Assembly: GCF_009914755.1 (NCBI RefSeq)
Contig: NC_060929.1
From: the human T2T-CHM13v2.0 reference genome, Homo sapiens
DNA: 64,000 bases
Direction: 5' to 3' (one strand)
Shown: piece after piece, positions 1 through 64,000 of the stretch
Position numbering within the stretch: position 1 is the first letter of the stretch
How the letters are laid out: every line of letters starts with the position of its first letter
Position numbers and translations under genes: made by a program
Notes under the pieces: model-generated
Told to the model about the DNA's origin: nothing
The model's database searches: none
What the model saw: only the letters and a program-made list of their open reading frames with translations

Positions 1-29
1 TCAACAGTGGTCACATAGCAACAACCTAA

Positions 30-190
30 TATTATGTGCCAAGCATTTCTAATCACTTAAAAATATAAACTCATTTAATCTTCACACCAGTCCTATAAAT
101 CAAGAGTGATTATTATGCCGATTTTACAGATGAGGAAACTGAGTCACAGAGAGGTTGGAGACAGAGTGTCTAGAACCCAGAGCTGCTACT
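30..190 (-). mobile_element. MIR SINE
   Basis: MIR core ATTTTACAGATGAGGAAACTGAG at ~121-143. Confidence 0.8.
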
Positions 191-882
191 CCAATAGCAC
201 CCAACTCACCCCAGGTCTTCCCCACAATGCTCTGAAGTCTCAAACATTTCTTTCTTCCAGTCATACCCAAATTATATTTCTAATCTCTGTTGTCTAATTC
301 CAGTGCTCTATTAGAAAAAAAATCAAGCTAATTAAGTTAATCCAGTTGTAATTTAATTAATGCAGCTATAGATTTTAATTATAGTGCTTCATGGTTAAAT
401 ATCACTCCACATACCCCAGAGACTTTCACATTCATCAATTTATTCTCATACAAATTCAGGGAAGGAGGCAAAGCAGATAATCTTATCCTCATGTTTACGC
501 CTAGGATAACTGCTAAGAGTCACCTGTGATTCACACAAACATACAATTTTTGATGGAAGAACTTAGACCAAGAGTTCTTTTTTTTTTTTTTTTTCCAAAT
601 CAAAGTTACATGTGTATAAATCCAAATAAGGTCTAATTGGCACAGGATGACAGAGTGAAATGAAGATCTTGAGGTGGTGGAGGGAGTAGCTAGGACTGAA
701 GGACATGAACTCCTGCCAGCTTGCAAGTCCCACCAGGTTACAAGCAGTCACCTCGGCCCCTGAGCTCAGGTCACTCTAAGGACTGGTCCTCAATATGTGC
801 CCTGGACTTTTCCCCAGGTCCATAACGCTGTGCTGTGCCGCATTGTATTTTGTTTTTAATCTTTCGTTGTTTATATTTTTAA

Positions 883-1044
<162 letters not shown>

Positions 1045-1553
1045 TGACCTGTCAGTCCCTGAAACAGTCACGGATCTCTGTTTGTGCCAAGGTGTTCTAT
1101 TGAAAACTTGCATCAAAAAGCACAATAGCAGAATTATGCCTAACACCTGTACAGGGCTATCTACTGTCCTAAGGGCTTTATCTATTCAACAAACATTTAT
1201 TGAGTTCCTACTATGTGCCAGGAATTGATCAAAAGAGATTGGGATCTCTGCCTGCTCGTAGCTTACATTCTTGCTCTATGCCTGTTAACTTAATTCTCAC
1301 AAGTACTCTAATAGGTGGGTACTATTGTTATCACCATCTGCATGTTACAGTTGAGAAACTGAGTCATAACAAGGTTATGTTACTTGCACAGGACCTCATC
1401 GCCTGTTAAATGTTAGAGCTAGTATTGGACCCTGTCAGCTTGGCTCACAGCTGTGTGCTCTTCCTTGTTCTCTTTTGATATAGGGTATCTGTACTTGAGA
1501 TCCCCTTCCCTTTCAGGTGAGGAATCAGAGATACCAACAGGAATACAGTGGAT

Positions 1554-2226
1554 CAGTGGTTCGGGCAACTTTTTGAAATTAGGACTCCTTTGCATTCTTA
1601 AAATTTATTGAGGACCCAAAAGAGCTTCTGTTGATAGGGGCTATATCTATTTATATTTACCATACTAAATGAAATTTAATATGTAAATAAAAACTGGAAA
1701 AAATAGAATGTTAATTTATTTAAATTAATAATAATCACATTTCATGGTAACATAAATTGTGTTTTTATTAAAAAAAACTACATTTTCCAAAACCCTTCAA
1801 AATTAGCGAGAAGAGCAATGCTATTTTACATTTTTATAAAAAAATCTCTTTAATGTCCAGCTTAATAGAAGATAGCTGGATTATCATGTCTGCTTTTACG
1901 TTCAGTTGGTTTTGATCTCATACTTTATGTAGCTTCTGAAAAACTCCACTGTACACTTGAAAGAGAATTAGAGTGAAAACGGCAAATATTGTTGTTGTAT
2001 TGTTATGGAAATAGTTTTGCAGCTGGGCACAATGGCACAGGCCTATAGCCCCAGCTACTTGGGAGCCTGAGGCAGGAGGATTGCTTGAGCCCAGGAGTTT
2101 GAGTCTGATCTGGATGACATAGCGAGACTCACCTCTTAAAATATATATGTGTATATATAGTTTTGATCTCATAGGCCTCCTGAAAAGGGGGCAGGAATGC
2201 TTGGTCCATACTTAAAGAACTTCTGT
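1554..2226. mobile_element. hAT-Charlie-type DNA transposon remnant, interrupted by a FLAM
   Basis: CAGTGGTT... terminus and the ...TTATTGAGGACCCAAAAGAGCTT... motif typical of Charlie MERs; subfamily not assigned. Confidence 0.55.
2021..2141 (+). mobile_element. FLAM (Alu monomer)
   Basis: Single Alu arm; ATAGTTTTG repeated on both sides. Confidence 0.85.
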
Positions 2227-2364
2227 GATATACCATTAATTATGCAGTGCAGTTTCCAAGCCTGTAACCCATATTTTCAGACAGGAGTTTGATGATGTAG
2301 TAACTTACAGGTGTGCAGTGTCTTACGGATAGCAAATCCTTTCACGTACATTTATTTGGAGGTA

Positions 2365-2524
2365 GGTGCCAGAAATCCCAGTTAAATTTGAATTTCAGAT
2401 AGATAAGCAACACATTTTTTTGTATAAACATATCACAGATATTACATGGGATGTACACTAAAGATTATTTTTTGTTTCTTTTAAATTTTAATATAACTGA
2501 CCTTTGTGTATTTTCATTTGCTAA
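2365..2524. mobile_element. MER53-like palindromic DNA element
   Basis: CCCAGTTAAATTTGAATTTCAGATA... with a degenerate inverted counterpart. Confidence 0.65.
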
Positions 2525-2902
<378 letters not shown>

Positions 2903-3134
2903 TAGAGGAGTAGACTGGGAGGCACAGAGAGGTTAACCCTCTTGTCTGAAATTTCAAAGAAGGAAAGGGGTAAAGCCAGATTTCAAAGTTGATCTTCTGA
3001 CTGCTCCCCTTAAACACTGCTTCTCCTGTAAGCAGTGTCAAGTTCTCTGAGCCAGTCATAGGAACTGATCCCTGTGGGAATGCCTCTTTCTATGGAAATA
3101 AAAATGTTTTACTGGTGAATACAAATTCTTAGTC

Positions 3135-3165
3135 ATTTCCATAGTGTAGTCGTTATCACGCTCGC
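3135..3165 (+). pseudogene. 5' half of tRNA-Val, tailless retrocopy
   Basis: ATTTCCATAGTGTAGTCGTTATCACGCTCGC vs tRNA-Val GTTTCCGTAGTGTAGTGGTTATCACGTTCGC (27/31); flanked by direct repeat TACAAATTC. Confidence 0.8.
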
Positions 3166-4219
3166 TGTACAAATTCCTAACTTTTATCTGTATTCTATAC
3201 CATTTTTATCAATAGGATGAGTATTTCTAACCACAGTAAAATTATTTACATACGAGACTCACAATATGCTTATTGGTAACATCATCTAACATTAAAGGAG
3301 ACTTTTTAGGAGTCTTAATTACATTTATAATTTAGCTCAAAGGAATATATGAATTGATATTCAGCAAAATACCAACCAGCGCTAGTGAAAGAAAAGTCAT
3401 CTTGTTCTATCTTAGACCACTGTGAAGACTCCAGAAGATACGGCATCACTGTACTGGTCACATGTAAATGTCTCTGCTTTCTGGCTCAATGAGACCCAAG
3501 GGACTGAGTGTTAGGAACCTAGGATCTTCATTGGAAATTCTGGATCTTCTTGGTTTGTTCTCACTCAGGAATAATTCTGCATTTAACATCCCTTTAAAGT
3601 TGTTGCACAGAAAAAGTTCTTCACAAAGGACAGAGTCAGGCATGTTATGGATGATAAAGCTTACAGGTGCTTTAAATGATGGAATAGTTGTCGTCATGGT
3701 ATCTGAAAGAGCCTTGAACTAGACACAAAAGACCCTGAGATATAGCACTGGGCCAGTCACTTACCCTCACTTACCCTTGATTCGTTCATTTGTGAAATGG
3801 GAGTAATAAGCATGTACTGGCTCGTTTTGTGAATTAAATTAAACCAAGCATTTGAAAGCCCTGCTCCAGGGATGGGTGTATATAGGAGTTTATAGGGAAT
3901 CCTGACTGCTCCCTCATTAAAACAGCTCCCTGATCCTCCAAGGCAATGAAGACAGAATCTGGCAGGGGTGTCTGGCCTCATAGCCCCAGCTCTTATTCCC
4001 TAACTTACTATCTGCTCCATGCTGGTTCTCTCTTTCACACCTTGGTGGAAGGCTAGCCACTGCACAGCTAAGATTAAAATGGGCATTTAATAAGACTTTG
4101 CTACAGTCTGGAGATGGCCAAGAGTATTTGGCAAAGAGGAGCATAGACAGAGCTCCTTGATAAAGCTGTTCTCAGAGGCCACAGACTGTGCCCCATCTTC
4201 ATGGGTCCTCTTTATAAAG

Positions 4220-4629
4220 TCTGGGAATTCCCAAGACCACCCTGACTTCTGACATCAGCTACAAGTTGAAAGATCACCAAGACGACCCTCAGGATCAACA
4301 TTTTGCTACAAGGAGTCACTGAACTCACTGAATGGGCATTCTCATGGTTACAGTTTATGGGGGGCTCAGTCATATAGACATGATTGACTCCCATCATGTA
4401 GACATGATTGACCTTTAGTCTTTCCCCTTCCAGAGGTGGAGATGATACCATATGGCCCAAACCCCCCACCATAAATCACTTGGTTACACTATCCGGTGTA
4501 TCCCTGGGCCTCCGGGTGAACAAAAGCACTCCTATTGGGCAGGACAGTCCAAGGACTTCAAGATCACCTCCCAGGAGCTGAGGGCAAAGGCCACCCCTTT
4601 CTTTGATAAGGTTAATTCTTCACTACACA
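4220..4629. mobile_element. MER21-family LTR (partial)
   Basis: CCCAAGACCACCC...TGCTACAAGGAGTCACTGAACTCACTG... and terminus TAATTCTTCACTACACA. Confidence 0.6.
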
Positions 4630-4988
4630 CCCATTTATGCTGCCTCCCTGCATAACCGTGTGCCCTTCCCCCCAGCTATGGGCTTGGTTAGACTCTTCAC
4701 AACCCAGATGCAAGAGAGTGTGCCTGAGAGAGGAAAATATTCCCATTTCCTGTCCCACGATGATTGATATCTGACAGACCCTCTCCCTTTAGGAGAGGCT
4801 GCTTCCTTCTCCACAACAGTGTGTGCTTACTCAGTGATCCCCATGGGACACCAACATCAGAACTTGAGCTTAACATCTCTCTAAGAGATGCATGCACAGT
4901 GGCAAGGATATCGTTTCCTTAACATTCTCAAATACTTACCTGGAATGTTCATTGCTAGTTGTTACTTTACTCTCTGCTTTTAACCTAA

Positions 4989-5156
<168 letters not shown>

Positions 5157-6352
5157 TGAAAGGCAATTGAAAATGCCTTGGAGTGCTTAAGGAAAGACTG
5201 AAGCAGAGGGTAGTATAATGCACTGAGCGTTAGAGTAATTGACACACTTCATTTGTATGGTGCTTCAGAGTTTACAAAGCCTTTTCATATGCTCTGTTTC
5301 ACTTAATGATGACAAAAACCCTGGAAGGCTGGAAGGCAAATTTTGTTTTCCCCATTTTAGAGATGAGAAAATTGACACTCAGAGGGTGGAACATCTTGCC
5401 CAAAGTCCTATGGCCAATAAGTTATAACATGTAATTCCTTTGTCTCCTAATCTATAGTTTTCTCCTTTTTTGTCACAACACAGCTCCAATAGAATAATTG
5501 ACTCCCATGCAGTATTAACAATGCAATTTTGCACGTATACACCAGATAGTATAAAATGGGCTAGGTAATGTCGTCTTATTTTGTTTTTAGTAGTGCGAAT
5601 TTGTGATTAAATGCTTATATTTTATACAACATGCTTGTGACCTGATTGATTTCTGTAAGTGGTTGCACGTTCTCTTGCCTACATGCTCAATTTTTCCAGC
5701 ATGAGCCGGAACACTCCTATTTCCCTCCCCACACCCACGAAATAAAGGCTGGCCATTTTCCAATGAGAAAGCAGGTTTTTTTGTGTGTATCTAGGCTCAT
5801 ACACAATTATGTCCCCATACCTGGAAAAGTCAAATTATGAAAAGCTGAATAAAGAAGGGCAAGAGCTAGTATCACCTGTAAAGTATTAGTCAACAGTGTT
5901 CGAAGCTTCCAGTCTCCAGAAAACATGCTTATAGTGAAGACAATAATATAACCGAATAATGATTATTGGGAAAACTATTTGAAAACCATCAGAGCCTTGA
6001 AAGAGCTGCACGTAGGTATGAAATGTCAACTCTGGTCTTGGCTGTATCCTTTCTTTTCACTGTGCAACCTTGAATCAAGTATACTGATTTATCTCTGGGC
6101 CTCAGTTTCTATCCTGTTTTGACTAGCTTTTCCTGAGTCACTGTAAATGACTAGGTGAATGACCAAATGTGTGTGTGTTTAATTCTAGGCACTGGGGACA
6201 TCTGGGACAACTGATCTGGTGTAAAGGCTTGAAGAGCAGCAGCCTGGTTGTTTGCTGCAGTGGGAGATCCTCTTCCAGGACCTTGGGATATTGGATGGGG
6301 TTTTTCTTCCTTTCAGTTCTCACTGGGTGTTTTTTTTCTTCCTTTATTACAG

Positions 6353-6397
6353 GTGCTTTTGGACTTGACAGAAGCTATATGGGAAAATCCTTAAAAG
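6353..6397 (+). CDS. MEGF10: MEGF10 45-nt coding exon, (G)AFGLDRSYMGKSLK(D)
   Basis: Pyrimidine tract + TACAG acceptor, GTATCA donor; phase 1-1; peptide visible in ORF 6169..6408. Confidence 0.93.
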
Positions 6398-7150
6398 GTA
6401 TCATGTAAATTTGAAGAAGAAATCAGAAGCACAATTAAATTTTTTTTAACCTCAAAGACTGAAATAGTTTTTAAACAAGCTAGAATGGCAAGAGAAAATG
6501 TAGAATTTTTAGTGTGGTCAGTTACTACAGCAAACACACAAACATGTGTGACTGACATCAAGAAAGTGACCAGAGGTGGTCCTTGGTAGAGCTTAAGTCT
6601 TTGGGGAACAAAAGATTCAGTTTGCTGAGGAAACACTCATATTTCATTTAAAAGAAATATGGCTTATGGGGAGACGGAAACATATAAAGGGAAATAGCCG
6701 GGACAATAAGAAAAGATCCACATGGTTACATGTTGACCAAGTTCTGCTGTTCAGGATGGGTGTGCATGATTAGATGCCTAGTACAGAGCTTTTACTAGGA
6801 GTCCTCCCAGCACAAATGCCTTCTTGTCATGATAATAGAGCCCTCTTGGTGCTCCTGGGGCCATCAACAGCTGGTTTCTTGATTGAACTTCTGTAAATTT
6901 TCTATTAATAAAACAAAACGTAATTGATTATATTCTAATGTGATCATAAAAATGAAATCAGTTAATGATATTGATGTCAGTACTCATCTTGGAGAGGAGC
7001 TAAAACTACTTTAGGGATGGGTCATTTTATAGCAGATTCTCTCCAAAACAAGTGGAAAAGGTACAGTATTATTTTCAGTGTGTAGAATTATGGAAACCTA
7101 GCTATAAAGAAAAACAGTAAAATATCACCAAGAAATGATGTTGCCAGTGA

Positions 7151-7405
<255 letters not shown>

Positions 7406-7472
7406 TAACCATAGAAAGAACCGAGTGCTTAAGTTTTTAAAAACAATTTTAAAGTCTTTACGAATATAATAG

Positions 7473-7729
<257 letters not shown>

Positions 7730-8889
7730 CATATTTTATTAATAGATGCGACCTGTGTTTTTAGCGATCATATTAATTGGTGCCAAAGGAATTTTCCAGG
7801 GAAAATATTATTTAGAAAAATTTAAGGTAAAGTTTCTTTATTTTTCACCTAATCATCCATCTTTTGTTTTGTAACCATAGTGAATATTTTGGCACACATG
7901 TGGATAGCATATGTATCATATTAGCTAATATATCTACTTAGCCGAAACAAATGGTTCAAGTGGATTAAACAGGTGATTCCATTTCCTGGTTCATTATATT
8001 AATATAATGCATTTAGCAAGATTGAAACATTTTACTTTTAAACTTGTCCAAAAGAGCAGTAATATTCTCTGATGTGAATGTGATGCAAATTAATATGAAT
8101 TCAATTTAAAATTGGAGTTATTTTGATTGTCTTTTGCAGATACCACTTGGGAAATGATAAAACATTCCACCACTACTCTTGGCTAAACAATAGGGCTATA
8201 TATTTTCATTTCTCTCTCTCTCTCTGTCTCTATTTCTATGTCTCTCTGAGTATTTATGATTTTAACTTTAAAATATTCTCTACTACTTGTAAATGAAGTG
8301 CCTACTTTACTACTAGTAATTTATTTTATGCCAGATACATCCCTGGGAAAAAATATACAAAATAATTTATTTTTAAAGTATTAAGACAGCTTTTTAAAAT
8401 GCAAGTCAAAGTGAACTAAATTTATTTTTGGAAAGTCAGTAACAATTCTCCTTTAAACTGTCCCACAAACCTGCCACAGTAGGATGGGAACTCAAATGAG
8501 AGCCTGAGTCTTGAGTCCTAAAGTTCTGAACATGTTGAGTGTTTTCATGAACTGAATTAACGTTTGAGAATGTCAGTCTTCTCACCTGTGGAATAAGGGG
8601 CTTGGCCTACCTTATCCCCAAGGTGTTTTTCAGACCATGATTTATTTCCAGGATTCTGTATATTCCCTTAATATCTTCATCCCGATTATGTGGTCCTCCT
8701 TTTGTTCTGAACACCATTTGTGTTTGCCAGTTGATCCAACTACACAGAGTTGCCACCTGTATGTGATGATTTTTAAAATCATGTTTTTAAAACCAGCATT
8801 TCCTTATATTTTTTTAAAAGTCCCTTTGGTGTGTTTGACATTTGCAAGAAATGCCATATTCTTTTTAAAAACATTTCCTTTGCTGATAA

Positions 8890-9105
<216 letters not shown>

Positions 9106-12100
9106 CACCAAAGGACCGCTTGGTAGCCACTGGAACCCTTTCCAGAACTGCTGTTTGGTTCTTCTCCATCCTCAATTTTGCCACTTTCATGTGAATGTTA
9201 GTCAATTCGGTGGGCAATTTTTGGACATGAACCAGAAAGCTGAAAGCTGAGGCTGACACGGACTGTAGGTGCTTTTTGTTCAGGTGGATTCGAAGGAGTT
9301 AGAGATGTGATTTCCCATTGCTGTTAGTTTTAGAACTATACCCGTGAAGCATGACTTATTGTAAGATGTTGGCTGAAAGCATGAACTTGCAGAACTCCCT
9401 CGGAGACGCAGGTTGCAGTGGACATTGGGATTGTTGCTTGAAAAATTAAAATTTGAATATTTTCTCTCTCATTTGCATCATACAGCTCTACCTAGGATTG
9501 TACAGTTTACCATAAAATTTACTTCATGAAAGTGGGAATCACTGAACATGTAGAAGACAAGGAACATATTGTTAACTCCTGATTCTTAACTTTATTCAAC
9601 TGGACTCAGAATTGTAGGGATAATATGAATGCAGGAGGAAACATTCTGTCAGGCGGTATGACTGGACAGACTTTGAATATACTCTAAAAGTGGACAGAAA
9701 ATTTACGAAAATCTTAGATTTTGTTTAGAATGAGAAAATATACAATTAGAATTATTTTAGAAATAGTAGGAAGTATTGCAGAAGTCAATACACAAATGTG
9801 CCAGGCAGAGGTGGTTTTCTCTGTTTGACTCTCAACCAACTTCAGATCTATGACATTATTCTGATCACTGGCTCCATCATACATATTCACCACTTGAGAT
9901 TCATAACATATCAATAGTTATTTCATAAATATAGAAATGAAATAATTTTATTTTTGACAGACTGGATGGAATGAGTGTGTAATGATTGATAAAGGTTGTA
10001 AATTTTAAATGCAAGATGACGCTTACGTTCTGTAAACCATTAGTAATACATGCTGTAATATAGAATTAGTGGAACATTTTGATTAATCTTTCCCTAGAAG
10101 TGACTGAAATATTTTTGTGCATATTTGAGAAAGGGAACTTTCCTTTTATTAATTGTCAATTTAGAGAAACTATGCTTAAGCTGGTCTTTTGCATTGCTAA
10201 TGTGACATGTACCCAACTTTTCATTAATTTGTATTTCCATTTTTAAATTGCATATTCTATGTTTTGTAGTGTTTGGATTGTTAATGAAAAAATATTATAT
10301 GTTCGTTATTCCTTGTATTATTGCCACTTATCTTTTGCTTGATAAAAATGCGTTGTTCTTTTTTCTTTTGGAGGGACAAGATGAAAATATATAATTTGAA
10401 TTGATTAAAATTGGTCGTTACTAAAATAGTATAGTAACCACAAGTGATTGGCTTATAAATGAAGTAGAAATGCTTTTTAATATTCCAAAATAGAGTTCCT
10501 TTTGATCTGTTGGTGCTGAGCCTTGGTTAAACCAGGGAGAAGGGGAGCAGAAAGGAAACGTTGTTACTGATGAGTACCACAGACTCATCTTAAAAAAAAC
10601 TCTCATTATGGTGATCATAGAATTGACCATCCAAACTGGGACACTCTTGAGAGTAAATGGAGGGCATTATTAATAATTATCTTGTAATGAACTTAAATCT
10701 GGACTGTTCCAGGCAAACCAGACTTATCTTGCAATATGAGAATGCTGACACAATGCAGGAAAGCCAGTTTCCCTTTTGTTGATCTACTTGACCAAGCAAA
10801 GGGGCTGAAAAACTGAATAAGGAAACAACTTTATAAGAGAAACAGTGGTCTTCAATCTTTTAAAGACATGAAATCCTATATGGCATTCTGTCTCAGTGAG
10901 TCAGTTAACAAATACGTATGTGCAACCCTTCTGCTAGTAGTGCACATAAGTGATTATCCCTGCCAGGTATCGAGTTGGAATATCCAGTTATTTCATGTCA
11001 CACATCGGCACGTATGATGGTGGTTTGGTCAGATGGATAATACAGCAGACACACTTAGAACACTCACTGCACTGGTGGCTGTTCATTTTGAGGAACTCCA
11101 AAGTCAATTCAAGGAAATAAGGAATGACCTGGAACAGGCCTTAGAAACAATTGATTTATTCCAATAGTTAACCACTGGCTGGCTCCCAACTCTAGGTGAT
11201 AGGCATCTAATTGAGACATGTGTGAGTCAATAGCCATCGGGGTCCTTTTTGGTGAGAAGAAATAAGACATTTTCTCCCTTTTAAAGATCATCTCTTCAGA
11301 GCTGCATGGTAAATTTGAATTTCCCCATTGTTCTCTAGAGCTAGGTCAAAAAAACAACTGTTTCTTTTCTTATTCCACTATTAATAAATTGAAAGCTTGC
11401 TGTACAAAGGCAACAGCAACTTAAAAAAGAAAATCTGGACAATAGATGTGGACTCCAAGGGGCCACTGCCATCCCTTCCTGTGTGCTCTTTTTGACAAGT
11501 AAATCACTCCAGTTAGCTGATGTCCTGAAATGACATTTGTACCTGAGGCAATTCTTATTAGAGCTTACTCAGGACTTTTCAAACATCAGGACACACATAG
11601 CAATTTGGATGTTGTAAAACTACGTGTTACATTTGGAGAGGTCTTGTTGAGAAGGCAAAATTTTCTAAATATTTTGATATCAATTTGGGTAAAGAAAGGA
11701 ATACTTTTGTTAGAATGAGAATTAAAGAGAAAACAAAAGAATCTTGGCAAAATTTTCCCTCTGAAATTACAAACTTTAGGAACTTTTCCAGATGTATCGA
11801 ATTTAATTTGACATTGATGTCACTCTTCATACCAAGTGAATCTATTCTCATGAACTTTGAACCCATGTTAATTTTGGACCCTATAACTAATTTCCTTTCT
11901 GTATCCCATGGTGGTCAAAGCAGTAAAGGAGTTTAGAGATACTTAGCAAATGCCATTCATATAGTATTGTTAGCCAAACTATTATTCCTTCCTTAGAAGT
12001 TGATGTATCAGAAAATTTATAAGTTATTTGTATTTATATATAAGTACATCAGAACTTGCCCACATGATAACTCATGTTTGCTTTAATAAGGAAAATATGT

Positions 12101-13020
12101 TATTTGAGGTTAATTATATGATAGTGAGGAACATTTTACAATTATTTACAGTGTTTGACATTAATTGCTGTCCTATGATACAGTAGTAATGTTAACAGAG
12201 AGTTTAATATGTTTAGCATTATCTTTATGGAATTTATATTCACCAATTTCAGGAAAACCAACCATAGAACTTTATAATAGGACAGTTATAACCTGACTGA
12301 ACCAAATCCATCAGCATAATGACTGTGTGTTCTGAGAAATGCAAACAACTTTATGAAAGTGTGGTCATCTTGACCCCCAAAGAGCCACAGTAGCTGTCAA
12401 TTATTGAGATTTTTAAATGGTAAATATTGCAAAAGTTAAACAAGGGTACCACAATATCATTTATAATTGATGTCAATATTAGTAGTCCACTTTATGCTTA
12501 AAATAAAATCATAAAAAATCAAGTTTTAAGGTTATATTTTTTAAAATAATGAATTTTCTATCTCTAGGCAACATGTCTTTATTATTCAAGCTGAATGTTT
12601 AAGAGAGATTTTGGTCTTAAAGGCTTCACATCATGAAAGTGTACATGCATATGCAAGTGTGAATTACGTGGTATGGATGTTTGCTTGTTTATTAACTAAA
12701 GATGTACAGCAAACTGCCCGTTTAGAGTCCTGTTAATATTGATGTCCTAACACTGGGTCTGCTTATGCTAGTTCAGTATTTGGTCTAGGCTTCATTTTGA
12801 TATGACTGAATTGCAATCTATATTTTTAAAAAGAAAAATCAAAATACATTAGGGTTTACTTGGTTGTGGCAAACAAACAAAAAATGCTTTCAGTGTTGAA
12901 ATATCTCTATTTTCCAAAGATGATAAACTTTCATCGTTCTTAGCCTACATTGTCATTTATATCACCAAATGAGTTTATAGATTAATGCAATAAACTTTCT
13001 AATAAAAAACTCTAGTGTTT
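9106..13020 (+). other. MEGF10: MEGF10 3' UTR (~3.9 kb; end approximate)
   Basis: AT-rich sequence with no obvious repeats after the stop codon, ending at tandem AATAAA with a downstream GT/T-rich tract. Confidence 0.7.
12989..13006 (+). terminator. Tandem polyadenylation signals (AATAAA at 12989-12994 and 13001-13006)
   Basis: Two hexamers followed by TAGTGTTTCTTTCT...TGTTGATT, a downstream-element-like tract. Confidence 0.7.
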
Positions 13021-14280
13021 CTTTCTATATCTGATTCTACTGTTGATTAATGAGAGAAAAAACCTTGTGCTCGTATGGAAAAAATAATATTTTTTCTTGT
13101 TCTTGAAGGACAGAGGCAACATTTTATTCATATTTGGATCCCTGGAACTCAGGTTAGGGGCTGATAGTCAAGTCTTCTGTAACTAGCTTTAGGTTATCTT
13201 ATGTGGATTTGCTTTCTAAATCTCAGTGCCCATTAGTACTTTCATTTATGACTAAAACATCTTTGAAACATTTGCATTATAGCACTGCGGAGCAGGGATC
13301 AAACATGAGTAAAACATTGTTTCTTCTTTCAATAGCTGTTTCTTTACTGGGGCCCTGAATGCCAAGCACAGCTGGGGATGCAGAGACGTGTAAGGCATGA
13401 GCTGTTTTGGAGTCCTTCATTATTTAGTTAGGGAAATAAAGCATATGGCTGGCTGTGTGACTGGTTCTGTGGGTTAAGTTAGCCTCTTAAGGCCTTGGCT
13501 TCTATATTGCAATACATTGGAAGTAACAGTACAATAAATTTCATAGGGTTTGTGAGAATTTAATAACTTTATACATACAAAACACTTCAGTGCCTGGCAT
13601 ACACTAAGCACCTCGTAAATGTTAGCTGACATTGCTATTATGAAAAATTAGCTAATAATATGAACCAGTTTGCAATAACCAGATGAATGATGGGGCTAAT
13701 AGATCAGAAGAGAGTATTTAATGAATATTATAGAAGCTATACATTTGAATGACCATATCCTGATCTATTTTTATACTAGCACAAAATTCCATACATATTT
13801 TATTTCTAGAGATGTAATTTAGGAAAGCAATAATATGTTTATATTTTCCAGTAACATGTTATCTAATTGGAATTAGGAATGCTTTTACAACATTTGGATG
13901 TGAGTTTCTGAGGAAAATGGTGACCTGGGAACATTCTAGAGAATATGACCATCCAGAAAAAGTCAAGGGCTGGTTTTGGCAACCAGAAGGGGTTCTGCAT
14001 ACAGGGAGGCATCAAGTCCTTGAAAGAATGTGCCAGTTGGGGCTAAAGATGTAAATGAGAGTTAATGCGAGGTGGAGAGGGTGCATGATGAGAGTCAGCT
14101 ATCTTGGGTGGATACACAAAGACAAGGGAAGGTAGAAATGTTTCTGCTGTTTGCATTATGCGGCAATGAAAGAGGCAAACTGTTCCCCGGGTGATGGCAC
14201 TTAGGAGAGGCAGTTTCCACATTGGGCTGAGGTCAACCTATCTCCACTTGGACTCGTGAACTGAGGCCTTCTGCCACTTA

Positions 14281-14619
<339 letters not shown>

Positions 14620-14957
14620 CTAATCACCAGCTAGTCACTAAAGAAAAAATGCCTACCCTAACTGTCAAATCAGAGGCAATACAAACCTGCACCCTCTCAG
14701 TATAAATAGACAAAGAAAGATCACAACCCACTCAGGAACATTGCAGCCCAGTTAGAAGAGATTAAACTGAAAAACTGCAATAAGCCTCTACTATGGAGGT
14801 AGAGCTAATGTAGAAAATAGAAGAAAACTTAGATAAAATATGATTAAAACTCTTGAAGGGTTACAGTCACAGGACAAGTGAGAGGCCCCTGGAACTAGAA
14901 ATAATGATTTCCTAATTTAAAAAATTCAATAGAAGGATGTAAAAACAAAAGCAATAT

Positions 14958-16800
14958 GTTTTTATTTATTTTTATTTTTATTTTTACCTTTTAAGTTCAG
15001 GGGTACATATACAGGTTTGTTACATAGGAAAACATGTATCATGGAGTTTTTTGGTACAGATTATTTCGTCACCTAGTTATTAAGCCTAGTACCCATTAGT
15101 TATTTTTCCTGATGCTCTCCCTCCTCCCACCGATAAGCCCCATTGTGTGTTGTTCCCCTCAATGTGTCCATGTGTTCTCATCATTTAGCTCACACTTATA
15201 AGTGCGAACATGTGGTATCTGGTTTTCTGTTTCTGCCTTAGTTTGCTAAGGATAATGGCCTCCAGCTCCATCCATGTTCCTGAAAAGGACATGATTTTGT
15301 TCTTTTTTATGACTGCAGAGTATTCCGTGTGTACCACATTTTCCTTATCCAATCTGCAATGGATGGGCATTTAGGTTGATCCTATGTCTTTGCTATTGTG
15401 AATAGTGCTGCAAAGAACACGTGTGCATGTGTCTTTAATAATAGAACAATTTATACTCCTATGGGTATATACCCAGTAATGGGATTACTGGGTCAAATGG
15501 TATTTCTGTTTTTAGATCTTTGAGGAATTGTTACACTATCTTCCACAATGGTTGAACTAATTTACACTCCCATCAACAGTGTATAAATGATCCTTTTTTT
15601 CTGCAACCTTGCCAGGATCTGTTATTTTTTGACATTTTAGTAACAGCCATTCTGACTGATGTAAGATAGTATCTCATTGTGGTTTTGATTTGTATTTCTC
15701 TAATGATCAGTGATGTTGAGCTTTTTTTCACATGCTTGTTGGCTGTATATATGTCTTCTTTTGAAAAGTGTCTGTTTATGTTCTTTGCCCACTTTTTAAT
15801 GGTTTTTTTCTTGTAAGTTTGTTTAAGTTCCTTAAAGATGCTGGATATTAGACATTTGTCATATGCACAGTTTGCAAAAATTTTCCCTCATTCTGTTGTC
15901 TTTTCACTGTGTTGATAGTTTCCTTTATTGTGCAGAAGCTCTTCAGTTTAATTAGATCCCGTTTGTCAATTTTTGCTTTTGTTGCAATTGCTTTTGGCAT
16001 CCTCGTCATGAAATCTTTGCCTGTTGCTATGTCCAGGATGGTATTGCCCAGGTTGTCTTCCAGGGTTTTTATAGTTTTGGGTTTTACATTTAAGTCTTCA
16101 ATCCATCTTGAGTTGATTTTTTAATATGGTGTAAGGAAGGGGTCCAGTTCCAGTCTTCTGCATATGGCTAGCCAGTTATCCCAGCAGCATTTATTAAATA
16201 GGGAATCTCTCCCCCATTGCTTCTTTTTGTCAGACCTGTAGAAGATCAGATAGATGTAGGTGTGTGGCCTTATTTCTGGGTTCTCTATTCTGCTCCATTG
16301 GTCTATGTGTCTGTTTTTGTGCCAGTACCGTGCTGTTTTGGTTACTGTAGCCCTGTAGTACAGTTAGAAGTCAGGTAGTGTGATGCCTCCAGCTTTGTTC
16401 TTTCTGCTTAGGAATGCCTTAGATATTTGGGCCCTTTTTTGGCTCCATATGAATTTTTAAAAAGGTTTTTCTACTGCTGTGAAGAATGTCAATGGTAGTT
16501 TAATAGGAATAGCATTGAATCTATAAGTTGCTTTGTGTAGTATGACCATTTTCATGATATTGATTCTTCCTATCCATTAGCATAGAACTTTTTTTATTTG
16601 TTTGTGTCACCTGTGATTTCTTTGAGCAGTGTTCTGTAATTCTCCTTGAAGAGATTTTCACCTCCTACTTAGCTGTATTCCTCAGTATTTTATTCTTTTT
16701 GTGGCAATTGTGAATGGGATTGGGTTTCTGATTTGGCTCTCAGCTTGACTGTTGTTTGTGTATAGGAATGTTAGTGATTTTTGCACACGAATTTTGTATG
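14958..16800 (-). mobile_element. L1PA (about PA13-type) 3' 1.8 kb, inserted in an older + strand L1M
   Basis: Poly-T start, ...TACAGATTATTTCGTCACC...CCCATTAGTTATTTTTCCTGA 3' UTR, then antisense ORF2 C-terminal sequence (ORF 15185..15370). Confidence 0.9.
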
Positions 16801-18964
16801 TTAACTGCTGAGACTTAGGAGAGTAAATTTTCAAAAATTGAAATCATAGTTGAGAAAACAGAAAAGACTGGTCCAAGAGACCCAATAGTTAAGTAGTTGC
16901 TAATCCAGAAGGAGAAATAAGGAACCACGGAGAAGTAGAAATCAAAGAAATAATAGAAAAAACTTCCATAAACTACGCCTTTCCATAATATGAATCTCAG
17001 ATCTTCAGATCTTTATTTCAGATATAAAAGGATTTACCACGTTAATGAAACAGAATTAATAAAATACTATGGAGGGAAATACATCCTAGTCAAATTTCTG
17101 AACTCTAAGGATAGAAAAACAAACTTAGAATTGTACAAGCAGAATTAACATATGGCTTACACAGGAAAGATAATTGCATCAAATAGGAAAAGTGTAAGAT
17201 GGGAGCAGGAATAGGGAGAAAGCCACATAGGTCAGGACAGGTGACTGCCTGGCAAAGTGGATTATGCACCTGCCTGCTATTCTCCAGCGGTAGCATAAGC
17301 TGTCCCTCCTCCCAGGACAGCAATGGCTACCTGACAGCAGATTGTTAAATAGCTCTCATTTCATTCTGCTTCAAATCTCTGACCCCAACTAGTTTAGACC
17401 AGACAGAGACAGTGGCAACAGGAAGAAGAGAAGGAACCTACATGATGGACTGGCACTGGATAATCTGGCCAGGATGGACTGGTGAGACAGATGCTCCTGT
17501 TTATCTGGATTAATTGAATTGCTATTAAAGAATCAGAAAAAAAATTCAACCTGAAAATTTTGGAAGCCTTGTGTGGCTCTTGGCCTATGGCATGCTGTAC
17601 TTCCTTCTATGTTGATGACCTGGACTTTTTTATACTGAAGATTAAGAAACAGAAAAATCCAAATATGCCACACAGTGGCTAATCCACCATGGTATATTCA
17701 ATGATTGGAATATAATGGAGAGGTTTATGGAACAGATAATCTTTAAATACCTAAGACCAGAACTTGAAGTCCATTGATTTCTTGTAACCTCTGCTGAACA
17801 CTCCACAAAACGGAGAATACACGACTGAATTAACATTTGAGCTTTTCCATTTTGTAGGCTTCTAACTGGCTGTACAGACCAGCTTTGCTTTACCTGCATC
17901 TTGGACATTAGGGACAATTAGAAGAACAAACAAAAACAGTCTTCTCTGGAGGCCAATCATGATCAGCAGCTTGAGACATTGCTTCCCAAGTGTTTGGAAG
18001 GGAACTGTAGATTCCATACATACTGAAATTAAGGTGAAGAATTGAGAGACTGTAGGAAGTCAAAGTGTACTGACACAGTAGCCATTACACATCACACGCA
18101 CTTCTGGAGGCTCAACACTGGTTTCAATGCTTGAATTCTAGCCATCATGTTACAAAGGATTATGAATGACAGAGCTAGCATTTGTTATCACATTCCAATG
18201 TTTAAAGTCATGTTGTAGGATTGATTTTATAGTTAATGGGAAGGAGATCATCTTTCTTATTACCTAGTTTGTATGGATGGTTGGTAAACCTGGCTTGACA
18301 ATAAGACTGAGTATAATGATTTAATTAGTATATCAACATGCGAATGTAGAGGCAAGCCAAAATACTTATTTTGCCCCAACTTAAATATCTAAATATTAGA
18401 TAGTTATCTAATGTTCAGTGTAACAATAAAGAAAAGAGTTTTAGTTTTTCTGGCCCCGATATTTTGTATATTAACAAATTTTCCAAAACCGAATAGAATT
18501 TAACAATTCAAGAAAATAATGCTTAAGTCATATATATCTAAACGTATAAGAACTTGTTTATTTTTTACCCTTATGCTTTGAGGGGGAAACATAAAAGAAA
18601 CTATTGTTTTTAAAGAAGAAAGTAAACATTGAAAAAAAATCCCCACGATCTTGTTTACACATTTGTGAGATTCTAGTCATTACCATTTAAAAATTATTTT
18701 TTGTCATCCTGAAAAATATTAGGAGGATTCTTTTTAACAAATGCTCTTGGAACTAAGAAACTAGTACAGGCTATTCTGCTTCAATGTGTGTATCTATAAT
18801 ACATATTAGCTTTCGAGCAGGTGGTAAATAGAGAATGGAGTCAATATAAAGTGGAGGCTATGTTAGGTGAGATGCAGTTTTTCTTAGCAAAGGAAACCAG
18901 CATAGTGAGAGTAAAATTATAGTTTTCAACAGGAAAGGGAAAAGCTCTAATGTTGCCTGCTGCT

Positions 18965-19223
18965 CAGTCATCACTTCTGGAGGAAGGCCTTTCTTGATCA
19001 CCTGTGTGGTATAGGACTATCATTCTGTATCCTATTACCCTGCTTGATTGACTGCGCGAGGCTTAGTATTTAAAGATGTATTATTATTTTGTTTATTCAT
19101 TTATTGTTTGCCTTTCTAACTAGAATGTAAGCTCCATGAGGGTAAGATCTTTTCTGTATGGTTTACTGCTGTTTGGCACATGGCAAAGGCTCAATAAATA
19201 TTGATTGATTGAATAAATGAATA
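18965..19223 (+). mobile_element. L2 3' end
   Basis: TAGAATGTAAGCTCCATGAGGG...CTCAATAAATATTGATTGATTGAAT. Confidence 0.8.
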
Positions 19224-20140
19224 ATGGCTTCTTCTTACTTTGTCAATGCCAAATTTGGCTTTGTTCTTCCTCAGCATTCATCTTAGGTGACGGGGAAATA
19301 TTCTCCTTTCACATCCTACAGTTGCAATAATTCAGAATGAGAGCTGCAAATTGAGGAAGCTGGTAACCTAAAGGGATATAGGATAAAAAGAGCCTGTCTG
19401 TTTAGAAAAATATTTTCTTTTACTTCAAGGCTCAAGTCAGGTCTTTGATACTTATCCACAAAGCTAAGAGCCCCAGCTTTAGAGTTTTTGTGTGTCAAGA
19501 GCATTTTCATTATATGTGTCAATAGGTGACACTAAGCAATGCATTTTAATGAGAAATGTTACATTCAACATTTCCCTTCTTTGCTTCTATGAGTCCTCCA
19601 TTACAGCCAAGTTGGTCTATTTGCTGGTCTTCATTCTCCCTCCAGCCCCCACCATCTTCTTCCCTGAACTTCTCTCATCTCTACCTTTGCCCTTGTGGCT
19701 GCCTACACCACATTTGCACCAGGACTACACTTTCAACAGGCTGCTCTCAGGCAATGATTGAGCACAGGGGAAAATTAAGGAAGGCCTATTTTTGTGAGGT
19801 GCAGGACCCCTTTGATGGGTGACTTTGGCTAAAAGACTCCACTTTGACCTGACCTAAACTACCTTAGAACTGCTTTTTCAGTCTAAGATTCTGCTTATCC
19901 AACTCTCCTTCCTTCCATCTCTCCTTACAGGACCCAACTTGCATCAGGCTAAAGAGAATATAGGAGCCCATCTGCCTAGGCAAAAATATTTCATGTGGAA
20001 TTCGCCCTATAGAGACATCTGTGTAGTCTGCTTTATGGTGGGACTCTGATTCCCTTACTTAAATCCACTGCTCCCTCTGCTTGGTCTCAGCCCAGTGACC
20101 TCAGTGGTATGCTGGTAAATGTTGAAAAACCAACTCACTA

Positions 20141-20506
<366 letters not shown>

Positions 20507-20657
20507 CTATAGTGTAAATCCTCCCACCGTGGGTAATTTCAAGCTTCCAACATGTCATCCCTGAATGCAGAGTAAGAAAGAGATGCTGAGTAGCTCACCA
20601 TTATACAGCATTTTCACACTACAGATACAATAGATGCAACTAACCTCAAGGACATAG

Positions 20658-20987
<330 letters not shown>

Positions 20988-22452
20988 ATAATAATTTTAA
21001 TAATGGCTGTGTTTAACAAGTGGTTCGTGAAATTCTGGAAAATTTAACAATTGGCTCTCATAAGTCTGTATGAGCTGCCTCAGCACATTACTAGTTTACC
21101 ACAACCTTGATTTCTGATTGTTCAAGCAGGGGTTACAAGGTCTCTACCCAAGCCACTGATATTGACTTATACCATAGAGGAGCTGGAAAGGAGCTGAGAG
21201 CAGCTTTTCTCCTACTTGTTCATTTTATGTCTAGGAAAATTGATGTCCACAGAGTTTATCCATTCAAGTAAGGAAAATGCCATGAACTGGGTCTCCTCAA
21301 GTGTATATATTTCTGATATACTCATTTTACCAGGAATAGATGATGGAAATTGGATTCCCTCTTTTGTTAATAGATCATCCAATGAATTATTTGGCCCTGG
21401 AGGAGTTCTATTCTCTAGTGGCTTTCCTGTGAAACACTGAGTTGGAGGATGACTTTACTAAAAGGTCCCAGATTCCCTTTAATATATAAACTCTTTGCAT
21501 GAGGATTTATTTATGAATTGCCAATCAGAAAAAAAAATGCACTGATGCACAAAGCTATTTAATCAATTGTTTATAAGTATACACAGACAGTGTTCCTTAA
21601 CTTTATTAGAGCCCACTGGAGACTTTTCCCAGGATGCATGCCTAATTAACAGAGGCCATTAAAAATAGACGACTATGTTATAAGAGCTCAGTTAACTGTT
21701 GTTTTCTTCATATTAGACTAGTTTTTAAAAGATTCACTTTCATCTTTTTACTCACTAATTAGCTGGGCATTGATAAATAGCAATGGTTGGCCTTTATCCT
21801 TGGTTTCAGCTGCAAATTAAGTAAAAATAAAGTGTACTGAATATTTTATTTTTACTGCAGGTAGATCTTACTTCTGGCAGAAAACAAACTAGAGTTAAGC
21901 CATTCAAAAAAGGTAATCTTAAAACACCAGAATGAAAGGCTAGATTTTTCTTACTTGCCTGCGATATTGAGAGAGACCCTTGACAGGCTCTGAAATGTTG
22001 GACTTCAGGAACGATGCATTATTTATAAAGTGGAGAAAGGGAGAAAACAGTGCAAGAAAAAAGATACAGAGGCTTACAATATTGCTCTTTTCCCTCTTAG
22101 AGAAAAGTATAAGATGATTGCCAATGAATACCCTTAAACCCAGAGTGAGGAACCATGTATATTAATTAATAGAAAAATGCCTTTTTGTTGTTAAAAGAGC
22201 ATTTTTCCTTTGGTGAGAAAACTCACTTCTCTTTGACATCAGCACATGGTACATGTAAGATAGGTTCCCACTGAAAGTTTTTGATGGCGTGAGCCAATAT
22301 AAAAACATTATGTAACTCACTAAATGTTTTAGACACTTTTAAGACAAAAATCAGTATTAAATATCATAAATATTAAGAAGCCACATTGCCATTAAGTGAA
22401 AGCTTAAAGACTAAGCACAATCTATTAAAACACTGTCATGCAACTTTACATA

Positions 22453-24770
22453 CAGGCATATACCTCAGATATATTGCAGGTCCCAGATCACTGCAATAAA
22501 GATACTATCATAATAAAGTGAGTCACACAAATGTTTTGGTTTTCCAGTGTATATTAAAGTTATGTTTACACAATACTATAGCCTATTAAGTGTGCATTAT
22601 GTGCATTATAGCATTATATCTAAAAATGAACATAATTAAAAATACTTTATTGCTAAAAACTGCTGAGCCTTCGACAAATCATCTTTTCGGTAGTTTACGA
22701 TCTTACCTTAATGTGGATGGTAGCTGACTTATCAGGGTGGTTGTTGCTGAAGGTTGAAGTGGCTGAGATGTTTTCTAAATATAAGACAACAATGAAATCT
22801 GTTGCATTGATTGACTCTTCCTTTCATGCAAGATTTCTCTGTAGCATGTGATGCTGCTTGATAGCATTTTACCCATAGTAGAACTTCTTTCAAAAATTGG
22901 GGTCAATCTTCTCAAACTCTGCCACTTCTTTAAGAATAAATTTATATAATATTCTAAATCCTTTATTGTCATTTCAACAATGGTCACAGCATCTTTATGA
23001 GTAGATTTCTTCTCAAGAAATCACTTTCTTTGCTCATCCATAAAAAGTAACTCCTTACATGCTATAACATTAGATTGCAGCAATTCAGTGACGTCTTCAG
23101 TTCTAATTCTAGTTCTCTTGCTATATCTATGACATCTGTAGCTACTTCCTTCCCTGAAGTCTTAAACCTCTCAAAGTCATCCATGAGGACTGAAATCAAC
23201 TTCCTCCAAACTACTATTAATGTTAGTATTTTCACCTCCTCCCATGAATCACAATTGTTCTTCATGGCATCTAGAATGACGAATCTTTTCCAGGCAGCTA
23301 TAACTCTATAATACATTTTTTTAAATAAAAAGACTTGAAGTTGGACTTGATCATTGACCCATAGACTACAGAATGGATATTGTACCAGCAGCCATGAAAA
23401 CAACATTAATATCCTTGTACATCTCTGTCAGAACTCTTGGGTGACTAGGTACATTGTCAGTGAGCAGTAATATTTTGAAAGGAATATTATTTTATGAGCA
23501 GTAGGTCTTAGTGGTGGAATTAAAATATTCAGTAAACCATACTGTAAACAGATACGCCATCATCCAGGTTTTGCTGTTACATTTATAGAGCACAGGAGGA
23601 CTAGATTTAGCATAATTCTTAAAGGTACTAGGATTTGCAGAATAGTAGATGAGCATTGGCTTTAACTTAAAGTCACCAGCTGCATTAGCCCCTAACCAGA
23701 GTCAGCCTGTCCTTTGAAAACTTGAAGCCAGACACTGATGTTCCCTTTCTAGCTATAAAAGTCCTAGATGCATCTTCTTTCAATACAAGTCTGTTTCACT
23801 GACACTGAAAATCTGTTGTTTAGTGTATTTATCTTTATCAGTGATCTTAGCTAGACCTTCTGGATAACTTGCTGCAGCTTCTACGTCAGCACTTCTTGCT
23901 TCACCCTGCCCTTATGTGTTATGGAGATGGTTTCTTTCCCCTAAGCCTCATGAACGGACCTCTGTTAGCTTCAACTTTTGGTCTGCAGCTTTCTCACCTC
24001 TCTCAGCCTTCACAGAACTAAAGAGAGTTAGGGACTTGCTCTGGATTAGGCTTTGGCTTAAAGGAATGTTGTAGCTGGTTTGATCTTCTACCCAGACCAC
24101 TCAAACTTTCTCTCTCCTAGCAATAAGACTCTTTCACTTTTTAAATCACTCATGTGTTCACTGGAGTAGCACGTTTAATTTCTTTCAAGGACTTTCCTTT
24201 GCATTCCCAACTTGGCTAACTGTTTGGCACAAGAGGCCTAGCTTTCAGCCTATTTTGGCTTTCAACACACCTTCCTCACTAAGCTTAATCATTTCTAGCT
24301 TTTAATTTAAAGCAAGAGACATGCAACTCCTCCTTTCACTTGAACACTTACAAGCGTTGTGGGATTATTAATTGGCCTAATTAAATATTGTTGTGTCTCA
24401 GGGAATAGGGAGGCTCAGGGAGAGGGAGAAAATCAAGGGAACTGCCAGTTGTAGCAGTTCGAACACATACAACATTCATTGATTAAGTTCATCATCTATC
24501 CACATAGTTTGTGGTGCCCCAAAACAATTACAATAGTAATATCAAAGGTCACTGATCACGGATCACCATAACAGATATAATTATAATAAAAAATTTGAAA
24601 TATTGCAAGAATATCCAAAATGTGACACAGTTATAAAGTGAGAACACGCTGTTGGAAAATGGCACCAATAGACTTGCGCAATGCAGAATTGCCACAGACC
24701 TTCAATTGGATAAAACAACAACAACAATGCAGTATCTGAGAAGCTCAATAAAGCAACATACATGAAGTAT
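22453..24770 (-). mobile_element. Near full-length Tigger1 (TcMar/pogo) DNA transposon with decayed transposase
   Basis: CAGGCATA..CCTCAGATATATTGC terminus; ~2.3 kb; ORF fragments 23062..23406 and 22775..22987 (...DSWEEVK...DDFERFKTS...DIARELELE) are Tigger transposase-like. Confidence 0.9.
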
Positions 24771-26379
24771 TACTATATTACATAATGCAATACAAATTTC
24801 CTTTGTGACTGTTACTGGTTTTAAAGGCAGACTGATTTAAGCCAAGACAGCATCTCTTAGAATAATGGTGTTACTACACAAGGTGATGCCTTCCAGGAAA
24901 ACATTTGCTTGGCTGTTCACATCCTGAATTATTCATTTTTAAAAACCAGACTCACCACTTCTGTAGTCAGAGCTCTACATTGTTAGAAATCAGTTCAGAG
25001 GCGAAGGGAAAGCAAGTTATTCGAGGGAAACCTCAGAGGAATCGGAGACAATCAGTAGCTGCTCAGAGAGGCAGTGAATGTAGTGTCCCCTTACCCAGTG
25101 ACAGAGCTGGCTGGTGAACCCAGCGCTTTTGAATATGATCAGCCAGTATCCAAATCCTCTGGCTGTGGTGGATTTCTTCTTGACATTTTTACTCACAGCT
25201 GTTCTCAGCATCTTGCCACCTGAAGCATGCAAAAGTGGAGAAGGATGCTTGTACATCCCCACTTCTTTTCTGATTAGAATAGGCAGCTTGCTACATTCTT
25301 AAGTAGAACTTAAAGATGTTGATTTGACTTATCTCTACTAGGATATAGAGGATCATTCCATCCTTTCTTGAACTCCTCTCCTTTTCCTCTCACCCCACCA
25401 TGCACAAACCATGCTACCTCTTCCAAGTAGCATTGCTTTATAATGCGCAGAAGATTTTGCCATTATAATTAAGGAAATCTCATCTCAACTTAATGGTTAG
25501 TCACAGTCATTATTTAAGTCTCTGTATTTATTTATCTTACCTTCTCTCTGTACCTTACTATCTTTATTGTCTATTTTTGCAGTGCTGTGGAAGCGGCTTT
25601 TATTGTGGCTACCTCAAATTCTTTCTAGGATTGAAAGGAATGTACTCTAAATTGGTAAATCATTTTGAGAACCATATAGAAACAAGAGACAATGTGAAAT
25701 TGACAAGACTGTTGACAGATTTCCAGTTTTGATACCTTGTGTGATCTTGATCAAGGTAATTCATCTCATTGAGTCTAGTTTATTTGCTTGAAAAGGAAAG
25801 ATATTGACTTGATTTTTCCTCATAGAATTGTCACAGCATGTGCAGTGTACAATATTTTAAAACTCCAAGTGAATGTGCTACCTGCTGGAAAATAACATAA
25901 AATAGCTTAAGAGTAACTGAGATAATCTGTTGAAGCTAGAATTTACCAAAATTATCATTCTTGAAGGATCAAGAAAGAAGAGACATAAATGTGATTTCCT
26001 AGAAATAGCAAAATGTCATAAATACATTGCTGTGCTGACATGTCGTGCAATAAATTCTTACAGAATAGGGTCATGGGTGTAAACATGGAAAGAATAAGAT
26101 TGGTAGTCCCAAATCCTAATTTAACCTATGCAGCTCTAAGATGAACTTTCTGGGGAGCACTGTTTAAACAACTTTGCCTTCCATCTTATGGGTGTCATCT
26201 GGCATTTCTAGTAGCTGACCACATTAAAGAAATAAGGATGGAAACGTTTAAAGTCCATCAGATAATTTCTGGAAAGATTCCAACCTTTTTGGGATAATGC
26301 TGCTATAAAAACAATAAATATTATTTTTAATACAGAGATGATCTTATATAAGTGAAATATCATATTTAACTATAATAAT

Positions 26380-28125
26380 AAACTTTATTTTTTGAAAGGT
26401 TTTAGGATCACAGCAAAATTGAGTGGAAAGTACAGGGAGTTCCCATTTACCTTCTCTCCCTATACATGCACAACTTTCCCCCATCCATATTTCCTGCCAC
26501 AATGGTACATGTGCTACAATCAATGAACCTACATTGACACACCTTCATTACCCAAAGTCCATAATTTATATTAAGGTTCACTGTTTGTGTTGTGCATTCT
26601 ACAGGTTTGGACAAATGTATAAATGAAATGTGTCCACAACTGTAGTATCACACAGAATAGTTTTACTGTCTAAAAATTCTCTGTATTTTTCCTCCTCCTA
26701 CACATCTGATAATGACTGACCCTTTCTCTAGTTCCATAGTTTTGTCTTTCCAGAATGTTTTACAGTTGCAATCATACAGTATATATCCATTTTAGATCGA
26801 CTTCTTTCACTTACTAATGTGTATTTATGTTTTTTCCAAGTTTTGCATGGCTTGATAGCTCACTGCTTTTTAGTGTTGAATAATATTGTATTGTCTACAT
26901 GTACCACAGTTTATTTATCCATTTACCTGCAAAGGACATCTTGATTACTTCCAAGTTTTGGCAATGATAAATAAAGCCGCTATAAACATCCATGCGTAGG
27001 TTTTTGTATGGATATGAGTTTTCATCTCATTTGGGTAAATACCAAGTAGGATGATTGTTGGATCATATGGTAAGAGTATGTTTAGTTTTGTAAGAAACTG
27101 TCAAACTGTCTTCCAAAGTGGCTGCACCATTTTGCATTCTTAACAGCAGCAAATGCTTACATTATCCATTTGTTCTTGCATTGTTGCCTACTTTTTCCAT
27201 TAAAAGCGTTAGCATATTAATTAGGTTTTTTAAAATTTCCTGGTCTGATAATTCCAACATTCCTTACATATTTGACTCTGGCTCTGGTCCTTCAAACTGT
27301 ATTTTTCCTTTTCAAATGCCTTGTAATTTTTTACTGAAAGGTGGGCATGATGTACTGGGTGAAGAAAATGTAATAAATAAACCTTTAGTAAAGTAGTAGT
27401 AAGGTGTAGGGGGAGGGGAAGCATTCTATAGTCCTGGTGTTTATTAGTCTCCATCTTTTGGTAAGCCTGTACCCTTGAGCTGTGAACTTCACAGGTGCTG
27501 TTTAGTATACCCATCCCTCTTAGGTGAGACAGGATGGCTACAGGGGGCTGGAGTTGGATATTTTCCTTTCCCCACATCAGTTTAGCTGTGATAAAACCCC
27601 AGCAGGTTAGGGTCTGATAAGATAGTTTGTCCTGTAGGCAGGACTTGTAAAGCAGAACAGAATGCTCTGGAATATTTCAAAATGGCCATTTTTTCTCCTC
27701 CTAGCAAGAGTGGATTTTTTTTTTTTCTGTAATATTCACTGTGAGGACCAGGTCCAGCTCCTGAAGGTAAAACTCTCAGAAGCACTGAGGATCCCCATGA
27801 CTGAGCCCCCCACTGGAGTTTCCAGCTCTCAAACTTGTCCATACTGAGCCGCCAGCGATTTGTCAATTATAGTTTAGGCTTTCCCACCTTGACACTGGTT
27901 CCTGTAGAGGTTCCTATTCCTGGGTTTCTGCTTCAGTAAATCGTGATTCTCTGTATCCCCCTGTCTGTCTCTCCAGTTTTGGGAGCAGTGATTTGCCCTG
28001 TGGACTTACTTCTCTGACAGATCTGAGAAGAGTTGTTGTTTTTCAGTTTGTTTAGCTTTTTACCCTTTTAAGAATGGAATGGCGATTTACAAGCTCCTTA
28101 TGTGCCAGAACAGAAACTGGGAGCC
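26380..28125 (-). mobile_element. Old L1M (L1MC/MD-like), 3' end joined to a 5' region
   Basis: L1MC-type 3' UTR (ACAGCAAAATTGAGTGGAAAGTACAG...) followed by antisense 5' sequence resembling 45110-45750. Confidence 0.75.
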
Positions 28126-29152
28126 TAAAGTAGAACTTCTATGTTTAATGACTTTTATGGCTTCCTAAAATTATGGACATGAAATTGCCTTGCAGAATAA
28201 ATGCTGGATTCACTCTTTCTTCTTGAATATGCCAAAGGTTCTTGCTCCTTAGTTCAACACTAGAATTAAAAGGACCCATTTTGTATTACTGGGAATTTGT
28301 AATGATTAACATTTCAACTGTTCCTTTTCTTTTAATAATAGAAGAAATTTGCATATTGAAAAGTTTAATTTTTATTATTTTATGTAACTTGTGTAAATAT
28401 AAATATATTTATAATATATAAATATATAAATATATTATATATATATGGTGCCATATGACATATTGTATGTAAAAAAATTATCCTTACCCTGTGGGAGCTT
28501 CCAGTCTAAAGTGAATTATCTTCCTTTCATACAGCAGCCATTTTTCGTAGGGTATGATGGCAAAGCCAAGAGAAAAATGTTAATGTTCTCCATCTCTTCT
28601 CGGTACCTGCTGGTCTCAGACTACAATAAAAGTTCTAAAATATTAAAAAGCAAAATATGCAGCCTAAGAATAAGGTTCACAATATTTATTAAAATTGTCA
28701 TTAAAATAAATGTAAGTAAATGTTCTTATACTGCTTAAGTCAGACTGCTGCTTTATTTTCTTGAAAGAGTCTAAAATGCATACAAACTGCATGATTCTAT
28801 ACTTTTTTTTCTTGTTTTTCTCATCCAACATATATGAAATAATGGCTGAATCCTTTTATGTCAAGACACTGCTGGGCAATAAATCACTTCTATTTTAAGC
28901 AATGTGATTTCATTTATCTCTGATCAAGGCATCAAAACAGTTGCTTAAATTAGTAAGACAAACCCAAGAGAAACAAGGGTTGGATACCTCTGTTAACCTT
29001 TTATTTCTTTGCAATTATTTTCAGATACCTTGTTCAATGGTCTTATTACTTTTCAATACATGGCATCATCTTTGCTTCTGCTATCAAAGAATGTGCTGCA
29101 CAGATTTAGAATCACATGTAATCTATACTGCGTTTTTAAAAAATGTATTTCC

Positions 29153-29771
29153 GCAATAAACATACGTGTGCATGTGTCTTTATAGCAGCATGATTTATAG
29201 TCCTTTGGGTATATACCCAGTAATGGGATGGCTGGGTCAAATGGTATTTCTAGTTCTAGATCCCTGAGGAATCGCCACACTGACTTCCACAATGGTTGAA
29301 CTAGTTTGCAAAGACTTGGAACCAACCCAAATGTCCAACAATGATAGACTGGATTAAGAAAATGTGGCACATATACACCATGGAATACTATGCAGCCATA
29401 AAAAATGATGAGTTCATATCCTTTGTAGGGACATGGATGAAATTGGAAATCATCATTCTCAGTAAACTATCGCAAGAACAAAAAACCAAACACCGTATAT
29501 TCTCACTCATAGATGGGAATTGAACAATGAGATCACCTGGACACGTGAAGGGGAATACCACACTCTGGGGACTGTGGTGGGGAGGGGGGAGTGGGGAGGG
29601 ATAGCATTGGGAGATATACCTAAGGCTAGATGACGAGTTAGTGGGTGCAGCGCACCAGCATGGCACATGTATACATATGTAACTAACCTGCACAATGTGC
29701 ACATGTACCCTAAAACTTAAAGTATAAAAAAAAAAAAAAAGGAAATATCTTCCCATAAAAACTAAAAAAAA
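29153..29771 (+). mobile_element. L1PA2-type insertion with 5' inversion (twin priming) and short 3' transduction
   Basis: Antisense L1 at 29153-29307 and sense L1 at 29308-29725; GATGAC-GAG-TTAGT diagnostic (not ACA/ACG); two A-tracts; 15-bp TSD AAAAAATGTATTTCC at 29138-29152 and 29772-29786. Confidence 0.95.
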
Positions 29772-30903
29772 AAAAAATGTATTTCCATGGCTTAAATTAA
29801 AACAGAGTATGGTCATTTATCACTTTTGAAAGCAAAAGATTCGTTCACAATCCTTCAGTGCATCAATCAGATGGGGCTAGGCTTTTTTTTAGTTAGTCCA
29901 CAGCTAAAAGCTTACATTAGAATGTAATTCATTATCATGTCCACACAGATATAATGCCCCAAGGATTTGCTATTTGTTTTTCCTTAGTATCATGAAATTT
30001 TTGTGAAACAGCAATATGAAATGCAGAAAGTCCAGTCTCATGATAACTTGGCACTTTCCATTGCAGGGCTTTGAATTCTCCTACATCAAAGCTTCATTCA
30101 GAAACCAAAAGGGTTATGCAAAAAGTGGAATTCTACCTCAATACAAACTCAGGAAGAACTAGACATCCTTCAAGGCTGGAATGAAAAACCTAAGCTCCTG
30201 CCATAGATTTATGTCCAATCAGAGGAGAAACAGTACAGATTAATAACAATTTGCAAAGGAATCCCATGAACATTTGGTGAGTGCTCTCTGACCCAGCAGA
30301 GATCCATCTGTGGGATGTCCAGGTTAGAGAATACCCAGAGAGGCAAACAGCAGTTTGACTTGAGCCTTAGCCCTCATACCAAGAGCACAGTTTGATTTTG
30401 GCTTGGCTATAAGCATGTATGCCTAAAGTGGAATGCATTGTATAGAAATGCTTGAATTTGAATCATTTCTTAGATGTCTGGCATTGTGATCTTTACAAAC
30501 TTTTAATAAATGGCAATCAACCCAAAAGGTTCGAATACTTACTTTTTTAGCAGCAAAGGTCAAAATTTGGATGTGCAAATTTTGGTCTTATTGTATGTCA
30601 TTGGGAATGTAAAAGCTAACATTTATCTTTAAACCTACTAAACTATTCTGATCATCAGGGAAATAACCCAGTAGGCTTCAATGGAGGTTCTCTAAAAGGG
30701 TCTCAGGGATATTCGTTTTATGGACTTGACAAAAATTTTAATTAAACTCTCAAGAAGGCAATTACAGGGTCAAGAAAGGACATGGAACCTTAGGTCATTG
30801 AGAGAGAGGTAACAGCTTCCAAAAGCTTATATAAAAGTGATTCTGTATCCCCATAGCATTATGATTGATGATGCTTCATAGGACTCATGATTTAGAGCAC
30901 ATA

Positions 30904-31273
30904 CAGATGCTCCCCAACTTATGATGGAGTTACATCCTGATAAACCCATTGGAAGCTGAAAATATCATAAGAAGTTAAAAATGCATTTAATACATCTAAC
31001 CTACCAAACATCATAGCATAGCCTTGCCTATGTTATATGTGCTCAGAACACTTACATTAGCCTAGAGTTGGGCAAAATCATCTAACACAAAGTTAATTTT
31101 ATAATAAAACATTAAATATCTCATGTAATTCATTGAATATTGTACTGAAAGTGAAAAACAGAATGGTTGTATTAGTACTCAAAGTACAGTTACTACTGAA
31201 TGTGTATTGCTTTTGCACCATCGTAAAAGCTGAAAAATCTTAAGTCAAACCATCAGAAGTACAGGATAGTCTG
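30904..31273. mobile_element. MER47A (Tigger-family MITE)
   Basis: CAGATGCTCCCCAACTTATGATGG...ATAGTCTG flanked by TA. Confidence 0.85.
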
Positions 31274-31921
31274 TACTGTCAAATCAATTGTAAGACTGGT
31301 AAACATTTGTTGGGGGTGATAAACTGGTTAAAACATAAGAGAAAATTATTTACCTGTGCTTAGAATATGTTATAAACCCTAATGCATTCATCTTATTTGT
31401 TATTTTTTTCAATGACTATTTATAATTATTTTTATTTACCAATTCAGTACATACCCATTGTGAATTATTTTAATCCAGATAAAGGAAAATAAAATTGCCT
31501 TCCAGAGACAGGAACAAATAACATTTTGTTCTCCTTAAACAAACAACACAAAGATCACACTGTGTGTTCTGTCTTGAAATCTTTTCTCATTGAACAGTTT
31601 TCTTTATCATTAAATGTTATTAAATATTCTTCTATATTTGTAATAGCTTTTATTAGTCTCTTCTATATATTTACCATATAATTTATTTAGTGATGTCTCT
31701 CTGGATATTTATGTTGCTTCTAATTTTTCAGTATTAATAAGACAGTACTATAACACATTTGTTTAGCTTTAATTATCTCCTTAGGAAAAATGTTTAAAAG
31801 TGCCATTTATGACTCAAGGGACACACAAAAGTCTAAAGTATCTGATGCTTGTAGCCAAATTACCATCTGAAAGATTTAGTGCCAACCTATCTATAAATGT
31901 TTTCACCTTAAAAGAAAAGAG

Positions 31922-32292
<371 letters not shown>

Positions 32293-32926
32293 CTAGTTTT
32301 CTTATTTGAAATTTTCAGAGGTTGATACAAGATGGAGTAGAGAAGAATTAAATGTCTGGTAATAGACATCAACATGTAGGCAATGCATTTAACAAAAAGT
32401 TTTTTAAATTCTCTTTCATGTGTTTCTTTCTCTTTCTTATGTGTCTTTTTTTCTCTCTCTCCCCACCATCCTCTGTCCCCAGAATAAAAAAGAGGTTCTC
32501 TTATTAGAGGGACAAATATACCTAAGGCAAAATCTCCTACAAAGCCTTTTGCTGGTGCCTATGAGCATAAGAAATTAATGGGGGTGTAATGGGGGACAGT
32601 GTTAATTAGCAAAAAGAATAATAATTAAAAAGCATTTGGTTCAAGGTTTAGGGCAGGAAAATTAGAGTGGTTGCATATTACAGTGGGCACTTACATATGG
32701 CCCTTTCATCAGGCAGAAAGACCAACATTGGAAAAGAGGATTTAGGAGACTACTTTCCTTGTCTTTGACTCCTCTATTTGATTATTAGTTAAATATATTG
32801 TTAAAAATAACTACTGGGAAAAGAACAATAAAGCCCTTCAGACTCACAGACCCTTTTGCTAGCGTACTTTTGTCAAGATTCCTGTGGTTAAATCAGTGTA
32901 TTAAGAAAAGGAATAATTAGAGACAA

Positions 32927-32927
<1 letters not shown>

Positions 32928-32959
<32 letters not shown>
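32928..32959 (+). repeat. (TG)16 microsatellite
   Basis: Read directly. Confidence 0.95.
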
Positions 32960-32963
<4 letters not shown>

Positions 32964-33320
32964 TGTGTATGTGCATAGGAGGGTGAGGGTGGAAGATCGA
33001 TGTGTGAAGTGTAAACATTTTGTGTTTAAATTGTAAAACAAACAACAAAACAGTTAAAAATATATTAAATGAGTTATATGTTGCCTTAGTCCATTTTGTG
33101 CTGCTATAACAGAACACATGAGACTGGGTAACTTATAAATAATAGAACTTGATTTCTCACACTTCTGGATGCTGGGGAGCCCAAAATCAGGCCCTGGCAT
33201 CTGGTGAGGACAATCTTGCTGCATCATAACTTGGCAGAAGGGCAAAGAGAGGGCAAGAGGGAGCAAGAGATCAAATTTGCAGCCACAGCCTTAAGCCTTC
33301 AATTTAATTGATTTATTTAA

Positions 33321-33872
33321 TGTCAATAAAAAGAGTCAAACTTTGTAATATGTTTTAAGAGATTTATTCTGAACCAAATATGAGTGAACCTGGCCCATGA
33401 TACAGCCCTCAGGAGACTCTGAGAACATGTGCCCAAGGTGGTCAGGGCACAGCTTGATTTTATACATCTTAGGGATGAGACATCAATAAAATACACAAGA
33501 TATACAGTGGTTCAGTCCAAAAGGTGGGACAACTTGAAGGTGGGGAGGACTTCCAGGTTATACGTAGATTTAAAATTTTTCTGTTTGCAATTGGTTGAAA
33601 GAGGTTGTGGCGACCAAAGTTTTATCCTTAAGATAAAACTTTTATCATGCTACCTCCAGGTAACAGGCTTCAGAGAGAATAAATTGTATATGTTTCTTAT
33701 CAGACTTAAGTCTGTTTGATGTTAATGCTAGAGGGGTATAATGAGGCATATCTGACCCCCGCTTTTTATCACTGCCTGAACCAGTCTTTCAGGTTACATT
33801 TTGCAGTGCCTGACCAAGGAAGGAGTCCATTCAGATGGTTGGGGGCCTTAGAAGTTTTAGTTTATATTAACA
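33321..33872. mobile_element. MER4-family ERV1 solo LTR
   Basis: TG...CA termini; GAGAACATGTGCCCAAGGTGGTC motif. Confidence 0.8.
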
Positions 33873-34624
33873 TTATTTAAAAATAAATTTTATTGTGTAT
33901 ATTTAAGATATACAAGATGACGTTATAAGAAACATAAATATGTATTTATATATAACAGTGCATTCATCTTATTTATCTTACATATATATGTGTATATCCA
34001 TATATACATATATATATGGTTACTATAGTGGAACGAATTAACATACCCATCTTCTCATTGTAAAAAGTGAGGCCAAGCTGTAGTATATGGTGAAGGATGC
34101 TCTGACACCTGGGGCTCACATAGTATCAAAACTGGCTGCAGAAGCAGCATTAGAGCTTGAGGGTAACAACTATCACTTCTCCATAAATCTGAAGTGATAA
34201 CCATCTCATTTCTTGAGTGTCATGATCAAAGTCCCCTTAGGTCTACCCTCTAGATTGAAATATTTAACTTTATTAAATATTACCTCAAAGGTATGGGTAG
34301 AAAAAATATTCACATAATTTAGGGCTGCCTAGTTCTGCAAACTCCTCCAGAAACAAAAACCTACCCTCCTTAACATTCCTCCTTCCTTAACATGAGTGCA
34401 GAACCTGTCTCCTGTCTGTTTCCTGCCTTCTTCTTCAATGCCTTTCTGGCCTAGGCACTAGTCTGTGAATCTGTTTTCACAACCAGAATCACCTCTGCTC
34501 TCAGTTCTACAGTTCCAGCCCATCTCCTCTGTCCTCCAGCCACGAAATCTCTCAGACTCACTAGGGATGGGGCCAGTACCTGCATTTTTAATAAGCTACC
34601 TCCCCAACCCTGCCCCAAAAAGAT

Positions 34625-34935
34625 TTTAAAAAATGTTTAATTAACACATACTAATTGTGTATATTTTTAAGGTACACAGTGATGTTTTGATACGTACAAT
34701 GTGTATTGATCTAATCAAGGAATAAAACATATCCATTATCTCAAAAATGTATCACTTCTTTGGGCTGGGAACTTTCAATATCCTCTATTCTAGCTATTTG
34801 CAAAAATATACTACTGTTAACTATAGTCATCCTATAGTGCTATGGAACACTAGAGCTGATTATTCCTACCTTGTTTTATAATATTGTATCCTTTAACAAA
34901 TATCTCTCTGTCCCCTGGTTCCCCCTACCTCCAGC
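34625..34935 (-). mobile_element. L1MA 3' end
   Basis: Antisense L1MA 3' UTR (TGTTAACTATAGTCATCCTATAGTGCTAT...). Confidence 0.8.
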
Positions 34936-35178
34936 CTTTTTATAATCAGCATTAATTCATTCATGAAGGTGGAACCCTCATAACCTAAACACCTCCCAAC
35001 ACTGTTGCATTGGGGATTAAGTTTCCAACACATGCTTTTTGGGGGACACATTCAAACCATAGCAACTATGTTACTGCAATTTTAGAAGTGAATCTTTTTA
35101 ACATGAGTTAATGTGATGTTATAAACCATGATATTAGTTGATGACTAAGGTCAAATGTGAAAGGTAATTTATTTTTAA

Positions 35179-35500
<322 letters not shown>

Positions 35501-36674
35501 TATTCCTTCCTTTCTTAACCAAAGAGAAGCTCTCTCCTTTATCAAATCCACATTATTTCATTTGTCACAAATTTTAACTCTGATCTTAAAGATACAAGAA
35601 TGATACATAATTTCAGAAACAACATTGTGAATCATAGGTACAAGGTAACTGACATTTACTGTAAAAATAAAAAAGCAAGTATAGGAATTACTTATTGGCA
35701 AAGTATACATTACAGTATGGATATACTCCAGAATCTCTAGAGATGACTCTTTTGTTCTTAATTTAACAAATGTTAACCAAGAATTAACTTTGTGTTAGCC
35801 ACCAAAAGTAGACAAATAAATAGACTTTAGTTTAAATGTGGCTTGGTAAGCTATATTTGATCCCTTGTGCTTCATTACTTTTCATGAACTTAGACAACAG
35901 CCATAACCCAGATCTTCTATCTGTGGAGAAGTATTGCTGAGAGCAGAACAAATTGGACATGGTCAAGGGAGGAAGCCACAAGAAAATGTATTGTTTTCTT
36001 CTAATCATCTCAGGCAGTGAGTTCTCTAAAACTCAGAGTTCTCCAAAGATAGGTTGAACTTCCTAAGAAGTCTTATTAATAAACCCTTGTTTGGAAAAGT
36101 ACAACTAATTTGAATGTGTATGGAAGCTGTCATACACATTCAAATTAGTTGTCTAAGTTCATACATACTGTAATGTATACATTATAGCCACCAAAAACCC
36201 AATGGTACAGTTTGGTGAATTCCTCATCTCAGTGGGAAATGTGAGATAGTGTATTAATTCTTCATTTTTGCAGTAAAAATTTACATTTTTATAGATGCTG
36301 TCTAAAGTTGATAAAGGAATAAAAATTTAAGTAAATTACATCAAGTTATAAATCCACTGAGGAAAAAAAAGAAAACAAACTTCTAAAATGGTAGGAAAAG
36401 CATGGACACACAAAAGCAAACAAAACACATCAATAGAGCAAAATATTAAAATCTAAAAAAGTATTGAAAACAGAAGGCATAAAACAAAATGGCAAAAAAA
36501 GATCAAATACATATGCCACATACAAATGTAAATAGTATAAACATTAACATCTCAGTATAAATGATATACAGGCAATATAAACAACATACAGATAAAAATA
36601 AAACAACTATGTTGGATATACAAAATACATATAAACAATAAAGTGTTTGAAATGTTACAAGTGAAGGTGTAAGT

Positions 36675-36724
36675 AAAATATTACAGGAAAATATTACAGG
36701 AAAGTATTACAGGAAAATATTACA
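36675..36724 (+). repeat. 13-bp tandem repeat AAAATATTACAGG x ~3.8, inside an old L1M
   Basis: Read directly. Confidence 0.9.
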
Positions 36725-39700
36725 AAAATCAGGAATTTTAATGTTAATATCAGACTGCTAAACTCAGGTAGGTAACATTAAATAAGACCAGAAAGACAAC
36801 TTATATCAATAAGTGGTTCAATAAACTATTTATCACAATAAATATAACATCAGAATTTATAAATCAAAATAATAAAGAAATACAAGAAAAATGATAAACA
36901 TTATAATAGTAAGAGGCTTTAACTCCCAAAGTCAGTTCATGAAAAAGTAGACAAACAGATCAGAAAAAAAGAGACTAGAAAGGACTTAAAGTAACTTAAT
37001 AAGATGAATTGAACTTTATACTCTGAAGACAAAGAATACGCCTTGCATTCTACTCTTGTAATATTTTCTAAAACTAACCACAATTACACTACAAAATACC
37101 TTATAAAATATAACTAGTATATACACATGTTTTTAAATGCTCAAATTCATTCATTACTTTAAAAAACACAGATTTAGATAAGACGTCATGTTTCACTTAC
37201 ATGATTGGAAAAGGTCATCATGTTTGGTGATACACAGCATTGTCAAAGTCATGGGAAAAAGAGACTATCATACACTGTTGATGGAAGTAAAATTTAGTGA
37301 GGTTCAGAAATATCTTACAAAATTTAAGTGATAGCCTTTTTTAACTTAGAAATTCTATTTTAGAAATTTAGCATCCAGTTATACTCATATATGTACATAA
37401 AAATGTAATTAGTATGTTTATTGAGGTCTTGTTTGTAACAAAAGCAACTGGAAACCATCCAAATGTTCATTCATAAGAAATTTGTTAATAAAATATGTCA
37501 TATCCATAGATCATAGGCTCATGTGAAAAGTTAGGCAAAAAAATACTGTTAAAGGGAAATAAACAGTGTTCAGGAAAGATCATGTAACATACCACCATGT
37601 TATAAACATTTTATATGCACAGAACATTTCTTGAAGAACATGCACACGAAAACCAATGGTAATTTCTTCTGGCTAAAGGACGGTCATTCTGTAGTGAGAA
37701 GGAAAGTTGTTTTTCTATTGTATATACTTTTGTACTAATTTTTGTTAACCATGTCCAAATATTAGATTTGCAAACCTTTTTTTAAGTAAACAAGGAATGA
37801 GAGAGACATTGTATGTGCCCATGAGGCACTTACAGGATAATGGAGGATACGAACATTTACATGAAAATGACAATACAATGTGAGAAATAAAATCGATTTT
37901 GTACAGATTGAGTGTAGAGGAAATGCCTAATTGTGATAGTGATTTTCTTATAAAAGCAAGGGAAAGTATTGTACAATGCCCCTCCCCCTTTTTTTTACTG
38001 TTAGCATACAACTTTCTAAGAAAACAGGCCTCATTTACCAACTTGAAACACGGGACTCAATGGTACCTAAAACTGCTAGATTCTCGTGAACAAAGGAAGC
38101 AAATGCAAGCAAAATCCAAGAGGAATTGTTACTAAATCAAATATGCCTTCTCCCTGTGGGGAAGAATCGTCCTTTAATACAGTCTTCTCTGATTATATTC
38201 TCCCATTCTCTCCTTTTATTTCAAGTCATCTTTCAGGCAGGGTTGAAAATTCTGTTCATGGTTTGCTGCTATCAATAATGAATGTAAAATATGTCCCCAT
38301 GAGTATGGTCATGGACTCTGTATTTTAAGCGAATTCTCCCATCCTGGGTGATGGTCTGTCCTGATGACTGTGTCCTCTGTGGCACTGGCTTTGCCACGTA
38401 TGTGACACAATGGTGGCGGTGCCATGGCAGTCAAGCTGAAGGCCATTTGCACAGTGTGACATGCCTCCTTGCTTTGTGCACTTCCAGTGGCTTTGATGAT
38501 GTGATCATCAAATAGTCCATTGTTAGAAACAAGAGACCACTTCATCTTGACATGGACAAAAGGGGTGAATTACTGAAAAGCTCGAAGGAGTTAAGTTTCT
38601 CACAATAAATAAACAGGCTGGGAAGCATTGACAGCAATATAATCCTTTAGAAACACATTGATCTTTGGGTTTCTGTGCATTGTCTGCTGGAGTTCAGAAT
38701 TCTACGCTTCTGGCAGAAAAAAAAATAGTGGAATGTTTAAATGCATGAAACATAATAGCTTATTGTAAGGGTGAAAGTATTGTGTTAGCAGGCCCCCATT
38801 TGACAGGATTTCCCTCAAAAGTTTCAGAAATCTCATGTTGAATTTTGATGCCTTTCATGATAAAATGCATTTCAACTCCCATATCATTGCACTCCTGCAC
38901 TATCACAAACAGATGCTTGATTGAATTTTGCATTACTACATGTCTCATTACTCTTTTTTCCTTGCAGTCTACCATTTAGTATCACCAAGAAATATTTTAA
39001 AGTGGATTTACTATTAGAGTTTGTTGTTAGTAAAGACAATTCTATGAATTAATATAGTCAAAATGAATAGGAAAAAAGCCATTAGGAAAATCTATTAGAC
39101 AGGTTCTCCATTGGGCCCTTCAAATTTCTATTTGGTAAAAGTGGAAAATATCTACGGCAGGAAATTCATATCATGTTTCACTATTTTCAACAAAAGTTTT
39201 GTTTTCAACAAAAGCCTAAGAAAAAAGAAATAAAATAGCTGGCATAAATAGAGATTCACAAATCTTCTGAGTGGAAATCACAATTATATCAACATTACAT
39301 TCTATATTTCCAAAAAGATTTTTCACCTAAATGAACGTTACAAAAATGACATATCATAACTTATAATTTTTAAATTCTATACTTTAGTTCTGTCATCGAT
39401 CTTTCATCCTATCATATTAGAAAGCTATCTCAATATGAAACTGTGCCTCTTTCTGTATTCCATAGCAGATAGAGTTTAGATGATGTTAAAGAAAAAACAA
39501 ATTGTTGCAATATTATTTTATCTTAATTTCAACAACCTCCTTAAAGCATATATTATGACAGTGCAAAGATTGTAATCTAACCTGTGTGAAACAAAGATAA
39601 ACTTTAAATTCATTCACATTAAGAATTTAGTTTAATTCAATGATATAATAAATTCTTAGATTTTAACCCCTCTTTTTCAATTGAAATGATTTTACACTCA

Positions 39701-40612
39701 TATTGAATTACCGTTTCACTTGAGAGATTTTACTAATGCTTGTTTTTCTCTGTCTGTATTTATATAACTTGTGAATTCTCTGCAACCAATTAATGATCCA
39801 AATTGGCTTTTCCTTGCCAAGATGTGTGCTATTTCCTTCTACCATGGACTGTTGTCTTCATAAAATGAAAAATCATTTCAATATTGACTTCAGTAAGACA
39901 TACTAAGACAAATGGCCCCTGAATAATAATGTCAGACTTTTCAAAGCCAAATGGAAATGAATTTCAGATCATCTTCTGTTTGTGATTATCAGCACCACTG
40001 CTCTTCCCATTAATACAGGTAGTAAGAGCTAAATCTACTTTTCCTTAAATAAATCAAAGGTAGTGGTTTATATCAAGGTTTTTGCCAAGTTTATTTGGTT
40101 TCTGTTCCCACTCAATCATTAATCTATACTTTCTGACAAATGTTTAGCTCAATATCAATTTCCTATCTTCCTGCTATAAGAACCCTGTTCAGCTTAGTAT
40201 TCCCAATACCTCACCGAGTGCCCTGCCAGTAGTTTATGCAAAGCTGGGTAACTACCAGCATACATGCCAGTCAATGTTCTAAGCTCTACATTATTGACTA
40301 ATTTCATATTCACAACATGGAGAATTAATGGTAAGAACCATTATTATCCTCATTTTACAAGTGACAAAACAGAGGCTAAAGAACTTATCCAAGGTCATAA
40401 ACTAGGTGGTGGAGGAGCCAGCTTTTAAACCTTTAAACTCAGGCAGTCTGACTCCAGATCCTGGGTTCCTAACCACTAAGGTATGAATTCTCAAAAATAT
40501 TAATTTTATACAACTGACTGATTTCATTGAGTACTTTCACAGATAGCATGGCCAAAATGCTGAAGGGGAGAAGAGAAAACTTTCTTGGCCAATGATATCT
40601 AATAAGTCAACA

Positions 40613-40946
40613 CAGCGGTCCCCAACCCTTTTGGCACCAGGAACTGGTTTCAGGGAAGATGATTTTTCCATGGATGGGGATGGGGGATGGTTTTGGGATG
40701 AAACTGTTCCACCTCAGATCATCAGGCATTAGATTCTCTTAAGGAGGGCACAACCTAGATCCCTTCCGTGTGCAGTTCACAATAGGATTCCGACTCCTGT
40801 GAGAATCTAATGCCTGCTGATCTGACAGGAGGTGGAGCCCAGATGGTAATGCTTGCCCACCCACTGCTTATCTCCTGCTGTGCAGCCTGCTTCCTAACAG
40901 GCGACAGGCCAGTACGGATCCACGATCTAGGGAATGGGGACCCCTG
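40613..40946. mobile_element. MER1B (hAT-Charlie)
   Basis: CAGCGGTCCCCAACC ... GGGGACCCCTG terminal inverted repeats; internal CCACCTCAGATCATCAGGCATTAG. Confidence 0.9.
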
Positions 40947-42152
40947 ACCTAACAGATGAGGGAGTTACATTATTTTCTCTTTCTTCTGCTAATTTGTTTT
41001 GTGTTTGTTTGTGGTGCTATGAAGGAATACACGAGACTGGGTAATTTATGAAGAAAAGAAAAAAAAAGAAAACTCAGAAAATGAAAGTATCAAAAACACA
41101 GTACAAAACATTTGAGGGCCTAAGGACATGAGACTGTAGACTGGAGAGCCCCACTGAGTGTAAAGGATAATCAATGAAGGAAAAGAAACCTCTTACCAAA
41201 GCACATCACTGTGAAATATCAGAACATGAGCAATTAAGAGATAAACTTGAAAGTTTCTGAGAGAAATAATGAAGTCATATAGAGAATGACATTGCACTTG
41301 TCAACAGAATATTGGAAGGGATAAAGCAATGGAAAAATGCTTTTAAGATTCTAAGGGATAATGATAGTTAATTTAAAATTTCATATCTTCATACCTCACT
41401 AATAATCAAGTGTGAGAGTAGGATAAATGTATTTTCAGATATGTAAGCTCTGAGAAGAATTCTCCTCCAGGCATCCAATTTTAGTAATCTGCAGAAGGAT
41501 GTATTTTCCCAAAATAAGCTGGTGGACTAGGAAATGAGAAGCCATGGGGTCTAGGAAGTACAGGATCCAATATAGAAATATCAGGAAAATAGTAAAGAAA
41601 GTCCCAGGGCAATAGCCATAGGAGCAAGTCAACAGACAGTATCCAAAATAAAAAATTCAAAAAGCAGCAGAAAAAATATTATTTAGAGACAATAAAGATA
41701 ATTATTAGAAGAAAGAACTAAAGTGTTTAAACTGATTGCTTCTGGGGGGTGGGATTTAAGAATAGACAGGCTAGGCTTGCTCCTTTTCCTCATAAGCCTA
41801 CACATGAAAGTTTTGATTTTTAAGCTTCTTGTATGACTTTATGAAAATTAACTTATTCAGTGAAGTATACCTATAAAATATAGAAATAAAATCAATGCAG
41901 AGTGGAATTAGTGATGGTGCAAAAAGGAAATATAAAAAATTAGATTAATCCAATTGAGAATGAGAAAGAAGGAAAAAGAAGCATAGAAAGCTGGTAGAGA
42001 TAAAAAGCACAAAATAAGATTATAGAAATAAATCTAAAATAAAAATAAAAATAATAAAATGAATTAAACTTTCCAGATAAAAGACAAAGAGTTTTATATT
42101 GTGTAAAATAACAAAACCCAGCTCTGTGCTATTTAAAAGACGTACTCAAAAG

Positions 42153-42480
42153 GGCCAGGTGCAACGGCTCACGACTGTAATCCCAGCACTTTGGGAGGCC
42201 AAGGCTGGCAGATCACCTGAGGCCAGTAGTTTGAGACCAGCCTGGCCAACAAGGTGCAACCCTGTCTCTCCTAAAAATACAAAAATTGTGTACCTAAAAT
42301 TTAATTGAAAGGGAAATATAAATACATATGTTAGGGGAAAAAATTGCCTGTATAGAGTAAGGATTTAACCTTTGCTAAATGCCAGGAGGCAGAGGTTGCA
42401 CTGAGCTGAGATAGTGCCACTGCACTCCAGACAGAGCAAGACTCCATCTAAAAAAAACAAAAAAAAAACAAAAAAAAACA
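42153..42480 (+). mobile_element. AluS with its central part replaced by non-Alu sequence
   Basis: Left arm and linker to ~42287, foreign sequence to ~42381, then the right-arm 3' half and A tail. Confidence 0.92.
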
Positions 42481-42797
42481 CATACTTAAAGCATAATGGT
42501 GCAGAAAAATAGAAACTTCAAAGATGGAAAAGCAAACACTAACCAAAAGAAGATGGTTGTTATTACATTAATTTCAAACAAAATAGACTGTAAGGCAAAA
42601 GATTTATTAGGGACAACCAAATTCCAACATGTGGCTAAATAAACAATTTACCCGTAAGCCATAATTCTGAACCCATGTGAACAAGATAGCTTCAAACTAT
42701 GTAAAGAAAATTTGAAGAATTTCGAGAAAAAGTAGAAAATGTCAAACATTGGGAAAAGTGTACACATTTAAAAAATCGAATTAACCATCTTGGGCTA

Positions 42798-42798
<1 letters not shown>

Positions 42799-42838
<40 letters not shown>
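42799..42838 (+). repeat. (TG)20 microsatellite
   Basis: Read directly. Confidence 0.95.
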
Positions 42839-42841
<3 letters not shown>

Positions 42842-45398
42842 ATAGCATAGATATAGGAATAGATATGGATAAGAATGTGGCTATATTTGTTTGTATCCTT
42901 ATACATGGTATATTGAACTATCAAGCTTGTTGCAAAGTGCAAGGAGAAACTAACTAATCTTTCAACTTCTAAAGACTTTGCTCCTGAATGAAATATTGAC
43001 AAGTTTTATAGCTCTTCTAATCATTTTCATGTGATAAAATACAGCATAGTCAAATATAAACCCTACATTCTCATCCAATTTTAGATGATTCTCCTTCCCC
43101 AGCTCAGCTCACATGGGTTCAAAAACTTACAACGAGAAAGCAGGACGTGGTTGGCTTCTTTCCTCTTTCTTCGTACACCCCCTTCTCACTTGCTGGATGT
43201 GCTTTTGGTCAATGGGAAGAGAAGGAAGGATATAAAAGGGGCATTAAGGAGAAAACAATTTTTCAAGGCTCACAGGGTCACAATCTGGTATGAAGCTTTG
43301 CTTTGTATTCCACACGCAGTGCTCTTTCTTTTAAAGGCAGTTTTGTAAAAAACTGTGAAAGATCCCGCAGTATTGCTCATGCATACAGCTTACAAACCCT
43401 AAGCTTAGCTACTAGATTCTAGCAGCTCACCCTACTGTTGTGGCTACCTATTCTTCTAAGTAATACTTTTAGGTAGTATGTCCCTCCCAAGTAGCCATAA
43501 AATCTTGAGAGAAATGTACATTCACTTTTGCCCTAACAGACTATGAAAGTGCAGTCCATTTCTAAGCAGATCACTTTGGCTCTAACTTTTAGAATATATT
43601 TACTCATGAACCCCATACCAATTACTGTGTCCTCAAATTCTAGGGAGCATCTGTCTTGCTCTTTGATTGTTTCTGTCAATATATGTCCCTGGCTGGGATT
43701 AAAATGAGAGTAGCATTAGCGCCACATCTAGATGGAGACGAGAAACATCATGATTCTCCAATTTTCTCTTTAAAGAAATACTGTACTTCTTTTCTTCATC
43801 TTTATCATCCCATAACCAATTCTCTAGCCTGGTTTCATACAGCATTTGAAGCGAAGGATGATTTAAGTTTTGTAAACCCAGTCTCACATTATCTTAGAAT
43901 GCCCAGCAAACATGCACATTGAGAAGCTGAGACTTTAGCTGAAACATCAAGATAACAAAAAAGTCACAGCTAAAATCTTCTCTTTCTCTTACACATGCGC
44001 ACACACACACACACACACACCTACCTGCACCCAAAATTTGAGCCTTAAAAAAAAACCAAACATAATGTAGACCCATTCTTGTATCTCAATGTAACAAAAT
44101 TAGAAATCAAAAAATAAAGATAAAATCCTCATACAATTGGAAAGTTTAAAACACAGTTTTAAATAAGTCATAAATCAAAGAAGATAATGGAAATTAAAAA
44201 ATAATTAGAACAGAATTACCAAAAAATCCCTGTGGATCAAAATTTGTATACCTAAAATTTAATTTAAACTAAAATATAATTACATGGGGAAAATTGCCTA
44301 TATAGAGTAAGGATTTAACCTTTACTAAATGCCAGTAAGATGTTGCTTATAGATTTTGTTGTATTAGATCATGTATATTCTTTGTGTCTTTTTAGAAAGC
44401 AATTCATTCCTTTTAAAAAATTTTAATTTATGAGAATCTCTAAAGTAATTTCTTATTCTTCACATGGTTATAATGAAAACGGACTGTTCTCTAAATACTG
44501 CGATACTTCAATGACATGTTTATATTATTTAAGTAATTCGTTAAAAGCAATTTATTCTCTTTTTATTCTCAGGTAGACACATTAGGGTAAATCTCCTGCA
44601 TTTCAATTGATCTTTAAAAAAAATGAGGAAAATTCAGGGCCTTAAGAATAAAGTGCTAGCAATGACAATCAAGTGCTGAAAGCAGAGAAAGAAAAATATA
44701 TGTATATATATATTATTTTAAAAGCTTTGAGCTCCCTCTAATGGCCTTTGGTAAAATTCCCAGAAGCAATAAGACAACTTTACTTAAGTAATAAATCTCC
44801 AATAAAGATGTTTTAAGAACATCTTCAAAATGTTCAGATTGCTGTTTTACTTTAAGTAGAGCATTCATTGTGGGGAAAAACTGAGCATATCCAAATGTTG
44901 CTGTGGGAATGTCCTTTCCTGTCTACCTGTTATCCTGTTACTGATGAGAGACACATTTTCTCTCCCCCTAGTGGATGTTTACAAAAATGACACAAAGATA
45001 TTACCAAACTAAGAGATTAAATTATTGCAATCAGAGAATTTAGATAGCACTAGCTGAGGCTCTTGACATGATTCAGCCTAACCTGTCATTTTGTGCTAGA
45101 GGAAATACAACAAATTTATGACTGTGTCATGGTCCAGGGGCACAGGCTCACTAAAATACTGAAGCAAATTTTAGGACTATGAACAATTTCCTTCACTCTA
45201 CGCCTTACTTCTCCTTAATAGGGTTCCTGTACAACAACAGGAATTACAGTGGAAAGAACTGCAAACCTCAGGAATGATTTAAGAAGTGTCCAGGGAAATC
45301 CAAAGACAACAGAGGAGACGAAAACAGGGACACCAGAGGAAACTTTAGCCTCTGACAGAGCTACTGCAAAGAGGAAACACAGTCGAACTCCCAGTCAT

Positions 45399-45512
45399 AT
45401 AAAACCTCACACTAAAGACATAAAACCTCACACTAAAGACATAAAACTAAAGACATAAAACCTCACACTAAAGACATAAAATATATAAACCATAAAACCT
45501 CACACTAAGGAC
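45399..45512 (+). repeat. 21-bp minisatellite ATAAAACCTCACACTAAAGAC (4 full + 2 partial units)
   Basis: Read directly. Confidence 0.9.
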
Positions 45513-45899
45513 ATGTTTATCTGTTTTTTTTACCCAGTACTTCATATTTAGCTTTCATCAAAAAATTACAAGGCATGAAAAAAGGTGAAAACCACAGTGT
45601 GAAGAGACAGAGCAGGCCTCACAACTAGACTCATATATGGCAGAAATTTTAGAATTATCAGACTTGGAATCTGAAAGAATTCTGAGTGATATGCTAAGGG
45701 TTCTAATGGAAAAAGTGGACAACATGCAACTACTGATGGGTAGTGTAAATACAAATATGAAAACTCTATGAAAGACTCAAAAGTAAATGCTATTATACAA
45801 ATTAAAAATCCTGCAATAGAAGGGAGGAATGCCTTCGATTACTTATCAGTAGACTGGACATGGCTGAGAAAAGAATCAGTGAAATTAAAAATATATCAG

Positions 45900-45973
45900 C
45901 ACTAACCTGCACATTGTGCACATGTACCTTAAAACTTAAAGTATAATAATAATAAAATAAAAAAATAAAAAAT
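45900..45973 (+). mobile_element. Ultra-short L1PA 3' terminal insertion
   Basis: ACTAACCTGCACATTGTGCACATGTACCTTAAAACTTAAAGTATAAT + A-rich tail; TSD AAAAATATATCAG at 45887-45899 and 45974-45986. Confidence 0.92.
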
Positions 45974-46388
45974 AAAAATATATCAGTAAAAACATCTCAA
46001 ACTGAAAAGCAAAGAGAAAAAAGAATGAATAAAAACAGAATAGTATACCCCAAAATTGTGGGACAATTGCCAAAGGTATAAATACATATAATGGGAATAC
46101 CAGAAGGAGAAGAAAGAGAAAGAAACAGAAGCAACATTTGAAGCAATAATGACAGAGAATTTTCTCCAAATTAATGAGACACCAGATCACAGATTCAGGA
46201 AGCTCAGAGAACACAAAGCAGGATAAATATCCCCCCAAAATCTATACATAGGCAAATCACATTTAAACCACAGAAAAGCAAAGACAAAAATAATGGCTTA
46301 AAAGAAACCAGAGGGGAAAAGAAACCCACCTTACTTATAGAGGAGCAAAGATGATAATTACATCAGGCTTTTATGTAGAAACCATGTA

Positions 46389-46674
46389 GGGCCCAGCATG
46401 GTGGCTCACATCTGTAATCCCAGCATTTTGGGAGGCTGAGGTGGGAGGATCACTTGAGTTTAGGAGTTCGGGACCAGCCTGGCCAACATGGCGAAACCCC
46501 ATCTCTACAGAAAATACCAAAATTAGCCAGATGTGGTGGCACACACCTGTAATCCCAGCTACTCAGGTGGCTAGGAAGCACAAGAATCACCTGAACTCAG
46601 GAAGCAGAGGTAGCAGTGAGCTGAGATCATGCCACTGTACTCCAGCCTGGGTGACAGAGGGAGACCCTGTTTCA
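46389..46674 (+). mobile_element. Alu (old S/J) whose tail expanded into a compound STR
   Basis: Full dimer; AGAAACCA(T/C)G on both sides of the Alu+STR unit. Confidence 0.93.
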
Positions 46675-46685
46675 GAAAGAAAGAA

Positions 46686-46757
<72 letters not shown>

Positions 46758-46961
46758 AGGAAGGAAGGAAGGAAGGAAGGAAGGAAGGAAGGAAGGAAGG
46801 AAGGAAGGAAGGAAGGAGAAAGAAAGGAAAGAAAGAAGAGAAAGAGGAAGGAAGGAAGGAAGGAAAGGGAAGGGAAGGGAAGCAAGGAAGGAAGGAAGGA
46901 AAGAAGAAAGAAAGAGAAAGAAAGAAAGAAAGAAGGAAGGAAAGAAAGAAAAGAAAAGAAA
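46674..46961 (+). repeat. Compound purine microsatellite (GAAA)17-(GGAA)14-mixed
   Basis: GAAA at 46688-46755, GGAA at 46759-46814, then mixed GA-rich sequence. Confidence 0.97.
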
Positions 46962-49900
46962 CCACGAGTGAGAAGACAGTGGTGCATAATATTTAAAGTG
47001 TTGAAACAAGAAAAACCAACCTAGAATTCTGCACCCAGCAAAATTATCTTTCAAAAGTGAAGTAGAAATAATTTCTCAACAAATTAAAAAGTAGGGAATT
47101 TGTATCCAGTAGACCAGTTGAACATGAGATATTCTGAAAGTCTTTCAAAAAGAAGGAAAATCATATAGGTCAGTAACTCTGATTTACATAAAGAAAGGAA
47201 GAGCATTAGAGAAGAAATAAAGGAAAGCAAAATAAAATATTTTATTTTTCTTAGTTGATTTAACAGATAACAGTTTGTTCTAAAGAATAACAGCAATATT
47301 GTACTCAGTTTGGGGATAGGGAAAAGAATAATAGCAATGTTGTAAGGGATGGGAGGAAAACATTGGGAATTTGCATTACTTGTGAAGTGGTATAGTGTTA
47401 TTTGAAAGTGTACATGGGTTAGTTGTAATTGCAAATCATTAACTCTAGGACAACCACTAAAAAATAAAAAGTGAAAGCATAATTTATTTGCAAAGACAGG
47501 AGAGAAATGGAATTGTATAAAATGTTTATCTAAAATCACAGAAGACAGAAAAAGAGTGGAAGACAAAAACAGGAAACAAAAAATAAGGGCAACACATAGA
47601 AAACAGTAACAATTATGGTATATATTAATCCAATTATACCAATAACCATATGAAACATCATTGTCTAAATATATCACTTAGAAATAAACTGGATAGAAAG
47701 ACGAAAACCATTTGGTCCCACTTGTATGAGGAATCTAAAACAGTCCAACTCATAGAAGCTAAGAGTAGAATGATGGTTGCCAGGGGCTGGTTTGGGGTGG
47801 GGGTAGGGGTTTGGTGAGGTATTAGTTAAAGGATGCAAGTTTCAGTTACACAAGATGAATAAGTCCTAGAGATCTACTGTATAACATAGTGCCTATAGTT
47901 AATACTGTATTATGTTAAGTGTTCTTGTTGCACACACACACACAAATAATAACAAATAAAACTTGTGGGAGGAAAAATGAATCAATGAATAAATAAATAG
48001 CCATTTAATTTACAGAGTATCACAATAGATTAAAAACAAGACCCAACTATATGTTGTCTACAAGAAACTTAAAGACACAGATAGATTAAAAATAAAGAAA
48101 TAGAGAAAGATACACCATGCTAATACTAATCATAAGAAAGCTGAAGTAGCTATATTAATGTCATTCAAAGCAGATTTTTAAGAGCAAGAAATGTTGTCAG
48201 GGATAAAGAGGCATATTGCATAATGATAAAGGAGTCATATGTCCAAGAAGACATAACAATTCTTAATGTCTATGCACCTAACAACGCAACATCAAAATGT
48301 GTGAGCCAAAAACTGGCAGAACTGCAAGGAGAAATAAATGAATCTACTATTGTAATTAGAGACTTCAACATCCCTCTATTAGTAATTGGCAGATCCAGCA
48401 AGCAGAAAATCATTAAGGACATAGTTGAACGGAACAGCACTATCAATCAAGTGAATCTAAATTGACATTTATAGAATATTTCACCAACAGCAGAATACAG
48501 ATTCTTCTCAAGCTCACATGGAACGTTTACGAAGAAAGCCCATATTCTGGGCCATAAAATACACCTTAACAAATTTAGAAGAATAGAAGTTATTAAAAGT
48601 GTACTCTCAGACCACAATGGAATTAAATTAGAAATTAATAACAGAAAGACACCTGGAAAATCCCAAATCAACAATCAAGGCTTCCACCTTAAGAAAGTAG
48701 CAAAAGAAGAGCAAATTTAATCCAAATGAAGCAGAAGAAAAGAAATAATAAGCATAAGAGCAGAAATCAATGTAATTTAAAAGGGGAAACCAATAAAGAA
48801 AAATGATGAAATTAAAAGCTTGCTTTTTGAAAAGATCGATAGAATGATAAAGCTCTAGCCAGGCTAACTAAGGAAAAATGAGAGAAGATACAAATTACTA
48901 ATACAGAAATGAAAGACAGGCCATCACTCCTGATTTAATGGGTATTAAAAGGATAATAAAGGAATATTAGGAACAACTCTATGACCACAGATTTGATAAC
49001 CTAGATGAAATGGACCAATTCCTTGAAAGACACAGTCTACCTCTTAAAAATGTAACCCTTAGGATTCAACAATGAGAAAATACACAACCAAATTTTAAAA
49101 TGGGCAAAAGGTCTGAGCAGACACATAATCAAAGAAGATATACGGATGGCAAATAAGCATCTGAAAAAACGCTCAACATCATATGTTATTAGGGAATTGC
49201 AAATTAAAACAATATTGAGATATTGCTACCACCCATAGAATGGCTAAAATTCAAGAGATTGACAACACCAAATGCTGACAAGGATGTGGGGCAACAGGAA
49301 CCCTCATTCAAAGTTGGTGAGAATGCAAAATGGCACAACTGCTTTGGAAGACAGTTTGGTAGTTTCTTGCAAATCTAAACATGCTCTTACCTTGCAATCC
49401 AACAATTGTGCTCTTTGATATTTGCCCAAATGAGTTGAATACTTATATATACACAAAAACTTGTAAATTAATGTTTATAGCAGCTTTATTCATAATTGTT
49501 AAAACTTGGAAGCAACCAAGATGTTCTTCAATAGGCTAATGCATAAGCAAACTGTTACAGAGTCATGCAATAGACTATTTTCCAGTGATAGAAAAAATGA
49601 GCCATCATGTCATGAAAAGACATAGAGAAACATGAAATGCATATTACCAAGTAAAGGAAAGCAGCCTGAAAAGACTACACAGCATATAATGCCAAGTATA
49701 TGACATTCTGGAAAAGGCGAAACTATGGAGACAATAAAAAGAGCAGTGGTTTCCAGGCATTCAAAGTGAGGGAAGGAGGAATGAATGGTTGGAATATAGG
49801 GAAATTTGGGGCAGTGAAACTATTTTGTACCATATTATAATGGTGGATATATGAATCATACCTTTGCAAAAGCCCATAGAACTGTACAACACACAGAGTG

Positions 49901-50670
49901 AACCTTAATGTAAACTATGCATTTTAGTTAATAATAATGCATCAATATTCGTTCATTAATTGTAACAAATTTACTACACTAATGCACGATGTTAATAAAA
50001 TGAGAAACTGTGATTGGGGTGATAAATAGAAACCCTCTGTATCTTCTGCTTATTTTTTCTGTAAACCTAAAATGGCTCTAAAAAATAAAGTTGATTAATT
50101 AAATAAGCAAGAGAGAGAGGGTTTTGGAGCCTAACAAAGATTCAAATCCTGGTTCTCTCACTTATAATTTGTGTGGGCTTCTGTCCTGACATTTTAGAAA
50201 CTGATTTTTTTTTCTCATCAGAAAATAAAGATAAAAATATTTACCTCCTAGAATTATTTTGGATTTGAGTGAGCTAATACATGAGAAGCTCCAGAGAGAG
50301 CCTGGTACACAGTAGACATTCAGCATTTATTAACTCTTCTAGCTTTCCCTTTCTTTATGAACATTACTACTTGATAGTTACTAAACAATGTAGGAGAAGA
50401 TGGGCAAGAAATCACCAGGAGCAGTAGCAGAAGCAAAAGTGTAGTTGAAGATGCCAGAGATGATCTAACAAAGAGATCAACTTTTGAGGCTGCATAACAT
50501 AAAAAGCATTCCTGTCGAGAGACTACTGTGAATAAGAGAATATATTAAGCAAATGAGGCACTGAACTGGATTGAAATTTATACACTATGTGGCATTTGAA
50601 AATGAGCAGTAAGCTGTCTTGTGAACTGACACTTCATCTTTGAATATTCCACTCTGTGAGAATGCTTATG

Positions 50671-50870
50671 CAGTGCTGCCCAACAGAATGTTGTAAAATG
50701 ATGGAAATGTTTTTGTCCACTGTCAAATATAGTAGGCATTCACCAAATGTAGCTAATTAGCACTTGAAATGTGGCTAGTATGACTGAAGAACAAATTTAT
50801 TTTATTTTATTATGTTTCAATTTAAATTTAAGTAGTCATATGGGGCTGGTGGCTGTCAAATTGGACAGTT
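50671..50870. mobile_element. MER3-like hAT element
   Basis: CAGTGCTGCCCAACAGAA...GCACTTGAAATGTGGCTAGT...TTGGACAG. Confidence 0.75.
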
Positions 50871-50884
50871 TAGACAATCTTCAA

Positions 50885-52035
50885 AAAAATGATAAGCACA
50901 TAGCAAGGAAAATTAGAAAATAATTTGACATGAATGAAAATGAAGACACAACATAATGAAACTCACAGGATGTAGCTAAAGCAGTGCTTAAAAGGAAATG
51001 TATAGCTGTAAATACCTATATTAAGAAAGAAGAAAGACCTCAAATCAACAGCTTAACATTTCACCTAAGACAGTAGAAAAGAAAACTAAATGCAATGCAA
51101 ACAAGGAAGAAAATTAGGATTCGAGCAGAAATTAATGAAACAGGGCCTAGAAAAACCATGAAGAAAATCAACAAAACCAGAACTTTGTTTTTTGAAAGAA
51201 TAGACAAAATTGACAAACCTCAGCTAAACTGACCAAAGAAAAACAGAGGAGACTTAACTTACTAAAATCAGAAATGAAGCAGAGGACATTACCTTGCATA
51301 AATAAAAAGGATTATGAAGGAATACTATGAACAGATAATAACAAGTGTTAACAAGGATTTGGAGTAATTGGAACTCTCATATTGCTGGTGGAAACATAAA
51401 ACATTGCAGCCATTTATGAAAACAGACCAACAGTTGCTCAAAAGATTTAACACTGAGTTACTCTATGATCCAGCAATTAGACTCTGAAGTGTATACACAA
51501 GAGAAATGAAAACACATGTCCACATAAAAACTTGTACATGAATGTTCACAACACCCTTATTCATAATAACCAAAAAGCGGAAACAACCCAAATGCCCATC
51601 AATTGATGAATGGATGAATAAAATGTGTGTCATTCATACAGTAGGATATTTTTCATCAATAATAAGAAATAAAGTACTGATACATGAATAAATTTTGAAA
51701 ATATGTTAAGTGAAAGACACCAGTCATAAAGGGCCCCATATTGTCTGATTCCATTCATTTCAAATAGGTAAATTGGAAAGGCAAATCTGTAGCAATGGAA
51801 AGCAGATTAATAGTTGCCTAGCACTAGGGGTGAGGTCTGCTAGGGGTATGGGCAGGTCATCACCTGCCCATGACTAAGGGGAATAGAGATTCCTTTTGGG
51901 GTGGTGAGAATGTTCTAAAATTGATTACGGTGATGGATACACAGCTCTGTGAATATACTAAAGCCATTGGATTGTATACTTTAAATGGATGAGTTGTATG
52001 TCAACTATACCTCTTATAGTTGTAATTAAAAAAAA
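50885..52035 (+). mobile_element. Old L1M fragments (ORF2 piece + 3' end)
   Basis: GCTAAAGCAGTGCTTAAAAGGAAAT..., CAAATGCCCATCAATTGATGAATGG. Confidence 0.8.
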
Positions 52036-52932
52036 ACAAGCAAAGTGGAGGGAGCAATACTTCAGGCACTAACAATTTACAAAATTGTAGCTTCAGCAGT
52101 GGTTGTTCTTTGTTTCCGGGGTTCCTAGAAAACCCAACACCATGTGTTCATAACAAAGTTTCCAGGTTTCCTTGGGCCAGCCCAATCCCACCTTATTAAT
52201 TTCCTGCTAACCTTCAACCTAATCTCACCCTCAACAATGCAAGCATACAGGAATTGAACCTGCATATGGAGTCTCATGAAACAATCAATAATTTTTTCAT
52301 TTTGAGGAAAAAATTTTCTATTTTCTATTGCTGAAATTAAATTTACATTGCTTAATGTTTTGTCAAATTTGGATTTGATGACCATAATAACATGGTATTA
52401 CAGTTGAAGTTTTGATTTGATCATTATTCTTCCAAAGATAACATGGATGCAAAATTTCATTTCTTAAATTTGTTTTGACTTTTAAAAATGCTTACACAGT
52501 TAAGATTTTATGTTAGAATTTTGTACAAGTAGGATTTTTTACTGATTTTTAGTTGCTTCGTTAAGGAGAAATAAAATCTCATGACAAAATCAGACTGTTG
52601 GAGTGTCTGGCAGTAGTTACAACAGTTGCCAAGATATTTTTATGTCTGAAAACCAGAACAATTACCCTTAATATTGTAGTTTTATATTCTTACATCTTTG
52701 GCTGCTTGATTTGTTTTTCCAGCCAAAACCAGTGTTGGTGAGTAATGTAAGAAATGTGTCAGTAATCAGTCCTAACACCTTTTTCGTGTTTAATCTATAT
52801 ATGTTCCAGTGAGCATACCACTCGTCTACTGTTCTTTCTGATAGATGTTTCTAGTTATATAGGGCTTTACTTTGCCTATATTCAGGTAGAAGGGTTCTGA
52901 TATTGATAAATGAAGAAGGCCCACATTATCTC

Positions 52933-53232
<300 letters not shown>

Positions 53233-53711
53233 ATATATTTAGCTTTACAACAAGAAGCACCTGTCTTCATTAGATAGTGGCAGCAGAAATCCCACATTCA
53301 GAACATGAACTTGGCTTCACTGACTCCTTCATAGATTCCAACTTCACAAACTTCATATTCATTTCCAAGAGTATTCTTACAAAGTCCATTTTATTTTGCT
53401 CCTCCAAATTTAATTGAAAATCATTGCTTCCTATAATGCTTCCTTGCTTCTCTTTGCCCAAATTTCTGAAAATATAGATCCCAGATTTGCCCATAGCTGC
53501 TAATTTTTATATTGCCCTGCTCAGATTTTCTGCCACAGTGACTTAGTTTTAAGCTTGTCTAGACTCTGATTTTGACTCTCAGATTAGATGTAAGAAGTTT
53601 AGATTGGAGGTACAGACCAGAAGACTAGGAAGGGTCTTGGGAATCATATTAAGCCCGTAAGTCAAGTAACACAAGTGTCTCATTTTAAAATTTAAAGGTA
53701 AATACTACCAC

Positions 53712-54008
53712 TGAGAGTGATAGCTCACACCTGTAATCCCAGCACTTTGGAAGGATGAGGTGGGTAGATGGCTTGAGCCCAGGATTTCGAGACCAACATG
53801 GGCAACATAGAGAAACCCCCGTCTCTACAAAAAGATACAGAGAAATTAACCAGGTGTAATGGGGTGCACCTGTAGTCCCAGCAACTTGGGAGCCTGAGGT
53901 GAGAGGATCACCTGAACCCAGAGAGGTTGAGACCGCAGTCAGCCGTGATCGCAACACTGCACTCCAGCCTGGGTGACAGAGTGAGACCCTGTCTCAAAAA
54001 AGAGAAAA
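53712..54008 (+). mobile_element. AluJ
   Basis: Dimer; AAAGGTA(A/G)ATACTACCA repeated on both sides. Confidence 0.92.
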
Positions 54009-55117
54009 GGTAGATACTACCAAAAATATATAATCAACTGAAGTGAGATGGTAGCAGTCAGGAGAACCATGGGTGTATACTGGTTTCATCTTTTCTCATA
54101 GTAGGGAATCAATAGATGCTAATACATAAAGTTAAATATACAACATAAAGTAGTAGTTATAAATATAACCATTAGTACAAAAACATGAACTCTCCAAATT
54201 ACCAGACAATACACACATATACAAAATATTATAGATGATATAACAAAAAATTATAAAAAGGAAAAAAATAACTGAAAACACAATATGAAATATAATATGA
54301 AATATATCAGATAAAAAGTAAACATATATGCCATATAAATAAAGGTAAGTAGATTAACTCCTCATTTTAAAAAGTCTCAAACTAAATCATAAAGCAAAAT
54401 GTAATTATATTTTCAAATTCAAGATATGTATCTAAGATAAAATAACTCAGAAAAAATGAAAACAAAAGAATGAGTAAAGGCCTATCAGACAAATGTAAAG
54501 AAAATAATAAAGGATACAATCCACTTCAATGATCTCATCATTATGTATATCTATGAATAAAATAACCTCGTATCAACATACTTAAAGCAAAAATTACAGG
54601 AAACACAAGAGGAAATAGAAACACATTAGGTACAGGCAGTTTTAATGCCCATATCTCAGTTCATGACATAGCAAGTGAATAAAAAATAAGTTTGTAAATG
54701 GAACACATAAATAATGTAAGTAATAAGTTAAGTTTGCTAACTAATTGCTCTGCATGGAATTAAATTCCATGACTTCACATTCTTTTCACATACCCACAAA
54801 GCATTGGAGTAAACTGACCATATTTTAGACCACAAATAAAACCTTAGTCAATTTTTCAAAATTAGAAGATGAAAATATGAATATAAGAAGTAAAAATATT
54901 GTAAAGGAAGAGTAAATAAAAGCAAATCAATTCATAAGCTATTGGAAACAAGCCAGTTCAGTAAGGTGACTGGTTACAAAATTAATATTAAATAAATAGC
55001 CTTCCTATATGCAAGAAATAATCAACCATAAAATGTAATAAAAGACTCTATCAATAATGGCAAGAAAAAAGATTAAATACCTAAGAGAAGCTTATGAAAA
55101 ATATTTGTCTATATTTC

Positions 55118-55240
55118 TGCCAGGCACAATGGCATGTGCCAGTAGTTCCAACTACTCAGGGGCTGAGGTGGGAGGATGACTTGAGTCCAAAAGTTCTAAG
55201 CCAGCCTAGTCAATGTAGTGAGACCCTATCTATAAGACAA
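55118..55240 (+). mobile_element. FLAM (Alu monomer) inside an old L1M
   Basis: GCCAGGCACAATGGCATGTGCC...GTGAGACCCTATCT. Confidence 0.8.
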
Positions 55241-56559
55241 TATAAATTAAAATGAATCTTTTTAATCTATATTTTAAAATATAGGATCCCCATAAAAATA
55301 CCATCTGAGTTTTATTTTAATATAGATGAGCTGATTTTAAAGATATAATAAATTTTGCTCTAGAAAAAATTTATATATGGCAACATGCACACACACACAC
55401 ACAAAGACAGAATTCATATCACAAAGAAGGCAAAATATTTGCAACATGCATTGCATATATAGGACTAATTTTCTTATGGTGTGAAGATCTCCCATAAACT
55501 AACTTTTAAAAATCAAGAAGATAATATAAGATGGAGATCACAGCAAAAGAAGCACAAATAACCTTAAACACATAAAATAATTTTACTCTTAATATGATAA
55601 ACACACCTGTAAATTAGCAAAGATTCAAATCTTTGGTAACAAACTGTAGTTGGAGAAGAAGTAGGGAAGCAGGCACTCATAGTTCACTGGTGAGAGTATA
55701 AACTGGTATGACATCAATGCAGAGCGACTTGGCGATATCCATTGAAATTCCAAAGACACATATCATTTGATCAAACAACTCTACTTTTGAGAACTTATTC
55801 TACAGATAATACTTGCACATGTGTAAAATGAGACATATCTAAGTAGGATCAATATAGCATTGCTGGGATTAGCAAAAGATTAAAATGAACTAAATATTCA
55901 GAATTAATACAAGTTAAATAATTGGCAATCTACTCTCTTCATGGAAGGTTTAGGCAAGGAGGTAGTAGAGTTGAAAGTTGAATGGGACCATGTTAGTACA
56001 ATCTGAAATCTAAGCTAAAGGATTTGGACTTTATCCTGTAGTCAAGTGAGGGAAATCAAAGTTTTCAAGCAAGGATCATGTGGTCAGCCTGGTGGTGGTA
56101 TGCAGAAATCTGAGTTGGGGTCAAGAGTTCCAGCACAGGCCTTAAATTTGCACCAGAGCTGTGGGGATGATAAAGCCATTGATGCAAAAGGCCATAGAAA
56201 GCTTTACAGTTTCAGAATTTTGATGACTATAGTTGGTGCAGGAGGGAGAGCTGTGGAGTATTATTTATAATTACTGCATAATAATGACAGTATTAATAAA
56301 ATTAAAAAGGCAAAATCTGAAAATAGTTTCATGGATAAGGTAATTAATTTATCTTTTATCTGATTGCATTTGAGAAGATAGTGAGCTTTCTATGTGGTTA
56401 GAAACTGGAACTGACATTCTAGAGAAAGATTAGAGAGGGAGATGTAGAATCAAGTGTTTCTGTTAAGGCTTTGAATGTAGATTCTTTCTCTTGTGTATAA
56501 GCAGGGAATATACAATTGGGTTTGCCATCTTGTAAAGAGATATGCCAAGAGTCTGACCC

Positions 56560-56924
56560 TGATATGGTTTGGCTGTGTCCCCACCTAAATCTCACCTTGA
56601 ATTGTAGCTCCCATAATTCCCTCGTGTTGTGGGAGGGACCCAGTGGGAGATAATTGAATCATGGGGGGCAGTTTCCCCCATACTGTTCTCATGGTAGTGA
56701 AAAAGTCTCATAAGATCTAACGGTTTTATAAGCGGAAACCCTTTTTGCTTGGTTCTCATTCTCTTCTCTTGTCTGCCACCATGTGGGACGTGACTTTTGC
56801 CTTCTGCCATGATTGTGAGGCCTCCCCAGGCACACGGAACTGTGAGTCCATTAAACCTCTTTCTTTTGTAAATTGCCCAGTCTCAGGTATGTCTTTATCA
56901 GCAGCATGAAAATGAACTAATACA
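56560..56924 (+). mobile_element. THE1 (C/D-type) solo LTR
   Basis: TGATATGGTTTGGCTGTGTCCCCAC...ACTAATACA, 365 bp, exact 5-bp TSD GACCC. Confidence 0.95.
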
Positions 56925-57350
56925 GACCCTTTCTGTCTAATGTAGTGGTGGGGTGAAGGGAGATAGATGTGGGCAGTGGGGCAGTGGCCGGTGAAAATCT
57001 CTTGCAAACCAAATGCTAAAAGTTAGTTGACTATGTACTGGTTCCTGCCATTCTCGACTGGAGCAGAGGAACATGATTTAAGTCCTGGTGTCATCTCTCA
57101 TAAGTGTGCGTCTGGGGACAGCAGAAATAAAAGGTGACAGAGCCAGCCCTTGTTAAATGATTCCAGTGCCTGATACTCACTTGAAATAAGTATTTCTCAA
57201 ATAAGAAGGTAGAGAGACCTAAAAGAAAGTAAATTTGGAAGAGATAAGCAGAAGTTAAAAGGAGTTGGAGAATAGATGAATGCAGCATCATGAACCCAAA
57301 GAAAGAGTCTTGAAAAGGAATGGCTTTTTTTTCCATAAAAGTAATAGTCA

Positions 57351-57906
<556 letters not shown>

Positions 57907-58274
57907 TTATTTCTGGTATATGGCTTCTAGCATAGTGCTTTACTCAATAAATGTTGGTCGTGTGAATATTTTGAAATATTTCCAGGAATTGTAGCTTCTA
58001 GAAATTTAAGCTGTGGGCAATGCCACATGCCTATGCATATAAATTTTGGAAGGAATCTTAGCTCCCATCTTAGATCATATTCTGAGGCCAAGTTTAATTG
58101 ACTCACATTAAGTAAAATGAATTTTATGTATGTGGAGGAAACGAAGAACTAAATTATCTCTGGAATATTTTTGATATGATGGGAGCAAATTATGAGCCTT
58201 TTGGAAAAGAATGATAAGAGCACTCTGCAGCATCAGCAACTGCAGTGCACTGATGAAACTTTATGATCCTTGGT

Positions 58275-58924
58275 GCATTCATTTATTTATTCACTTAACG
58301 AAGATTGGCTAACTGTCTACTAAGTACTTGGGGCTAACATTGAGGATACAGTGGTGAATGAAACAGACAGACTTGCCGTTGAGTTCATAAGCTTATATTT
58401 ATGGAAGATGGACAGTAAACAAATAGATTTATATTGTAATATCAGGAAGTGCTCAGTGTTATGAAGAAAAATGAAGCAAGGTGTTCAGGGAAGGCCTCCC
58501 TGGGACAGATGATATGAGGAAACAGGACTCCATTCAGCAAGAGGGAGCAGCTGCAAAGAGCCCAAGGTGTGAGGGAGCTGGAAACACCACTAGGCCAGGG
58601 CGATGGAACAGAGGGAGTGAGGGAAAGGGCGGTAGGGAGTGAGGGCTGAAGGCAGCGGGGGCAGGGATTGGGTCACGTGGGCCTTGCAGGCCATGGTAAA
58701 GCTCTGTGGAAAAGCACCATAGACAAGCAGACGTGGAGCAAGTGGGCCGTTACAGTGCTAGTGAGATTTCCAAGTGACACTGGGTGAAGTTGGGGCTCAG
58801 GTGGGAGCAGGAGGGTGGAGGGGAAGTGGTCAAACACTGACTGTTTCCTCTGTGGAGCTGACAGAATTTGCTAAAGGACTGGATGTGGAGTGAGAGGGAA
58901 AGTGAGGAGTCAAGGAGGTCTCCA

Positions 58925-58925
<1 letters not shown>
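58275..58925 (-). mobile_element. L2
   Basis: CATTCATTTATTTATTCA start; ...GGCCTTGCAGGCCATGGTAAAG...GGACTGGATGTGGAGTGAGAG; resumes near 59950. Confidence 0.75.

Positions 58926-58927
<2 letters not shown>

Positions 58928-58975
<48 letters not shown>
58928..58975 (+). repeat. (TG)24 microsatellite
   Basis: Read directly. Confidence 0.95.
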
Positions 58976-58978
<3 letters not shown>

Positions 58979-59200
58979 AAAATAAACTTACTTTTAGAAC
59001 ACCTTCAGATTCACAGAAAAATTGAAAGGATAGTGCAGTTTGCTTATTATTAATAACATCTTACATAAGTATGGCACATGTGTTACAAGTAATGAGCCAA
59101 TATTGCTACATTTTTATTAACTAAAGCCCATACTTGTATTCAGTTTCCTTAGTTTTTACCTAATGCCTTTTTCTGTTCCAGGATCTCATGCAGGATACCA

Positions 59201-59682
59201 CGGAGAGACTGAATACCCAGTGGGTAATGACAGACCATATATAAAAACAGAGCTCTGACCCACAACCTGTAGCAACCAGTCCAGGAAGCTAAACAACAAG
59301 CCCTATAGCAATTGGCCCCACATGGCCAGAACCTAATGACAAACAGCTTCTGTAATTTTTGCCGCAGCTTCCAACTTAAGACAAACTAAAGAAAGCCATT
59401 TAAGTCCCAAGTACTTAGGAGGCACTTGAATGGTCGACCAATCTCTGTTAAATGAATGACTGCACCCTTAACCCTGCTTCTGTTTGGCCCACCTACAGCT
59501 TCCCCATGATAAAAGCCTCCAATCTGAAGCTTCTCTTTTTCCCACTCTGAAGCTTTTCCACTGCTGTGAGTCTGCCTTTGAGTTTCCACCAAATGCAAGT
59601 GATGGTGGCTACTCCTCTGCTATAGTAAGCTCTAAATAGCCTTTTCTTGCTCTAATTTAGGTTCTCTTTGTTTCTTTCCACA
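59201..59682 (+). mobile_element. ERV1-type solo LTR (MER39/MER34-like) nested in an L1M 3' end (58976-59945)
   Basis: AAAACAGAGCTCTGACCCACAACCTG... and CTGCTATAGTAAGCTCT..AAATAGCC motifs; the L1 resumes CATTTAGCTGTCAT. Confidence 0.6.
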
Positions 59683-60639
59683 GCACAGTACATTTAGCTG
59701 TCATTGTCTTCTTAGGCTCCTCTTGCCTATGACAGTTTCTCAGGCTTCTCTTGTTTTCAATGACCGTGACAGTTTTGAGGAATACTGGCCAGATATACTG
59801 CAGAATATCTCTCTATTCTCATGATTACACTGGGATTACGGTTTTGAAGGAGGAAGACCACCGAGGAAAAGTGTCATTTTCATTACTTTATATCAAAAGT
59901 ACATTCTCTCAACATGACTTATTACTGGTGATGTTGGATTGGACCCATGGTGCTTTTTATCAGAGCAACTAGAAAAGCATAGTTGCCATTTACCGAGTAG
60001 GAAGAGTACAAGAGGGGCAGGATATTTTGGGGAAACACTGAGAGTTTTAATTAGTCTCCTGCCTAGACACCAAAGTGAAGCTATTAAACAGTTGTAGAGT
60101 TTAGGAGAGAAGTTATGGTTGGACATATAGAGATGGAAGTCATTAGCATACAGATGTTGTTTAAGGCTGTGGACTGGTGAAGATCACTGGGAGCTTGAAA
60201 AGAAGTACAAGTACTACCTACTGGATCATTTCAACAGGAATTTTTACTACAAATAAGGATAGCTGTGTTTTTTCCATGTTAAAATTTTTTTTATCTCTTT
60301 TTACATTGTTACTTTAAATGAAAGGCTTCTATCTCACTACTTAAGTGTGTTGGCTATGTTATTTTGTACATGTCCTTTATCAGGTTAATGATTGCTTCTA
60401 TTCCTAGTTTAACAAGAGTTATGAGTAAGAGTTCAATTTTATCAAATGTTTTTAACTGTATCTACTGGTATTATCAGATTCCTTTTCTTTTTAAATTTGG
60501 TAAATCATCAATAAATTTTTCTGACGTAGGACCACTCTTCTATTCCTGGGAGGAAAACAACATTACTTAGTCACAATGTATATCATCAATCATCATCATC
60601 ACTATCACCCAATTCAATTTTCTAACATTTCACCTAGAA

Positions 60640-60726
60640 TTTTTTTTCTTTTTTCTTTTTTTCTTTTTTTTTTTTTGTTTGTTTGTTTGCAGGGCTAACT
60701 CCGAGGCAGTGTGCCCAGAGTTAGCC
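60640..60726 (-). mobile_element. Tiny polyadenylated hairpin retrocopy (ERV1 LTR-derived?)
   Basis: ~49-nt T-rich tail abutting a 38-nt GC-rich body, interrupting an old L1M. Confidence 0.6.
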
Positions 60727-62056
60727 TTTTCATCTATGTTGATAAGGGAGAATGTCTTATTTTCTTTTGTCTAGTTAGGAAGCTAACCATAATGAATGCT
60801 CACTACAGAAATCATTTAACTATCCCTCACTCATCAGGGGAGGAAATTAAAGCTCAGAGAAGGTAACCCTCAGACAAGAGTTGCTTTCTTAATTAGTGGC
60901 AGAAGCTGTGCTAGATTCCTAATCTAGTGTATTTTCCACCTAACCCTGCTGACCTGCTTAGAAGCAGTTAGTTCTATGAGATAGGAAGCAGAAGGACACC
61001 AAATGGCTGTTCCCATGCAGCTGGTTTGATTGGGGAGTTACATAAATTGGACTCATTCACCTCACAGGCTCTCTTGTCAAAATTTCACTTCTAAGCATTA
61101 AAGAAATGCTGAATTGACAAAAGAAAAAGCACATGGCCCTGAGCTTTAAATATTGCTTGAAAATGAAGGTGCTTGTAGGAACAATTGTGTTATGTTTCCT
61201 TTTCTAAACTATCATAAAAATTAAAAGGGAAAAGTGGAATGTTCTGTGAATTAAAAGTCTTGAGAAACACTACTACAGATATAAATATTTAGGAGGTATC
61301 ATGCACTGAGAGCTATTGCTTGAAGTTATGCAAACTTTTAACTTTGTAAAAACACAAAATTCTAGAAAACAATTAGAATACTCTGCAATATGTTATTGCA
61401 TATTAACAGGGATTCCTTGGCCAGAGAACTAATTTTAGTGGCATGGTTTCTTATTCAAAGGAAAATTTCAAATTTTTCAAAAGAAACATTTGTTCTGTCT
61501 CCTACAAGAATATTTTTAGTGAACTCATATTTGGAGGAGAAAAAAGATGATTATGAGGACGTTTTGCTATGTGTGTGCTGCACATGAATCTTAATAGAAA
61601 ATTCAACTAAATTCAAAACATGTTCGTAGTACTCACTCACGTAAAAATTTGAATGTAGTGGTATTCTAAACCCAAAGTTACTACCATCAAGGAGCTCATA
61701 AATGAATAGAGAATATAAGCATGTACAGCCAACAATACTACAATGTAAAAAGATTTTATGGTAGAAGAAAACTTTGAGCAAGTCCTTGAAAAGTGAAGAA
61801 TACCTATTAGTAGAAGGTGGAAAGGGAAAAACATGCTCAGGTAAAGGGATTGATAGGGGCAAAGGTGCATGGCTTCAGGCTTCGGTAGGGCAGATTCTTG
61901 CAGTGGGTGCCTGGGAAATATGGAGCAGGATGTAGGAAAAGGAGAAGAGTCTAGAAAGCAAGAGTAAGTTGAGTTTTTAAGATTTTACCATATGAGAAAG
62001 AAGGAGTGATAGACGTTTTCATAAATATGTATTTGAGAAAAATAATTGAGTTTGCT

Positions 62057-64000
62057 CTTCTTTTTTCTTTTTCTTTCTTTTTTTACAATTTAAGATTACT
62101 GTATTTCCTTGTAAGAGGAATGTTTCAATAAATTTTACAGGTGTCAATCAACCCTTGTTCAAATTGGTCACATATCAAATCTAGCATCATGGGTGTTTTA
62201 TTTATTTGCAAGTGAATTTTAACTATCATAACAAATGCCAATATACTACGCAAAACATCCACAGGAACTTTTTTCATCTTTTTTTGAATTGTACACAAAC
62301 ATTTCCTACATAATCCAACATACAACAGAGAAATGGTACATCTTTTTCTTTCAATTTGCATACAATGGAAAAACAAGTATATATGTATTTTATAAAGTTT
62401 AATAAGACATTAGAGCAAGTTGACAGTTTATAGGTGAGAAATTATCTAATAAAAATAATCAGTTTTTTTCAGCATCAGTCACTTCCATAACCAAGTGTTA
62501 TTCTGATTAATAAAACTTGCTGCCAATCAGAATTCTGGTATATACTCATACCATTACTCAATTTGTAGTACTGCTCCCCACTTTAGTTCTTCACAACCAC
62601 TAACATATAAAATTGTTGAAAAGCAGGGGCAAGCATTTGCAAAAACAAACAAAAAATGCCCAGCTTTTTATAAGCATGAATATGTATGTTGGAATTTCTT
62701 CCCAGAAATAGGCTTTCAAACCATCAAGAAATCACCAGAACTAAGTTTGCCGAGTTATTTTGCCTATGTCCAAGAAGAGATGCACTTACATATCCAACAG
62801 AGGAGCTGAAAATCAAACTTAGTGTTTAGTTTGGGGGTGGAGAAATTCAGCCACCATTTTAAAATGACTGTCTTAAAAAAAATGACCACAAAAAATAGGT
62901 TCACTAAATTTATTTTAAAAATCATAAAATGTTTCTTTAAAAAGAGCATTATATTCTGCACACTGCTCTGAACAGATGCCAGGGACATGTGGACTATTGT
63001 TACTTTTCCTCCCTGTCCCACCCCCCAAATGTTACAGTGACCACAAAGCAAGGTGTTCGCAATAATTACATGGGGGGAATTTTTTTTAAACCATCAACAA
63101 TAACAAAAAATAAAATCCACTCACTCTGCTGCTGTTTCAAAATTTCAATGTTAGTTTTTGCACGCCCTTCCCCCACAACCCTATTTGTAAGGAACTAAAA
63201 CATTACATCTGGTGAACAGCAAAGATTTCACTACACTTCAAATGCAGAACACCTACAAAGCAGAGGAATGTTGGCTTTTTAAACAGAAGCAAATAAAAAA
63301 AAAAGATGCAGGACTCCTCCAGTTCTTCACTAGTCTTAGAAAAACTTTCCAGAATACTGCTACACATTGTTCTGCAGCAAATATTGTGCATTCTGTATCT
63401 GGTCCTGTGTTCCTGTAATGATAGTGATCTGATCTTCGGATCCTTCTAAAGGCTCATCAATTTTGATTGAAGCTCCCAACTCATGACCGATTTGTTTAAT
63501 CCGCTGACCACCTTTGCCAATAATAGATCCAGTCAAATCTTTGGGAATAGTTACTTGTGCAGTAGTAATAGGTCCACCAAGATCACCATATGAGCCACCA
63601 ATCCCTGCATAGGAATAATCATATCCGGAGCCACCCTGTGGTTCATAAGCCATCTGCCATTCCGATGGGCTCCATGTATCTATTGCAGAGTTCCAAGTTT
63701 CATCAGGACTGAAACCAACCATGCCATCGTAACAGTCTCCAGGTCTCCCTCTTCTGTCATAGGCCATTAGGTCTTCCCCTCTAGGTGGTGGTGGTGGAGG
63801 AAGAGGAAGATTCCGAGCTCTGCTACCACCCCGGCCACCTCGTCCAGTAAGAGGAGGAGGTGGTCCTCGATGAGGGCTCATATCTCTTCTAGATGGAGGC
63901 ATGGGACGCCCACCCCAACCAGGAGGCATTCTGTCAAAACCACCTCTTCCCCACATTGGAAATCCCACTGGGCATCCAGGGCGGTCATCAAACATCATTG
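62057..64000 (-). pseudogene. HNRNPKP1: Processed HNRNPK pseudogene (KI/RGG region, KH3, 3' UTR, poly-A remnant); continues past the window end
   Basis: ORF 63360..63998 matches the intronless hnRNP K C-terminal half ([37 protein letters not shown]). It has a premature TAG at 63360-63362, a 9-nt deletion, and a T-tract at 62057-62084. The P1 symbol is assigned from recalled position next to MEGF10. Confidence 0.93.

What the first reader, a model, noticed from the sequence alone, without database searches (positions are those of the whole stretch)
29726..29786. L1PA2 carries a 3' transduction that matches alpha-satellite: footprint of a centromeric source element
Seen: inside the 15-bp TSDs, the L1 3' end is followed by A15, then GGAAATATCTTCCCATAAAAACT (29741-29763), then a second A-tract. 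This is the layout of a 3' transduction. Established knowledge (recalled consensus): alpha-satellite A-type monomers read ...GGTGGAAAAGGAAATATCTTCACATAAAAACTAGACAGAAG. The tag matches 22/23, or 27/28 counting adjoining As. Inference: the parent L1 sat inside alpha-satellite, was transcribed in the germline or early embryo, read into the satellite and exported a piece to a chromosome arm. The tag would be a barcode for a retrotransposition-competent (peri)centromeric L1 and its progeny.
Basis: partly seen in the sequence, partly recalled or inferred. Interest (0 to 1): 0.85.

Follow-up and report, generated by a model that had tools for sequence, protein, structure and literature searches.

The report
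L1 insertion carrying an alpha-satellite tag
A short, partly inverted L1 retrotransposon copy between MEGF10 and PRRC1 carries a 23-base piece of alpha-satellite DNA behind its tail, most likely picked up from a parent L1 that sat inside satellite DNA near a centromere; it is a tidy but fairly ordinary example of a known process.

Summary
A 15-bp target-site duplication (29138-29152 and 29772-29786) brackets an L1 3' piece, A15, the 23-mer at 29741-29763 and A14.

The 23-mer is alpha-satellite. It occurs exactly at 16,011 places in the assembly, the window included, and at 43,667 with up to 1 mismatch. The reversed control gave 0. The three arrays tested have a 170-171 bp period.

The tag starts right after the monomer's A-run. 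Five other L1s in satellite arrays have their poly(A) at that same spot and orientation. This fits a short 3' transduction from an L1 lodged in alpha-satellite.

- No source copy and no sibling was found in this genome.
- With about 16,000 identical copies, the tag is not a barcode.
- The parent more likely sat in divergent pericentromeric satellite than in an active centromere.

A second L1, on C18 at 68.45 Mb, carries a different alpha-satellite tag.

Verdict: real, explained, a new member of a known kind, of modest interest.

The parts
29138..29152 (+). 5' copy of the target-site duplication, AAAAAATGTATTTCC
   Evidence: Perfect 15-nt direct repeat with 29772-29786 (D3).
29153..29307 (-). 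Inverted (antisense) L1 segment, 155 nt: the twin-priming 5' inversion
   Evidence: Aligns in opposite orientation to L1 copies, e.g. L055 1232->1078, at 98-100% identity to 15 full-length-aligned loci. It maps just upstream of the sense segment, with 16 nt of L1 missing between them.
29308..29725 (+). Sense L1 3' segment (end of ORF2 plus 3' UTR), 418 nt, with GAG at 29635-29637
   Evidence: Aligns co-linearly to L1 copies, e.g. L055 1249->1666. It is 96.3-98.8% identical to the 19 stored GAG-type loci and 95.7% to the ACG-type L037. GAG is read as L1PA2 or older per passages of PMC7026601.
29726..29740 (+). First A-tract (A15): inferred copy of the parent element's genomic poly(A) tail, plus the monomer's own A-run
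   Evidence: In arrays the monomer reads GGTGGAAAAGG or GGTAAAAAAGG before the tag.
29741..29763 (+). 23-nt alpha-satellite tag (the transduced flank); the next A at 29764 could also be templated
   Evidence: Exact at 16,011 places in the assembly, and 43,667 with up to 1 mismatch; reversed control 0. Host arrays have a 170-171 bp period.
29764..29777 (+). Second A-tract (A14): poly(A) tail of the retrotransposed RNA; its last 6 A overlap the TSD
   Evidence: It is not templated by alpha-satellite, which continues AGACAGAAG.
29772..29786 (+). 3' copy of the target-site duplication
   Evidence: D3.

Best explanation
This is one L1 retrotransposition event. Its template RNA came from a GAG-type (L1PA2 or older) L1 that had itself integrated into an alpha-satellite monomer at the A-run before GGAAATATC. 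Transcription ran past the parent's own tail, 23-24 nt into the satellite, and the RNA was cleaved and polyadenylated there. This is a short 3' transduction. Target-primed reverse transcription at AAAAAATGTATTTCC on chromosome 5 then copied poly(A), tag, parental A-tract and L1 3' end. A second priming event (twin priming) produced the inverted 155-nt 5' segment. Shown here: the layout, the single TSD pair, the satellite identity of the tag, repeated L1 integration at that monomer site, and the inversion. Inferred: read-through from a parent copy, which was not found, the polyadenylation site, and a pericentromeric rather than active-centromere home. The insert lies between genes and has no evident function.
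For: One perfect 15-nt TSD pair encloses L1 + A15 + tag + A14. The tag is identical to about 16,010 other sites, reversed control 0. Sampled host loci are 170-171 bp tandem arrays whose TRF unit reads ...GGTGGAAAAGGAAATATCTTCACATAAAAACTAGACAG.... Five other L1s have poly(A) directly abutting GGAAATATCTTC in the same orientation inside satellite arrays: L031, L035, L036, L037 and L094. L036 shows the TSD AAAAAGGAAATATC on both sides. The tag's start is thus exactly where a parent's 3' flank would begin. The second A-tract is not templated by the satellite, so the RNA was polyadenylated. Twin-priming geometry with a 16-nt loss and 2-3 nt microhomologies marks a genuine endonuclease-dependent L1 event. 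Passages of PMC13009371 report that 71% (248/349) of L1 transductions seen by nanopore are under 100 bp and are often flanked by poly(A) on both sides. Passages of PMC8219666 report full-length L1s within alpha-satellite.
Against: No source was found in the assembly. L1 end + 3-33 nt + GGAAATATCTTC gave only the window and L031. L031 is 89% identical to the window's L1 over 418 nt, has a different tail, and has A instead of C in its flank. The 30-60 nt gap version gave 0. A different L1 anchor with the C-variant tag gave only the window. A10+tag with up to 2 mismatches gave 4 places, none fitting. A6+tag gave 20 exact places, and the 19 others are plain monomers. The other roughly 10,400 one-mismatch hits were not inspected. 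A10 + 12-mer gave 4 places, none fitting. No sibling was found. There is no AATAAA or ATTAAA in the 10-30 nt before the second A-tract. Only TATAAA (29723-29728), which ends 35 nt before the tag's end, and CATAAA (29754-29759), which ends 4 nt before it, are present (read).
Confidence: 0.8

Rival explanations
1. Template switching during reverse transcription. ORF2p began on a polyadenylated alpha-satellite transcript, copied about 23 nt, then jumped at the A-run onto the poly(A) tail of an L1 RNA. This would give a chimeric retrocopy with no L1 parent in satellite DNA.
For: It would produce the same linear layout. A-runs on both sides of the tag would favour switching by microhomology. No parent copy was found.
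Against: It needs an independently polyadenylated satellite RNA ending exactly at ...AAAAACT(A), plus a switch. Read-through from a parent needs neither. Five L1s in arrays show that the L1-poly(A)-GGAAATATC junction exists as genomic DNA. From recall, not checked here: known L1 chimeras carry the L1 or mRNA part at the 3' side, not the 5' side.
Confidence: 0.08
2. Two separate events: a pre-existing tag + poly(A) at the site, for example an orphan transduction, followed by an L1 landing next to it.
For: Orphan transductions exist (passages of PMC10415145).
Against: Only one TSD pair is present and it encloses everything. Nothing flanking L1 + A15 alone is duplicated, since GGAAATATC does not repeat the left flank.
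Confidence: 0.03
3. Chance resemblance of A-rich tail debris to alpha-satellite.
For: The tag is short and A/T-rich.
Against: It matches 23/23 at about 16,010 other sites, against 0 for the reversed pattern. Shuffles of the window gave 0 matches with up to 3 mismatches.
Confidence: 0.01

Closest known systems
L1 3' transduction, short class (Moran 1999 and Szak 2003 as cited in PMC13009371; catalogue for this assembly in the Hoyt et al. preprint 10.1101/2021.07.12.451456)
   Same: L1 3' end, internal A-tract, non-L1 flank, terminal poly(A), all inside one TSD. The length is under 100 bp, as for most events in PMC13009371.
   Different: The flank is satellite DNA present in about 16,000 identical copies, so it cannot name its source. 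No source was found. There is no canonical poly(A) signal in the usual window.
Full-length L1s embedded in centromeric alpha-satellite ('ghost' L1s, PMC8219666; L1s in monomeric layers, Altemose et al. preprint)
   Same: The inferred parent belongs to this population. Five L1s at the same monomer site were seen here, two of them of the ACG and ACA types.
   Different: Those papers describe resident copies. In the passages read, their activity as sources is called unexplored. This locus is putative progeny on a chromosome arm.
Twin-priming 5' inversion of L1 (named in passages of PMC13009371 and PMC8219666)
   Same: An inverted 5' segment contiguous in L1 coordinates with the sense 3' segment, a small (16-nt) loss at the junction, microhomologies and an intact TSD.
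   Different: Nothing unusual.
Satellite carried by a retroelement: WaluSat transduced by AluSx3 (Hoyt et al. preprint)
   Same: A satellite unit moved by 3' transduction.
   Different: There the carrier was an Alu and the piece later expanded into arrays. Here the carrier is an L1, the piece is a 23-nt fragment of a monomer, and there is no expansion.

Membership tests
L1 3' transduction | L1 3' end, then non-L1 sequence, then a terminal poly(A), with an internal A-tract from the parent tail | tested here: met
   L1 end at 29725, A15, 23-nt tag, A14.
L1 3' transduction | A single target-site duplication encloses L1 plus the extra sequence | tested here: met
   D3: 15/15 nt at 29138-29152 and 29772-29786.
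L1 3' transduction | The extra sequence maps to the 3' flank of a source L1 elsewhere | tested here: inconclusive
   The tag maps to satellite monomers at a site where 5 other L1s sit, but none fits as parent. Searches and 46/47 found no matching copy in this one assembly.
L1 3' transduction | A polyadenylation signal 10-30 nt upstream of the terminal poly(A) | tested here: inconclusive
   Read: no AATAAA or ATTAAA. The variants TATAAA and CATAAA end 35 nt and 4 nt before the tag's end. That these hexamers count as variants is recalled.
Alpha-satellite | Member of tandem arrays of about 171 bp with the family's monomer sequence | tested here: met
   The tag is exact in 16,011 places. 3 of 3 host loci tested by TRF have period 170-171. 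The flanks of the 19 other A6+tag loci read as monomers. The name 'alpha-satellite' for this 171-bp unit rests on established knowledge and the papers read.
Twin-primed (5'-inverted) L1 | 5' segment inverted, adjacent in L1 coordinates to the sense segment, with a small deletion or duplication at the junction, inside the TSD | tested here: met
   29153-29307 is antisense and 29308-29725 is sense, with 16 nt missing between them.
L1PA2 subfamily | Subfamily-diagnostic positions | tested here: inconclusive
   GAG at 29635-29637 indicates 'L1PA2 or older' (PMC7026601 passages). No repeat library was available to separate PA2 from PA3 or older.

The most novel reading that the evidence does not exclude
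L1s embedded in pericentromeric alpha-satellite were a recurrent class of germline-active source elements in the hominoid lineage. Short satellite tags mark their progeny on chromosome arms. Two tags from two different monomer sites were seen here: this locus, and C18 at 68.445 Mb. The parents have since been lost or rearranged by satellite turnover, which would explain why no source is found in this assembly.
Probability: 0.4. Interest if true: 0.5.

Novelty: new member of a known kind. Interest (0 to 1): 0.3.

Why it matters
L1s resident in centromeric satellite have been described, and one paper calls them an unexplored source of active elements (PMC8219666 passages). A fixed arm insertion with a satellite tag is indirect evidence that such an element was once transcribed and retrotransposed in the germline. 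The second example found here suggests a census is feasible. Such short satellite tags are easily missed, or masked as satellite or poly(A). The practical limit is that satellite tags are too repetitive to identify a parent on their own. The locus itself is intergenic and shows no sign of function.

Tried and rejected
Source hunt in the window's own assembly, all negative:
- found only the window and L031, an older L1, rejected as parent.
- a different L1 anchor found only the window.
- a longer tail gave 0 hits.
- A10+tag with up to 2 mismatches gave L035, L036 and L037, all rejected. L035 carries its own extra tag. L036 is old and 5'-truncated. L037 is ACG-type with a long complex tail.
- the 19 other exact A6+tag sites are plain monomers.
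- L094 is an ACA-type L1 whose flank diverges after 13 nt, and L093 is a plain monomer.

Sibling hunt: one search found only the window.

Source hunt for the second tagged L1 (C18): 11 other exact sites inspected are plain monomers. L095 on C1 is an L1 at that monomer site, but its flank is a different variant.

A DNA search with the L1 end + tag scored only 40 of 434 candidates, so it is not a census.

Literature: word searches found no paper stating that an L1 3' transduction carried alpha-satellite. Term matching for "3' transduction" is poor in this tool, and subscription journals are not covered. Supplementary tables of the Hoyt et al. preprint, which may list this locus, could not be opened.

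Full report
OBSERVATION. An L1 3' end runs to ...CTTAAAGTAT at 29725. It is followed by A15 (29726-29740), GGAAATATCTTCCCATAAAAACT (29741-29763) and A14 (29764-29777). The perfect 15-nt direct repeat AAAAAATGTATTTCC lies at 29138-29152 and 29772-29786 (family D3). One target-site duplication therefore encloses L1, first A-tract, tag and second A-tract. The 23-mer occurs once in the window, and 100 shuffles gave no match with up to 3 mismatches.

THE TAG IS ALPHA-SATELLITE. The window's own assembly (24 contigs, 3.117 Gb; the hub names it T2T-CHM13) can be searched.
- The exact 23-mer occurs at 16,011 places (10,980 + 5,031, window included). With up to 1 mismatch it occurs at 43,667 places. 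The reversed control pattern gave 0 both times.
- The first 100 exact places lie on C1 (126.7 Mb), C2 (92-95 Mb and 132.66 Mb), C3 (90-96 Mb) and C4 (49.7 Mb). On C4 the spacings are 1191-1192 and 2041 bp.
- Three of three host loci tested are tandem arrays with a 170-171 bp period. The TRF unit of L018 reads ...GGTGGAAAAGGAAATATCTTCACATAAAAACTAGACAGAAGCATTCTCAG....
- The match is therefore 23/23 to thousands of monomers with the C variant, not just 22/23 to a consensus.
- That these coordinates are pericentromeric, and that 132.66 Mb on C2 is the relic of an ancestral centromere, is my recollection and was not tested.

THE TAG STARTS AT A RECURRENT L1 INTEGRATION SITE. Five other L1s have their poly(A) directly abutting GGAAATATCTTC in the same orientation, all inside satellite arrays:
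- L031, C5 50.985 Mb.
- L035, C3 90.355 Mb.
- L036, C5 46.65 Mb. It shows AAAAAGGAAATATC duplicated on both sides, a direct TSD at this monomer site.
- L037, C23 57.77 Mb.
- L094, C19 24.70 Mb.
A parent L1 at this site would have exactly A(n)-GGAAATATCTTC... as its 3' flank. The second A-tract is not templated by the satellite, which continues AGACAGAAG. The RNA template was therefore polyadenylated after ...AAAAACT, or after the next A.

THE L1 ITSELF. BLAST against 23 stored L1 loci shows two segments. Window 29308-29725 is sense L1 (for example L055 1249->1666). Window 29153-29307 is the immediately upstream L1 segment in inverted orientation (L055 1232->1078). Sixteen nt of L1 are missing between them, with 2-3 nt of overlap at the junctions.

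The diagnostic trinucleotide at 29635-29637 is GAG. Passages of PMC7026601 give ACG as pre-Ta L1Hs and GAG as L1PA2 or older. That the trinucleotide sits directly after GATGAC is my recollection; it agrees with ACG in L037 and ACA in L094. The 418-nt sense segment is 96.3-98.8% identical to the 19 stored GAG-type copies. These were the best-scoring hits, where only 40 of 434 candidates were scored. It is 95.7% identical to the ACG-type L037. The label L1PA2 is plausible but untested, because no repeat library was available.

SOURCE AND SIBLINGS: NOT FOUND.
- L1 end + 3-33 nt + GGAAATATCTTC gave 2 places, the window and L031. L031's L1 is only 89% identical over 418 nt, has a different tail, and has A rather than C in the flank.
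- The same pattern with a 30-60 nt gap gave 0.
- Another L1 anchor plus the C-variant tag gave the window only.
- A10 + tag with up to 2 mismatches gave 4 places. L035 carries its own extra 3' tag, L036 is old and truncated, and L037 is ACG-type with a long complex tail.
- A6 + tag gave 20 exact places, and the 19 others are plain monomers reading GGTAAAAAAGG. The remaining roughly 10,400 one-mismatch hits were not inspected.
- A10 + 12-mer gave 4 exact places. L094 is ACA-type and its flank diverges after 13 nt. L093 is a plain monomer.
- Tag + A10 with up to 2 mismatches, the sibling search, gave the window only.
The parent is therefore absent from this one genome in recognisable form. With about 16,000 identical copies, the tag cannot serve as a barcode.

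MECHANISM. The best reading (0.8) is a short 3' transduction. A GAG-type L1 lodged in alpha-satellite was transcribed 23-24 nt past its tail. The RNA was polyadenylated and inserted on chromosome 5 by target-primed reverse transcription with twin priming.

One weak point is that no AATAAA or ATTAAA lies 10-30 nt upstream of the second A-tract. Only TATAAA (29723-29728) and CATAAA (29754-29759) are present, ending 35 and 4 nt before the tag's end (read).

Short transductions flanked by poly(A) on both sides are the common case. In passages of PMC13009371, 248 of 349 were under 100 bp. The same paper describes truncated reference copies that carry tags of absent sources.

The parent's home was more likely divergent or monomeric pericentromeric satellite than an active array. 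Passages of the Altemose et al. preprint state that TEs are virtually absent from HOR arrays, that L1s found there are always L1Hs, and that L1s are common in monomeric alpha-satellite.

Rivals:
- Template switching from a polyadenylated satellite RNA (0.08) gives the same layout but needs more steps.
- Two separate events (0.03) conflict with the single TSD pair.
- Chance (0.01) is excluded.

WHAT IS KNOWN.
- L1 3' transduction is textbook.
- The Hoyt et al. preprint catalogued 183 highest-confidence L1 3' transductions in this assembly and describes a satellite unit (WaluSat) moved by an Alu (passages). Its supplementary tables could not be opened and may list this locus.
- PMC8219666 reports full-length L1s in alpha-satellite and calls centromeres an unexplored source of active L1s (passages).
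- A 2026 preprint notes germline L1 insertions across most alpha-satellite HORs (passages).
- Word searches found no paper stating that an L1 transduction carried alpha-satellite. These searches are crude and do not cover subscription journals.

SECOND EXAMPLE. Among the loci fetched, L041 (C18 68.4457 Mb, minus strand) is a GAG-type L1 that ends in an A-rich tail, then AAAAACTTGACAGAATCATTCTCAG, then A15. That 25-mer is exact at 14 places and occurs at 12,084 with up to 1 mismatch, reversed control 0. The 11 other exact sites inspected are alpha monomers without an L1 upstream. Its tag starts at the next A-run of the monomer, so it came from a different parent. No source was found for it either; L095 on C1 is an L1 at that site but has a different flank variant. 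The query contained the window's tag, so this gives no frequency.

VERDICT. This is a clean, ordinary product of known L1 biology with an uncommon cargo. It is a new member of a known kind, with interest 0.3.

Noticed in passing
L041 / L087 / L096 (G000:C18:68445715-68445777, minus strand): A second GAG-type L1 on a chromosome arm carries a different alpha-satellite-derived 3' tag (25 nt) followed by A15. The tag is exact in 13 other satellite sites and occurs at 12,084 places with up to 1 mismatch. No source was found.
   Followed up: partly
L042 (G000:C13:59.207 Mb) and L045 (G000:C6:69.656 Mb): Two GAG-type L1 copies share the same tail, A-run G A-run GACCAAACC A-run. They look like siblings from one source with a 9-nt transduction.
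   Followed up: no
L035 (G000:C3:90.355 Mb, minus strand): An L1 resident in alpha-satellite carries about 25 nt of non-L1, non-satellite sequence between two A-tracts. A transduction-bearing copy thus landed in the satellite.
   Followed up: no
L094 (G000:C19:24.696 Mb) and L037 (G000:C23:57.770 Mb): An ACA-type and an ACG-type L1 (young human-specific types, per the PMC7026601 passages) sit in alpha-satellite at the same monomer site. L037 has a tail region of more than 150 nt, A-rich and including a non-A stretch.
   Followed up: partly
window 29741-29747 versus 29780-29786 / 29146-29152: The first 7 nt of the tag (GGAAATA) are the reverse complement of the last 7 nt of the TSD (TATTTCC). 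My rough estimate of chance is 1-2%. There is no mechanism, and it is probably coincidence.
   Followed up: no
L018 300-600 (G000:C2:132.658 Mb): A retroelement 3' end (SVA-like, by recollection) with A37 abuts an alpha-satellite array at another A-run of the monomer.
   Followed up: no
L025 1-950 (G000:C4:49.704 Mb): An AT-rich tandem repeat with a 42-bp period lies directly beside the alpha-satellite array.
   Followed up: no
L040, L053 (G000:C5:21.765 Mb; G000:C8:127.910 Mb): These L1 copies also align to the window's L1 in two orientations, so they are probably further 5'-inverted insertions.
   Followed up: no
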